Source of the DNA: Alphaproteobacteria bacterium | GTDB taxonomy: Bacteria; Pseudomonadota; Alphaproteobacteria; MPNO01 | Length of the DNA stretch: 64,000 nt | Assembly (NCBI GenBank): GCA_965248835.1 | Contig: CBDFLJ010000001.1 | Location: 32,001 to 96,000 of the forward strand | Direction of reading: 5' to 3' | Shown: one piece after another, positions 1-64,000 of the stretch | Position numbering within the stretch: position 1 is the first letter of the stretch | Layout of the letters: every line of letters starts with the position of its first letter | Translations under genes and position numbers: made by a program | Notes under the pieces: generated by a model | The model's database searches: none | Told to the model about the DNA's origin: nothing | The model's input: the letters and a program-made list of their open reading frames with translations, nothing else

Positions 1-225
1 TATCAGAACGATCGGCGCATGTCCGGTCTGCTGCAACCAATACAGCGACATGATGCCGACCAGGTGGCCGACATGCATGCTCGGCGCCGTCGCATCCACG
101 CCGTGATAGCTTGCAACGGGACCGTTCTGGAGCAGCGCGTCCAAGCGCTCCGGCGATGAGGTTTGATGCAGAAAACCACGCTCGTCCAGAATGCGCAAAA
201 AGTCCGACTTGAATTTATTCCGCAT
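1..225 (-). CDS. tyrS: Tyrosine--tRNA ligase, N-terminal 75 aa (runs off the window edge; absent from the ORF track)
   Basis: Hand translation: [21 protein letters not shown]...[37 protein letters not shown]. Has the alphaproteobacterial FKSDFL..ERG..HQ start and a HIGH-type motif (HVGH). Confidence 0.9.
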
Positions 226-426
226 ATCTCGCTCGACGCATTTTCAGGGGTCGGCCATCAACCGGTCGAGTCACGAATCGGCGTTGATGTCCGACTCGTT
301 GCAGAGATCGCTCAGGCCCTGCACCAGTAAACCCACCTGATATTGAAGAAATTCGGGTCTTTTCTCGTCTCGTCTCTGTTCAAACGCCATGTGTAGTCTG
401 CGGCATCCTTTCTGTCGAGCGTTGCG

Positions 427-843
427 ATGACCGTGTTGAGCGCATCCATTGTCGGTCTCTGTGCCGCGGATCATGGAAACGAACCGGAAATTGTCGCGCG
501 ATGGCTCGCGAACAAAACGCCGCGCGATGTCCGCACGTGAATCGAGGCGCCCGGGCGTGTAATCGTCGCGGAGGAGTACGGACGGATCGTCGGCGTGGGC
601 GCGGCAGTGGCTTCCGGCAAGATCACCCTGAACTACGTGCTGCCGGAGGCGCGCTTTCGTGGCGTGAGCAAGGCGGTGTTGAGCGCCTTGGAGGCGTATC
701 TCCGCGCGGAGGGGCACGTGCGCAGCACACTCTCCAGCACGCGCACCGCTCATCGGTTCTATCGTGAGGCGGGATACGTCGGCGCGGGTGAGCCGCAGAG
801 TTGGTGCGGGCTCACCGCATTTCCGATGATCAAGGATTTCTAG
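427..843 (+). pseudogene. GNAT family N-acetyltransferase with an in-frame TGA at 538-540 and a probably truncated 5' end
   Basis: Frame reads MTVLSASIVGLCAADHGNEPEIVARWLANKTPRDVRT*IEAPGRVIVAEE...YVLPEARFRGVSKAVL...AHRFYREAGY. Acetyl-CoA motif A and the FY..GY motif lie downstream of the stop. Confidence 0.75.
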
Positions 844-1053
844 ACGGCAGGCGCTGGCGGGTTCAACGTCGCCGGCGGCGAACCTGGTGCGCCGACCAAC
901 CTACGTGCGGGGATCGTCCGTCGCTGCGGCGCGCCAGCTTGCCCTGTGCGCAGGGTTGCGCCAACTTGGCGGGAGACGGGACGCGGATCGAGGCGAGAAC
1001 GATCCGGGGTTCTTCTTTCAAGGAGACAGCCGCCCGATGACGGGACGCGGCGT

Positions 1054-2040
1054 ATGACGGCGCGGACCATGGTCGTCCTTGCAGTGATGCTGGCGCTTGG
1101 CACGGCGGCGGCGAAAGCCGAAGGCGTGGGGTTCCGAGACGTTGCGGTCGAGATTGACGGTGAGAGGCTGGTCGCCGCGCTCTGGTATCCGACCGACGCA
1201 CCGTCCGGCCGGACGATTATCGGCCCTTTCGCCATGACGGCGACCCGAGACGCGCCCGTCAGCGCCGGACAATACGGCCTGGTGCTGATATCGCATGGGA
1301 CCGGCGGGGGCCGCCTCAATCACCGCGGCACGGCGATCCGGCTTGTCGAGGGCGGCTACATCGTGGCGGCGCCGGAGCATGGCGGCGACAATTGGCGCGA
1401 CGACAGGCATAGCGGCGCAGCGGCCAATTGGCGCCGGCGTCCCCGCCAACTGAGCGCGACCCTGGATCGGCTTCTCGGCGACCCGGAGTTCGGCCGACGT
1501 ATCGACCCGAAGCGCATCGGGGCCATCGGTCACTCGGCCGGCGGCTACAGCGTGCTCGCGCTGATCGGCGGCCGGGCGGACATGTCCGTCCTTGCGCGCC
1601 ATTGCACGCGGCAGCGGAAGAAGGACCCCGTGTTCTGCGGCTATGGCCGGCCCGACGGGCGCGCAGATGGCGCGATGCCCGACCTCTCCGACCGGCGGGT
1701 GGGCGCCGTCGTGGCGGTCGCGCCGGTCGGCGCGGTCTTCGGCGAGGGCGCTTTCGCGGGTGTCGAGGCGCCGGCGCAGATCCATCGCCTCGAAGCCGAC
1801 CGCGTGTTGCGCCGACCCTGGCACGAGGACAACATCATCAAACTGATGGGAGACAAGGCGCGCCTCGTCGTGCACCCGAAGGCCCATCACTTCGCTTTCC
1901 TCTCGCCCTTCCCGGCTGCTCTGATCGATGAAATCGGCGCACCGGCGCGCGATCCCGCAGGCTTTGACCGCCGTGTGTTTCTCGCCGCGATAGACCGGCG
2001 GATTCTACGTTTCCTGGACGACGCTCTATCGGCGCCCTGA
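1054..2040 (+). CDS. Secreted alpha/beta hydrolase (dienelactone hydrolase-like)
   Basis: Signal-peptide-like N-terminus (..TAAAKA), SHGTGG oxyanion motif, GHSAGG nucleophile elbow, AHHFAF His motif. Confidence 0.8.
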   Translation: MTARTMVVLAVMLALGTAAAKAEGVGFRDVAVEIDGERLVAALWYPTDAPSGRTIIGPFAMTATRDAPVSAGQYGLVLISHGTGGGRLNHRGTAIRLVEGGYIVAAPEHGGDNWRDDRHSGAAANWRRRPRQLSATLDRLLGDPEFGRRIDPKRIGAIGHSAGGYSVLALIGGRADMSVLARHCTRQRKKDPVFCGYGRPDGRADGAMPDLSDRRVGAVVAVAPVGAVFGEGAFAGVEAPAQIHRLEADRVLRRPWHEDNIIKLMGDKARLVVHPKAHHFAFLSPFPAALIDEIGAPARDPAGFDRRVFLAAIDRRILRFLDDALSAP

Positions 2041-2226
2041 GGGCCTATTCCGCCGGGGCTGCGGAGCGGTCCACCGGGAGCCCGCGGCAGGAACACGCGT
2101 CAGCGTCCCGGGAAGCGGTGCAGCGAGGCGGTCGCGCGGGGCCGCCCGTATCGGGGAACCAGGCACCGACCGGTTGTCCGGCGCGAGTCTCGTCATGCGG
2201 CGCGCTGTCTCCGCGCCGCGCGCCCG

Positions 2227-3408
2227 CTATCCGGTCTGCAGCAGCGAGTAGCGCTCGTCGGCGGCCAGGCATTCGGCCTCGGGAAGGCCGAGCTCCTTGC
2301 GCACGATATTGGTCCCCAACACCAGCGAGACCGTCTTGTAGCGGGCATGGCGCCGGCTCATGCCTTCGCGCCCCATGCCGCAGTCCGAGCACAGGATCAG
2401 CCGTTCGGCGGGCACGTGCTTGAGCGCCTCGCGGATGTTCGCGGCGATCTCCTCGGGACGCTCCACTTGCAACGTATGGTGGTCGATCATGCCGATGGCC
2501 ACCTTCTTGTCGGTGATCACCTCGCCGATCGCCTTGAGATCGATATGGCCCGAGCTGCAGGACTCGAAAGTGATCACGTCGGCATCGACCTGATTGAGGT
2601 ATTCGAGCGTCGGGGCGTAGCTCTGCACCTCGACGAACATGCGCTGCTGCGAGGGATTGCCCCAGCAGGTGTGGCACCAGACCTCCGTCTTGTCGCGCAG
2701 CCCCTTGACCGTGTTGTCGAAGACGTCGACCAGCGCCCGGGCATCGAGCTTGCCGAAGGCCGGCCCGCGCACCGGCGTCATGTGGATCTGCGGCTCCTCG
2801 AGCTGGATGACCGGACAGCCGGCATCGGCGAGCGCGTCGAGCTCGGCGTTCAGCGCCGCGCTCAGCGCCATGACCCGCTCGACCGGATCCTTGTAGAACC
2901 TGTCCTCGACCGCGGCCGCCAGGATCTCGGGCACGATGGTGCCGAACTTCACCGGCTTGCCGGTCATCCGCTGGGCGGTCTTCCACATCGCGGTGTATTG
3001 CAGGTCGCCGGGCCCGACGGCTCCGACGATCGCCGGCATCACCCGGGCTTCGAGGTAGTCGTGGAGGATGTGGCCGCGCGGGAAGCCGACCCCGCCCATG
3101 CGGTAGACCGCGGCCTCCGGCGCGGCCCTGTCGAAGCCGGCCATGTGGTAGGGCGGGTAGCTGGTCCAGCTCTGACCGCCGACTTCGTTGTCGTAATGGG
3201 CGTCGCCGTCGGTGAGGATGTCGAGCCCGGCGGTCTCCTGGTCGTTGACATAGACCGCCACCGTATCGGTGTATTGCTCGCGGAACCGTGCATCGACCAT
3301 GGCGTGGAGGAACGACCGGGGCCCGAGGTTCTCGGTATACCAGCTCGGCCGCGGCAGCGAGCCGATCAGCGCGGTTGGCAGCACGGCATCGGCGGTGGCG
3401 CGGTACAT
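2227..3408 (-). CDS. Cobalamin-independent methionine synthase II family (single-barrel MetE/XecA-like) Zn protein
   Basis: GSLPRP start, DQETAGLDILTDG, Zn ligands HTCWGN, ESC and SDCG. 393 aa from ATG at 3408. Confidence 0.85.
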   Translation of the reverse strand: MYRATADAVLPTALIGSLPRPSWYTENLGPRSFLHAMVDARFREQYTDTVAVYVNDQETAGLDILTDGDAHYDNEVGGQSWTSYPPYHMAGFDRAAPEAAVYRMGGVGFPRGHILHDYLEARVMPAIVGAVGPGDLQYTAMWKTAQRMTGKPVKFGTIVPEILAAAVEDRFYKDPVERVMALSAALNAELDALADAGCPVIQLEEPQIHMTPVRGPAFGKLDARALVDVFDNTVKGLRDKTEVWCHTCWGNPSQQRMFVEVQSYAPTLEYLNQVDADVITFESCSSGHIDLKAIGEVITDKKVAIGMIDHHTLQVERPEEIAANIREALKHVPAERLILCSDCGMGREGMSRRHARYKTVSLVLGTNIVRKELGLPEAECLAADERYSLLQTG

Positions 3409-3603
3409 GGCGAAGGCCCTTCGGTTACGGGATTCCAGCCGCCTGCTCGACGGCAAATGGAATCCTTGGTCACGCCGGCACGTCGAGGCAAGCGAAATCC
3501 GCGCGCGGGCGGCCGGGCGGTCCGCAACCCTCCATTGAGCGATCGTAGCGGCTCGGCTACAAGGACGAGATAGCGACATGTCGCATCGAGCGGTGGGACG
3601 GGG

Positions 3604-4365
3604 ATGGCATCGGTAAGACCCGCGGCGCTGGTGACCGGCTCGGCGACCGGGATAGGCCGGGCAGAGGCGATCGCGCTCGCCGGCGCCGGCTATGATGTCG
3701 TCGTCAACTACAGCCGCAGCGAGACCGCAGCGCGCGAGACCGCTTCGGCCTGCGAGGCCGCCGGCGCCCGTACCTTGGTCGTCGCCTGCGACGTTGCCGA
3801 CAACGCAGCGGTCGCGGCGATGGTCGAGGAGACGCACAAGGCGTTCGGCCGGCTCGACGTGCTGTGCAACAACGCCGGCATCACGTCCAGGACCGCATTC
3901 AAAGACCTCGACAGCATGGATTGGGCCGATTGGGACCGCGTGTTCTCGGTCAACGTGCGCGGCCTCGTCCAGGTAAGCCGCGCCTGCGTGCCGATGTTGC
4001 GCGCGGCCAGGGGGACGATCGTCAACACCGCGAGCATCGTGGGCCTCAGGCCCGGGCCGCAGCCGCTCGCCTATTCCGCGTCCAAGGCGAGCGTGGTCTC
4101 GCTGACCAGGACGCTGGCTTTGGCGCTCGGCCCCGACATCCGGGTCAACGCGGTCGCGCCGGGCTGGATGGAAGGCGATTGGATGGCACGCATGCTGGGC
4201 GAAAACTACGACCGGCTGATGGAGCGCCGGTCCCGGATGACGCCGCTCCAGCGCTGTGTGACCGCCGAGGATGTCGCCGAGACGATGCTCTCGCTCGTCC
4301 AGGCGAACCGTTTCGTCACCGGCGAGATCGTCGTCGTCGACGGCGGGTTCGCCGCATCGACCTGA
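3604..4365 (+). CDS. Short-chain dehydrogenase/reductase (SDR)
   Basis: TGSATGIG, NNAG, YSASK and VNAVAPG motifs. Confidence 0.92.
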   Translation: MASVRPAALVTGSATGIGRAEAIALAGAGYDVVVNYSRSETAARETASACEAAGARTLVVACDVADNAAVAAMVEETHKAFGRLDVLCNNAGITSRTAFKDLDSMDWADWDRVFSVNVRGLVQVSRACVPMLRAARGTIVNTASIVGLRPGPQPLAYSASKASVVSLTRTLALALGPDIRVNAVAPGWMEGDWMARMLGENYDRLMERRSRMTPLQRCVTAEDVAETMLSLVQANRFVTGEIVVVDGGFAAST

Positions 4366-4391
4366 ACGCAGCGAGCAAAGGGAGGACCGGC

Positions 4392-6038
4392 ATGCTCGAA
4401 GGCGTTGTCCCGTTTCCGCCGGATTTCGCAGCCCGATACCGCGAGAAAGGCTATTGGGACGACCGGTCGTTGCGCGATCAATTCAAGGACGTCTTCGCCC
4501 GTCACGCCGAGCGCGTCGCGGTGATCGACGGCGATGTGATCGCAACCTATCGCGACCTCGACGAGCGGTCGCAGCGTCTCGCGCTCAACCTGCTCGACCT
4601 CGGGATCCGGCCGCTCGACCGCGTGGTGGTGCTGCTGCCGAACGTGATCGAGTTCGTCTATCTCTACTTCGCGCTGCAGAAGATCGGCGCCATCCCGATC
4701 TGCGCGCTGGCTGCGCACCGGTATCTGGAGGTCAACCAGTTCACCGCGATCGCACAGGCCAGGGCTTGCGTCGCGCCGGACCGGTTGGGCGATTTCGCGT
4801 TCGCACCGATGATCGAACGTGTGGCGGCCGGCAACGACTGTCTCGCCCACCGCATCATCCTGGGCGAGGCCCCCGCCGGCTGCCATTCGCTGCGCGACCT
4901 CCTTGACAGGACGCCGAAGAGCACGGCGGCGGATCTCGAGGCGATCGCGATCGACCCCACCGATCCGGCCGTCTTTCAGCTTTCGGGCGGGACCACCGGG
5001 GTGCCGAAGCTCATCCCGCGGACCCACAACGACTATTTCTGCAACTCGCGGCTCGCGGTCTCGGTGACCGAGGTGGGTCCGCAGAGCTGTCTGCTGCTGG
5101 TGCTGCCGATCGGCCACAACCTGCCGCTCGCCTGCCCCGGGCTGCAGGGTTTCCTGATCCAGGGCGGGCGCGTGGTGCTGTCGACCTCGCCGCGCGCGCC
5201 GGACGTCTTCCGGCTGGTGGAGGCGCACAAGGTCAGCCACATCCACTGCGTGCCCGCGCTCCTGATCCGCTGGATCAACGACCCCGGCATCGGCGACTAC
5301 GACCTGTCCTCGCTGCGCATGATCCAGTCCGGCGGCCAGCGGCTCCAGCCCGAGGTCAGGCTGCGCACCAGGGAGCTGATCCCGAGCGTGTTCGTCCAGG
5401 AGAACTTCGGCATGTCCGAAGGCACGATCATGTTCGTGCGCCGCGGCGATCCTCCGGATGTCCAACTCGAGACCGTCGGCCGGCCGGTCTGCCCCGACGA
5501 CGAGGTGCGGCTGATCGACGATGACGGCAACGAGGTGCCGTTCGGCGAGGTCGGCGAGCTCTGCGTGCGCGGCCCCTACACACTGCGCGGCTATTACGGC
5601 GTGCCGGAGCACAACGCGATGGCGTTCACCGCCGATGGGTTCTACTGCTCCGGCGATCTGATGCGCCAGCACCGGTCGGGCAACTACATGGTCGAGGGCC
5701 GCAAGAAGGACGTCATCAACCGCGGCGGCGAGAAGATCTCCGCCGAGGAGATCGAGAACCTGATCCTCCAGCATCCCGGCGTCCAGAACGTCGCCTGCGT
5801 CGCGATGCCCGACCCGGTCCTGGGCGAGCGCATGTGCGCCTGCGTGATCCCGCGCGCGGGGATGGACGTGGCGTTCGATGACCTGCTCGCCTTCCTGAGC
5901 GCGAAGGAGTTCGCCAAGCACAAGCTCCCCGAACGGCTCGAACTGATGGACGATTTCCCGCTGTCGAATTTCGGCAAGGTGTCCAAGAAGGCCCTGGTGG
6001 AGATGGTAAGCGGCAAGCTCCGGGCCGAGGCGGGATAG
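4392..6038 (+). CDS. Aryl-acid adenylating enzyme / CoA ligase (DhbE/EntE/salicylate-AMP ligase family)
   Basis: FQLSGGTTGVPKLIPRTHNDY, HNLPLACPG, FGMSEG, GRKKDVINRGGEKI. GGAGG RBS upstream of ATG 4392. Confidence 0.88.
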   Translation: MLEGVVPFPPDFAARYREKGYWDDRSLRDQFKDVFARHAERVAVIDGDVIATYRDLDERSQRLALNLLDLGIRPLDRVVVLLPNVIEFVYLYFALQKIGAIPICALAAHRYLEVNQFTAIAQARACVAPDRLGDFAFAPMIERVAAGNDCLAHRIILGEAPAGCHSLRDLLDRTPKSTAADLEAIAIDPTDPAVFQLSGGTTGVPKLIPRTHNDYFCNSRLAVSVTEVGPQSCLLLVLPIGHNLPLACPGLQGFLIQGGRVVLSTSPRAPDVFRLVEAHKVSHIHCVPALLIRWINDPGIGDYDLSSLRMIQSGGQRLQPEVRLRTRELIPSVFVQENFGMSEGTIMFVRRGDPPDVQLETVGRPVCPDDEVRLIDDDGNEVPFGEVGELCVRGPYTLRGYYGVPEHNAMAFTADGFYCSGDLMRQHRSGNYMVEGRKKDVINRGGEKISAEEIENLILQHPGVQNVACVAMPDPVLGERMCACVIPRAGMDVAFDDLLAFLSAKEFAKHKLPERLELMDDFPLSNFGKVSKKALVEMVSGKLRAEAG

Positions 6039-6054
6039 AAGGGGCCGGGACGCG

Positions 6055-6897
6055 ATGCGGATCATCGACCTCCACTGCTACACCAACACCCAGCCATGGA
6101 TCGATTGCCAGGGACCCTATGTCGAGGCCTTGGCCGCATATTGGAAGCGCGCCTGGACGGCGAAGGAGGAGGACGAGGTCATCGCCGAGTTCGCCGAGGC
6201 CGGTGTCGACGCCGTCCTCGTCGCGCTTGACCTCGAGACCACGGTGGCCACCCCGCCGTGCTCCAACGACTATGTCGCAGGGATGTGGAAGCGCCACCCA
6301 GACAGGATCATCCAGGCCTGGGCCGCGGTCGATCCGTTCAAGGGCGAGATCGCCATCCGCGAGGCCCGGCACGCGATCGAAGACCTCGGCATGCTCGGCT
6401 TCCACTTCCATCCGATCATGGGGCATTTCGCCGTCAACGATGCCCGGCTCTACCCGCTTTGGGAGACCATCGCCGCGCTCGACGTGCCGGTGATGATCGA
6501 TGTCGGCACCACCGGCATGGGGGCCGGCATGCCCGGCGGCATGGGCGCGAGGATCCGCCACGCCCACCCGCTCACCCTCGACGACCTGGCGAGCGACTTC
6601 CCCGACCTCAGGATCGTCGCCGCTCACCCGGGCTGGCCGTGGGGCAAGGAGATGACCGCGGTAGCCCTCCACAAGGGCAACGTATACTGGGAGCTGTCGG
6701 GCTGGGCGCCGAGATATTTCCCCGATTCGCTCAAGCGCGACGTGCGCGGCCGGCTCAAGGACAAGATCATGTTCGGCAGCGACTATCCGAGCCTGCCCTA
6801 TGAGCGGATCTTTCGCGAATGGGACGAGCTCGGCTACACGCCGGAGATCATGGAGAAGGTCTTCCACAAGAACGCCGAAGACTTTCTCGGGTTGTGA
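6055..6897 (+). CDS. Amidohydrolase_2 family protein
   Basis: IDLHC start, GFHFHP, AHPGWPW and FGSDYP motifs. Confidence 0.85.
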   Translation: MRIIDLHCYTNTQPWIDCQGPYVEALAAYWKRAWTAKEEDEVIAEFAEAGVDAVLVALDLETTVATPPCSNDYVAGMWKRHPDRIIQAWAAVDPFKGEIAIREARHAIEDLGMLGFHFHPIMGHFAVNDARLYPLWETIAALDVPVMIDVGTTGMGAGMPGGMGARIRHAHPLTLDDLASDFPDLRIVAAHPGWPWGKEMTAVALHKGNVYWELSGWAPRYFPDSLKRDVRGRLKDKIMFGSDYPSLPYERIFREWDELGYTPEIMEKVFHKNAEDFLGL

Positions 6898-6949
6898 ACA
6901 CGACGGCGCACCATCACGCGTGCACGTCCAGAGCGGAACGGAGCCCCGG

Positions 6950-9900
6950 GTGCAACGCATACGCAAACTCCTGGTCGCCAACCGCGGCGAGATCGCGATT
7001 CGCGTCATGCGGGCGGCGACCGAGCTCGGCATCCGCACCGTCTCGGTCCATTCGCACGAGGACCGTTTCGCGCTGCACCGCTTCAAGGCCGACGAGAGTT
7101 ACTGGATCGGCCGGTCCAAGCGCCCGGTCGAGGCCTATCTCGACATCGAGGACATGGTCGCGATCGCCCGCATGGCGGGCGCGGACGCGGTCCATCCGGG
7201 CTACGGTTTTCTGTCGGAGAACCCCGATTTCGCCGAGGCGTGCGCCGCTGCCGGGTTGATCTTCATCGGTCCGCCGGCGGCGGTCATGCGCCGGCTGGGC
7301 AACAAGATCTCGGCCCGCGCGCTGGCCCAGGAGGCCGGCGTCCCGGTGGTGCCGGCGAGCGGGCCGCTGCCCGACGATCCGGCGGCGGCGGTGCGCATCG
7401 CCGACGAGATCGGCTTCCCCGTCATGCTCAAGGCGAGTTGGGGCGGCGGCGGGCGCGGCATGCGGGTGATCGCCCACGCGGGCGAGGTGGCCGAGGCCGT
7501 CGAGGCCGCCCGCCGCGAGGCCGCCGCCTCATTCGGCAACGACGAGGTCTATTTCGAGAAGCTGATCGGCAATGCGCGCCATGTCGAGGTCCAGGTGCTC
7601 GCCGACGCGCACGGCTCCATCCTGCACCTGTTCGAGCGCGACTGCACCGTCCAGCGGCGCCATCAGAAGATCGTCGAACGGGCGCCGGCGCCCTATCTCG
7701 ACGACGACATGCGGGCCGCGCTGTGCGAGTCCGCCCGCGCCATCGCCCGGACCGCCGGCTACGTCAACGCCGGCACGGTCGAGTTCCTGCAGGACGCCGA
7801 TTCCGGGCAGTGCTACTTCATCGAGGTCAACCCGCGCATCCAGGTCGAGCACACCGTGACCGAATGCGTAACCGGGATCGACATCGTCAAGGCCCAGATC
7901 CGCATCGCCGAGGGCGCGCGCGCCGGCGATGCCGGCGGCGCCGTGCCCAGCCAGGACGAGATCGCGATCAACGGCCACGCGATCCAGTGCCGGGTGACGA
8001 CGGAGAACCCGGAGCTCGATTTCGCGCCGGACCATGGCCGCATCCACGCCTACCGCAGCGCGTCGGGCTTCGGCATCCGGCTGGATGCCGGCAACGCCTT
8101 CCCCGGTGCGCTGATCACCCCGTACTACGATTCGCTCCTGGTCAAGATCACCGCCTGGGGGCGGACACCGGACGAGGCGGCCACACGGATGGACCGTGCG
8201 CTGCGCGAGTTCCGGGTGCGCGGGGTGGCGACCAACCTCCGCTTCCTCGAAGCGGTGATCGGCCATGCCGATTTCAGGAACGCGCGCTGCACGACGCGTT
8301 TCATCGACCAGACGCCTGAGCTGCTCCGTTTCGCCCCGCGGCGCGACCGGGCGAGCCGGCTGCTGTCCTTCCTGGGCGAGGTGATCGTCAACGGCAACCC
8401 CGAGGTCGCCGGCCACGCGCGCCCGAAGACCGGCCCGGCCGCTCTGCCGCGGCCCGCCGGTGAGGGGATACCGCCCGCCGGGACCCGCCAGAAACTCGCC
8501 GAGCTTGGCGCCGAAGGGCTGGTCCGCTGGGTTGCCGAGCAGGACCGCGTGCTTCTGACCGACACCACATTGCGCGATGCCCACCAGTCGCTGCTGGCGA
8601 CCCGGATGCGGACCCATGACCTCGTGGGCGCGGTGCCGGCCTACGCGCAAGACCTGACCGGACTGTTCTCGCTCGAATGCTGGGGCGGGGCGACGTTCGA
8701 TGTCGCCATGCGATTCCTCAATGAATCGCCCTGGGACCGTCTGGCGCGGATCTCCGAGGCGTGCCCCAACATCCTCCTCCAGATGCTGCTGCGCGGCGCC
8801 AACGCGGTGGGCTACACCAGCTATCCCGACAACGTTGTGCGTCATTTCGTCGGCCAGGCCGCCGAGGCGGGCATCGACGTCTTCCGCATCTTCGATTCGC
8901 TCAACTGGGTCGAGAACATGCGCGTTGCGATCGACGCGGTGCGCGAGACCGGAAAGATCTGCGAAGTCGCGATCTGCTACACCGGCGACGTCGACGACCC
9001 GGCGCGGCGCAAATACGACCTCGGCTACTATGTCGGTCTCGCCCATGAACTCGCCGATGCCGGCACCCAGATCCTCGGCATCAAGGACATGGCCGGGGTC
9101 TGCCGGCCGCAGGCAGCGCGCAAGCTGGTGCATGCGCTGAAAGAGGCGGTCGGCCTGCCGATCCACTTCCACACCCACGACACCAGCGGCATCGCGGCGG
9201 CCAGCGTCCTGGCCGCGGCCGATGCGGGGGCGGACATCGTCGATGCGGCGCTGGATTCGATGAGCGGCCTGACTTCACAGCCCAATCTCGGTGCCATCGT
9301 CGAGGCGCTGCGCCGCGGCCCGCGCGACACCGGCATCGACCCGGCTCGCATTCGCGCGCTGTCGGACTATTTCGAGCAGGTGCGGCGCGCCTACGCGCCG
9401 TTCGAGAGCGACATGCGCTGGGGCGCCTCGGAAGTCTATGTCCACGAGATGCCGGGCGGCCAGTACACCAACCTGCGCCAGCAGGCCGCCGCGCTGGGGC
9501 TCGCCGACCGCTGGCCGGACGTCGCGCGCACCTATGCCGAAGTCAACGCGATGTTCGGCGACGTGATCAAGGTCACGCCGACCTCGAAGACCGTCGGCGA
9601 CATGGCGTTGGCGATGGTCACCCGCGACCTGAGCGTTGAGCAGGTGCTCGACCCGGCGGTCGAGGTGGCGTTCCCGGCCTCGGTGATCTCCTTCTTCCGG
9701 GGTGAGATCGGCCAGCCGCCGGGGGGCTTCCCGGCAGCGTTGCAGGAAAAGGTGCTGGGCGGCGAAGCCCCGCTGACCGTCAGGCCGGGCGCGGTGCTCG
9801 AGCCGGTCGACCTCGCTTCCGAGCTCCGGGACGCGGAGAAGGCCGTCCACCGCCATATCGACGAGCGCGAGCTCGCCTCCTACCTGATGTACCCCAAGGT

Positions 9901-10414
9901 CTTCATCGACTACGCAAGGACGCGCCGCCAGTTCGGCGACGTCTCGGTGCTGCCGAGCCTCGCCTATTTCTACGGCATGGAACCGGGCGAGGAGATCGAT
10001 GCCGGGATCGAGCAGGGTAAGCGGCTCATCATCCGTTTCCTCGCGTTGGGCGATGCCGACGAGCATGGCGACCGCAGCGTGTTTTTCGAGCTCAACGGCC
10101 AGCCGCGGTCGATCCGGGTGGTCGACCGGACGGTCGAGCCCGCGCACGCCGCCCACCCCAGGGCGGATGCGGATGACCCCTGCCATGTCGGCGCGCCGAT
10201 GCAGGGCGTGGTCATCGCGCTGGCCGCCGAGCCCGGGCAGACCGTCCGCCGCGGCGATCCGCTCCTGACCCTGGAAGCGATGAAGATGGAAATGGTCGTC
10301 CGTGCCGAGCTGGAAGGGACCGTCGCCGACATCATCGCCCCGGTCGGCACCGCGGTTTCGGCCGGCGACCTGCTGGTCGAGCTCACCCCGGCCGCGCAGC
10401 CCGGACCGGCCTAA
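6950..10414 (+). CDS. pyc: Pyruvate carboxylase
   Basis: KLLVANRGEIAIR biotin carboxylase domain, DTTLRDAHQSLLATR carboxyltransferase domain, EAMKM biotin site. GTG start at 6950. Confidence 0.96.
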   Translation: MQRIRKLLVANRGEIAIRVMRAATELGIRTVSVHSHEDRFALHRFKADESYWIGRSKRPVEAYLDIEDMVAIARMAGADAVHPGYGFLSENPDFAEACAAAGLIFIGPPAAVMRRLGNKISARALAQEAGVPVVPASGPLPDDPAAAVRIADEIGFPVMLKASWGGGGRGMRVIAHAGEVAEAVEAARREAAASFGNDEVYFEKLIGNARHVEVQVLADAHGSILHLFERDCTVQRRHQKIVERAPAPYLDDDMRAALCESARAIARTAGYVNAGTVEFLQDADSGQCYFIEVNPRIQVEHTVTECVTGIDIVKAQIRIAEGARAGDAGGAVPSQDEIAINGHAIQCRVTTENPELDFAPDHGRIHAYRSASGFGIRLDAGNAFPGALITPYYDSLLVKITAWGRTPDEAATRMDRALREFRVRGVATNLRFLEAVIGHADFRNARCTTRFIDQTPELLRFAPRRDRASRLLSFLGEVIVNGNPEVAGHARPKTGPAALPRPAGEGIPPAGTRQKLAELGAEGLVRWVAEQDRVLLTDTTLRDAHQSLLATRMRTHDLVGAVPAYAQDLTGLFSLECWGGATFDVAMRFLNESPWDRLARISEACPNILLQMLLRGANAVGYTSYPDNVVRHFVGQAAEAGIDVFRIFDSLNWVENMRVAIDAVRETGKICEVAICYTGDVDDPARRKYDLGYYVGLAHELADAGTQILGIKDMAGVCRPQAARKLVHALKEAVGLPIHFHTHDTSGIAAASVLAAADAGADIVDAALDSMSGLTSQPNLGAIVEALRRGPRDTGIDPARIRALSDYFEQVRRAYAPFESDMRWGASEVYVHEMPGGQYTNLRQQAAALGLADRWPDVARTYAEVNAMFGDVIKVTPTSKTVGDMALAMVTRDLSVEQVLDPAVEVAFPASVISFFRGEIGQPPGGFPAALQEKVLGGEAPLTVRPGAVLEPVDLASELRDAEKAVHRHIDERELASYLMYPKVFIDYARTRRQFGDVSVLPSLAYFYGMEPGEEIDAGIEQGKRLIIRFLALGDADEHGDRSVFFELNGQPRSIRVVDRTVEPAHAAHPRADADDPCHVGAPMQGVVIALAAEPGQTVRRGDPLLTLEAMKMEMVVRAELEGTVADIIAPVGTAVSAGDLLVELTPAAQPGPA

Positions 10415-11352
10415 CGAAACGACGGATCTTCCGGGTTCAGGTTGTCCGAGTGGGTCGAATCCCGGCCCATATAGACGCCGCGCTCCCAGGTCCGCTTCAA
10501 GGGGTCTTCGACGGAGACCGCCATCCGGCCGATACCCTCGATCTCGATCTCGGCGAGATCGCCGTCCTGCAGCGGGCCGAGCCCTTCATGGTTGGTGCCG
10601 CAACCGATCACGTCGCCCGAATTCAGCGTCATGATCTCGCTCGCCCAGGCGATCAACTCGGGCACCGGGTGCTCCATGTCGGCGGTGTTGTAGTCATGGC
10701 GGAGCTGGCCGCAGTCCCAGAACCGGACATGCAGAGCGTTCGGGTCGGCAACCTCATCGGCGGTCAGGATGGACGGCCCGAGCGGCGCAAAACTGTCGAA
10801 GGACTTTCCCATCCAGCTCCGCGCGCGCCAGGTCGAGCGCCCCTCGCCGCGGGCGGACACGTCGATCAGACAGGTAAAGCCGAACACCGCCCGGCGCCAA
10901 TCCTGCGCGCGCACCTTCTTGGCCGGGCCCCTGATGACGATCGCGAGCTCGGCCTCGTGGTGGAACACCCAGGGCTCGGTCATCTCCGGCAAGACTATGG
11001 TCTCGCCCGGGCCGATCACCGAATCGGGGTTCTTGAGGAACATGTTGAGCGGCCGCGCCTCGCGCTCGCGGTGCTCCCAGTAGTTGCCGATGCAGCACAG
11101 GATCTTGCCCGGGCGCGGCAGCGGAGCGCGCAATCGGACGGAGTCCGCCGGCAACGCCTCGCCATCGGCTGCCAGCCGTTCAAGATCCGGCCGCAACGCA
11201 TCGAATTCGTCGATGATTGCGTTGATCGTCTGCTGCGGTGCCGCATCCGGCCGCGCCCGAACCGCCGCGGCGATACCGACCACCCCGCGCGGCGTGAGCA
11301 GGCCGGGCACCACCGCGCCGTCGGCCGCCGTCTGATAGAGCACGAGCTTCAC
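10411..11352 (-). CDS. Fumarylacetoacetate hydrolase family protein
   Basis: KILCCIGNY, FLK, HHEAELAIVI, GKSFDSFAPLGP motifs. Confidence 0.9.
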   Translation of the reverse strand: MKLVLYQTAADGAVVPGLLTPRGVVGIAAAVRARPDAAPQQTINAIIDEFDALRPDLERLAADGEALPADSVRLRAPLPRPGKILCCIGNYWEHREREARPLNMFLKNPDSVIGPGETIVLPEMTEPWVFHHEAELAIVIRGPAKKVRAQDWRRAVFGFTCLIDVSARGEGRSTWRARSWMGKSFDSFAPLGPSILTADEVADPNALHVRFWDCGQLRHDYNTADMEHPVPELIAWASEIMTLNSGDVIGCGTNHEGLGPLQDGDLAEIEIEGIGRMAVSVEDPLKRTWERGVYMGRDSTHSDNLNPEDPSFR

Positions 11353-11379
11353 CGCTACCTCCCCGCCGGGTGCCCCGGC

Positions 11380-11790
11380 TCAGCCCCGCGCGGTCTTGAA
11401 CAGGTAGGCCGCGAAGTCGGCGGGCTTGAGCTTGAAGTCCCGAGTCGCCTCACCGGCCAGCGCCCGCTCGACCAGGATGCCGTTCTCGACCTTCTCGGGC
11501 TTTACGCGAAAGACCCCGGAGGTTCCCCTGATGCGCGGGTAGTAGTTCGGATCGAGCACCGTCTCCCGCGCTGCGAGGCGTTCGAGGACCGCCTCTTCGC
11601 TCAGAGACTCGTCTTCCGCTTTGACCAGCGTCCAGTCCGTCGCGCGGCCGCATTCCTGTTCATTCAGCGCCGCGACCGCCGCCTTGGCAGTGTCTTCGGT
11701 CACGCCGACCTTGAACAGGTGCTTGCTGATCCCGACATCCCCGCCCCAGTCCGACAGCGTTTTCGAGCGGGCGACATAGATGACGGCCAT
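11380..11790 (-). CDS. Hypothetical protein (weak GIY-YIG/T5orf172-like N-terminus)
   Basis: GGAGG RBS, host-like codon usage, VIYV...LFKVGVT motif. Confidence 0.7.
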   Translation of the reverse strand: MAVIYVARSKTLSDWGGDVGISKHLFKVGVTEDTAKAAVAALNEQECGRATDWTLVKAEDESLSEEAVLERLAARETVLDPNYYPRIRGTSGVFRVKPEKVENGILVERALAGEATRDFKLKPADFAAYLFKTARG

Positions 11791-11805
11791 GGCCTGCCTC
11801 CCCGG

Positions 11806-12855
11806 CTAGGTTTGCGCGCAGTCCAGAGCATGTTCCGCTCGCACAGGGTCGGCCAAGCCGAATTGGCGGGCCAACAGAGCGTAGCTCCTGCGGCGGACGG
11901 CCTCGTCATGAGTCCAGGTGACGACCGCGATCTCCTGGACATCGAGCCGCTCGGCGAGCTCGCGGATCTGTGCCGCGACGCGCTCGGGCGTGCCGACGAA
12001 CGCGCGCCGACGAAGCTCGTCGAGGCGCGCGGCCTCCTGCGCGCTATAGGGATGGGCCGCCGCGACCTCGGGCGGGTCGAGCGGCAGGTAGATCCCCTGG
12101 TTGCGGAAGAGTTGCCATTTCGCCCGCGGCCAATAGTGATGCTGGGCTTCTTCCTCGGACTCCGCGGCGAGCGCCCAGACGCACAGCCCGCCATGGGGAA
12201 TCGGGTGACGCTCGCTCGATCGGTAAGTCTCGCGGTAGATCTCCAGCGCCTCCCGTCCGCCGCGCCCGTCGGTGAAGAACCAGGCGAAGCAGTAGGGCAG
12301 GCCGAAATGCGCCGCCACCTGCGCGCCGTAGTCGGAGCTGCCGAGCACCCAGACCTCCGGCACGGTCTCGCCCTGAGGGTAGGCGCGCACCTTGGCAAAC
12401 GGATGGCCTTCGACCAGCGGTGTGCCCGCCACCCAGGCCAGCAGATCCCGCACGTCGGCCGGAAACTGGTGCGGCCGATCGTTGGCCATGGGATGCAGCG
12501 CGAACGCCGTCAGGCCGTCGGAGCCCGGCGCCCGGCCGAGCCCGAGATCGATCCGCCCGGGCGCCAGCGCGTCGAGCACGCGGAACTGCTCGGCGACCTT
12601 GAAGGGCGAATAGTGCGGCAGCATCACACCGGCGCTGCCGATCCGGATGCGCCGTGTGGTCGCAGCAATGGCGGCGATCAGGATCTCGGGCGCGGTGCCG
12701 AGGATGGTCGGGTGGTTGTGGTGCTCGGAGACCCAGAAGCGATGATAGCCCAGGGACTCGCAATGCGCGGCAAGTGCCAACGTATCGCGGATCGTCCGGT
12801 CGTGGGGCCGTCCGGCCGCGGCGATCGACTGGTCGAGAACGGAAAGGCGCAGCAC
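11806..12855 (-). CDS. LLM class flavin-dependent oxidoreductase (luciferase-like)
   Basis: LSVLDQS, FWVSEHH, IRIGSAGVMLPHYSP, GRIDLGLGRAPG. Confidence 0.92.
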   Translation of the reverse strand: MLRLSVLDQSIAAAGRPHDRTIRDTLALAAHCESLGYHRFWVSEHHNHPTILGTAPEILIAAIAATTRRIRIGSAGVMLPHYSPFKVAEQFRVLDALAPGRIDLGLGRAPGSDGLTAFALHPMANDRPHQFPADVRDLLAWVAGTPLVEGHPFAKVRAYPQGETVPEVWVLGSSDYGAQVAAHFGLPYCFAWFFTDGRGGREALEIYRETYRSSERHPIPHGGLCVWALAAESEEEAQHHYWPRAKWQLFRNQGIYLPLDPPEVAAAHPYSAQEAARLDELRRRAFVGTPERVAAQIRELAERLDVQEIAVVTWTHDEAVRRRSYALLARQFGLADPVRAEHALDCAQT

Positions 12856-12881
12856 ACGGGGCTCCGGTTCGAATGCGGCGC

Positions 12882-13355
12882 TCAGAGCGCGGCGATGCAG
12901 CTTTGCAGCGCGGCCGCTTCGGCGCGCTCGAAAGCCTCGGCGAGCGCGGCTTCATCCGCTTCGGGGCTCGGCCCCGCTTCGGCCCGCAACGCGAAGGGAA
13001 TGCCCGCACTGCTGCCGGCCAGCTCGGCCGCGCCGTCGGCGCGCGCGATCCGCGCACGGCCATGACGGGTTATTTCGATGTCGGAGCCTTCGACGACGAG
13101 CCGGCAGCGAACGACGGCTTCGTCACCCTCGCGCAGCCGCCCGATCACCGTATGCGACCAGCCCTCGGTCGGCCGGCCGGCGGTCTCGAATCCCGTCGCC
13201 GCAGCGGCGGATGCCAAGCGCGACCGGGTCTGCGCACGCCTCGGCGGCACGGTGGCCGGTGCCTCGCCGTACAGCGCCTCCAGCCTCTTGCGGCCGTCCT
13301 CCAGAATCCGATCGAAGGGTCGTGACGGCGGCTCGCGGGCGTCGGCGGCGGCCAT
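12882..13355 (-). CDS. Hypothetical protein
   Basis: Fills the gap in a minus-strand gene run. No recognisable motif and the start is uncertain. Confidence 0.55.
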   Translation of the reverse strand: MAAADAREPPSRPFDRILEDGRKRLEALYGEAPATVPPRRAQTRSRLASAAAATGFETAGRPTEGWSHTVIGRLREGDEAVVRCRLVVEGSDIEITRHGRARIARADGAAELAGSSAGIPFALRAEAGPSPEADEAALAEAFERAEAAALQSCIAAL

Positions 13356-13362
13356 GGCGCGC

Positions 13363-14076
13363 TCAGCCTTCGGCGCCGGCGGGAGCCGACCACCAGCGAT
13401 GAAAGTCATCGGCGGCCGCCACGGCCAGCCCGCCTTCGATCGTCAGCGTGCCGAGATAGTCGATGACCTCGGCGCCGGTCACCACGTCGCCGTACTTGGC
13501 TTCGATATCGAACAGGTTCGCCTCATGCGGGCCGTCCGCCCGGTCGCCGACGGCATCGCCGACGACGACAGTGTGAAAGCCATGCTGGATCGAATCAATC
13601 GCCGAGGCGCGGATGCAGCCGCTGGTCGTGCACCCGGTCATGACCAGGGTATCGATGCCGAGGCCGGCGAGATAGGCATCGAGCCCGGTGCCGAAAAAGG
13701 CGCTCGCCATTTTCTTTTCGAGCACGTATTCGCCGGGGCGCGGACGGACCCGGTCGTCCACCGCAACCATGGCCGTGCCCTTCCTGAGGATCTCCAGCGA
13801 GGGGACCTTGCGCATCCACATGCCGCCGTCCCGGAGGTCGCTCTCATAGGCGATGACGGTGTATATGACCGGCAGCCGGGCGCTTCGGAAGGAGGAGAGC
13901 AGACCCTGCGTGACCGCGATCTCGGCCGAAAAATCCCCACCCAGCGGCGTCGCCGGATCGGTGAAGCCGTTGATGAAATCGATGACCAGGAGCGCCGGCG
14001 TCCGCCCGTAGCCGGTGCGCACCGCAAAGCCCTTGCGCTTGTAGTCCGCGCGCGTTGCGTCTTCCCATTCCGCCAT
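13363..14076 (-). CDS. Isochorismatase-family cysteine hydrolase (N-carbamoylsarcosine/maleamate amidase-like)
   Basis: Triad motifs LLVIDF, KKMASAF and GCTTSGCIRAS. GGAGG RBS. Confidence 0.88.
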   Translation of the reverse strand: MAEWEDATRADYKRKGFAVRTGYGRTPALLVIDFINGFTDPATPLGGDFSAEIAVTQGLLSSFRSARLPVIYTVIAYESDLRDGGMWMRKVPSLEILRKGTAMVAVDDRVRPRPGEYVLEKKMASAFFGTGLDAYLAGLGIDTLVMTGCTTSGCIRASAIDSIQHGFHTVVVGDAVGDRADGPHEANLFDIEAKYGDVVTGAEVIDYLGTLTIEGGLAVAAADDFHRWWSAPAGAEG

Positions 14077-14260
14077 GACATGCCTCCGACGGTCACGATA
14101 CCCGGCGGCCGGGATGCCATCAACCGGGTCACAGGCCACGCCCGTGGGCTGCCCCGATAGCCGGGCGCGTTTGGCCGTTGGATCTTTTCGAGGCGCAAAT
14201 ATAGTCTCGCCGCAACCGTCCCGGACGCGGCTTGCGGTCCATCGAAGGCATTGGCATCCC

Positions 14261-15943
<1,683 letters not shown>

Positions 15944-16006
15944 GCCGGACCATGTTCGGAGCAAGCGGACCGGCGCGCCCGCCCGCCGCCGGACAGGTGC
16001 CGGCCG

Positions 16007-16612
16007 TCAATCGGCGCCGATCTTCTTGCGAAGCACCGCCAGCAGGCCTTCGACCTTGCCGCCGTTGCTACGAATTACGGCCGCGAATTCGTCGCGCTGG
16101 GTGACCGACATGCTGATCCCCTCGACAATCACGTCGACGATTCGCAAGCCGTCGTCCTTTGTCCTCACGCGCCAGCCGACACGCACCGGGGGACGCCCCT
16201 GCTTGACCTGGACCTCCGATTGCACCAAATCGTCGCGCGCGCTGATCGAGCGGCTCTTGTGGACCCGGAAGCGCTTCACCCTGAGGTCGCCGAACCGGTT
16301 GGCGTAAGCCTGCACCAGGAATTTCTCGAACAGCCGACGGTACTCGGCGCGCTGATCGGGCGAGGCCAGCCGCCAATAGCGCCCAAGGGAGAACCGCGCG
16401 ATGGTCTTCAGATCGAACGAATCCCTGAGGATCTCGCGGAAGCGCTGGATCCGCTGCTCGTCGGTAATATCGGCGGCCAAGGAGGTCAAGGCGCGTTCGC
16501 CGGTGCTGCGCACGAACGCCTCGGTCGCGCCGGCCTGCGCCGGGGCGCTGCCGGCAGCGAGGAAGCAAACCGTCAAAAGGGCGAACCGCAGGGCCGACCG
16601 GCCTCGAAGCAT
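16007..16612 (-). CDS. mlaC: MlaC/Ttg2D phospholipid-binding periplasmic protein
   Basis: Signal peptide, ARFSLGRYWR, IVDVIVEGISMSVTQRDEF. Adjacent to mlaA. Confidence 0.88.
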   Translation of the reverse strand: MLRGRSALRFALLTVCFLAAGSAPAQAGATEAFVRSTGERALTSLAADITDEQRIQRFREILRDSFDLKTIARFSLGRYWRLASPDQRAEYRRLFEKFLVQAYANRFGDLRVKRFRVHKSRSISARDDLVQSEVQVKQGRPPVRVGWRVRTKDDGLRIVDVIVEGISMSVTQRDEFAAVIRSNGGKVEGLLAVLRKKIGAD

Positions 16613-16657
16613 GGCGTCAATCCGCTACCGGGGGTGGTGCGGCTCCTGAATCCCGAA

Positions 16658-17443
16658 TCAGTCTTTCCATATGAATGGAATTCTCGGCAAGGATTGAAGC
16701 GTTCCCGATGCTCCATTTCGGATTGCATCGGCTCTCCTCTGGCGATAGAGGCTGCGGACCGCTGCGTAGTAATCCAGCGACGTGTTTTCCAGCCGGTTTA
16801 TCGCATCGTATTCGCGTGCCCGGGAATGGGTCACACCAACACCGAACCTCGCATAGTTGAACCGGTTAGGCGAAAGATAGGTGAATGGATCGATGAAAAG
16901 ATCGACCACCTTGCCGACCGCGTCGCGCGGGTTCGACGGACCCAGAAACGGCAGCATCAGGTAAAACCCTTCGCCGACGCCCCAGACCGCCGCGGTCTGT
17001 CCGAAATCCTCATCATGCTTGGCGATGCCGAACTCTGCCGCGATATCCGCGACGCCGATAAAGCCGAACCCGGAATTCATCATGAACCGGAGCAGCGTGC
17101 TGCCGGCGCGCCCGAACTCGCCCTGCAACAACTCGTTGGTGAAAATGATCGGCGCGCGTAGGTTGTCCAGAAAATTGCCGATCATGATCTGGATCGGATC
17201 GGGCACGGCCTCTTTGTAGACGAAGGCGACCGGTTTCAGGACCGCCTTGTCGAGCGCGAGGTTGACCGCGAAGATGCCGCGGTTCAGCGGTTCGATCGGA
17301 TCGTTGACCTTGTCATAGGCGGCGACCGCGGCCGGGTCGTCCCCAGGCGGTGCGCTGGCACATCCAGCGATCGCAAACACAAGGCAGGCACCACCGACGG
17401 CCATCAGAGCGGCGGCGGACATGCTGCGCTTCTTCATGGGCAT
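16658..17443 (-). CDS. mlaA: MlaA/VacJ family lipoprotein
   Basis: Lipobox IAGC, NDPIEPLNR, EDFGQT, LPFLGPSNPRD. Confidence 0.92.
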   Translation of the reverse strand: MPMKKRSMSAAALMAVGGACLVFAIAGCASAPPGDDPAAVAAYDKVNDPIEPLNRGIFAVNLALDKAVLKPVAFVYKEAVPDPIQIMIGNFLDNLRAPIIFTNELLQGEFGRAGSTLLRFMMNSGFGFIGVADIAAEFGIAKHDEDFGQTAAVWGVGEGFYLMLPFLGPSNPRDAVGKVVDLFIDPFTYLSPNRFNYARFGVGVTHSRAREYDAINRLENTSLDYYAAVRSLYRQRRADAIRNGASGTLQSLPRIPFIWKD

Positions 17444-17693
17444 CGGATCCTTAGGCCACCGAATTCGAGCCTCATCGTTCTCGGCTGCGATGATCTGAAC
17501 TACGCTCTACCCCGGCAAGGCACACCATCTCTGCAAAGGCCTCCTCGAAGCGCCCTCCTGCCATTAGACGAAATGGCGTATCACAGCGCACGCGCAATTG
17601 CGAGTCCGCGCAGCGCGGCGGCCGCACATCGCCGGCCGGCCGTTGCAGCATGCGCACAACCGCCACGGTCCGTGCAATCGGACGACCGAGGCA

Positions 17694-17724
17694 TTGACTT
17701 AATGACATACATATATCTTTATGT
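17694..17724 (+). promoter_or_regulatory. Promoter -35 (TTGACT) with a SahR-type operator just downstream (ACATACATATATCTTTATGT, 17705-17724)
   Basis: AT-rich imperfect 20-bp palindrome resembling the recalled SahR box (ATAAAG-ATAT-CTTTAT core), directly upstream of sahR-metF-metH. Confidence 0.72.
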
Positions 17725-17758
17725 ATTGATAAGCGTGGGCCTGGGCTGGAGGGAGCAT

Positions 17759-18757
17759 TTGGACACTCTGTTGAGCGCATTGCGTGCCGTCGCCGAGCCG
17801 ACCCGGCTGAGGCTGTTGGCGGCCTGCGCGCAGGGCGAGATGACGGTCAGCGAGCTTACGACGATTCTCGGCCAAAGCCAGCCTCGGATCTCGCGTCATC
17901 TCAAGGTGATGTGCGATGCCGGCCTGCTCGAGCGGTTCCGCGAGGGATCCTGGGTATTCTACCGCCTGGTCGAGCCGCGCACCGGCCCCGCCGGGGCACT
18001 CGCCAAGGACGTGCTGGCCCTGATCCCCGAGGATGCGGCGGGCCTCGCGCGCGACCGGATGCGCATTGCCCAGATCAAGGATGCCCGCGCGGCCCGCGCC
18101 GCGGCCTATTTCCGCGCCAATGCCGCGCAATGGGACGGCATTCGCTCGATGCATATCGACGAGCATGTCGTGGAGCGGGCGCTGCAGGAAGCGTTGCCTG
18201 CGGATCGCATCGAGGACCTGCTGGATATCGGGACCGGGACCGGAAGGATTCTGGAGCTGCTCGGGCCCAGGATCGGCTACGGCGTCGGCATCGATCTGTC
18301 GCGTGCAATGCTTGCGGTCGCGCGCGCCAATCTCGAAGCGCGCGCGCTGACCAACTGCCAGGTGCGCCAGGGCGACATGTACGACCTGCCGTGGGACGAT
18401 GCCCGTTTCGATGCGGTGACCATCCATCAGGTGCTGCATTTCGCGGACGACCCGGCGGCCGCGATCGCCGAGGCCGCGCGGGTGCTGCGCGTGGGCGGCC
18501 GGATCGCTATCGTCGATTTCACGCCGCACGACCGCGAGGAGTTGCGGATCGAGCACGCCCACCGCCGTCTGGGCTTCGGCGACGAGGAAGTCGCGGACTG
18601 GTTTCGCGCCGCCGGGCTGCGGCTGGACAGCATCCGCCATCTGGCCGGCGATCCGCTGACGGTCGGCCTGTGGGCGGCCGGCCGGGACGTCGATGCCGGG
18701 CGGGCCGGCGTGGGCGCGACCGCGGCCGCAAGCCCCGCCTTGGCAGCCTCCCCATGA
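17759..18757 (+). CDS. sahR: ArsR-HTH / SAM-methyltransferase-fold regulator SahR
   Basis: AEPTRLRLL..GQSQPRISRHLK HTH plus LLDIGTGTG SAM motif. TTG start, ATGA overlap with metF. Confidence 0.85.
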   Translation: MDTLLSALRAVAEPTRLRLLAACAQGEMTVSELTTILGQSQPRISRHLKVMCDAGLLERFREGSWVFYRLVEPRTGPAGALAKDVLALIPEDAAGLARDRMRIAQIKDARAARAAAYFRANAAQWDGIRSMHIDEHVVERALQEALPADRIEDLLDIGTGTGRILELLGPRIGYGVGIDLSRAMLAVARANLEARALTNCQVRQGDMYDLPWDDARFDAVTIHQVLHFADDPAAAIAEAARVLRVGGRIAIVDFTPHDREELRIEHAHRRLGFGDEEVADWFRAAGLRLDSIRHLAGDPLTVGLWAAGRDVDAGRAGVGATAAASPALAASP

Positions 18758-19697
18758 CCGGGCGTGGCCCGACCCCTTCGGCGCCGCTGACGCTGCCCAG
18801 CCCGCCCGGAAGCGGCAAGAACCTCAAGGTCTCCTTCGAGTTCTTCCCGCCCAAGAACGACAAGGCGGAGGCCGCCCTTTGGGACTCGATCGCCAGGCTG
18901 GAATCGCTGCGGCCGCGTTTCGTCTCGGTGACCTACGGCGCCGGCGGCTCGACCCGCGACCGGACCCACCAGACCGTCACCCGCATCCAAAGCCAGACCC
19001 CTCTTCAGGCCGCGGCGCATCTGACCTGCGTCGCCGCGACCCGGGATGAGGTCGACGACGTGGCCCGCCGCTATTGGCAAGCCGGCATCCGCCATATCGT
19101 TGCTCTGCGCGGCGATCCGCCGGAAGGCGAGGCCGGCTACCGGCCGCACGACAACGGCTATGCCTATGCCGCCGATCTCGTCGGCGGTCTGAAGCGCATC
19201 GCCGATTTCGAGATCAGCGTGGCCGCCTATCCGGAAACCCATCCCGAGGCGCCGACCGCCGAGGCCGACATCGACAACCTCAAGCGCAAGATCGATGCCG
19301 GGGCGAGCCGGGCGATCACCCAGTACTTTTTCGACATCGAGGTGTATTTGCGGTTCATCGACCGGGTGCGCGCGGCCGGCGTCAGCCTGCCGATCGTTCC
19401 GGGGATTCTGCCGGTGACCAACTTCGCCCAGATCGTGCGCTTCAGCGCGATGTGCGGCGCTTCGGTGCCGGATTGGATGGCCGATCTCTTCGACGGCCTG
19501 GACGAGGATCCGGAGACCCGCAAGCTCGTCGCGGCGACGATCGCGGCCGAGCAATGCCGCCTGCTGCAGGCCAATGGCGTGGACGAGTTCCATTTCTACA
19601 CCCTCAACCGCGCGGACCTGGTCTACGCGATCGCCCACATCCTGGGGATGCGGCCGGTACATGGCACGCAAGCCCCGGCCGTCAGAGAGTCAGGCTG

Positions 19698-19698
<1 letters not shown>
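18754..19698 (+). CDS. metF: 5,10-methylenetetrahydrofolate reductase
   Basis: [34 protein letters not shown]. Confidence 0.96.
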
Positions 19699-23450
<3,752 letters not shown>

Positions 23451-23497
23451 TACAGCGATGACCGCCGCCGGTTTCGTGCCCCCGGTGCCGCAAAGCG

Positions 23498-24904
23498 ATG
23501 CCGGTTAGAGCCAGGCCCGACATGGCCGCGTTCTTCGGCCCGCGCAGCGTCGCGGTGATTGGCGCCTCCCAGACCGAGCGCCGTCCGGGCCGGGTGGTGA
23601 TCGAGAACATGCGGGCCAACGGGTTCGCCGGCCCCATCCATCTCGTCAACCCGCGCGGCGGGACGATCCTGGGGCTGGAGGCACGCAAATCCATCGACTC
23701 GCTGCCGGAGGGCATCGATCTTGCGATCATCATCCTGCCGGCAGCGGCGACGCCGGACGCCCTGCGCGCGTGCGCGGCGCGCGGCATCCGCGCGGCTGTC
23801 CTGGTCGCCGGCGGGTTCGCCGAAGTCGATCAGGACGGCGAGACGCTCCAGGCCGCGATCGCCGCCGTGGTCGAAGAGACCGGCATCGGCGTGCTTGGCC
23901 CCAACACCGCCGGACACATCTCCACGCCGGACGATTTCACGTCGAGCTTCTTCCCCCTCGGCAGGGTTCCACGCGGGCCCATCTCCTATATCGCCCAGAC
24001 CGGCAACTTCACCGGCGCGATGATGCGCCACATCATGACGGCGGAGAATTACGGCGTCGCCCGGACGATCGGGCTGGGGAACACCGTGGACATCGACGAG
24101 ACCGACGTGCTCGAATTCCTGGCCGAGGATCCGGAGACAGAGGCGGTCTTCCTCTACCTGGAAAGCCTCAAACGGCCTGCCGCCTTCCTGAAGGCCGCCG
24201 CCGGGCTGACCCGACGCAAGCCGGTCGTGATGCTCAAGGGCGGCGCCTCCGCCGAGGGCGCGCGGGCGGCTTTGTCCCATACCGCCTCTATGGGCTCCGA
24301 CGACCGCATCCTCGACGGCGCGCTGCGGCAGGCCGGCATCGTGCGGATCGGCGAGTTCTCCGATCTCTTCCTCGCCGCCAAGGCGATCTCGGCCTCCGGG
24401 CTGCCGGCGGGCAACCGGGTCGGCTTCGTCTCGCCCTCGGGCGCCTTCATCGTCCATATCAGCGATCTGTGCCGGGCCGGGCTCGACATCGCCTTCCCGG
24501 CGCTCGCCGGGCCGACCATGGACCGGTTGCGCGACATCAGCCCGCCCTTCATCAGCCTTGCCAACCCGGTCGACGTCTTTCCCAGCGCCACCGTGCACGG
24601 CATGGCGTTCGCCTACCGCGAGGCGATCGAGGCGGTGATCGCCGACGGCAACGTCGATGCGGTCGTCACCATCCTGATCCTCGCCGAGGCGCTCGGCATT
24701 CCGGACCTGGCGTTCCTGGTCGAGATCGCCGCACGGCATCCCGCCAAGCCGGTCCTGGTGTCGTTCTCGGGCGATCACGCGGCGAACGAGGCGGCCAAGG
24801 CCTTCCTCGAGCCGCGCGGGATTGCCACATTCCCCCGCATCGAGGATCCCTTCAAGGTGCTCGACATTCTTGTCCGGTGCCGCCGGGCGATGGAGCGAGA
24901 CTGA
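23498..24904 (+). CDS. Acyl-CoA synthetase (NDP-forming) alpha-type subunit / CoA-binding protein
   Basis: PRSVAVIGAS, LGPNT, GLGN..DIDE and SHTA phospho-His motif. No ATP-grasp domain. Confidence 0.85.
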   Translation: MPVRARPDMAAFFGPRSVAVIGASQTERRPGRVVIENMRANGFAGPIHLVNPRGGTILGLEARKSIDSLPEGIDLAIIILPAAATPDALRACAARGIRAAVLVAGGFAEVDQDGETLQAAIAAVVEETGIGVLGPNTAGHISTPDDFTSSFFPLGRVPRGPISYIAQTGNFTGAMMRHIMTAENYGVARTIGLGNTVDIDETDVLEFLAEDPETEAVFLYLESLKRPAAFLKAAAGLTRRKPVVMLKGGASAEGARAALSHTASMGSDDRILDGALRQAGIVRIGEFSDLFLAAKAISASGLPAGNRVGFVSPSGAFIVHISDLCRAGLDIAFPALAGPTMDRLRDISPPFISLANPVDVFPSATVHGMAFAYREAIEAVIADGNVDAVVTILILAEALGIPDLAFLVEIAARHPAKPVLVSFSGDHAANEAAKAFLEPRGIATFPRIEDPFKVLDILVRCRRAMERD

Positions 24905-24907
24905 ACG

Positions 24908-25396
24908 ATGAGCGACGGCCCGATCGAGACCCTGCGCGAGACCGTGCGCGCCGAATGGACCGATTACAACGGCCACATGAATCTCGCCTATTTCGTTCTG
25001 ATCTTCGACTACGCAACCGACGGGCTCTACCCGCTGATCGGGCTGGGCCCGGACTATCGTGACCGCACCGACTGCTCGACGTTTACGGTGGAGACCCATA
25101 CCAACTACCTGTCCGAGCTGGTGGCGGGTCAGGAGGTCATCTGCACCACCCAGCTCCTCGGCTTCGACGACAAGCGCATACACTACTTCCACCGCATGCT
25201 CGAAGCCCGGACCGGCGCCTTGTCGGCAACTACCGAACAGATGGCCGTTCACGTCGATCTCGCGACGCGGCGGGTCTGCCCGATGCCGGAGGACGTCCAG
25301 GACCGGCTGGCAAAAATCTTTCTCGCCCATGCCGGGCTGGCGCGGCCTGCACAAATCGGCCATGCGATGCGCCTGGGCAGCCGCAGGGTGAATTAG
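24908..25396 (+). CDS. Hot-dog fold thioesterase family protein
   Basis: EWTDYNGHMNLAY and FTVETH motifs. Confidence 0.88.
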   Translation: MSDGPIETLRETVRAEWTDYNGHMNLAYFVLIFDYATDGLYPLIGLGPDYRDRTDCSTFTVETHTNYLSELVAGQEVICTTQLLGFDDKRIHYFHRMLEARTGALSATTEQMAVHVDLATRRVCPMPEDVQDRLAKIFLAHAGLARPAQIGHAMRLGSRRVN

Positions 25397-25436
25397 GGCT
25401 TTGCCAAACCGCGCCTGCCGGGCTACACCTTTGGGC

Positions 25437-25940
25437 ATGGTCGCGAGGGCAATTGTTGCTCTAAGCGCGTTCTTGGGCGTGATCGGCGTCGGGGGGGCGG
25501 CGCTTGCCGAATGCACTGACCCGGGCGAGCCCGGCGTCAACTGGCGCCGCTGTATATTCGACCGTCAAGAACTGCGCGAGCTCGACCTCAGCAGATCGCA
25601 TCTGCGCGATGCCTCGTTCACGCGTGCCGATCTGTCCAAGACCAACCTCACGGGGACGAACGCCTTTCGCGCGAAATTCTTGAGCGCGCGGCTGATCGAC
25701 GCGAAATTCGACGGCGCCCGGCTGGTCGAGACCGATTTCACCAAGGCCGACCTGTCCGGCGCTTCGCTCCGCATGGCCGATCTGCGGCGGGCGCGCCTGT
25801 TCCGGGCGGTGCTGCGCGGCGCCGATCTGACCGGCGCCAAGCTGCGCGGCGCGGACCTGCTCAACGCCGACTTGACCGGCGCGACCTGGGTCGACGGCAA
25901 GAAGATCTGCGCCGACGGATCGATCGGCAAGTGCCAATAG
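25437..25940 (+). CDS. Secreted pentapeptide-repeat protein
   Basis: Signal peptide, A(D/N)Lxx repeats, Cys pairs at both ends. Confidence 0.88.
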   Translation: MVARAIVALSAFLGVIGVGGAALAECTDPGEPGVNWRRCIFDRQELRELDLSRSHLRDASFTRADLSKTNLTGTNAFRAKFLSARLIDAKFDGARLVETDFTKADLSGASLRMADLRRARLFRAVLRGADLTGAKLRGADLLNADLTGATWVDGKKICADGSIGKCQ

Positions 25941-25974
25941 CCCACCGGTCGTCGGAGGTGGCGATCGGCCACAG

Positions 25975-27759
25975 ATGAGCGAGACGCCTGCAGCCCGAGC
26001 ACCGCACGAGACGAGCCCCGGCGGCCCGCTCCTCCGGCTGATGCGCGCGCGGCCCTTGGTGACGCTGGTCCTGGCCCTGCTGATCGGGCTGGCCGGGGCC
26101 TACGGTGCGATCCTCTTCCGGGAAATCTACCTGCTGTTCCAGACCCTCGCCTTCGGCACCGGCGAGGACCAACTCTATTCCCATATCGCGGGGCTGCCAG
26201 CCTGGCAAATCGTCGCCGCGCCGACGCTGGGCGGGCTGGCGGTCGGGCTTTTCGTCCACTTTGTCCTGCCGGGCAAGCGCCCGCAAGGCGTTGCCGACGT
26301 GATGGAGTCCGCGGCGCTGCGCACCGGCAGGATGGACTGGCGGGCGTGGATCGGCAGCGCGCTGGTCAGCGCCGCCTCGATCGGTTCGGGCGCCTCGGTC
26401 GGCCGCGAGGGCCCGGTGGTCCACCTCGGCGCGGGCATCGCCTCGCTGGTCGCAACCCGGCTGAGGCTGGGCCGCGCCCAGTGCGTGACGATGCTGGGCT
26501 GCGGCGTCGCCGCGGCCATCTCGGCCTCGTTCAACGCGCCGATCGCCGGGGTTTTTTTCGCGCTCGAGGTCGTCATCGGCCATTACGCGCTGTCCGCCTT
26601 CGCACCGATCGTCATCGCCGCGGTGGCCGGGGCGATCGTCACCCGGAGCCATTTCGGCGATCATCCGGCGTTCATCATCCCCGATCATTCGATCACCTCG
26701 TTCTTCGAGTTCCCGGCCTTCGCGATCCTCGGCATCGCCAGCGCCCTGGTCGCGATCATGTTCCTGCGCAGCGTCGCGCTGACCCGCACGGTGGCGCTGA
26801 TGGTCCCGGGACCGGAATGGGTGCGCCCGGCCGTCGGCGGGTTGCTGGTCGGGCTGATCGCGCTGATCTTTCCCAACGTGCTCGGCGTCGGCTACGGCTC
26901 GACCGATGCGGCGCTGCGGGAGCTGCTGCCGTTCTGGACCCTGGTCGGGCTGATCCTCGCCAAGACCGCAGCAACCGCGATCTGCCTGGGCTCCGGGTTC
27001 GGCGGCGGGGTGTTCAGCCCATCGCTCTTCCTCGGCGCGATGCTTGGCGGCGCCTTCGGGGTCGTCGCCAACGCGTTCTTCCCCGAGCACACCTCGGCGT
27101 TGGGCGCCTACACGCTGGTCGGCATGGGGGCGGTCGCGGGCTGCGTCCTCGGCGCGCCGATCTCGACCATCCTGATCGTCTTCGAGCTGACCGGCGAATA
27201 CGAGATCACCATCGCCGTGATGGTCGCCGTCGTGGTCGCCTCGCTGATCACCCAGGGTATCGGGAGCAAGTCGTTCTTCCACTGGCAGCTTGACCTGCGC
27301 GGCATTTCGCTCAAGGGCGGGCTCGAGCAGGGCCATCTGAGCGCCTTGAAGGTGCGCGATCTGATGAGTGGAGCATTCGCCACCCTGCCGCGCGATGCGA
27401 CCATGGCCCGGATCCGCGAAGCCCTTCTGGAGGCGCCCTATGGCGAGCTGTTCGTGACCGGCGACGATGGCCGGCTGCACGGCACGATTACCTTGGCCGA
27501 GCTGTCGCACAGCGCCTTCGACACCACCAACGATCCGCTGTTGCGCGCCCTGGACGTTGCCCGCATGAACCCGCCGGTGGTCAATCCGGGGGACGATCTG
27601 CAATCGGTACTGGCCCGGATGATGGAAGCCGGCGAGGAACATCTCGGCGTGGTCGATGACGCCGGCAAGCTGGTCGGCTTCGTCCACGAGGTCGACGTCA
27701 TGCTCGCCTACAACCGCGCGCTCATGCAGGCCCGCCGCGAGGAGCGTGGCGAGGATTGA
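25975..27759 (+). CDS. ClC chloride channel/transporter with CBS domains
   Basis: GREGP, FNAPIAG and GGVFSP motifs, C-terminal CBS pair. Confidence 0.92.
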   Translation: MSETPAARAPHETSPGGPLLRLMRARPLVTLVLALLIGLAGAYGAILFREIYLLFQTLAFGTGEDQLYSHIAGLPAWQIVAAPTLGGLAVGLFVHFVLPGKRPQGVADVMESAALRTGRMDWRAWIGSALVSAASIGSGASVGREGPVVHLGAGIASLVATRLRLGRAQCVTMLGCGVAAAISASFNAPIAGVFFALEVVIGHYALSAFAPIVIAAVAGAIVTRSHFGDHPAFIIPDHSITSFFEFPAFAILGIASALVAIMFLRSVALTRTVALMVPGPEWVRPAVGGLLVGLIALIFPNVLGVGYGSTDAALRELLPFWTLVGLILAKTAATAICLGSGFGGGVFSPSLFLGAMLGGAFGVVANAFFPEHTSALGAYTLVGMGAVAGCVLGAPISTILIVFELTGEYEITIAVMVAVVVASLITQGIGSKSFFHWQLDLRGISLKGGLEQGHLSALKVRDLMSGAFATLPRDATMARIREALLEAPYGELFVTGDDGRLHGTITLAELSHSAFDTTNDPLLRALDVARMNPPVVNPGDDLQSVLARMMEAGEEHLGVVDDAGKLVGFVHEVDVMLAYNRALMQARREERGED

Positions 27760-27775
27760 CCAGGCCCGCCTCGGA

Positions 27776-28768
27776 TCAATAGCTGCGCGGGGCGATAAAC
27801 CAGTCCTGGCGGTCGATCGAGCGGATGGTGACATCGGCCGGCTCGTTTCCGCGCAGCATCCTCAGCGGAACATCGATCCCGGCACTGCCCAGCGACCACA
27901 GCGCGCGATAGTACTCCGGCAATGTCGAGACCGGCCTGCCGGCAATGCCCAGCACCAGATCGCCGGGCTTCACCCCGGCCCTGTCCGCCGGGCCGCCGGG
28001 CGGCACCCGGGCGACGAACAGCCGGCCGTGCAGCGCCTGCGGGTAGAGCCCGAGCCACGGCCGAACGGGACGGCTCGACCGGCCGTTGGCAATCAGATCG
28101 CCCAGCACCGGTTTCAGAGCGTCGATCGGCACGAACATGTTGCCGGGCAGCGAGACCCCCGGCTCGACGGCATCGGGAACTATCAACGATCCGATGCCGA
28201 CCAGCCTGCCCCCCTGGTCGACCAGCGCGGCGCCGCCGAACAACGGGTGGGCCGGCGCGGTGAAGATCGCTCCGTCGAGCATGTATTCCCACCAGCCGGC
28301 GAATTCCCGGCGGGCGACGACATAGGCCCCGAGCGCCGCGCGGTCGCCGCCAAAGCTCGCGGCCAGCACCGGGCTGCCGCGCTTCAAGGCGCCCGATTCG
28401 CCGAGCGGGATCGGCTTCACCCCGAGCGGCCGATCGGCACGGATTAGACCGAAACCGGTCTCGTGGTCGTAGGCGACAAAGGAAGCGCTCACGGTGCGGA
28501 CGCCGCCCACGGTCAACTCGATCCTGGAGGCTTCGAGCACCAGGTAGCCGATGGTCAGGACTAACCCGCTGTCGTCGATGACCACGCCGCTGCCTTGGCG
28601 TTCGGTGCCGAGGCCACGCGCGGTGCGCGCCTCGGCCGGCACCTCGCTGCGGAGCTGGACGATGGCCGAGAGCAGGTCGTCGTCAGCCGCCCGGACGACG
28701 CTCGGCATCAGCACCGTCGCCAGCAGGCCTGCCAGGATCATCCGGTGGGCGCGACAACTCGACCGCAT
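27776..28768 (-). CDS. S1C (HtrA-like) trypsin fold + PDZ protein with degenerate catalytic triad, signal peptide present
   Basis: GSGVVID..GLVLTIGYLV, FGGAALVD..GRLVGIG, RPWLG PDZ start. Confidence 0.82.
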   Translation of the reverse strand: MRSSCRAHRMILAGLLATVLMPSVVRAADDDLLSAIVQLRSEVPAEARTARGLGTERQGSGVVIDDSGLVLTIGYLVLEASRIELTVGGVRTVSASFVAYDHETGFGLIRADRPLGVKPIPLGESGALKRGSPVLAASFGGDRAALGAYVVARREFAGWWEYMLDGAIFTAPAHPLFGGAALVDQGGRLVGIGSLIVPDAVEPGVSLPGNMFVPIDALKPVLGDLIANGRSSRPVRPWLGLYPQALHGRLFVARVPPGGPADRAGVKPGDLVLGIAGRPVSTLPEYYRALWSLGSAGIDVPLRMLRGNEPADVTIRSIDRQDWFIAPRSY

Positions 28769-28909
28769 GAGACATCTCCGATCAACGGCGCGTAAGACCT
28801 ATATGCAACGGACTTCGGCCGGGGACAACGGCTTGCGCGCCGAGCCACCGAATCGTGACCGGTGCAAATCCGTCTCCGGCGGTCGGGCCGCGCTGGTATA
28901 GTCCGGCGC

Positions 28910-31174
28910 ATGTCTGAGAGTCCCGCCCGAACCGATGCCGGCGCCGCGCCGGCCTATCTTGCCGCGCTGAACCAGCGCCAGCGCGAGGCGGTCGAGGCGA
29001 CCGAGGGACCGCTGCTGGTGCTTGCCGGGGCGGGCACCGGCAAGACCAGGGTGCTGACGACCCGGCTCGCCCATATCCTGATGACCGGCAAGGCTTGGCC
29101 CAGCCAGGTGCTGGCGGTCACGTTCACCAACAAGGCCGCCGGCGAGATGCGCAACCGGGTCGGCCGGCTGCTCGGCGACGCGGTTGAGGGGCTGTGGATC
29201 GGCACCTTCCACGCGATCGCCGCCCGCATGCTGCGGCGCCACGCCGAAGCCGTGGGCCTGCGGCCGGACTTCACGATCCTCGATGCCGATGACCAGGTGC
29301 GGCTGATCAAGCAGCTCCTGGAAGCCGCCGACATCGACCAGCACCGCTGGCCGGCGCGTTCGATCCATTCGGTGATCGAGCGGTTCAAGGACCGCGGCCT
29401 CGGCCCCGACCAGGTTTCTGCCGAGGCGGCGGGCGACTTGGCCGGCGGCCGTCTGATCGAGCTCTACGCCGCGTACCAGGACCGGCTGCGCACCGTGAAC
29501 GCCTGCGATTTCGGCGATCTGCTGCTGCATTGCTTGAGGGTGTTCGCTGCGGATGTGGAGATCCTCGCCGACTACCACCGACGGCTGCGCTATGTCCTTG
29601 TCGACGAGTATCAGGACACCAACCTTGCGCAATATCTGTGGTTGCGGCTGCTCGCCCAGAGCCGGCACAACATCTGCTGCGTCGGCGATGACGACCAGTC
29701 GATCTATAGTTGGCGGGGGGCGGAGGTCGGTAACATCCTGCGGTTCGAGACCGACTTTCCCGGCGCGCGGATCGTGCGGCTGGAGCAGAACTACCGCTCG
29801 ACGCCGGAGATCCTGGCCGGCGCTTCGGCGCTGATCGCCCATAACCGGGGCAGGCTCGGCAAGACCCTGTGGACCACCGGTCAGGCCGGCCCGCCGATCC
29901 GCATCCGCGGGGTGTGGGACGGCGAGACCGAGGCGCGGGTCGTCGCCGAGGAGATCGAGGCCATCCAGCGGCGCGGCGGGGCGCTGGGCGAGATCGCGGT
30001 GCTGGTTCGCGCGAGCTTCCAGATGCGCGAGTTCGAGGAGCGGTTCATCACCTTCGGCCTGCCCTACCGGGTGATCGGCGGCCCGCGCTTCTACGAGCGC
30101 CAGGAGATCCGCGACGCGCTGGCCTATCTGCGGCTGGTCCACCAGCCCGACGACGATCTCGCCTTCGAGCGGATCGTCAACCTGCCGCGCCGAGGGATCG
30201 GCGAGGCGACGCTGCGGACATGCCACCGCTTCGCCCGCACGGCCGGGGTGTCGCTGAGCGAAGCCGCGCGCCGGCTGGTCGAATCCGACGAGCTTGGCGG
30301 CCGCGCACGCAACGGGCTGCGCCGGTTCCTCGCCGACCTCGACCGCTGGCGAGTGCTGCCCGATGAGAACCATGTCGTCCTGGCCGGGCAGGTGCTCGAC
30401 GAATCGGGCTATACCGACATGTGGCGCAACGACCGCTCGGCCGATGCGCCGGGCCGGCTGGAGAATCTCAAGGAGCTGGTCTCGGCGCTGGCGGAGTTCG
30501 ACAACCTCGGCGGCTTCCTCGAGCATATCGGGCTGGTGATGGACCGCGACGCCGGCGCCGAAGGCGAGCTGGTCAGCCTGATGACGCTGCACGCCGCCAA
30601 GGGGCTCGAGTTCGACGACGTCTTCCTGCCGGGCTGGGAGGAGGAGGTCTTTCCCAACAAGCGCGCGGTCGAAGAGGGCGGCGGAGCGGCGCTGGAGGAG
30701 GAGCGCAGGCTGGCCTATGTCGGGCTCACGAGGGCGCGCAGGACGGTCACGGTGAGCTATGCCGCGAGCCGGCGGATCTTCAGCCAATGGGTCTCCTCGA
30801 TCCCCTCGCGCTTCGTCGACGAGCTGCCCGAGGATCAGGTGGACGTGGTGAGCGAGCCGGGCCTGTTCCGCGCCCGGCCGGGCTTCGGCCTGGACGACAG
30901 CCTCGACGGCGGGCTCGACCGGCCGATCCGCCCGGGCCGCGGCCCAGGCTACGCGCGGCTCAGACACGCAAAGCGCTCCGACATCGACATGCTGATCGAG
31001 GGTACCGCACGGCGGCTGGACGAGCCGGGCGCGTCGCTCGATGTCGGCGTGCGGGTCTTCCACCAGAAATTCGGTTACGGCACCATCCTCGCCGCCGAGG
31101 CCGGCAAGCTCGAGATCGATTTCGAGAAGGCCGGCACCAAGAAGGTCATGGAGAGCTTTGTCGAACGCGCCTGA
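28910..31174 (+). CDS. uvrD: ATP-dependent DNA helicase UvrD/PcrA
   Basis: AGAGTGKT, DEYQD, VGDDDQSIY, LEQNYRS, TLHAAKGLEF, EERRLAYVGLTRA. Confidence 0.95.
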   Translation: MSESPARTDAGAAPAYLAALNQRQREAVEATEGPLLVLAGAGTGKTRVLTTRLAHILMTGKAWPSQVLAVTFTNKAAGEMRNRVGRLLGDAVEGLWIGTFHAIAARMLRRHAEAVGLRPDFTILDADDQVRLIKQLLEAADIDQHRWPARSIHSVIERFKDRGLGPDQVSAEAAGDLAGGRLIELYAAYQDRLRTVNACDFGDLLLHCLRVFAADVEILADYHRRLRYVLVDEYQDTNLAQYLWLRLLAQSRHNICCVGDDDQSIYSWRGAEVGNILRFETDFPGARIVRLEQNYRSTPEILAGASALIAHNRGRLGKTLWTTGQAGPPIRIRGVWDGETEARVVAEEIEAIQRRGGALGEIAVLVRASFQMREFEERFITFGLPYRVIGGPRFYERQEIRDALAYLRLVHQPDDDLAFERIVNLPRRGIGEATLRTCHRFARTAGVSLSEAARRLVESDELGGRARNGLRRFLADLDRWRVLPDENHVVLAGQVLDESGYTDMWRNDRSADAPGRLENLKELVSALAEFDNLGGFLEHIGLVMDRDAGAEGELVSLMTLHAAKGLEFDDVFLPGWEEEVFPNKRAVEEGGGAALEEERRLAYVGLTRARRTVTVSYAASRRIFSQWVSSIPSRFVDELPEDQVDVVSEPGLFRARPGFGLDDSLDGGLDRPIRPGRGPGYARLRHAKRSDIDMLIEGTARRLDEPGASLDVGVRVFHQKFGYGTILAAEAGKLEIDFEKAGTKKVMESFVERA

Positions 31175-32153
31175 AGCGACCGGATGGTGCGTCACGCTCG
31201 AATTCGCCCTGAACGATGCCGACCCGGCCGTCTTCGCCGCATTCGAGGACGCCCTGACCGATCCCGCCCGCTATGAAGCGGCTTCCTTCGCCCTGATGCG
31301 CGAGGAAGGCGCCGGCGTCTGGCGCATCCGCGCGGTCATGGCCTGCCGCCCGCCGGAAGACCGGCTTCGGGCAAGCCTGTCGCGCGCCGAAGCCGCCTCC
31401 GGCCTCACCGCGACAGCGCTGGCGGTCGCGCCGTTGATCGAGACCGATTGGGTGGACGCGGCCAACCGCGCGCGGCCGGCGGTCACGGCCGCGCCGTTCC
31501 ATGTCCGCGGCAGCCACGTCACCGCGTCGGGCCCAGAGGGGATGCACGACATTGTCCTCGATGCCGGCCAGGCCTTCGGGACCGGATCGCACGAGACCAC
31601 GCGCGGCTGCCTGCTGGCGATCGCGGCGAGCCCGCCGCCGCCCGGCGGCGTGCCGGCGCTCGACCTCGGGACCGGCTCGGGATTGCTCGCCATCGCGATG
31701 GCCCGCCATTGGGGGATCCCGGTGATCGCGGCCGACAGCGACCCGGTCGCGGTGGCGGTGGCTAAGGAGAACGCCGCCTCGAACAGTGTGGGCGATCGGA
31801 TCGAAACCCGGTCCAGCCGCGGTTTCGCGAACGCCCGGCTGCGCGCGGCCGGACCGTACGGAGTCATCGCCGCGAACATCCTTGCCGGTCAGCTGATCCG
31901 CATGGCGCCGGCGATCGCCCGCCATCTGCACGAAGACGGCCGCGTCCTCCTGTCCGGCATCCTGGCCGGGCAGGAGGACGCTGTGCGCCAGGCCTACGCG
32001 CGGCAGGGCCTGGCGGTGCTCGACCGGATCGTCATCGGTGACTGGCCGACGCTGACGGTGGGCCGGCAATGCCCAGGCGAGAGCGGAGCCAGCGCCGGGC
32101 GGCGGCGAACAACCGGGCGGTCTCGGCGGCGCGCAACAGCTCGGCCCGCCTGA
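31158..32153 (+). CDS. prmA: Ribosomal protein L11 methyltransferase
   Basis: AFGTGSHETT, LDLGTGSG, ANILA, LSGIL. Probable TTG start overlapping the uvrD end. Confidence 0.88.
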   Translation: MSNAPEATGWCVTLEFALNDADPAVFAAFEDALTDPARYEAASFALMREEGAGVWRIRAVMACRPPEDRLRASLSRAEAASGLTATALAVAPLIETDWVDAANRARPAVTAAPFHVRGSHVTASGPEGMHDIVLDAGQAFGTGSHETTRGCLLAIAASPPPPGGVPALDLGTGSGLLAIAMARHWGIPVIAADSDPVAVAVAKENAASNSVGDRIETRSSRGFANARLRAAGPYGVIAANILAGQLIRMAPAIARHLHEDGRVLLSGILAGQEDAVRQAYARQGLAVLDRIVIGDWPTLTVGRQCPGESGASAGRRRTTGRSRRRATARPA

Positions 32154-32235
32154 GAATATCGCCGTACGCGACCGGCGGCGCGACCCAGTGGGTATCGACC
32201 GGGATTCGATCTTCGGCCTGAAGTCTGTCTGACAT
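32032..32235 (-). CDS. Small protein (67 aa), RSP_7527-like
   Basis: MSDRLQAED...DILRRAELLRAAETARLFAAARRWLR resembles the A..LRAE....F....RW pattern of these small alphaproteobacterial proteins. A LysR-type box lies upstream. Confidence 0.55.
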   Translation of the reverse strand: MSDRLQAEDRIPVDTHWVAPPVAYGDILRRAELLRAAETARLFAAARRWLRSRLGIAGPPSASASHR

Positions 32236-32328
32236 GGGATTCTCGCAATGCTCGATGTGGGGCGGCACGCCGACACGCGGTGCCGGGTGCGCTGTTGGAC
32301 AACAGATGGGGTGCGCATTTTTTGCGCC

Positions 32329-32347
32329 CAATGCGGAATTCGCATTG
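32329..32347. promoter_or_regulatory. LysR-type operator CAATGCG-GAATT-CGCATTG (T-N11-A)
   Basis: Perfect 7-bp arms with an ATGC-N7-GCAT core, between the divergent small gene and aminopeptidase P. Confidence 0.55.
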
Positions 32348-32354
32348 CAGCGGT

Positions 32355-34394
32355 GTGAATATCGATGGTCTTTTGGGGCATGTTCCACACAAGCTGGATC
32401 GGCATTTGTCTCGGATCGACGACGTCGACGACATCGACGCATTGGTGAACGGAATCCTCGGCGCGCCCGAGGCGACGGACCCCGCCGGATGGCTGTGCCT
32501 GATCGATCCGCTCCCTGATGCGGAGCAAGCGGCCGCGCTGCTGGCCCGGGTGGCGCGCGCCCGCGCCGAGGACCAGACCGGGCTCGGGACGAGCCCGGCC
32601 CCGCCGGAGCGCCTGGCGGCGCTGCGCGCGGAGCTCGCCCGCCGCGGACTGGACGGGTTCGTGGTGCCGCTGGCCGACGAGCATCAGGGCGAGTTCGTGC
32701 CGCCGCGTGCCCAGCGTCTGGCCTGGCTGACTGGCTTCACCGGATCGGCCGGGCTGGCGATCGTGCTGGCGGAGACTGCCGCGATCTTCGTCGACGGCCG
32801 CTACACGCTGCAGGTCGAAAGCCAGATCGATACCGGATCCTTCCGCCCGCTTCACCTCACCGAGCAGCCGCCGGCCGCCTGGCTGGCCAAGACCCTCCCG
32901 GCCGGGGCCAGGCTCGGCTACGACCCCTGGCTCCACACCCTGGACGGTCTGGCGCGGCTGGAGACGGCGTGCGCCGACGCCGGTGCCGCCGTGGTCCCGG
33001 TGAGCGACAACCCGATCGATGCGGTCTGGTCGACCCAGCCCGCACCGCCGATCTCGCCGGCCGTGCCGCACGGCGCGGACTATGCCGGGCTCGACTCCGC
33101 GGCCAAGCGTGCCGCGCTCGCCGAGACTCTGAGCGCGCGCGAGATCGACGCGGTGGTCCTCAGCGCGCCGGACTCGATCGCCTGGCTGCTCAACATGCGC
33201 GGCGCGGATGTCCCCAACACGCCGCTGGTGCTGTCGTTTGCGATCCTGGAATCATCGGGCGCGGTCGCTTTGTTCGTCGATCCGCGCAAGATCACCAAGG
33301 CGCTGTCCGCTTCCTTCGCCGGGGCGGTCGCAGTCCAATCCTTCGCCGGCCTCGGCGCGGCGCTCGACAGCCTGGGCAAGGCCGGCCGCGCGGTCCAGAT
33401 CGATCCCCAGACCGCGCCGGTCTGGATCGCCCATCGCCTGAGGGAGGCCGGATGCGAACCGGTGCGGAGGCCCGATCCCTGCACGATGCCCAAGGCCTGC
33501 AAGAACACGGTCGAGCTTGCCGGCACGCGGGCCGCGCACGTCCGGGACGGCCGCGCCCTGGCCCGGTTTCTCGCCTGGCTCGATTCGGCCGTCCCCTCCG
33601 GCGCGGTCACCGAACTCGAAGCCAGCCGGGAGCTCTACCGCGCGCGCGCCGCAGACCCGTTGTTCCGCGGGGTAAGCTTCGATGCCATCGCCGGCGCCGG
33701 ACCCAACGGGGCGATCGTCCACTACCGGGTCGACGAAGCGTCCAACCGGATCCTGGAGCCGGGCTCGATTTTCCTGATCGATTCGGGGGGCCAGTATCTC
33801 GACGGCACCACCGACGTGACGCGGACCGTCCATATCCGAACCTTCGACGGCGCGCCGGCTTCGGCCGAAGTGCGCGACCGCTTCACACGCGTGCTCAAGG
33901 GGCATATCGCGGTGGCGCGCGCGGTGTTCCCGTGCGGCGTCAACGGCGGCCAGCTCGACACGCTGGCGCGCGCGGCGTTGTGGCAAGCCGGGCTCGACTA
34001 CGACCACGGCACCGGCCACGGCGTGGGCAGCTTCCTCGGCGTCCACGAGGGGCCGCAGCGGATCTCCAAAGCCGGCGCCTCGGTCGCGCTGGCGCCGGGC
34101 ATGATCCTTTCCAACGAGCCCGGCTACTACAAGACCGGCGCCTACGGCATCCGGATCGAGAATCTGGTCATCGTCGTCGAGCACGAGCCCGTCGCCGGCG
34201 CCGACCGTCCGCTGCTGGCAATGGAGACCATCACCTTCGCTCCGATCGACCGCGCTCTGATAGAGCGGGCGCTGATGTCCCCGGACGAGATCGCCTGGCT
34301 CGACCAATACCACGAAACGGTGTTCGCCAAGCTCGCCCCGGGTCTGGACGAGCGCACGACCGGGTGGCTTGGCGCGGCCTGCGCACCGCTCTAA
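32355..34394 (+). CDS. Aminopeptidase P family (Xaa-Pro aminopeptidase, M24B)
   Basis: LTGFTGSAG, FVDGRY, DSGGQYLDGTTDVTRT, HGTGHGVG..VHEGP, SNEPGYY, GIRIEN. Start uncertain. Confidence 0.92.
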   Translation: MNIDGLLGHVPHKLDRHLSRIDDVDDIDALVNGILGAPEATDPAGWLCLIDPLPDAEQAAALLARVARARAEDQTGLGTSPAPPERLAALRAELARRGLDGFVVPLADEHQGEFVPPRAQRLAWLTGFTGSAGLAIVLAETAAIFVDGRYTLQVESQIDTGSFRPLHLTEQPPAAWLAKTLPAGARLGYDPWLHTLDGLARLETACADAGAAVVPVSDNPIDAVWSTQPAPPISPAVPHGADYAGLDSAAKRAALAETLSAREIDAVVLSAPDSIAWLLNMRGADVPNTPLVLSFAILESSGAVALFVDPRKITKALSASFAGAVAVQSFAGLGAALDSLGKAGRAVQIDPQTAPVWIAHRLREAGCEPVRRPDPCTMPKACKNTVELAGTRAAHVRDGRALARFLAWLDSAVPSGAVTELEASRELYRARAADPLFRGVSFDAIAGAGPNGAIVHYRVDEASNRILEPGSIFLIDSGGQYLDGTTDVTRTVHIRTFDGAPASAEVRDRFTRVLKGHIAVARAVFPCGVNGGQLDTLARAALWQAGLDYDHGTGHGVGSFLGVHEGPQRISKAGASVALAPGMILSNEPGYYKTGAYGIRIENLVIVVEHEPVAGADRPLLAMETITFAPIDRALIERALMSPDEIAWLDQYHETVFAKLAPGLDERTTGWLGAACAPL

Positions 34395-35644
34395 GCGCCC
34401 GGATAGCGTTCGGCATAGGCCGCTTGGGCAGCCCGGAAGCATTCGATCGGCGCCCGGACGACGCCGGCGCCGATCTGCCCACCGTCGCGGCCGGCGATTC
34501 CGATATCCATCACCGGCAGGATTCCGGTCTCGACCACGCGGTGGATGTCGATGCCGGTGGGCGTGCCGCGGTAGCCGAGATAGGGGATCTTGTAGTCCGG
34601 GTTCTCGCCGTGGGTGATCGCGTACATCTCCAGGTTGCGGGCGACCATCGCCTCGGCCGAGCCGCCCTGGTAGCGCTGCAGCGGGAACGAGGCGGCCTGG
34701 GCGAAGCCGCCGATCCCGATGGTCTCGGCGATGATGCTCTCGCCGCCCATCCAGGTGATCTCGTCCTCGCCATGGCCCTCGAACAGCTTGGCCGACACCG
34801 AAGCGTGCGGGCCGGTGAACCACCGCCTGCCGAGCCCGCTGACCCGGATCGCGAAGTTGCGGCAGTTGAAGGCCATGGCGCTCACCAGGCTCGAGCCCAC
34901 GATGTCCGCGGCCGCGTCGGCGGTGCACTTGGCCGCTGCCATCGACAGCCGGAGAAAGAAGTAGTGATCCTCGGTCAGCGCCCGGACGGTCTGCTCGACC
35001 GCTTCGTGCCGGGCGGGGTCGATACGCAGCAGGTACGCGAACAGTTCGCACGCGAACAATAGCGAGGCCGCGGTATTGCGGCTGTGCAGCTCATCGCCCA
35101 TATGGAGCCCGCGCTGCATGATCGGCTTGAGCGGGATGCCGCCGCTCGCGCGCACCGCATCGGCGATCACCGGAGCAACGACGTCCTGAACGAACAGCAG
35201 CCGGTCCCTGACGCCGTGATCGTAGACGCCGTAGTTCAGCCGGCGCGGGTTCGTGCCCTCGTACATGTTGCAGTAGCCGGTCTTGCCGGTCGCCCTGTTC
35301 TCGACCACGAAGACCGGCATCGAGGCGGTATAGATCCCGGCGAGCGAGCCGACGCAGCCGTAATCGTGGCAGCCGTCGACCTTGATCTCGCCCGAGGCGA
35401 GCTTGCGCTCGGCCTCATCGCGGTCGGCCGCCAAGCCCTCGAACAGCGCGCCGCCGATAACCGCTTCGCGCTGCCCGCCCGTGTAGTCCGGCCAGGAGAG
35501 CGCGGGTCCCGAGGTCAGCACGGTCTCCCGCGTCATGCCGGGCAAGGCCTCGATCGCCGGTCGGATGTCGGTCAGCACCGGTTCGGCCGCGCCGAGCCGA
35601 CTGAACGCCTCGTCGTTGGCCGCCCGTCGATCGATCGGTGCCAC
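34391..35644 (-). CDS. DUF1116 / YlbE (AllG-like) protein
   Basis: VGSLAGIYTASMPV, MGDELHSRN, GESIIAETIGIG, GTPTGID, GQIGAG motifs. Confidence 0.82.
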   Translation of the reverse strand: MAPIDRRAANDEAFSRLGAAEPVLTDIRPAIEALPGMTRETVLTSGPALSWPDYTGGQREAVIGGALFEGLAADRDEAERKLASGEIKVDGCHDYGCVGSLAGIYTASMPVFVVENRATGKTGYCNMYEGTNPRRLNYGVYDHGVRDRLLFVQDVVAPVIADAVRASGGIPLKPIMQRGLHMGDELHSRNTAASLLFACELFAYLLRIDPARHEAVEQTVRALTEDHYFFLRLSMAAAKCTADAAADIVGSSLVSAMAFNCRNFAIRVSGLGRRWFTGPHASVSAKLFEGHGEDEITWMGGESIIAETIGIGGFAQAASFPLQRYQGGSAEAMVARNLEMYAITHGENPDYKIPYLGYRGTPTGIDIHRVVETGILPVMDIGIAGRDGGQIGAGVVRAPIECFRAAQAAYAERYPGA

Positions 35645-35679
35645 GAAAGAGTCCGGAAGTTGGCGCGGCGGAGGCCCGC

Positions 35680-36306
35680 TTACGCGGCGAGACTGGCGAG
35701 ATTATTGACCAGGAAGACCAGCCCTACGCCCAGCACCGCACCGCCCGCGATCCGCACCGGTTTCGCGTTCAGGGCGGCAACTTCGTCCAGGCGCAGGAGA
35801 CCGACCACCCCGGCGGCAATCGCGTACTGGACCGCGACCAGACCGATGAGATAGGCGATCAAGGGCGCCGCCTCGGCGCCGAGAATGCTCTCGCCGTAGG
35901 CGTAGCCGTGAAACAGCCCGGCGAGCGCGAACAGCACCGCCGAGACCGTCACCGGCAGGGAGCGCGCGCGGATGGCGAGCCCGCCGAGCACGATCACCGA
36001 CAGCGCGATTGCGAACTCGGCGCTCGGCATGCCGAGCGCCGCCAGGTGGAAGCCGATGCCGATGATCATCGCCGCCAGAAAACAGGCCGGCAACGCGTAG
36101 GCACGGCGATGAAGTGAAGCGATTAGCCCGACGGCGACCACGAACGCAAAATGGTCGAGCCCGATGATCGGATGGCCGAAACCGGACAGGAGCCCTTGAA
36201 GGAAGGTCTGCGGGAGCGTCCCGTCCATTGCGTGATGGGCATGAGCGGTCGCGGAAAATGCCGACAACGACACCACGATTCCAAGGCACAGCCGAAGATT
36301 CCTCAT
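35680..36306 (-). CDS. HupE/UreJ family Ni/Co permease
   Basis: Signal peptide ending AHA followed by HH, SGFGHPIIGLDH, FHGYAYGE. Confidence 0.9.
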   Translation of the reverse strand: MRNLRLCLGIVVSLSAFSATAHAHHAMDGTLPQTFLQGLLSGFGHPIIGLDHFAFVVAVGLIASLHRRAYALPACFLAAMIIGIGFHLAALGMPSAEFAIALSVIVLGGLAIRARSLPVTVSAVLFALAGLFHGYAYGESILGAEAAPLIAYLIGLVAVQYAIAAGVVGLLRLDEVAALNAKPVRIAGGAVLGVGLVFLVNNLASLAA

Positions 36307-36371
36307 CGATGCTCTCCCGGTTACGCCCGCGAATTAGCGTCACCGCAAACCGGCCTGTCAATGCTGAGCTG

Positions 36372-37364
36372 CTATTCGAAAGGCAGCAGCACGCTTGCCC
36401 CGGTCGTGCGGCGCCCCTCGATAGCGCGGTGGGCCTCGGCGACCTCGCGGAGCGGGTAAAGATGGTTGATCGCCGGCTTCACCGCGCCGGAGGCGACCAC
36501 CGAGAACAGGTCTCGCGCGCCGGCTACCATGTCGGCGCGCTTGGCCATGTAGTGCATGATCGCCGGACGGGTCAGGAACAACGAGCCGCGGGCGCCGAGC
36601 TCGATCACGTCGACCGGGTCCGGTGCGCCGGACGCATGGCCATAGCTCGCCATCATGCCCAACGGGCGCAGGCAGTCCATCGAGCGCCGGAATGTGTCCT
36701 TGCCGATGGACTCGTAGACCACCGCGCAGCCTTCGCCGCCGGTCACCTCCTTGACGGTGGCAACGAAGTCGCCCTTGCCGTGGACGATCGGGTGATCGCA
36801 GCCGGCCGCGCGGGCCTGGGCCGCCTTGTCCTCGCTGCTGACGGTGCCGATGACGGTCGCCCCCAGATGTTTGCCCCACTGGCACAGGATCTGGCCCATC
36901 CCGCCGGCCGCGGCATGGACCAGGATCGCATCGCCCGGCTGGACCCGGTGGGTCCGCCGCAGAAGGTATTGAGCGGTCAGTCCCTTGAGCATCAGGGCGG
37001 CGACCGTCCGCGCGTCGATCCCCTCGGGCACGGCGAGCAGCTTGTCCGCCGGATAGACCCGCTCCTGGCTGTAGGCGCCGTGCGGCGGCATGGCATAGCC
37101 GACCCGGTCGCCCGGCTTGAAGTCGACCACCCCGGGGCCGGTGTCCGTGACCACGCCCGCGCCCTCGAACCCGAGCACCAGGGGCAGGTCGGGCACCGGC
37201 CAGGGATGCGGCATGCCGCGCCGGTGGTAGGTATCGACATAGTTGACTCCGACCGCCTCGTTGCGCAGCCGGACCTCGCCCGGTCCCGGGTCGGGAACCG
37301 CGACCTCCTCCCAGCGGAAGACGTCCGGCGTGCCCTTTTCGTGGATGACCGCGGCCATCGGCAT
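36372..37364 (-). CDS. Quinone oxidoreductase (zeta-crystallin/MDR family)
   Basis: GVNYVDTYHRRG, LKGLTAQYLL, HAAAGGMG, GSLFLTRP. Confidence 0.92.
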   Translation of the reverse strand: MPMAAVIHEKGTPDVFRWEEVAVPDPGPGEVRLRNEAVGVNYVDTYHRRGMPHPWPVPDLPLVLGFEGAGVVTDTGPGVVDFKPGDRVGYAMPPHGAYSQERVYPADKLLAVPEGIDARTVAALMLKGLTAQYLLRRTHRVQPGDAILVHAAAGGMGQILCQWGKHLGATVIGTVSSEDKAAQARAAGCDHPIVHGKGDFVATVKEVTGGEGCAVVYESIGKDTFRRSMDCLRPLGMMASYGHASGAPDPVDVIELGARGSLFLTRPAIMHYMAKRADMVAGARDLFSVVASGAVKPAINHLYPLREVAEAHRAIEGRRTTGASVLLPFE

Positions 37365-37484
37365 GTGTGCAAATCCCCCGTGAAACCGCCTGTTCGGTCA
37401 CATTACTGGAGCGCCCGCGCGATTGCGACCGGACCGGCCATCGGACATACTCCGCCGGTTCGAACGGTGCGGGAGGCAGAGCCG

Positions 37485-38342
37485 ATGGAGTTTCACGACC
37501 CGACGACGGTCGGCGAAGCGGTCGCGCTGCTCGCCGCCGACGAAGAGGCGCGCTGCCTTGCCGGCGGGGCGACGCTGGTCGCGATGATGAATGCCGATCT
37601 GGTCATGCCTTCAGCGCTGGTGAGCCTGCGCCATATCGCCGATCTCAAGGGCATCATGCCGCAATCCGACGGCGCGCTGCGGATCGGCGCGATGACCTCG
37701 CACCATACGGTCGCGACCGCCGAAGCGCTGTCCGGCGCGCACGTGCTGTTGCGCCAGACCGCGCGGGTGATCGGCCATCCGGCGATCCGCAACATGGGAA
37801 CGATCGGCGGCTCGATCGGCCATGGCGACCCGGCCGCCGACTACCCGGGCGCGCTGGTCGCGCTCGATGCCGCAGTCGAGATCGCGGGGCCCGAGGGCAC
37901 CCGGACGGTCGCGGCGGAGGACTTCTTCATCGACTATCTGGAAGTCGCGCTCGAGCCGGGCGAGCTGATTACCGCGGTCACGCTGCCCCCCTCGCCCGCC
38001 GGCGCTTCGGGCGGCTACGAGAAGTTCGCCCGGGTCGAGGGCGATTACGCCACCGTCTCGGTCGCCGCGGTCGTCGCAATGGATGGCGATCGCTGCGGTT
38101 CGATCCGGGTCGCGGTGGGAAGCTGCGGGCCGAAGCCGGTGCGCGTGGCCGCGGCCGAGGACCGGCTCAAGGGCTCGGCGCTCGATCGGGCGGCCATCGA
38201 GGAGGCTGCGGCGATGATCGCCCAGGCGTGCGATCCGGTCGATGACGTGCGCGGGTCGAGTGAATACCGGTTGATGCTGATCCCGCCGCTGCTTGGCCGC
38301 GCGATTGCCAAGGCGCGGGCCGGCGAAGGGGCAGGCCGATGA
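37485..38342 (+). CDS. Xanthine dehydrogenase family FAD-binding (medium) subunit
   Basis: LAGGATL, IRNMGTIGGS, DVRGSSEYR. Confidence 0.9.
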   Translation: MEFHDPTTVGEAVALLAADEEARCLAGGATLVAMMNADLVMPSALVSLRHIADLKGIMPQSDGALRIGAMTSHHTVATAEALSGAHVLLRQTARVIGHPAIRNMGTIGGSIGHGDPAADYPGALVALDAAVEIAGPEGTRTVAAEDFFIDYLEVALEPGELITAVTLPPSPAGASGGYEKFARVEGDYATVSVAAVVAMDGDRCGSIRVAVGSCGPKPVRVAAAEDRLKGSALDRAAIEEAAAMIAQACDPVDDVRGSSEYRLMLIPPLLGRAIAKARAGEGAGR

Positions 38343-38815
38343 ACGATGCGATCTCGATCACACTCAACGTCAACGGCCGCGCGCGCCAGATGTTCGTCCA
38401 GCCCTGGCACACGCTGCTCCAGGTGCTGCGCGAGCAGGTCTCCCTGACCGGCGCCAAGCGCGGTTGCAACCAGGGCGTCTGCGGCGCCTGCTCGGTGCTG
38501 ATCGACGGCGAGGTTGCGCGCGGCTGCCTGACGCTTGCGGTCAACGCGACGGGCCGGGAGATCACGACCATCGAGGGGCTGGGCGAGGCCGCGGCGCTGT
38601 CGCCGGTCCAGCAGGCCTTCCTCGAAAGCGGCGCGGTCCAGTGCGGGTTCTGCATGCCCGGCATGATCGTCGCCGCGACCGCGCTGCTCAGCCGCGCGCC
38701 GGAGCCGAGCGAGGCGGAGATCCGCGACGGGCTCTCAGGCAATCTGTGCCGCTGTTCCGGCTATGTGAAGGTCATCGAAGCGGTGCGCGCAGCAAGCACG
38801 GGGGGGGCGTCATGA
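38339..38815 (+). CDS. Xanthine dehydrogenase family [2Fe-2S] (small) subunit
   Basis: GCNQGVCGAC..C and QCGFC..GNLCRC. Confidence 0.93.
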   Translation: MNDAISITLNVNGRARQMFVQPWHTLLQVLREQVSLTGAKRGCNQGVCGACSVLIDGEVARGCLTLAVNATGREITTIEGLGEAAALSPVQQAFLESGAVQCGFCMPGMIVAATALLSRAPEPSEAEIRDGLSGNLCRCSGYVKVIEAVRAASTGGAS

Positions 38816-41118
38816 ACGATCGACAGGGACCCGTCGGACGCGGAATTCCCCGGCTGGAGACCGGCGACAAGATCACCGGCAGGGCGGTCTATTGCGACGA
38901 CATGACACGGCCGGGCATGCTGTTCGGGGTGATCGTTGCAAGCCCGCACGCCCATGCCCGGATCACCGGCTACGACGTCTCGGCCGCGCTCGCGCTCGAC
39001 GGCGTCGAGGCGGTGGTCACCGGCGAGGACATCGGTGCCAACCGGATCGGCCCCTTCATCAAGGACGAGACCGCGCTGGCGGTCGGCAAGGTCCGCTACA
39101 TGGGCGAGCCGGTGGCGGCCGTCGCCGCGGTCGACCTGGAGACCGCCAAGAAGGCCGCCGGCCTGATCGACATAAGCTATGAGGCGCTGCCGGCGGTCTT
39201 CACCCCGGAAGAGGCGACCGCCGAAGGCGCGCCGGTCCTGCACGACGGGTTCGCCGATTACATCAAGATATTCGAGGCCGATAGCGCGCCCAACACCATG
39301 GCGATCATCGAGATCGTCGAGGGCGATGTCGGCGCGGCCTGGGAGAAATGCGCCGCGGTGGTCGAGGGGACCTACGAGACCCAGGCCCAGGCCCATTCCT
39401 ACATGGAACCGTGCTCGGCGCTGGCCGAGATCGATTCCAACGGCAAGATCACCATCTGGTCGTCGAACCAATCGGTCTTCCACGTCCAGGCGTTCGTCGC
39501 CGATGCGCTGGGCATGCCGATGTCCAAGGTCCGCTGCGTGACTCCGCATGTGGGCGGGGCCTTCGGCGGCAAGATGGAACAGACCGTCCAGCCGGCCGCC
39601 GCGGCGCTGGCGCGGGCCACCGGCCGGCCGGTCAAGCTCACGCTGAGCCGCGAGCAGGACTTCGAGATGATCCGCTCGCGCCACCCGGGCAGGGTCTGGA
39701 TGAAGACCGGGGCCGCTTCCGACGGCACGCTGCTCGCCCGCGAGGTCAGGATCGTCATGGATGCCGGCGCCTATGCCGACGACAGCCCGGGCGTGGCCGG
39801 GATCGCGGCCCTGTTCTGCCGCGGTCCCTACCATATCGAGAATGTCTCGATCCAATCGCGGCCGGTCTATACCAACAAGCTGCGCGCCGGCGCCTTCCGC
39901 GGCTTCGGCGGCCCGCAGGTCGCGATCGCCGGCGAGACCCAAATCGATGAGATCGCCGACGCGCTGGGAATGGATCCGATCGACCTGCGGCTGAAGAACG
40001 TGGTGCGAGCGGAATCGGAATGGATGATGGGGCTCGCGCTCAACAAGGCCGGGCTCGGCGAATGCTTGCGGCGCGTGCGCGCGGCATCGGACTGGGACAA
40101 GCGGCGCAAGGAGGGCGGGATCGGCTTGGGCACCAGGCGCGGCATCGGGATCGCCTGCGTGCCGCACATCTCCGGCGTGCTGACCTCGGGCGCGATCATC
40201 CGCATCCTGGAGGACGGCACGGCGGTTCTCAACACCGGGGCCGTCGACAACGGCCAGGGCTCCGATACCGTCCTGGTCCAGATCTGCGCCGAGGCGCTCG
40301 GGCTCGAAGTCGAGGACGTGAGCGTGGCCACGCCGGATACCGACGGCTCGCCCTACAACTGGGGGACCACCGCGAGCCGGGTGACCTACATGGCCGGGCG
40401 CGCGGTCGTCAAGGCGGCCGAAGAGGTCGTTGCCAAGCTCAAGCAGCGCGCGGCGGTGATGATGGAGTGCGCCGAGGAGGATCTCGAGCTTCGCCCCGGC
40501 GGGCGCATCGGCATCGCCGGGGTACCCGAGGCCGAAGTCCGGTTCCGCGACATCTCCGGTTTCTCCCACTGGGTCGCCGGCGGGCCGGTGATCGGCACCG
40601 ACTCGCTGGCCTATGACGGCCCGGATTTCGACCCCAAGCGCGGGTTCGTGAAGGGATTCCCCTTCGGCAAGATCGGCGCCTGGATCTTCGCCGCCCAGGC
40701 CGTCGAGATCGAGGTCGACGAGGCGACGGGCCGGATCACGCCGCTCAGGGTCTGGTCGGCGCACGACGTCGGCAAGGCGATCAACCCGATGGCAGTAGAG
40801 GGCCAGATTCAGGGCGGCGTGGTCCAGGGGCTGGGATACGCGCTCTACGAGGAGATGGTCTGGGATTCCGGCCGGCTCGCGAACCCCTCCTTCATGGACT
40901 ACAAGATCCCCGGCACCATGGACGTCCCGCTGGAGATCGAGACCATCCTGGTCGAGGACGCGGACCGGGACGGCCCGTTCGGCGCCAAGGGAATCGGCGA
41001 GCCGCCGATCGTCGGCATCGCGCCGGCGATCTCGAACGCGGTGGCGCATGCGGCCGGAATCCGCCTCAAGCGCCTGCCGATGACGCCGGAGCGGGTGTTG
41101 AGGGCGCTGCGGCAATAG
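38812..41118 (+). CDS. Xanthine dehydrogenase family molybdopterin-binding (large) subunit
   Basis: GGAFGGK, AFRGFG, GQG, TTASR, VEGQIQGG, AKGIGEPP. Confidence 0.92.
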   Translation: MNDRQGPVGRGIPRLETGDKITGRAVYCDDMTRPGMLFGVIVASPHAHARITGYDVSAALALDGVEAVVTGEDIGANRIGPFIKDETALAVGKVRYMGEPVAAVAAVDLETAKKAAGLIDISYEALPAVFTPEEATAEGAPVLHDGFADYIKIFEADSAPNTMAIIEIVEGDVGAAWEKCAAVVEGTYETQAQAHSYMEPCSALAEIDSNGKITIWSSNQSVFHVQAFVADALGMPMSKVRCVTPHVGGAFGGKMEQTVQPAAAALARATGRPVKLTLSREQDFEMIRSRHPGRVWMKTGAASDGTLLAREVRIVMDAGAYADDSPGVAGIAALFCRGPYHIENVSIQSRPVYTNKLRAGAFRGFGGPQVAIAGETQIDEIADALGMDPIDLRLKNVVRAESEWMMGLALNKAGLGECLRRVRAASDWDKRRKEGGIGLGTRRGIGIACVPHISGVLTSGAIIRILEDGTAVLNTGAVDNGQGSDTVLVQICAEALGLEVEDVSVATPDTDGSPYNWGTTASRVTYMAGRAVVKAAEEVVAKLKQRAAVMMECAEEDLELRPGGRIGIAGVPEAEVRFRDISGFSHWVAGGPVIGTDSLAYDGPDFDPKRGFVKGFPFGKIGAWIFAAQAVEIEVDEATGRITPLRVWSAHDVGKAINPMAVEGQIQGGVVQGLGYALYEEMVWDSGRLANPSFMDYKIPGTMDVPLEIETILVEDADRDGPFGAKGIGEPPIVGIAPAISNAVAHAAGIRLKRLPMTPERVLRALRQ

Positions 41119-41120
41119 CC

Positions 41121-42608
41121 GTGCCGGACGCCCTGATCGTCAGGGGCGGCCTGATCGTGACCGGCGATGCGGCCGGCACGCGCCACGACCGCGCGGACGT
41201 GGTCATCCGGGGCCGCGAAATCGCCGCCATCGGCCCGGATGCCGGCGACGGCATCGAGGCGGCGGTGATCGATGCCTCCGATGCGATCGTCATGCCCGGA
41301 CTGATCAATGCCCACCTGCATTCCAACGAAGGCTTCCAGCAGGGCGGCTACGACAACTTGCCGCTGGAGATGTGGCTGGGAGAGAGCTACCCGCCCTTCG
41401 GCTTTCCGATGCTCTCGGAGCGTGACTACTACCTGCGCACGATGCTTGCCGCGATCGAATCGATCCGGTCGGGCGTGACCACGGTCCAGGACGACTACGT
41501 CCATCCCCTCGCGACACCAGAGGCGATGCACGCCGCACTCGAGGCCTACGAGGATGCCGGAATCCGCGCCTGGGTCGGCGTCGACATGTGGGACCAGCCG
41601 CTGGTCGAATGCCTGCCCTGGGCGAAAGAGATCATCCCGGCCGCCGTCCAGGGCGAGCTCGCGGCGATGCCGGCGGCCGATGCTTCCGAACAGCTCGCGC
41701 TGTTCGAGACCCAGTTCGCACGCTGGCACGGCCGTGACGAGGGGCGCATCCGCATTATCCTGGCGCCCTGCGGGCCGCAGCGCTGCACACCCGCCCTGCT
41801 GGAGGCGATTGCGGGCCTGTCCGCCGCCCACGAAATCCCGATCCACTGCCATACGCTGGAGACCCGGCTGCAGGCGGTCCATGCCGAGACCGCCTGGGGA
41901 ATGACCGCGGTCGCCTTCATGGACGGGCTGGGTCTGTTGGGCCCACGCACCACCCTGGTCCACGGCATCTGGCTCAGCGATGACGACATCGCACGGATGG
42001 CGGCGAACGGATGTTCGCTGGTGCACAACCCACTGTCCAACATGAAGCTCGGCAGCGGCGTCTGCCCGGTGCGCCGGCTGCTCGATGCCGGCATCACGGT
42101 CGCGCTTGGCACCGATGGGCTGGCAACCAGCGACACCGCGGACCTGATCGAGGCGATCCGTGCGGCCGCCCTGATCCACAAGGCCGGCATAAGCGATCCG
42201 GCCGCATGGGTCTCCGCCCGGGAAGCCTTCACGATGGCCACCACGGCCGGCGCACGGACCGGGCTGATGGCCGACCGGCTGGGCAGTCTGGAGCCCGGCA
42301 AGCAGGCCGATCTGATCCTGCTCGACCGCGGCCATTGGGGCTTCATCCCGCTTGCCGATCCGATCCGCCAGCTCGCCTTCTCCGCGACTTCGGAGGCCGT
42401 GCGCACGACGATCGTCGCCGGCCGCGTGGTGATGCGGGACCGCAGAATCCTGACGCTCGATGAGGACGCGTTGCGCGCGGAGATCCGCGAGGCGGCCGAG
42501 CGCTATTTGCGCGACGCCGTGCCGGCGATGGAAGCCGGCGCGGCGCGCCTTGCTCCCTGTTTTGCGGAGATATACCGCCGCGCCCAGGCCGCCCCGCTGG
42601 ATCTATAG
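41121..42608 (+). CDS. Amidohydrolase superfamily deaminase/chlorohydrolase (AtzA/8-oxoguanine deaminase-like)
   Basis: NAHLH, HCHTLE, LVHG and GTDG metal motifs. Starts 2 bp after the Mo subunit stop. Confidence 0.87.
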   Translation: MPDALIVRGGLIVTGDAAGTRHDRADVVIRGREIAAIGPDAGDGIEAAVIDASDAIVMPGLINAHLHSNEGFQQGGYDNLPLEMWLGESYPPFGFPMLSERDYYLRTMLAAIESIRSGVTTVQDDYVHPLATPEAMHAALEAYEDAGIRAWVGVDMWDQPLVECLPWAKEIIPAAVQGELAAMPAADASEQLALFETQFARWHGRDEGRIRIILAPCGPQRCTPALLEAIAGLSAAHEIPIHCHTLETRLQAVHAETAWGMTAVAFMDGLGLLGPRTTLVHGIWLSDDDIARMAANGCSLVHNPLSNMKLGSGVCPVRRLLDAGITVALGTDGLATSDTADLIEAIRAAALIHKAGISDPAAWVSAREAFTMATTAGARTGLMADRLGSLEPGKQADLILLDRGHWGFIPLADPIRQLAFSATSEAVRTTIVAGRVVMRDRRILTLDEDALRAEIREAAERYLRDAVPAMEAGAARLAPCFAEIYRRAQAAPLDL

Positions 42609-42749
42609 CGCAGGTTCCGAACAAGCCGGATCATCCCGCGCGCCCGGCGGGCCGCTCGCGCAGATCAATCAGCGCCAAGTGATGCTTTTTGAGCCGCCGA
42701 CGCGGTGCTACAGTCAGGCTCTCGAACGAGGTCGAGAAAGGATGCGACC

Positions 42750-43370
42750 ATGGCCGATTCCGGACGCGTGGCACCCGGCCGCGCCGGTACATACGACACC
42801 GCGACGCGGGGCGTCCATCACTTGGCGCTGACCACCGAGGACATGAAGGCAACGACCGAGTTCTATGTCGAAGTCGTCGGCATGCCGCTGGTCCATGCGA
42901 TGAAGGTGCCCGAAGGCGTCGGCGTCGGGCCGGGCAACCGCGGCAACCCGCCCTACGAATGCATCCGGCATTACTTCTTCGATATGGGCAACGACAGCCT
43001 GCTCGCCTTCTTCGAGATCCCCAGGGGCGAGAAACCGCGCTCCGACCGCGATGCCATCGGCGGTATGCAGCATGTCGCCTTCGTGGTCACCGCGGCCCAG
43101 TTCGAGGCGATCCAAAAGCGCCTGGACAAGCACGGCGTGGCCTATGATGGGCCGATCGACATCATGCCCGGCATGGTCTCGATCTACTTCCTGGACCCCA
43201 ACGGCATCCGGCTGGAGGCGTGCTGCCAGCCGGCCGAGTACGAGAGCCCGGCGGTGATCCCGCTGGTCACCCAGACGAAGGCCGTGGCCGCCGAAGAGCT
43301 CGAGACCATGGGTGTCGACGCCGCATGGATCGATCGGATGACCGGGGTCCTGCCCGAAGACCGGGCTTGA
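42750..43370 (+). CDS. VOC (glyoxalase) family protein
   Basis: GVHHLAL, HYFFDMG, MQHVAF, SIYFLDPNGIRLE. Confidence 0.88.
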   Translation: MADSGRVAPGRAGTYDTATRGVHHLALTTEDMKATTEFYVEVVGMPLVHAMKVPEGVGVGPGNRGNPPYECIRHYFFDMGNDSLLAFFEIPRGEKPRSDRDAIGGMQHVAFVVTAAQFEAIQKRLDKHGVAYDGPIDIMPGMVSIYFLDPNGIRLEACCQPAEYESPAVIPLVTQTKAVAAEELETMGVDAAWIDRMTGVLPEDRA

Positions 43371-43384
43371 GCCGCCGCCAGGCT

Positions 43385-44503
43385 CTAAAGACCCCGCGCC
43401 CAGCCGGCGATGCTCGCGACGGTTTCGGCCAGGAGTTCGGGCTGGCCGTCCATATAGTGGGTGGCGCCCTTGATCTTGCGGTAGACCTCGCGCGCGCCGG
43501 CGGCCTCGGACCACAGCCGGATGTCTGCCGGAAAGACCGCTGAGTCGGCCGAGAACTCGATGTTGAGCACCGACACCGTGGTCCGCGCCAGACAGGCCGG
43601 GCCGTCGGCGCGCGAGGCCGGCGACCACTGGCTGAGCCAGGAAGTCAGCGTGGTGAAACGCCCGACATTGTTGGCGCCGTAGTTGATCGCCTTGGGCTCG
43701 CCCCAGATCGATTCCGGCGGCCGGTCGTTGGGATCGAGCGTCAAGTCGGTGACCCGCGGATCGGCCATGGTGCGGTAGACGACGAACGCCTCATCGCGCG
43801 GTCCCTCGTCCAGCCCGCGCAGATAGCGCAACCGCGCGCGGGCGCGCGCGGTGATACGCGCGATCCGGGCGTTCTGCGCGGCCCGGACAGCGGCGACGAA
43901 ATCTGCCGAATAGGGCGGGCCATGGGCCCGGTTGTAGATGTCGAGCGCGGGATCGGCCGCGAGCGGATCGTCCTCGGCAATCATCGAGCCGTCGATCCAA
44001 GCGGCCATGACATGCATCCGCCCGGGATGGGCACCGAACAGCGCGATGCCGTCGGCCGGCGGCAGGTCCTGCGGCGCGATCTCGATCGGATCGCCCGCCG
44101 GTGTATCGGAGATCGTAAGCCCCTCGGCCTCGGCCTGGTATAGCGCCACCGTCGAGGCCCCTCCGGAATTGCCCAGCAGCGCGATCTTCTCGTAGCCTTG
44201 ATCGCGCAAGTAACCGACGCCCGCACCGAGATCCTGGATGACGCGTTCGAAGATCAGCATGCTGTCATTGCCGGCATAGCGGGTGTTGAGCGCGAGCAGG
44301 CTGACGCCGGCGGCCGGCAGATGGGACATCAGATAGTGCCCCATGAAGTTGCTGGTCGGGTGGATGACGATCGCCGCGACCCGGCGGTCCGCGGCGCGGG
44401 CCAGGGCGCCGTAGATGCGCGGCCATTTCATCATCAGCCCGGACTGGCTTTCCATCGCCCCGCCCGGCTTGACGTCGAGGACGACGAGTTCCGGTGTGCT
44501 CAT
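43385..44503 (-). CDS. Alpha/beta hydrolase
   Basis: HPTSNFMGHY, GNSGG nucleophile, GATHY His motif. Confidence 0.82.
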   Translation of the reverse strand: MSTPELVVLDVKPGGAMESQSGLMMKWPRIYGALARAADRRVAAIVIHPTSNFMGHYLMSHLPAAGVSLLALNTRYAGNDSMLIFERVIQDLGAGVGYLRDQGYEKIALLGNSGGASTVALYQAEAEGLTISDTPAGDPIEIAPQDLPPADGIALFGAHPGRMHVMAAWIDGSMIAEDDPLAADPALDIYNRAHGPPYSADFVAAVRAAQNARIARITARARARLRYLRGLDEGPRDEAFVVYRTMADPRVTDLTLDPNDRPPESIWGEPKAINYGANNVGRFTTLTSWLSQWSPASRADGPACLARTTVSVLNIEFSADSAVFPADIRLWSEAAGAREVYRKIKGATHYMDGQPELLAETVASIAGWARGL

Positions 44504-44513
44504 CACGCGCGGC

Positions 44514-45026
44514 CTATTCTGCGGCGGCGCGGCCCTGGCGGCGGTTCCAGTCGGCCAGTTGCGCGTGGGCCTGGCTTGCCTTGACCGCCAGTTCCGCCTT
44601 GCCGGCGGTCCGGCAGGTCAGCTCGAGGCGGATGTCGTTGGGATCGAAGAAATAGATCGACTTGACGAAGCCGTGGTCGGTGATGCCCAGCACGTCAACG
44701 CCCTCGGCCTCGAGCCGCTCCTTGGCCGCGGCCAGCGCGGACTCATCGGCGACCTCGAGCGCCAGGTGGTTGACCCAGCGCGGCGTTTCCGGATCGCGCG
44801 CCGTGCCTTCGCCGTCGCCGAGATCGAAGAAGGCGACATACGAGCCGTCGGCCATCTCGAAAAAGATGTGCAGATAAGGCGAAAACTCGCCGGTGCTCGG
44901 CACATGGTCCTCGCTGATCACATGGGCGAGCGGCAGCCCCAGCACGTCCTCGTAGAAATGCCGCGTCTGTTCGGCATCCCGACAGCGATAGGCCCAGTGA
45001 TGCAGGCTCTTGATCGTTGGCATCAT
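44514..45026 (-). CDS. VOC (glyoxalase) family protein
   Basis: LHHWAYRCRD, HIFF, NHLAL, SIYFFDPNDIRLE. Confidence 0.9.
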   Translation of the reverse strand: MMPTIKSLHHWAYRCRDAEQTRHFYEDVLGLPLAHVISEDHVPSTGEFSPYLHIFFEMADGSYVAFFDLGDGEGTARDPETPRWVNHLALEVADESALAAAKERLEAEGVDVLGITDHGFVKSIYFFDPNDIRLELTCRTAGKAELAVKASQAHAQLADWNRRQGRAAAE

Positions 45027-45036
45027 GGTCTGTCTC

Positions 45037-46107
45037 CTAGGCCGCGTGCGGCCGTTTCCTGAAATGGGGCATGACTTCGGCGGCGAACAACTCCATCGAG
45101 GTCTTGGCCGCCGCCACGTCGGTGAGCTTGGTGTTGACCTGCATCGATGCGATGTCGAAGCCGCCGATCGCGCGCGCGTAGTCGGCGATCATATCGCGGA
45201 TCTCCGCCGGGCTGCCGACGAAGGCGGCCTTCTTCTCGCGCTGGGAGTGGACGTCCTCCTTGGACAGGACCTCGATCAGCTTGTCGTAGCCCGGGTAGTC
45301 CTTGGTGCTGGCGCCGCCGCTCCAGTCCGAGGCGGCCGCGCACAGCGTCTGAAAATAGGCCGCGACGTCGGGGCCCGCCTCGGCGATCGCCTGCTCGGTG
45401 CTCGGTGCACAATACATCATGAACGCGATCGCGACCTGGCCCTCGCCGGCGTGGCCGGCCGATCGCCACGCCTCTCGGTAGACCCCGAGAAGCTCGTTCA
45501 GCGCCGAGCCGCCGATCGGGTTGGCCATCAGGTGGAAGCCGTTACTGCCGGCATAGGCGAAGGTCTCCGGCGTCACGAGCGCCGCCACCCAGATCGGCGG
45601 GTGCGGCTTCTGGGTCGGGCGCGGCAGCGAGGTGACCTCCGAAAAGCTGTGGAACCGCCCGCTCATCGAGACCCTCTCCTCGGCGAGCAGAGCGCGGATC
45701 TGCGTCACCCCTTCCTCGTAGCGCGCACGGCTTTCGTCCAGGCTCACGCCGAACCGGGCGAACTCATGCGGCAGGAACGCGCGTGCAAGCCCGAGATCGA
45801 GCCGGCCGCCGGAGATCGCGTCGAGCAATCCGGCCTCGCCGGCGACCTTGAGCGGGTTGTTGAACGCCGGAAGCACGGCGCCGGTAACCAGACGAGCGTC
45901 CCGGGTGCGCTGGGAAGCCGCCGCCAGGAAGACCATCGGGTTGGGCGTGTACCCGCCATAGGGATTGAAGTAGTGCTCGACGGTCCGCACGTGGGTGTAG
46001 CCCAGCCGGTCGCACAGATCGACCAGCGCCAGCGCGTCGTCCCAGTAGTCCGCGGCGGTCTTCTCCTCGGGCCCCACGTTGGGGAAGAAGCTGATGCCGA
46101 ACTCCAC
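45037..46107 (-). CDS. LLM class flavin-dependent oxidoreductase
   Basis: VEHYF..YGG, LDAISGGRLDLG, PRPTQKPHPPIW. GTG start after GAGGAGG. Confidence 0.9.
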   Translation of the reverse strand: MEFGISFFPNVGPEEKTAADYWDDALALVDLCDRLGYTHVRTVEHYFNPYGGYTPNPMVFLAAASQRTRDARLVTGAVLPAFNNPLKVAGEAGLLDAISGGRLDLGLARAFLPHEFARFGVSLDESRARYEEGVTQIRALLAEERVSMSGRFHSFSEVTSLPRPTQKPHPPIWVAALVTPETFAYAGSNGFHLMANPIGGSALNELLGVYREAWRSAGHAGEGQVAIAFMMYCAPSTEQAIAEAGPDVAAYFQTLCAAASDWSGGASTKDYPGYDKLIEVLSKEDVHSQREKKAAFVGSPAEIRDMIADYARAIGGFDIASMQVNTKLTDVAAAKTSMELFAAEVMPHFRKRPHAA

Positions 46108-46118
46108 CGCCGGCCTCC

Positions 46119-46997
46119 TCAACCGCCTAAGGGGAAGTATCGGGCGAGCCAGTCCTCGACGATGCGCCGGACCCGGACATTGTCTTCGGCCAGCATGAAG
46201 TGGTCGGTGTCGGCCGTCAGATGGAGATCGGCCGGCCGGCCGGCGCGCTTGAACAGCTCGATCGACTGCTCGGTCGGCGTCACCGAGTCCTCGGCGCTGT
46301 GCAGCAGAAGCAACGGCCGCGGCGCGATGTTGCCGACCACATCATCGGCGCGGAAATCGAACATCGACTGCGCCGTCTCGGCCGGGAACTCCTGGACCGA
46401 GTTGGCGGCCAGGTTGTTCCGCAGGTGCGGCGGGATGGGCACGATATCGTAGCGCGGCACCATCAGCGACTCGCCGGTCCGCTCGCGGTGGCGGCGGCCT
46501 TCCTCGAGCATCGCGGTGAACTTCTCCCAGGCCTCCGGGCTCGGGTGCTGGCCGCGGAACTTGCGCTCGCCGTCACCCCAGCCGCCGGAGGAAATGACCG
46601 CGGCGATCTTGTCGTGAACGCCCGCGGCATAGACCGAGACCGCGGCGCCGAAGCTCGAGCCCAGCGCGCCGATGCGATCGGGATCGACCTCCGGCCGGGT
46701 GGCGAGAAAGGCCTGCGCCGCCTTGGTGTCCTCGACCTGTTCGAGGCAGATGACACGGCCGAAATCGCCCTGGCTGTCGCCGCAGCCGCGCATGTCGAAG
46801 CGCATGCTCACATAGCCCAGATCGGTCAGCATCCGGCACGGGCCGATGCAGTTGTTGGAGGATTTGTTGGAACCGAACCCGTGCAGGACCAGGAAAGCCG
46901 GCCGCCGCTCGCCCGCGGCAAGCCCGGCGGGCAAATGGACGATGCCCGACAGCGTCAGACCCTCGGAAACGAATGTGACCGTCTGTTCTCTGGGCAT
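46119..46997 (-). CDS. Alpha/beta hydrolase
   Basis: LHGFG, FDMRGCGDS, GSSFG, D and H triad candidates (AEDSV, TDHF). Confidence 0.87.
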   Translation of the reverse strand: MPREQTVTFVSEGLTLSGIVHLPAGLAAGERRPAFLVLHGFGSNKSSNNCIGPCRMLTDLGYVSMRFDMRGCGDSQGDFGRVICLEQVEDTKAAQAFLATRPEVDPDRIGALGSSFGAAVSVYAAGVHDKIAAVISSGGWGDGERKFRGQHPSPEAWEKFTAMLEEGRRHRERTGESLMVPRYDIVPIPPHLRNNLAANSVQEFPAETAQSMFDFRADDVVGNIAPRPLLLLHSAEDSVTPTEQSIELFKRAGRPADLHLTADTDHFMLAEDNVRVRRIVEDWLARYFPLGG

Positions 46998-47057
46998 CGC
47001 CGTTCTCCCGGTTGGCGTCCTGGGCGGGGACAGCTTAACCCGGCCGCCAGGCCGGCA

Positions 47058-48077
47058 TCAGTGGGCGCGCGGACTTTTCATCAGGGATTCACGGTCGCTC
47101 GAGACGACATCGATGCGCTCCTCGTTGGCATCGCGCAGCAGCTTCATCTCGATGGTCGCCCCTGCCGGGCCGGCCTGCCAGATCCGGCGGTACATCTGGG
47201 CAATCGAGGTCACCTCGCCGTCGTTGATCGCGAGCACGACATCGCCGGGCTCGATGCCGGCCGCCGCGGCCGGACCGCGCTGGGAGATCGAGCTGATCAG
47301 CACCCGGCCGAGCGCCTGGACGCTGTAGATCCCGAGCCACGGCCGGACCGGGCCGGGCCGGCGCCCGTGGGTCAGCAGGTCCCCGACGATGTCCTTGTAG
47401 AGGTTGATCGGGATGAACATGTTGCCCGCCGACGGCCCACCCTCGGGCGAGGCATCTTGGACGAAAAGCGAGCCCAGCCCGACCAGCCGGCCGGAAGTGT
47501 CGATCAGCCCGGCGCCGCTCCAATGCGCATGCGGCGGCGCGGTGAAGATCGCTTCATCGAGCAGATATTCCCAATAGCCGGCAAATTCCCGCGTCGAGAC
47601 CACTTCGGCCTTGATCGCCTGGCCCACCCCGCCGCGGGCGGCCGCGATCAGCCACGCCTTCTCTTGCACGGTCGAGGAATCGCCCAACACGATCGGCGCG
47701 GCGCCCAGCGTGGAGGCCGCGCGCAACAGACCGAACCCGGACTCGTAGTCGTAAGCCAGCACCTGGGCAGGGGTCACCTCGGAGTCCTCGGAGCCCAGCA
47801 GAATGTGCTCGGCCTCGTTGATCAGGTAGCCGATGGTCAGGTACAGGCCATCCGAATCGACCAGGATCGCATTGCCCTCGCGCTCGGTGCCCAGATAGGA
47901 CGAGCTGAACGCGTCATCGGGCGCGACCGAGCGCAGCCGGACCACCGCGCGCAGCACCGCGGCGAGGTCGAAATCGTAGTCGGCCGGGTCAGCCCGGCTC
48001 ACATTGGCGAAATTGGGATCGACCAGATGGGACAGCGCCAGCGGTTTGTGCCCGTTCGCGTACTCTATACCGCTCAT
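47058..48077 (-). CDS. Second S1C (HtrA-like) + PDZ protein with degenerate triad, no signal peptide
   Basis: LTIGYLI, AYDYESGFGL, REFAGYWEYLLDEAIFT, RPWLG. Confidence 0.82.
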   Translation of the reverse strand: MSGIEYANGHKPLALSHLVDPNFANVSRADPADYDFDLAAVLRAVVRLRSVAPDDAFSSSYLGTEREGNAILVDSDGLYLTIGYLINEAEHILLGSEDSEVTPAQVLAYDYESGFGLLRAASTLGAAPIVLGDSSTVQEKAWLIAAARGGVGQAIKAEVVSTREFAGYWEYLLDEAIFTAPPHAHWSGAGLIDTSGRLVGLGSLFVQDASPEGGPSAGNMFIPINLYKDIVGDLLTHGRRPGPVRPWLGIYSVQALGRVLISSISQRGPAAAAGIEPGDVVLAINDGEVTSIAQMYRRIWQAGPAGATIEMKLLRDANEERIDVVSSDRESLMKSPRAH

Positions 48078-48177
48078 CACCCGTTCGATCGTGGCTGTTG
48101 GCTGCCCGAAGACCTCGGACAAAACCTACCATCCCGCGCAGCACGACAAAACACCAATGGACGGGATCGGGACGATT

Positions 48178-49470
48178 TCATTGCCTGCGATCGACGAAGC
48201 GCGGCGCCTTGATGGAGGACTCGAATTCCTTGGCAAGGGTGCCGAGCGCCAGCGCCTCGATCCGCGGCGCGACCTCGAAGACCCGCCGGACGCGCGCCGA
48301 CAGCGTATCCGCGGTCGCCGCCTTGTCCGCGCCGTGGCGAACCTCGATACGGACCACCAGGGTCTCCAGCGCATCGGCGTCGGTCTCCAGCACCGCCTGG
48401 AAGTCGGTCACCGCTTGATCGGCGAACATGAAGTCCTCGAACTCGGCGTGGTTGACGTTGACCCCGCGCACCTTGAAGAAGCCGGTGGTGCGGTGGGCAT
48501 GGCGGATCATCGGGAAATGGGCCCCGTAAGGCCCCTCGCTCTCGCCGTGCTCGCGGTAGCTGACGATATCGCCCGAATTCCAGCGCAGAAACGGCGTTGC
48601 GTGCCCGGTCCACAGCGGCGTGACGCAGAACGCGCCGACCTCGCCGGGGGGAAGCTGCCGTCCGGTGTCCGGATCGATGACCTCGATGTGGAACATGTCG
48701 GTCCAGATATGGATGCCGTCATGGCGTTCGCTCTCTGCGCCCATCAGCCCGGCCTCGGACATCCCGAAGACGTCGTAGACCTCGGCCCCCCAGGCGCGGC
48801 CGATCTTCTCCCGCTTGGCTGCGGACAGCGGCTCGGCGGAGCAGACCACCTTGCGCACCGGCCCGTCGGCGAGGTCTATGCCCTCCGCCTCGGCGAGGTT
48901 GGCCAGATGCAGCGCGAAGCTCGGCATGGCGATCAGGACGGTTGCCCCAAGGGTCCTGACGAGTTCGAGCTGACCGGCCGAAGGCACCGCGTTGCCGGCA
49001 CCGACCCAGCTCATCCCGACGCCGAAATCGTGCGCGCTGCGGGCCCAGACCTGGCCCGCCGGATGGATTCCGATCGGAAACGAGAGGTGGCACAGATCGC
49101 CCTTGCCGATGCCGATTGCCGGGAACGACCGGCCCCAGGACAGCAGCCCGTAGCGCACGTCATCGAAGGTCCGCGGATAGAAGACCGGCCTGCCGGTGGT
49201 GCCGCCGGAGCGCCAGTACTCGGCGATGTCCGCGGTCGGAGCGATGTTGAAGTCGGCCATGAACCCCGCGTGGTCGTATTGGCGCAGCGTCTCCTTGTCC
49301 AGCACCGGGATCTTCTGCCACACCTCCGGATCGTCCAGCCGGTCGGGATCGATGCCGTCGAGGCGGCCGCGGTACCACGGTGTCCTCGCCGCGCGCTCGA
49401 AGGCGGCGCGCTTGCGCTCGGACTGGATCTTTTCGATCTCCGCGCGCGATGCGGGCAGGGACAGGGGCAT
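48178..49470 (-). CDS. Phenylacetate--CoA ligase (PaaK) family protein
   Basis: RSGGTTGRP, VFGMSE, FLRWNSGD, FKVRGVNV. Confidence 0.85.
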   Translation of the reverse strand: MPLSLPASRAEIEKIQSERKRAAFERAARTPWYRGRLDGIDPDRLDDPEVWQKIPVLDKETLRQYDHAGFMADFNIAPTADIAEYWRSGGTTGRPVFYPRTFDDVRYGLLSWGRSFPAIGIGKGDLCHLSFPIGIHPAGQVWARSAHDFGVGMSWVGAGNAVPSAGQLELVRTLGATVLIAMPSFALHLANLAEAEGIDLADGPVRKVVCSAEPLSAAKREKIGRAWGAEVYDVFGMSEAGLMGAESERHDGIHIWTDMFHIEVIDPDTGRQLPPGEVGAFCVTPLWTGHATPFLRWNSGDIVSYREHGESEGPYGAHFPMIRHAHRTTGFFKVRGVNVNHAEFEDFMFADQAVTDFQAVLETDADALETLVVRIEVRHGADKAATADTLSARVRRVFEVAPRIEALALGTLAKEFESSIKAPRFVDRRQ

Positions 49471-49663
49471 GGGCGTCAGCCTCTCGGTGGGGTCACGCGC
49501 CTGGCGTTGACCAGGAACACACCGATCAGAATAAGCCCCATCGCCGCCCAGACCAGCGTGGTGTGCCGCTCGCCGAAGACGATCATGCCGAGAACCACCG
49601 CGAAGCCGACCGACAGGAAGAGCGACTGCGACATGTAGACCGGCCCGGCGATGCGGATCAGTT

Positions 49664-50955
49664 GGACACCTCCATTTACCTCGCGAATTTTGCCTCGTTG
49701 TGATTCTCTACGGTGGTTCGATTCGAGTGGGGGTATTGATGAGGCAGGCTGGTCTGTTCGGCTTACCGGATCATCTTCGGAAGCTATCGGCGACGGGTGA
49801 TCCGTTGGAGGTGCTGGCGCAGGTCGTCGACTTCGAGATTTTCCGCGCGCCGCTTGAGGCGGCGCTGGGCTATTCGGACGGATCGAAAGGCGGCCGCCCG
49901 GCCTACGATGCGGTGGCGATGTTCAAGGTACTGATCCTGGCCGCGCGGCACACGGTGAGCGACGAGCGGATGGAGTTTCTGATCCGCGACCGCTTGAGCT
50001 GGCTTCGCTTCCTGGGCTTCGATCTCGGAGCGCCGACGCCGGACCGCAACACCATATGGATCTTTCGCGAGCGTCTGGTCCGGGCCGGGGCGATGGATAA
50101 GCTGTTTGCCGCCTTCGATGGCGAACTGCGCCGGTGCGGCTATCTGGCGATGGGCGGGCAGATCGTCGATGCGACGTTGGTATCGGCGCCCAAGCAGCGC
50201 AACAGCGACGACGAGAAGGCGGCGATCAAGGCAGGCAAGAGGGCATCCGAGATCTGGCCCGATCAGCCGGCCAAGGCGGCGCAGAAGGACACAGATGCGC
50301 GGTGGACGGTGAAGACCGGGCGGCGCAAGAACCCCGCCGGGGCGCAACGGCGCATGCCCGACATCGCGATCCCGGTGTTCGGCTACAAGAATCATTTCGT
50401 CATCGATCGGGCCTACGGCTTCATCCGCAGCTCGGCAGTGACCGATGCCGCCCGCCATGACGGCAAGATGTTGCGTCATCTCGTCACCGGCGACAATCTG
50501 GCCGCCGGCGTGTGGGCCGACAGCGCCTATCGCTCGAAGGCCAACGAGGCGTGGCTGGCCGGCAAGGGTCGGGTCTCCCACATCCACCGCAAGAAGCCGC
50601 CGGGCCGGGCCATGCCCAAGGCGACCGCCCGGGCCAATGCCCGCAAGTCAGCGGTCCGTGCGCATGTCGAGCACGTCTTCGCCCAGCAGAAGGATCGCAT
50701 GGGCCTGTTCGTCCGTACCATCGGGCTCGAGCGGGCGGCGGCCAAGATCGGCCTCGCCAACCTGGCTTATAATTTCCAGCGTCTGATCTTCCATGAGCGC
50801 AGCGCCGCCATGGCATGAGTCCGCCCGAATAGCGCCAAAACCCTCCGCCGAGAACGAAACGGCGGAGGATTGCGGACGTCAACACCGCCGATCTCAGCGA
50901 AAGTCGGACAGCACACCGAAATCTTCGTCAAATCCCCCGGTTGTGAGAGGTCTCC
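49664..50955 (+). mobile_element. IS5-family insertion sequence, 1,292 bp
   Basis: Imperfect terminal inverted repeats (GGACACCTCCATTTACC vs GGAGACCTCTCACAACC read inward). AGTT direct repeat at 49660-49663 and 50956-50959. Confidence 0.92.
49739..50818 (+). CDS. IS5 family DDE transposase
   Basis: GGRPAYD, IVDATLV, DTDARW, FGYKNH, WADSAY, RAHVEHVF. Confidence 0.95.
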   Translation: MRQAGLFGLPDHLRKLSATGDPLEVLAQVVDFEIFRAPLEAALGYSDGSKGGRPAYDAVAMFKVLILAARHTVSDERMEFLIRDRLSWLRFLGFDLGAPTPDRNTIWIFRERLVRAGAMDKLFAAFDGELRRCGYLAMGGQIVDATLVSAPKQRNSDDEKAAIKAGKRASEIWPDQPAKAAQKDTDARWTVKTGRRKNPAGAQRRMPDIAIPVFGYKNHFVIDRAYGFIRSSAVTDAARHDGKMLRHLVTGDNLAAGVWADSAYRSKANEAWLAGKGRVSHIHRKKPPGRAMPKATARANARKSAVRAHVEHVFAQQKDRMGLFVRTIGLERAAAKIGLANLAYNFQRLIFHERSAAMA

Positions 50956-51669
50956 AGTTCGAAGATCGCATAGAAATTGACCGCGGCAAGCACGAAGTGG
51001 GCGATCAGCGCAAGCTCGCCCCGGCCGAAGGGCGGCAGGAGCCAGTCGAACGTGCCGGTAGCCAGGGTGACGGGCAGGGACAGGATCGCACCGGCAAACA
51101 ACGTTCCGCAGGACAGCGTCAGCGAATCCACGCCGTCGGGCCGTGCGTGCTCGGACAGCGCCACATAGGCGAGCGCATGCATGAGCGGCGCGCCGAATCC
51201 GATCAGCAGCCAGACGACGAGGCCAGGATCGGGCAGGCTTGTCCGCGGCACGGCGATCAACAGCACGCCGAGAAAACCCGCCACGAGGCCGGCCGTCCGC
51301 ACCCAGGCGAAGGCTTCGATCCGAACGAAGAGGCTCATCGCGTAGGTGAAGATCGGAACGAAGGTCATCACGATCGCCATCAGCCCGACCGGGAGCCTTT
51401 CCTGGGCCGAATAGAGGAAGATGTTGCCGAGGGTGAAGCGCACCAGGCCGATCCTGAGATAGTAGCCGAGATGGGCGCGGGCGAAGACCGGCGGCCGGCG
51501 CCGTACGACGCCGACCAGATACAGGCACGACGCCGAGCCGAGGGTGAACCAGAACAGGTAATTGAGCGGATGGATCCCGCTGGCGACCCCGATCTTGATC
51601 AGCGAGTAGAATCCGCCCCACAGAACGCCGATCAGGACCAGCAGCGCCAGGGCACTAGCGGCAGGCACC

Positions 51670-52653
51670 TTAAAGTGTGATCACGATCTTGCCGATATGG
51701 GCGTCCTTGCGCATTGCGGCATAGGCATCGGCGGTCCGCTCAAGGGGGAAGCGCGCATGGATCGGCACGCCGATCCGTCCGGCGGCGACCAGCTGGCCGA
51801 GGTCGGCCTCGGCCCGGGCGACGATGTCGGCGATCTCCTCGTCCGAACGGGTCCGGAAGGTCACCCCGATATAGTCGATGCGTCTGAGCGCGTGCAGGTC
51901 GAAATCGAAGTCCCCGGTCATCCCGCCGAGCCGGCCGACATTGACGATCCGCCCGCAGATCGCCGCGGCCCGCATCGAGGCCCCGACCGTGGCGCCGGAG
52001 ACCATGTCGACGATCAGATCGACACCCTTGCCGTCGGTCAGCGCGTGGATTTTCTCCGGCCAGTCGGCGGCGGAAATATTGACGCCTTGATCCGCGCCGT
52101 GCCCGGCAAGCGCCGCCAACCGCTCATCGGAACGCGAAGCGGCGATCACCAGCCCTGCGCCCTTTGCCTTGGCGATCTGCAGGCCCAGGATGCCTACCCC
52201 GGAGCCCGCGCCCTGGATCAGCACCGCCTCGCCCGGTACCAGCCTGCCGTTGGTCACGATTGCATCGTGCATGGTCAGAAGCGCCGTGGGATAGCTCGCG
52301 GCGGTCTGCCAATCCATGCCCTCGGGCACACGCAGTACATGGCGCGCATCGACGACCATGAACTCGGCGAACGCCGAAGCGCCGAACCCCATCACGCGCG
52401 CGCCCATCGAGGGCGTCGTGACGCCTTCGCCGAGCCCGGCGACCTCGCCGGCAAACTCGTTGCCCGCAACCGGCGGACCGGACGCTCCGGTTTCGCTCCT
52501 GTGCCGCGCGTTCATCAACAGGTCCGCCCTGTTGAGCCCCGCCGCGCGAACCCTCACGAGAACCTGCCCGGGCGCCGCCACCGGTGCCGCCAGTTCGCTC
52601 ACGACCTCCAGCCGCCGCTGTTTCCCGGCCCCCGCAACGATCACCGCGCGCAT
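51670..52653 (-). CDS. NAD(P)H:quinone oxidoreductase / MDR family
   Basis: AAGLNRAD, GNEFAG, QGAGSGVG, HIGKIV. Confidence 0.88.
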   Translation of the reverse strand: MRAVIVAGAGKQRRLEVVSELAAPVAAPGQVLVRVRAAGLNRADLLMNARHRSETGASGPPVAGNEFAGEVAGLGEGVTTPSMGARVMGFGASAFAEFMVVDARHVLRVPEGMDWQTAASYPTALLTMHDAIVTNGRLVPGEAVLIQGAGSGVGILGLQIAKAKGAGLVIAASRSDERLAALAGHGADQGVNISAADWPEKIHALTDGKGVDLIVDMVSGATVGASMRAAAICGRIVNVGRLGGMTGDFDFDLHALRRIDYIGVTFRTRSDEEIADIVARAEADLGQLVAAGRIGVPIHARFPLERTADAYAAMRKDAHIGKIVITL

Positions 52654-52768
52654 GCCACCATCCCTGGATTCCGTCGTTCCAGCCGCGCACCCGTACCGGC
52701 TGGGCCGCGCAGGCGCAACATGGAACTTTGGTGGGGAGGGGGCGGCGGGAGGGCCCTGTTCAACCGGC

Positions 52769-53740
<972 letters not shown>

Positions 53741-53743
53741 GGT

Positions 53744-54673
53744 CTAGATACGCTTGGCCAGGGGATGACGCGCCCGCACCAGCGCGCTCGGACGATCATC
53801 GGCAAGATGGGTGTAGATCTGGGTCGTCGCGAGGTCGGAATGGCCGAGCATGCGCTGCACACTCCGGAGGTCGGCGTCCCGGGCGAGCAGGTGGGTTGCG
53901 AATGCGTGGCGCAACACATGTGGGCTCACCCGTGCGGGGTCAAGCCCACAATCGCATGCCAGCGCCTTGAGCTCGCGGGCGAAATGCGCACGGCCCAGGT
54001 GGCCGCTCCGGCCCCGCGAGGGGAACAGGAAGGGCGATGCCGCGCCGCCGGCAAGCGTGCTTGCGCGCACCGGCATCCAGGCCTGCAAGGCGGCCCGCGC
54101 GGGCGCGCCGATCGGCACCAGACGCTCTTTCGCGCCCTTGCCGCGCACGCGCAGGATGCCGCGCTCGCCGCTGAACGCGCCCAGCGGCAGCGAGACCAGC
54201 TCGCTGACCCGCAACCCGGCGGCGTAGAGCACTTCGAGCATCGCGGTCAGGCGCACACCACGGGCATCGCTGCGGGCCCGCGCGGCCGCCATCAGCGCCG
54301 CGACCTCGGACTCGCTCAAGACCCCGGGAAGGCTCCGGCCGCGCCGCGGCGGATCGATCCCCAACGCCGGATTGTCCGCGCGCAGGCCCTCGGCGAGGAG
54401 AAAGAAAAAGAGCTGACCCAGTGCGGAAAGCCGGCGCGCGGCGCTGCGCGGCTCCAGGCCTCGTTCGGCGAGGCTGGCCAGATAGGCGCGGATGTCCGCC
54501 GCATCGGCTTTGATCAGTCCGGCATTGCCGGTGCGTTGGCGCAGGAACCGGGCAAAATCGGTGACGTCGCGGCGATAGGCCGCGATCGTGTTGAGTGCCG
54601 CGCCGCGCTCGGCCGCCATCATCTCGAGGAAAGCGTCCAGGTGGCGGGAATTGGCGTCGTCGGCTTCAGCCAT
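53744..54673 (-). CDS. xerD: Site-specific tyrosine recombinase XerD
   Basis: GLRVSEL, GKGAKER, HVLRHAFATHLL, LGH..TTQIYTH. Adjacent to accA. Confidence 0.92.
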   Translation of the reverse strand: MAEADDANSRHLDAFLEMMAAERGAALNTIAAYRRDVTDFARFLRQRTGNAGLIKADAADIRAYLASLAERGLEPRSAARRLSALGQLFFFLLAEGLRADNPALGIDPPRRGRSLPGVLSESEVAALMAAARARSDARGVRLTAMLEVLYAAGLRVSELVSLPLGAFSGERGILRVRGKGAKERLVPIGAPARAALQAWMPVRASTLAGGAASPFLFPSRGRSGHLGRAHFARELKALACDCGLDPARVSPHVLRHAFATHLLARDADLRSVQRMLGHSDLATTQIYTHLADDRPSALVRARHPLAKRI

Positions 54674-56571
54674 CACAGCCCATTGGCAACGGCCGCTTCC
54701 AGCGCCAGCGCGTGCGCTTCCTGCGCCAGCCCGACGCGGCGAAGCCCGTCGATCGCCGCGCCGACCGTCGCGGCATCGGCGCGGCCGTCCTGCGAATCGA
54801 CCAGCCCGAGCAAGGCAATCAGCACCGTCTCGCCGAGCCTGCCGGCGCCGGCGGCCTCCGCCAGCGCGTTCTTCCAGGCGATATCGGGGCCGGTTCCTCG
54901 GGGCGCCGACCCCGCAGCGGCGAGAAGCCCCGCCCAGAGTCCCGGCTCGGTGCTGCCGCCCTGGGCCTCCAGGAGCGACATCAGCAGGATCGCCTTCTCG
55001 CGGCCTTCGGCAGTGTCGTTCGCCTGAACGGCGTGCAGCCATGCGGTGAACGGGGCGGGCTCGACCGCCGGCGGCGCGCCCGGCGGGACCACGAACCGCC
55101 CAATGCCCCACAGCCGGGTCATCGCCTCGCGCGCCTGATCGCTGTCGGCCCCAGCGAGGTCCAGCCAGACCCGAGCGCGGTCGATGTCGCCGGCGGACAG
55201 CAGCGCCAGCACGGCGTCGCGGGCAAACCACAACAGGTCCGGCTCGGGCCGCATGGTCTTCAGCAGCGGCACGCTGGCCCCCAGCAGGACGTCCGAGCCG
55301 CCCTTCTCGCGGGCAAGGTCGTAGGCCTGGCGCAGCAGCTCCGCCTTGGCCTTGCCGTCGCCGGCGGCCCGTGCGCTGCGCAGCAGCAGGGCGCGGCCGC
55401 GCGGGCCCCAGTCGGCCTCTGCCGAAGTCATCGGTTCGGCCATCGAGTCCGCATCGAACGGCACGGCGTTGTAAAGCTCACCCAAGGTTTCGGCATCGAT
55501 CGCGCCGTAGCCGTAGGCCCGTTCGGCCGCGATCAGGCGGAGCTCGAGGTCCGCATTGGGGCTGTCGACCACCCCGCGCAGCACTGCCGGCCGGTCGGAG
55601 CTCAGGACATCGGCGGGGAGCCGGGCGTTCGCCGCCCGCATCATCGCCAGATCCAGACCGGACGGGTCGGGCAAGCTCTTGACGTCGGCTTCCTCGCCGC
55701 CGGCCAGCGCCTCCATCAGCGTAAAGAACACCTCCGTGTCGTTCCCGCCGCGCTCGCGCAGGATGTCGACCACGATACCGGCTCGCAGGCGGTCGCCCGA
55801 CAGCGTCAGACAGAACGCGCGGGCGTGCTGCCAGTAGCTCTCTTTGAACTGGCGCGCATGGCGGCGCACTCTCTGACACGCCCCGGCGTTATCGTTGTGC
55901 AGGAACAACGCCTCGACCGCCGCCCGCGCGATGCCCTGGTCAGTCTGATCGACCGAGGCCAAAGAGGCGAGCTGGCTTGCCGCGACGATCTCGCCCAGCG
56001 CAACCAGCCGCTCGACCCGCAAGCCCAGCATGTTGGCGCCGTTGGACGGTCCGCCCGGCGCCTCGGCGCGGCTGGTCAGCAGCCGGACCGCCAGTTCGCG
56101 CGCCGCGCGCGAGGACATCTTGATCGGCACGCGGGGCAGCAGGGTCTCGACCAGGGCGCGTTTCGTGCCGCGCCACAGCGAGACGCCGAGACCGCCCTCG
56201 GTCTGGCCGATCAGCCCGACCGACGCCGGGTCCGGCGCGGTCAGGGTCACGACGTCGACCCCAGGCCTGGCGCGGCCGCCCGGTGCCGGCGCTTCGGTTG
56301 GGGCAAGCGCCGACGGCGGTTGCGGGGTCTGGCGGGTCGACACCGAAGGCCGTTGCGGCGCGGTCTCGGAATCGGTGGGGGGCGATGCGGCCGATCCGGG
56401 CAGAGGAGTAAGCCGGACCGGCGGTGCCAATTGCCTGGGCGAATCGGTCTGGGCGATCTGGATGCTGCCGGCCTGTGCGGCGGTCGCGGCGAGCATTGCC
56501 AGCAACCCGGCCAGCAACGCCCGGACGACGGCGGTGCGTTTGCCGGGCACCCTAGCGCGGCAACTGGTCAT
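54673..56571 (-). CDS. Hypothetical exported protein upstream of xerD
   Basis: Signal-like segment (LLAMLAATAAQA), Pro-rich linker, GGLGVSLWRG and ALEA motifs. Stop overlaps the xerD start. Start uncertain. Confidence 0.75.
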   Translation of the reverse strand: MTSCRARVPGKRTAVVRALLAGLLAMLAATAAQAGSIQIAQTDSPRQLAPPVRLTPLPGSAASPPTDSETAPQRPSVSTRQTPQPPSALAPTEAPAPGGRARPGVDVVTLTAPDPASVGLIGQTEGGLGVSLWRGTKRALVETLLPRVPIKMSSRAARELAVRLLTSRAEAPGGPSNGANMLGLRVERLVALGEIVAASQLASLASVDQTDQGIARAAVEALFLHNDNAGACQRVRRHARQFKESYWQHARAFCLTLSGDRLRAGIVVDILRERGGNDTEVFFTLMEALAGGEEADVKSLPDPSGLDLAMMRAANARLPADVLSSDRPAVLRGVVDSPNADLELRLIAAERAYGYGAIDAETLGELYNAVPFDADSMAEPMTSAEADWGPRGRALLLRSARAAGDGKAKAELLRQAYDLAREKGGSDVLLGASVPLLKTMRPEPDLLWFARDAVLALLSAGDIDRARVWLDLAGADSDQAREAMTRLWGIGRFVVPPGAPPAVEPAPFTAWLHAVQANDTAEGREKAILLMSLLEAQGGSTEPGLWAGLLAAAGSAPRGTGPDIAWKNALAEAAGAGRLGETVLIALLGLVDSQDGRADAATVGAAIDGLRRVGLAQEAHALALEAAVANGL

Positions 56572-56689
56572 CGGGGATGACCTTCTCGACATTGCGGGTC
56601 GGCGGCGGCATCTCGACGGAGGCGACAAGGACCGCACCGCCTGCCACCGCTACCGCAACGCACAATATGATGGTTGAAACTCTGCGCAT
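56552..56689 (-). CDS. 45-aa single-TM small protein (absent from the ORF track)
   Basis: Hand translation: MRRVSTIILCVAVAVAGGAVLVASVEMPPPTRNVEKVIPDDQLPR*. Confidence 0.7.
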   Translation of the reverse strand: MRRVSTIILCVAVAVAGGAVLVASVEMPPPTRNVEKVIPDDQLPR

Positions 56690-56870
56690 CTATGGCCTTG
56701 CTCTTCATGGAAATATCGAAGACATCCCCGTGCATGTCGCTGACCGGGTTGCTCCGGTGCCGTGGTTTCCTCCTGGATTTCCGCGACATCAAGTCCGTTT
56801 CATTCTATATTTGGTTGATAATGCGTGACTATGGCAATTTTGCGGCGCCAGACTCGGGGGGCTCGGTCGC

Positions 56871-57455
56871 GTGGCGTTGAACGCACCCTCGGACGCCGCC
56901 AAGACCGGTGCGATCGGCAAGACCATCGTCCTGGTCGGGCTTATGGGAGCCGGCAAGAGCTGCATCGGCCGCGAGCTTGCCCGCCTCTACGGCCTGTCGT
57001 TCAGCGATGCCGATGCCGAGATCGAACTGGCCGCCGGCTGCTCGATCGAAGACATTTTCGAGCGGTACGGCGAAGAGGAGTTCCGCAACGGCGAGCGGCG
57101 GGTGATCGCCCGTCTGCTCGAACAGCCGGTCCAGGTGCTCGCGGCCGGCGGCGGCGCGTTCATGGATGCCCGGACGCGCGATCGGATCCGCGCGCGGGCG
57201 ATCTCGGTCTGGCTGCGCGCCGATATCGAGCTCCTGCTGCAGCGGGTCGGAAGGCGCGGCAACCGTCCGCTGCTGAAGGCGGGCGGGCCGCGCAAGGTCC
57301 TGGAGCGGTTGGTCGCGGAACGCCATCCGGTCTACGCCGAGGCGGACATCACCGTGGAGACCACCCACGAGGCGCCGGCGGCCACGGTCGCGCGCGTCGA
57401 CCAGGCGATCCGGGCCCATCTCGCCGAACGGGCGCTGCAGGACGCCGGGCCATGA
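56871..57455 (+). CDS. aroK: Shikimate kinase
   Basis: GLMGAGKS, GEEEFR, GGGAF, RPLL. Confidence 0.95.
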   Translation: MALNAPSDAAKTGAIGKTIVLVGLMGAGKSCIGRELARLYGLSFSDADAEIELAAGCSIEDIFERYGEEEFRNGERRVIARLLEQPVQVLAAGGGAFMDARTRDRIRARAISVWLRADIELLLQRVGRRGNRPLLKAGGPRKVLERLVAERHPVYAEADITVETTHEAPAATVARVDQAIRAHLAERALQDAGP

Positions 57456-58561
57456 CAGAGACCGTTCGGGTCGCGCTCGGCGAGCGGTCCTACGATATCC
57501 TGGTGGGCGAGGCTCTGATCGAGGACGCCGGCAGCTATCTGGCACCGATCCTTCACGGCGCGCGGGCGTTCGTCGTCACCGACGAGACCGTCGCCGGCCT
57601 GCACCTGGCCCGGCTGGAGGCCGCCCTGGTCCGCGCCGGGCTCGACCACCGAACCATCGTCCTGCCGACCGGCGAGGCGACCAAGGGCTTCGCCCATCTC
57701 GAGCGGCTGATCGGCGCGATCCTCGACCACCGCCCGGAACGCGGATCGGTGGTGGTCGCGCTGGGCGGCGGGGTGATCGGCGATATCGCCGGGGTCGCCG
57801 CCAGCCTGGTGCTGCGCGGCATCGGCCTGGTGCAGATCCCGACCACGCTGTTGTCGCAGGTCGATAGCGCCGTCGGCGGCAAGACCGCGATCAATACCGC
57901 GCACGGCAAGAATCTGGTCGGTGCTTTCTACCAGCCGCGGCTGGTCCTTGCCGATATCGGCGCCCTGGACACGCTCGCACGGCGCGAGCGCCTCGCCGGC
58001 TATGCCGAGATCGTCAAGTACGGGCTGATCGACGATCCGGAATTTTTCGGGTGGCTGGAGCGCTGCGGCGCCGGGGTGATCGACGGCGACCGGGATGCCC
58101 GCCGGCAGGCCGTCGTCCGGAGCTGCGCGGCCAAGGCAAGGATTGTCGCCGGCGACGAGCGCGAACAAGGCGCGCGTGCGCTGCTCAATCTCGGCCACAC
58201 CTTCGGCCATGCCCTCGAAGCGGCAGCCGGATACGGCCAGGCGCTGCTCCACGGCGAGGCGGTCGCCGTCGGCATGGTGATGGCCTTCGAGCTTTCCGCG
58301 ACGCTCGGGCTGTGCGGCGCCGATGTGCCCGACCGCGTCCGCCGGCACCTGAAATCCGTCGGCCTGCCCACCGGACCCGGCGACATCGGCGCCCCGCTCG
58401 GCACCGCCCAGGAGGTCCTGGGCTTCATGCGCCAGGATAAAAAGGTCCGCGAGGGTCGGATCACACTGGTCCTCGCCCGCGGCATCGGCCAGGCATTCGT
58501 GACCGGCGACGTCCAACCGCAAGCGGTCGAGGCGCTGCTCGCGCGCGCGCTGGCCGCCTGA
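57452..58561 (+). CDS. aroB: 3-dehydroquinate synthase
   Basis: LGGGVIGD, PTTLLSQVDSAVGGKT, LNLGHTFGHA, LHGEAV. Confidence 0.96.
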   Translation: MTETVRVALGERSYDILVGEALIEDAGSYLAPILHGARAFVVTDETVAGLHLARLEAALVRAGLDHRTIVLPTGEATKGFAHLERLIGAILDHRPERGSVVVALGGGVIGDIAGVAASLVLRGIGLVQIPTTLLSQVDSAVGGKTAINTAHGKNLVGAFYQPRLVLADIGALDTLARRERLAGYAEIVKYGLIDDPEFFGWLERCGAGVIDGDRDARRQAVVRSCAAKARIVAGDEREQGARALLNLGHTFGHALEAAAGYGQALLHGEAVAVGMVMAFELSATLGLCGADVPDRVRRHLKSVGLPTGPGDIGAPLGTAQEVLGFMRQDKKVREGRITLVLARGIGQAFVTGDVQPQAVEALLARALAA

Positions 58562-58576
58562 TCCGCCGCCCGACGG

Positions 58577-58624
58577 ACAACCAACCACCGCAACAACCAA
58601 CCACCGCAACAACCAACCACCGCA
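58577..58624. repeat. Perfect tandem repeat, 3 x ACAACCAACCACCGCA (16 bp)
   Basis: Copies at 58577-58592, 58593-58608 and 58609-58624. Confidence 0.95.
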
Positions 58625-58639
58625 TCCGGATAGCACGCC

Positions 58640-59950
58640 ATGACGACGGCAATGATCGCAACGCTCGGGGCAATCGCCGTGCTGTTGCTGTTATCGGCCT
58701 TCTTCTCGGGCTCGGAGACGGCTCTGACCGCAGTCTCCCGCCCGCGCATGCACCAGCTCGAGCGCAAGGGCGATCCCCGCGCGGGGATCGTCAACCGGCT
58801 GCGCGAGCGCAAGGATCGGATGATCGGTGCCATCCTGCTGGGCAACAACCTGGTCAACATCCTCGCCTCGGCGCTCGCGACCAGCGTGCTGATCTCGCTC
58901 ACCGGCGAGGCAGGGGTAGCCTACGCGACCATCGCCATGACGCTTCTGGTGCTGGTTTTCGGCGAGATCATGCCCAAGACCTATGCCCTTCGGAACCCCG
59001 ACCGCGTCGCCTTGGCGCTGGCGCCGGTCTTCCGCGCCCTGGTCGCGGTCCTGGGGCCTGTCGCCGACGGCATCCAGGTGGTGACCCGGCTCATCCTGAC
59101 CTCGCTCGGCCTTTACTCGCGCGGGGAGGAGGAGCGCAGCCGCGCGCTGGAGGAGTTGCGCGGGGCGATCGAGCTTCATTCCGGCGAGGAGACCGCGCCG
59201 CACGAGCGCGCGATGCTGCGCAGCATCCTCGATCTCGACGATGTCGAAGTCGAGATGGTCATGCGCCACCGCAAGGACGTGGTCGCGCTGGACGCCGATC
59301 TGCCGGTTTCCACGATCGTCGACGAGGCGCTGCGCAGCCCCTATACGCGGATCCCGCTCTGGCGCGGCCAGGCGGACAACATCGTCGGCGTCCTGCACGC
59401 CAAGGAGCTCGCGCGTGCGGTCCGCGCCCACGAGGGCGACCTGGACGCGCTGGAAATCGACCGGATCACCACGGATCCCTGGTTCGTGCCTGAATCGACG
59501 ACGCTGTTCGACCAGCTCCAGGCGTTCCGCCGCAGGCACGAGCATTTCGCGCTGGTCGTCGACGAGTACGGCTCGCTGATGGGCATCATCACGCTGGAGG
59601 ACGTCATCGAGGAGATCGTCGGCGACATCGCCGATGAGCACGACGTTGTCCCGGTCGGCGTCAGTCCGCAGCGCGACGGCGCATACCTGATCGAAGGCGA
59701 CGTGACGGTGCGCGATCTCAACCGGCAGTTCGAATGGACCCTGCCCGACCAGGAAGCCGCGACCATCGCCGGGTTGATCATCCACGAGGCCAAGATCATC
59801 CCGGAGGTCGGTCAGATGTTCGTCTTCCACGGGTTCCGGTTCGAGATCGTGCGCCGGCAGCGCAATCAGATCACCCTGATCCGGGTCGCCCCGCCCGGCA
59901 GCACCCCGGTCGAGACCGGCGCGCCGACCGCGCCGGGCCGGACCCGATAG
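58640..59950 (+). CDS. HlyC/CorC (CNNM) family transporter
   Basis: SAFFSGSETA, GEIMPK, CBS pair, VVDEYG..TLEDVIEEIVG, CorC domain. Confidence 0.93.
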   Translation: MTTAMIATLGAIAVLLLLSAFFSGSETALTAVSRPRMHQLERKGDPRAGIVNRLRERKDRMIGAILLGNNLVNILASALATSVLISLTGEAGVAYATIAMTLLVLVFGEIMPKTYALRNPDRVALALAPVFRALVAVLGPVADGIQVVTRLILTSLGLYSRGEEERSRALEELRGAIELHSGEETAPHERAMLRSILDLDDVEVEMVMRHRKDVVALDADLPVSTIVDEALRSPYTRIPLWRGQADNIVGVLHAKELARAVRAHEGDLDALEIDRITTDPWFVPESTTLFDQLQAFRRRHEHFALVVDEYGSLMGIITLEDVIEEIVGDIADEHDVVPVGVSPQRDGAYLIEGDVTVRDLNRQFEWTLPDQEAATIAGLIIHEAKIIPEVGQMFVFHGFRFEIVRRQRNQITLIRVAPPGSTPVETGAPTAPGRTR

Positions 59951-60000
59951 CGCATGTTCAGGACAGGCTCTCGGCCAGGCCGGGGGGCCGTGCGGCAGCG

Positions 60001-60899
60001 ATGAGCCCGGCCGGTGGGGATCGGGACCGGGTTGCGCTGATCGCGCTGTTCGCCGGTGCCGGCGCGATCGCATTCGCGCCGATCTTCGTGCGCTTGAGCG
60101 AGCTGGAGCCGACCGCGACCGCGTTCTACCGCTTCCTTTTCGCGATCCCGTTCCTGTGGCTGTGGCGCGGCGCCGAGCGCCGTGGCGCGGCCGAGACGCC
60201 GATCCGGGCGCACGGCTTGCGTGCGCGGGCACCGCTGTTCCTGGCGGGGCTGTTCTTTGCCGGCGACTTGGGGTTCTGGCACTGGTCGATCGCCCATACC
60301 TCGGTCGCCAATGCGACGCTGCTGGCCAACACCGCGCCGGTCTCGTGGCGATCACCGGCTGGCTGGTGTTCGCACAAAAAGCGCGGCCGCCGTTCCTGCT
60401 CGGATTGGCGATGGCGATGGCCGGCGCCGCGGTTCTGATGCGCACCAGCGCCGCCTCGGGCGAGACCCGCCTCCTGGGCGACCTCCTGGGCGTGATCACC
60501 GGCGTCTTCTACGCCGCCTATCTGATGACCGTCGAGCGGCTGCGCGCACGGTATTCGACCGCTACCATCATGGCTCATGCGGTACCGGTGAGCGCCGCGG
60601 TCATGCTTGTTGCGAGCCTCGCCTTCGGCGAGGCGATGGCAGCAACGACGCTCGCCGGCTGGGCGGTCCTGCTGGGCGTGGCCGTGATCCCCCAGGTGCT
60701 CGGGCAGAGCCTGATCGCCTTCGGGCTCGCGCGTCTGCCGGTGGCCTTCGCCTCGGTGAGCCTCCTGGTCCAGCCGGTGATCGCGGCCTGCCTTGCCTGG
60801 GTGCTGCTGAGCGAGGCGATCGGCCCCGTCCAGGGGCTCGGCGCGGCGGCAGTGCTCGCGGGCATCGCCATCGCCCACCGCGCCGGCAGGACGGGCTAG
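60001..60899 (+). pseudogene. EamA/DMT transporter with a 1-bp deletion near 60343 (or a sequencing indel)
   Basis: First half ends ...SVANATLLANTAPV and the second half VAITGWLVF... continues in another frame. The sequence reads GTC TC GTG where a full codon is expected. Confidence 0.8.
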
Positions 60900-60903
60900 A
60901 CCG

Positions 60904-62157
60904 ATGGGCCCGGCGGAGACCCTGCGCCGCCTGTTCGAGACCGCCGTGGCGGCGGTGAGCCCCGAGGCCGTGCTGCCGGCCCATCTGCCGGCGGCGCCGT
61001 CCGGGCGGACGGTCGTGATCGGTTTCGGCAAGGCGGCCGCGGCGATGGCGCGTGCCTTCGAGGACCACTGGCCCGGTCCGGTCTCCGGCTTCGCGGTGAC
61101 GCGCTACGGCCACGCGGTGCCGTGCAAGCGGATCGAGGTAATCGAGGCCGGCCATCCGGTACCCGACGGCGCCGCGGTCGCGGCGGCCGAGCGCGCGCTT
61201 TCGGCGGTCTCCGGGCTCGGTGCGGAGGACCTGGTGATCTGCCTGGTTTCCGGCGGGGGCTCGGCGCTCCTGTGCCGCCCGGGACCCGGCATCACGCTTG
61301 CCGACAAGCGGGCGATCACCAGCGCGCTGCTCGCCTGCGGTGCCGCGATCGGCGAGATCAACTGCGTCCGCAAGCACCTGTCGGGCATCAAGGGAGGAAG
61401 GCTCGCCGCCGCCGCTGCGCCCGCACAGGTCCTGACACTGGCGATCTCCGACGTGCCGGGCGACGAACCCGCGACCATCGCATCCGGTCCCACGGTCGCC
61501 GATCCGACCAGCACCGATGACGCGCGCGCGGTCCTGCTCGCCTACGGGATCGAGCCCGCGGACCCGGTCCGCTGGCTGCTGGCGAGCGCTGCCGGACGGA
61601 CGCCCAAGGCGCTGCCCAACGCGCGGTTCACGATCATTGCGCGCGCCGCCGATGCTCTGGCCGCCGCCGCGGCGGAAGCTCGGCGGGCGGGCATTGCCCC
61701 CACCGTGCTGGGCGATGACCTCGCCGGCGAGGCCGCAGATCTCGGCCGCGCGCACGCAGCGCTGGCCCGCCGGGCACCGGACGGCGTGATCCTGTCGGGC
61801 GGCGAGACCACGGTCAGCCTGCCCCGCCCCGATCACGGGCGCGGCGGGCGCAACACCGAATACCTGCTGGCGTTGGCCGTCGCGCTCGACAGCGCCCCCG
61901 GCATCCATGCGATCGCCTGCGACACCGACGGCTTGGACGGCACCCAGGACAATGCCGGTGCGATCATCGGCCCGGACACGCTGGCGCGCGCGCGGCACGC
62001 CGGTCTCGATCCGCGCGCGGCGCTGGCCGAGCACCGCAGCTACGATTTCTTCGAGGCTCTTGGCGATCTCGTTGTAACCGGACCGACACGGACCAATGTC
62101 AATGATTTCCGGGCGATTCTGATCAACACTGGCTCCGCGCCGGCAATCGGCCTATAG
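60904..62157 (+). CDS. Glycerate 2-kinase (TtuD/MOFRL family)
   Basis: GKAAAAMA, SGGGSAL, RKHLSGIKGG, GGETTV, GGRN, TGPTRTNVND. Confidence 0.92.
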   Translation: MGPAETLRRLFETAVAAVSPEAVLPAHLPAAPSGRTVVIGFGKAAAAMARAFEDHWPGPVSGFAVTRYGHAVPCKRIEVIEAGHPVPDGAAVAAAERALSAVSGLGAEDLVICLVSGGGSALLCRPGPGITLADKRAITSALLACGAAIGEINCVRKHLSGIKGGRLAAAAAPAQVLTLAISDVPGDEPATIASGPTVADPTSTDDARAVLLAYGIEPADPVRWLLASAAGRTPKALPNARFTIIARAADALAAAAAEARRAGIAPTVLGDDLAGEAADLGRAHAALARRAPDGVILSGGETTVSLPRPDHGRGGRNTEYLLALAVALDSAPGIHAIACDTDGLDGTQDNAGAIIGPDTLARARHAGLDPRAALAEHRSYDFFEALGDLVVTGPTRTNVNDFRAILINTGSAPAIGL

Positions 62158-62179
62158 ACCTGCGCAACGGCGGACGGAG

Positions 62180-63598
62180 ATGAGACGGCACAGACGCACC
62201 AAGATCGTGGCCACGCTGGGTCCGGCGAGCGGGACGGCCGAGACCATCGAAGCGCTGTTCGATGCCGGCGCGGATGTCTTCCGGCTCAATTTCAGCCATG
62301 GCAGCCAGGAACAGCACGCAGAGCGCGTGCGCTGGCTGCGCGCTCTGGAACACCGCACCGGGCGGCCGATCGGCATCCTGATGGATTTGCAGGGGCCCAA
62401 GCCGCGGCTGGGCAGGATCGACGACGGTGCCGCGCTGATCGAGGCCGGCGCGCGCTTCCGGCTCGACCTGTCGCCGGAGCCCGGCTGCGCCCGCCGCGCA
62501 CCGCTGCCCCACCCGGAGGTCTTCGAGGTCCTCCATGAGGGCGCGGAACTGCTGATCGACGACGGCAAGATCCGCCTGGTGGTCCGCGAGGCGACCGCCG
62601 ACCACGCGGTCACCGAGGTGGCGGCCGGCGGCCGGCTGACCGACCACAAGGGCGTGAACCTGCCGCAGGTCGTGCTGCCGATCTCGGCGCTGACCGACAA
62701 GGACCGGCGCGATCTGGAGTTCGGCCTGAGCCTGGGGGTCGACTGGGTCGGGCTGAGCTTCGTCCAGCGCCCCGACGATGTCGCCGAGGCGCGCGCGCTG
62801 ATCGGCGACCGCGCCGCGGTGATGAGCAAGCTCGAGAAGCCAGAGGCGATCCAGCAGCTCGACGAGATCCTGGCGCTGTCGGACGGTGTGATGGTCGCAC
62901 GCGGCGATCTCGGCGTCGAGCTGCCGCCGGAAGACGTGCCGAGCATCCAGAAGCAGATCGTCCGCCGCTGCCGCGAGGTCGGCAAGCCGGTGGTGGTCGC
63001 CACCCAGATGCTGGAATCTATGATCAACGCGCCCGCGCCGACCCGGGCCGAGGCCTCCGACGTCGCTACCGCTGTCTATGACGGCGCCGATTCGGTGATG
63101 TTGTCCGCCGAGACCGCAGCCGGCGCCTACCCGTGCGAGGCGGTCGCGATCATGAACCGGATCATCCAGCGGGTCGAGCGCGACGACGGCTACCGCGCGA
63201 TCATGGATGCGGTGCACCCCGGCCCGGAGGAGACCGCTTCCGATGCGATCAGCGTTGCCGCGGCACAGGTCGCCAGCACCCTCAAAGCGGCGGCCATCGT
63301 CACCTTCACTACATCGGGCTCGACCGCGCTCCGGGCCTCGCGCGAGCGGCCGACGGTGCCGATCCTGTTGCTGACCGAATCCGAGTCGACCGCTCGGCGG
63401 CTGGCGCTGGCCTGGGGAGTCCACTGCGTGGTCACCGAGGACGTGCGCGACTTCGCCGACATGGTGAACAAGGCTTGCCACATCGCCCAGCGCGAAGAGT
63501 TCGCGCTTACCGGCGAGCGCGTGGTGATCACCGCCGGCGTCCCCTTCGGCACGCCGGGCACGACCAACATCCTGCGGATCGCCTCGATCAGCCACTAA
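62180..63598 (+). CDS. pyk: Pyruvate kinase
   Basis: TKIVATLGPAS, RLNFSHG, MVARGDLGVE, ATQMLESM, PTRAE. Confidence 0.97.
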   Translation: MRRHRRTKIVATLGPASGTAETIEALFDAGADVFRLNFSHGSQEQHAERVRWLRALEHRTGRPIGILMDLQGPKPRLGRIDDGAALIEAGARFRLDLSPEPGCARRAPLPHPEVFEVLHEGAELLIDDGKIRLVVREATADHAVTEVAAGGRLTDHKGVNLPQVVLPISALTDKDRRDLEFGLSLGVDWVGLSFVQRPDDVAEARALIGDRAAVMSKLEKPEAIQQLDEILALSDGVMVARGDLGVELPPEDVPSIQKQIVRRCREVGKPVVVATQMLESMINAPAPTRAEASDVATAVYDGADSVMLSAETAAGAYPCEAVAIMNRIIQRVERDDGYRAIMDAVHPGPEETASDAISVAAAQVASTLKAAAIVTFTTSGSTALRASRERPTVPILLLTESESTARRLALAWGVHCVVTEDVRDFADMVNKACHIAQREEFALTGERVVITAGVPFGTPGTTNILRIASISH

Positions 63599-63687
63599 GC
63601 GCCGGCACCGGCTCGATCGGGTTGGAACACGCACCGGCGGGTCTGCTATCTTCGCCCGTCCGGCCAATGCCGCAGGAGCGATTTCGC

Positions 63688-64000
63688 ATGACTGTCACCG
63701 TCACCCCCTTGTCCGATGTCTGCGGGGCGGAGATCACCGGGGTGGATCTGCGCAAGCCGCTGTCGGCGGAAGACATCGCCGCGGTCTATCGGGCCTGGCT
63801 CGACCACCAGGTCGTGGTGTTCCGCGACCAGGATTTGAGCCCGGCGGACCAGAAGCGCGCCTGCGCGAATTTCGGCGAGGTCGGCGAATACAGCCGGCCG
63901 AGATCGCGCCAGCATCCGGAATACGCCAGCGACGAGATCATGCTGGTCTCCAACATCCGGGATAAGGACGGCCACCCCATCGGCGCCCACCCCGATGGCG
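63688..64000 (+). CDS. TauD/TfdA family dioxygenase, N-terminal part (runs off the window edge)
   Basis: Hand translation: MTVTVTPLSDVCGAEITGVDLRKPL...WLDHQVVVFRDQDLS...FG...VSN. AGGAG RBS upstream. Confidence 0.85.
   Translation, partial: MTVTVTPLSDVCGAEITGVDLRKPLSAEDIAAVYRAWLDHQVVVFRDQDLSPADQKRACANFGEVGEYSRPRSRQHPEYASDEIMLVSNIRDKDGHPIGAHPDG

Follow-up and report, generated by a model that had tools for sequence, protein, structure and literature searches.

The 9-kb stretch at positions 2227–11352 of the window (the whole 64,000-nucleotide stretch of alphaproteobacterial DNA that we analysed) probably consists of four independent pieces that lie side by side, rather than a pathway built around a MetE-like enzyme. 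These pieces would be a stand-alone gene for a Zn enzyme of the MetE (Meth_synt_2) superfamily, P0001; a conserved trio that encodes an SDR, a salicylate-type ligase and a 280-amino-acid Amidohydro_2 protein; the single housekeeping pyruvate carboxylase of the genome; and a FAH-family hydrolase that closes a neighbouring minus-strand run. The initial annotation had put all of these genes forward as a candidate new catabolic system. The SDR–ligase–Amidohydro_2 cassette within it is conserved, but the MetE-like gene, pyc and FAH are no part of that cassette.

The initial annotation described the genes, their order and their strands correctly. The single-barrel gene for P0001 (2227–3408, minus strand; 393 amino acids from the first in-frame ATG; Pfam PF01717, Meth_synt_2) is separated by a 195-bp spacer (3409–3603) from a divergent plus-strand run. 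This run comprises genes for a FabG-like SDR (P0123, 3604–4365; adh_short_C2, 206.8 bits), an aryl-acid adenylating ligase of the DhbE, EntE and salicylate-AMP ligase type (P0121, 4392–6038; TIGR02275, PDB 5wm2), the Amidohydro_2 protein (P0122, 6055–6897; PF04909, 149 bits) and pyruvate carboxylase (pyc, 6920–10414; GTG start at 6920 or 6950; NF009554, 1741 bits; cut-off, 965), with gaps of 26, 16 and 22–52 bp. Convergent with pyc is the FAH-family gene (P0124, 10411–11352, minus strand; PF01557, 160 bits). Upstream of it on the same strand (11380–14271) are a 136-amino-acid open reading frame (ORF), an LLM gene for an MsnO8-type luciferase-like oxidoreductase (11806–12855), a 186-amino-acid ORF and a gene for an isochorismatase-family protein (13366–14271).

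Relatives of P0001 occur in 586 genome stretches, of which we kept the best 80 loci (68–92% identity), with genes called by our own GC3-based heuristic; 65 of these have at least 3.6 kb upstream and hence room for neighbours. The neighbourhood of five gene families that the pathway proposal presupposed is not conserved. Among these best 80 of 586 loci, the SDR–ligase–Amidohydro_2 run adjoins the MetE-like gene in 1 of the 65 with room (1/80 overall), and pyc and FAH are each found in 0/80. Window-type SDR, ligase and Amidohydro_2 genes (87–92% identity) are present in this one locus alone, L001, which comes from a near relative that is syntenic with window positions 2189–6905 at 86% nucleotide identity and has a GmrSD gene in the pyc position. 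The most frequent neighbour clusters of the MetE-like gene are NadE (17/80), DUF2865 (16/80) and EamA (14/80), all of which represent lineage synteny; in its relatives the gene is usually stand-alone.

It seems unlikely that the MetE-like enzyme has been recruited in this particular lineage to add a thiol to an intermediate of the cassette, or to transfer a methyl group to or from one, with the spacer serving as common control. The divergent arrangement is kept in L001, but this single conserved case is a close relative, so its synteny carries little weight. Five assemblies appear in the top-80 lists of both the MetE-like gene and the ligase (OZ241868, DATJPD01, DATJLQ01, DASWFO01 and JBOHLS01), and one sampled genome (G207, flagged unpublished) has orthologues of the MetE-like and Amidohydro_2 genes; therefore, the MetE-like gene and the trio do co-occur in some genomes. 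However, they are on different contigs in G207 and in four of these five assemblies, and from the side of the ligase, too, a MetE-like gene is present in just 1 of 66 informative loci. Other AMP-binding ligases are found beside some orthologues or distant clade members (L002, L005, L073, L192 and L193), and other Amidohydro_2 or SDR genes also adjoin some members of the clade. Yet the ligases at L002, L005, L073 and L193 are only 28–30% identical to P0121 (that at L192 was recognized by Pfam only), and the Amidohydro_2 protein at L193 has no significant similarity to P0122. Recruitment would also fit with the roughly 20 other MetE-like paralogues of this genome, which carries at least 21 single-barrel paralogues, mostly within catabolic islands.

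The spacer contains an inverted repeat (GGATTCCA-N20-TGGAATCC, 3430–3465), the second arm of which is not kept in L001, counter to a role in common control, and no sigma-70-like site was found between 3409 and 3603. Because two related genomes share the divergent layout, the MetE-like gene and the trio may nevertheless be co-regulated in a lineage-specific manner. The absence of a recognizable riboswitch before the MetE-like gene, noted from the start, holds: across the window all Rfam families stay below their gathering scores, and none matches at E ≤ 1 within 3300–3700. Scans of seven orthologue loci gave no riboswitch except for a cobalamin riboswitch at L036, which is approximately 3 kb downstream of the MetE-like orthologue and on the opposite strand. 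The methionine route that had been placed about 14 kb away is also there (17573–23450, plus strand). It comprises a sahR-like regulator gene (17573–18757) with an ArsR helix–turn–helix (HTH_5) and a methyltransferase domain, metF, with an MTHFR domain in an ORF that ends at 19698, and metH, with five MetH domains and a gene end at 23450, and thus corresponds by its Pfam domains to the canonical B12-dependent pathway. No usable palindrome was seen in the short spacer that precedes the sahR ORF.

P0001 itself is a member of the Meth_synt_2 family (92.9 bits; cut-off, 21) that falls far below all of the curated methionine-synthase models: 127 bits for the MesD model NF006589 (cut-off, 392), on which true MesD scores 686 and EtnE and XecA score 158–161, and 70 bits for the MetE model TIGR01371 (cut-off, 930). 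The predicted Zn ligands are H246, C248, E282 and C343. In our trees, which were built without MesA, MesB, MesC and the C-terminal barrel of MetE, 13 rows including P0001 form a group of their own (support, 100/100), in an unresolved fork with XecA plus EtnE, MesD and one paralogue of the same genome (C1:848873–849877), within an enclosing clade supported at 97/96. The P0001 clade is compact, strongly conserved and patchily distributed, and has no characterized member. Members were found in 8 of the 301 genomes sampled from the class and in neither of the two from the same order, and only 207 clusters (at 50% identity) among 1.84 billion representatives match P0001 at E ≤ 1e-30. Relative to XecA and EtnE, P0001 carries insertions specific to its clade and a C-terminal extension of about 20 amino acids.

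The substrate site sets this clade apart. The signature DGD plus x-E-E-P is present in 13/13 clade members, whereas in the 36-row alignment MesD and all 20 other paralogues of the genome that were compared have DGE, and the position that corresponds to Asp599 reads Q-x-D in 19 of these 20 paralogues, in MesD and in EtnE and XecA (a long-branch paralogue, C2_277144, has S-I-D). The acidic substrate-binding pair is thus swapped, Glu to Asp and Asp to Glu, specifically in the P0001 clade; the roles of both positions in binding the amino-acid part of homocysteine in MetE and MesD are taken from PMC7857596. This exchange argues for a substrate geometry that is unlike that of the known methionine synthases.

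The initial annotation had linked P0001 to the epoxyalkane:coenzyme M transferase XecA through its HxCWGN, ESC, DCG and GTxIVRxEL motifs. All four occur in P0001, yet they do not single out XecA. HxCWGN is common to P0001, XecA, EtnE and several further paralogues of the genome; ESC is found in P0001 and XecA, with EVG at the same place in EtnE; DCG is shared by 25 of 36 alignment rows, with QCG in nine group-B paralogues of the genome and NCG in MesD; and GTNIVRKEL of P0001 resembles GAAIVRKEL of both EtnE and MesD. Kinship in the broad sense stands. Like XecA from Xanthobacter autotrophicus Py2 (annotated as a 2-hydroxypropyl-CoM lyase) and EtnE from Nocardioides sp. JS614, to which it is 30–35% identical, P0001 is of the single-barrel Meth_synt_2 fold family with His-x-Cys...Glu...Cys Zn ligands and a similar HTCWGN motif, and all three are in the same larger clade. 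That P0001 is a functional equivalent of these transferases is nonetheless highly improbable. EtnE was its sister in a first, smaller tree (96/89) and gives the best tblastn hit among plasmids (30% identity, E = 4e-33), but the addition of XecA and more clade members turned the sister relationship into the fork, with P0001 outside the XecA plus EtnE clade. At the substrate site P0001 has GS, DGD and EEP, compared with GN, DGK or DGR, and DEF in XecA and EtnE, and hence lacks the basic residue of their thiol-substrate site. ComA, for the synthesis of coenzyme M, was not found in the genome, and the alkene monooxygenase, 2-KPCC or coenzyme M genes of the XecA and EtnE loci are not found near P0001.

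A somewhat better, although still doubtful, case can be made for P0001 as a folate-independent ‘core’ methionine synthase, a fifth Mes-like family that would back up MetH when cobalamin is scarce. The earlier view that P0001 is probably not a methionine synthase agrees with its position outside the curated models and in its own clade. The closest solved relative of P0001 is MesD (PDB 3rpd, E = 4e-27; Acinetobacter ACIAD3523 type), which is a folate-independent methionine synthase with MesX as its partner (PMC7857596). P0001 keeps the Zn ligands, the Ser of GSLP, both acidic positions at the homocysteine amino-group site in kind and the ...IVRKEL C-terminal helix, the gene is usually alone, and metK is within 3 kb of a clade member in two of eight further loci that we looked at (L190 and L196). 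However, the Glu/Asp swap is confined to the P0001 clade, which is separate from MesD and patchy in its distribution, and no riboswitch precedes the gene here or in the seven orthologue loci. Furthermore, the genome already has MetH and a paralogue nearer to MesD (370 bits against NF006589), and MesX was not found in it by a model search that was positive on a MesD plasmid as a control.

The trio, by comparison, recurs as a unit. In the best 80 ligase-orthologue loci (64–92% identity), drawn from at least six phylum-level groups, a same-strand SDR gene is directly upstream of the ligase in 64 of the 74 loci with room, a same-strand Amidohydro_2 gene directly downstream in 68 of 75, and both adjoin it in 53 of 69. 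These counts identify the SDR, salicylate-type ligase and Amidohydro_2 genes as a real conserved unit, a genuine and widespread cassette that is apparently undescribed and ranges over Alpha-, Beta- and Deltaproteobacteria, Chloroflexota, SAR324, Binatia and Eremiobacterota. It is set among changing transporters, regulators and beta-oxidation-type genes: TetR (22), a second Amidohydro_2 (17), ECH (15), LysR (14), TctC (14), GMC (12) and FAH (11) among 81 sources (the 80 ligase loci and the window).

P0121 has full-length homology to salicylate- and 2,3-dihydroxybenzoate (DHB)-AMP ligases (5wm2, DhbE 1md9, EntE and PchD; E = 1e-132 to 1e-145), the closest PDB match being the salicylate-AMP ligase 5wm2 (E = 1.4e-145), but with 508 bits it stays under the 723.55-bit cut-off of the DHB-AMP ligase equivalog model TIGR02275. 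Its motif HNLPLACPG agrees with that of 5wm2 (..LACPG), unlike that of the DHB ligases (..SSPG); the change from Ser to Cys, read here from the alignment only, is one that we take from the DhbE literature to be a mark of salicylate specificity. In contrast to those ligases, P0121 is paired with an SDR and a 280-amino-acid Amidohydro_2 protein, and neither an aryl carrier protein nor an NRPS is encoded at its locus. The genome has a single copy of this ligase, the second-best one being 32% identical. P0122 has no characterized close relative: its closest PDB match is the uncharacterized protein BB4693 (3irs, E = 6e-20), and it matches no NCBIfam model.

The genes that follow the trio do not belong to it. 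The pyc gene, absent from all 57 ligase loci that extend 4.5 kb or more downstream, is the sole match above the NF009554 cut-off, so that the genome has just one full-length pyruvate carboxylase; it is a housekeeping gene outside the cassette. Given the gap of 22–52 bp between the Amidohydro_2 gene and pyc, in which no terminator-like site was found on the plus strand, pyc may be co-transcribed here. The FAH gene is the last of a separate minus-strand run, joined to the 136-amino-acid ORF and the LLM gene by gaps of 15–27 bp, and is conserved with neither the trio nor the MetE-like gene, although 9 of the 80 ligase loci have an FAH-like gene of 29–36% identity approximately 4 kb away from the trio. 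P0124 has the FAA_hydrolase domain in common with maleylpyruvate hydrolase (6jvv, its closest PDB match; E = 6e-46) and the HpaG/HpcE branch of the family; unlike the setting of maleylpyruvate hydrolase, no gentisate dioxygenase adjoins it.

Taken as four pieces, the locus would hold two activities that are predicted here from sequence. Because the Zn ligands, the Ser and two acidic residues at the homocysteine-site positions known from PMC7857596 are kept, we infer that P0001 would catalyse S-methyl or S-alkyl transfer by activating an amino-acid-like thiol, namely homocysteine or one of its close analogues; alkylation of such a thiol is the most likely reaction of this protein. The cassette would activate an ortho-hydroxy (beta-hydroxy) ring carboxylate and would also oxidize and hydrolyse it.

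We mapped the stretch by combining the ORF list with family scans. The gene for a MetE-like Meth_synt_2 protein of 393 aa (P0001; 2227–3408, minus strand) is separated by a spacer of 195 bp from a divergent, plus-strand run, which consists of genes for a FabG-like SDR (3604–4365), an aryl-acid adenylating ligase (4392–6038), an Amidohydro_2 protein of 280 aa (6055–6897) and a full pyruvate carboxylase (pyc, ending at 10414), with intergenic gaps of 26, 16 and 22–52 bp. A convergent FAH-family gene (10411–11352, minus strand) follows, and a sahR-like regulator, metF and metH are present at 17.6–23.5 kb of the window. The gene map and the separate sahR–metF–metH route given in the initial annotation are therefore borne out.

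The annotation was also right that no recognisable riboswitch is present: no Rfam family matched anywhere in the window, and the divergent spacer was empty even at E ≤ 1. Upstream of P0001 orthologues, no riboswitch or RNA leader was found in the seven orthologue loci scanned; the sole riboswitch in these loci is a cobalamin riboswitch (L036) that lies on the opposite strand, approximately 3 kb downstream, beside a cobalamin adenosyltransferase gene. The spacer contains a perfect inverted repeat (3430–3465; 8-bp arms, 20-bp spacer) that lies 22 bp 5′ of the MetE-like start codon. We rejected a shared operator in the spacer, as this repeat is not kept in the near relative of the window, L001. 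A promoter scan of the spacer returned no sigma-70-like site, and no terminator-like site was found between the Amidohydro_2 and pyc genes.

The initial annotation had proposed a single catabolic pathway built round the MetE-like enzyme, to be judged among other criteria by whether the neighbourhood is conserved. In a survey of one genome per species, 586 stretches encode relatives of P0001, and we kept the best 80 (68–92% identity), which come from Alpha-, Beta- and Gammaproteobacteria. When window proteins were compared with these 80 loci (tblastn, E ≤ 1e-10, with a recount at E ≤ 1e-8; coverage ≥60%), the window-type SDR, ligase and Amidohydro_2 protein (87–92% identity) were found only in L001, and pyc and the FAH gene in none of the 80. 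The 3.6 kb of upstream DNA required to see the trio is available at only 65 of these loci, so the frequency of this trio beside a P0001 gene is 1 in 65. The neighbourhood is therefore not conserved and the proposed pathway is not a unit, so the window reveals no new system built round the MetE-like enzyme; the annotation had considered this pathway the best candidate for a new system in the window.

L001 comes from a close relative, and positions 2189–6905 of the window align to it at 86% nucleotide identity. It lacks pyc, and a GmrSD-type restriction gene (L001:2570–4567) occupies the equivalent site; of the FAH gene, only the last 450 bp are common to the window and L001, marking a synteny breakpoint. 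After the P0001 orthologue, L001 carries a second, YxjG-like Meth_synt_2 gene (L001:10052–11314), the counterpart of which in the window is a convergent alpha/beta-hydrolase-like gene (946–2040). Clustering of called genes (GC3-based gene caller) over the best 80 of the 586 P0001 loci gave no conserved partner, with no neighbour cluster above 17 of 80. The commonest neighbours, NadE (17/80), DUF2865 (16/80) and EamA (14/80), reflect synteny within a single soil lineage, and the genes directly flanking the orthologues are highly diverse. At one locus (L196), a DctP/DctM pair lies behind an orthologue that is 72% identical to P0001, an arrangement that is not general among the 80.

The same question was asked from the side of the ligase, for which we kept the best 80 of 453 relatives (64–92% identity; Alpha-, Beta- and Deltaproteobacteria, Chloroflexota, SAR324, Binatia and Eremiobacterota) and counted only those loci with enough flanking DNA. 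An orthologous SDR gene lies immediately 5′ of the ligase and in the same orientation in 64 of 74 loci, an Amidohydro_2 gene immediately 3′ in 68 of 75, and both in 53 of 69. Judged by these adjacency counts, the trio is a real conserved unit. The MetE-like gene accompanies the ligase in 1 of 66 loci, on the same contig as L001, and pyc in none of 57. In 9 of the 80 loci, mostly in Stellaceae, an FAH-like gene with no more than 29–36% identity lies on the opposite strand at a distance of approximately 4 kb.

Around the trio, gene content varies. Across 81 sources (the 80 loci and the window), the clusters include TetR (22), a second, longer Amidohydro_2 protein (17), enoyl-CoA hydratase (15), LysR (14), TctC (14), GMC oxidoreductase (12), an MTHFR-like protein (8) and thiolase (6). 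Six Stellaceae loci (L114, L117, L133, L137, L149 and L152) share a recurrent extended cluster, in which the trio is followed by a GMC oxidoreductase gene, an MTHFR-like gene and a convergent FAH gene. An MTHFR-like gene also occurs near one MetE-like paralogue (L174) elsewhere in the genome of the window.

Two related genomes retain the divergent arrangement of P0001 and the trio. The best-80 lists of P0001 and the ligase have five assemblies in common, and the genes are adjacent in only one; a further sampled genome (G207) has orthologues of P0001 and of the Amidohydro_2 gene on separate contigs. AMP-binding ligases of other kinds adjoin some members of the P0001 clade (L002, L005, L073, L192 and L193); those at L002, L005, L073 and L193 are only 28–30% identical to the window ligase, and that at L192 is known by Pfam only. 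Remoter clade members (47–50% identical), present as a tandem pair (L193:8079–10568) or singly (L192:8060–9268), lie next to an AMP-binding ligase gene and the gene of a biopterin-dependent aromatic amino acid hydroxylase. The tandem pair also has an adjacent Amidohydro_2 gene, which has no significant similarity to that of the window.

The remaining two genes of the stretch have other affiliations. The pyc product is a pyruvate carboxylase (NF009554, 1,741 bits against a cut-off of 965; TIGR01235, 1,714 against 1,114) with biotin carboxylase, carboxyltransferase and biotinyl domains all present; nothing else in the 4.9-Mb genome scores above the pyruvate carboxylase cut-off, which makes this the housekeeping copy. 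The FAH gene belongs to a minus-strand run, in which a small ORF and an MsnO8-type luciferase-like gene precede it at gaps of 15–27 bp.

The nearest match of the trio's ligase is the salicylate-AMP ligase 5wm2 (E = 1.4e-145), with which it shares the motif LACPG; DHB ligases have SSPG. We rejected its assignment as a (2,3-dihydroxybenzoyl)adenylate synthase (TIGR02275, 508 bits against 723.55) and consider it a homologue of that class. The best match of the Amidohydro_2 protein (P0122) is the uncharacterised BB4693 (3irs); none of its close relatives is characterised, NCBIfam holds no matching model and a Protein Atlas search returned only generic ‘amidohydrolase’ clusters. A second small Amidohydro_2-type copy, 40% identical to P0122, is encoded elsewhere in the genome (C1:519232–520074). 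A limited literature search on the trio and on BB4693/3IRS gave nothing relevant, which does not show that the cassette is unpublished. In a scheme suggested by these family assignments, the ligase would activate an ortho-hydroxy (beta-hydroxy) ring carboxylate, the SDR would oxidise the hydroxyl and the Amidohydro_2 protein would then hydrolyse the product, feeding the beta-oxidation-type genes that often adjoin the trio. We put this scheme forward tentatively and consider it rather unlikely.

P0001 itself is a member of the Meth_synt_2 superfamily (PF01717, 92.9 bits against a gathering score of 21), and its residues H246, C248, E282 and C343 align with the zinc-ligand columns, in which the ligands are conserved in all 36 rows. 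At 393 aa, it is not a canonical two-barrel MetE of approximately 750 aa (TIGR01371, 70 bits against 930; NF003556, 75 against 541), and the only two matches to fused or longer forms both resemble chimeric gene calls. Assignment to MesD was rejected on NF006589 (PRK09121), with 127 bits against a cut-off of 392; a control MesD encoded beside MesX scores 686 and EtnE and XecA score 158–161. P0001 also falls below NF003317 (138 against 406) and NF002119 (56 against 258), scores that bear indirectly on a grouping with MesA, MesB or MesC. MesX (DUF1852, PF08908) was not found in the genome of the window or in that of the near relative, and the model gave 532 bits on an Acinetobacter MesD plasmid as a positive control.

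The closest solved structure to P0001 is MesD (3rpd, E = 4e-27), and the best plasmid-borne relative (30% identity) is EtnE of Nocardioides JS614; ComA and an alkene monooxygenase encoded nearby confirm that this is the epoxyalkane:CoM transferase. In a first tree, with 28 rows, EtnE was the sister of the P0001 group (support 96/89). In a second tree of 36 rows, to which XecA (from pXAUT01) and seven members of 43–51% identity were added, P0001 falls in a separate clade of 13 rows (100/100), which excludes it from the XecA+EtnE clade. This clade joins XecA+EtnE (100/100), the MesD group (99/95) and the paralogue C1:848873–849877 in a polytomy, all within a clade of 97/96 support; both trees were built without MesA, MesB, MesC and the MetE C-terminal barrel. 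XecA and EtnE loci have monooxygenase, 2-KPCC and ComA neighbours, whereas family scans of the window show none. ComA (PF02679) was not found in the whole genome, and its model matched in three control genomes. The match to XecA suggested by the initial annotation is argued against by this placement, by the absence of ComA from the genome and by the substrate site.

According to PMC7857596, homocysteine is bound in MetE/MesD by Ser433, Glu484 and Asp599 (E. coli numbering). At these positions the P0001 clade has GS in 11 of 13 members, and DGD and x-E-E-P in all 13, so that Ser is kept in P0001 and Glu and Asp are exchanged for Asp and Glu throughout the clade. Read from sequence, this swap retains acidic character and alters the geometry. 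MesD and all 20 other paralogues in the genome have DGE; at the Asp599 site, MesD and 19 of the 20 have Q-x-D, and one long-branch row (C2_277144) has S-I-D. XecA and EtnE differ from the GS...DGD...EEP of P0001 in having GN...DGK or DGR...DEF, a pattern that probably binds CoM. In remoter clusters, defined at 50% identity and 42–49% identical, the swap is only partly retained.

These features suggest that P0001 is a zinc enzyme activating the thiol of an amino-acid-like substrate, probably independent of coenzyme M and belonging to neither MesD nor MetE. The earlier view that it is probably not a methionine synthase stands in that P0001 lies outside the curated MetE and MesD models; the homocysteine site points both ways, with acidic character retained and the two acidic residues swapped. 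The clade is compact: of 1.84 billion representatives, only 207 clusters reach E ≤ 1e-30, and the listed ones include many fragments. It is also patchy, being present in 8 of the 301 genomes sampled from the class and found in neither of the two sampled from the order of the window. A limited literature search on MetE-like paralogues in catabolism found nothing specific; PMC12478193 deals with split MetH-type proteins and has no bearing here.

Single-barrel Meth_synt_2 genes number at least 21 in the 4.9-Mb genome (for example, in the regions C1:498253–500585, C2:1135156–1137379 and C2:2428395–2429585); they fall into three main groups, and some form tandem pairs. No full-length MetE was found in this genome. 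Most of these paralogues sit in catabolic islands, with neighbours that include Rieske/VanA oxygenases, UbiD decarboxylases, Amidohydro_2 and luciferase-like (LLM) proteins, molybdenum hydroxylases, TRAP transporters, nitrile hydratase and hydantoinase. One paralogue (C2:1563700–1564731, minus strand) is sister to true MesD (100/97) and scores 370 bits, just below the MesD cut-off of 392, in this genome without a detectable MesX.

The trio is uncharacterised and spread over several phyla, and its presence in cultured strains (Variovorax sp. UMC13, Ramlibacter rhizophilus CCTCC AB2015357 and Polaromonas aquatica CCUG 39402) means that its substrate could be found there by ordinary genetics. The P0001 clade is a well-delimited, strongly conserved and uncharacterised group of MetE relatives, half the usual size and altered at the substrate site. 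It could conceivably represent a third class, defined by function, among single-barrel zinc enzymes that alkylate thiols, beside methionine synthases and epoxyalkane:CoM transferases. Such enzymes would use an amino-acid-like thiol and, as the methyl or alkyl donor or acceptor, a compound other than folate, corrinoid or CoM (such as a methylated or methoxylated organic acid), in this lineage perhaps under common control with the salicylate-type cassette; we consider this unlikely. If true, it would fit the catabolic settings in which the superfamily has expanded in this genome, to 21 or more copies. The clade adds to the evidence that many proteins annotated as ‘methionine synthase II’ are not methionine synthases.
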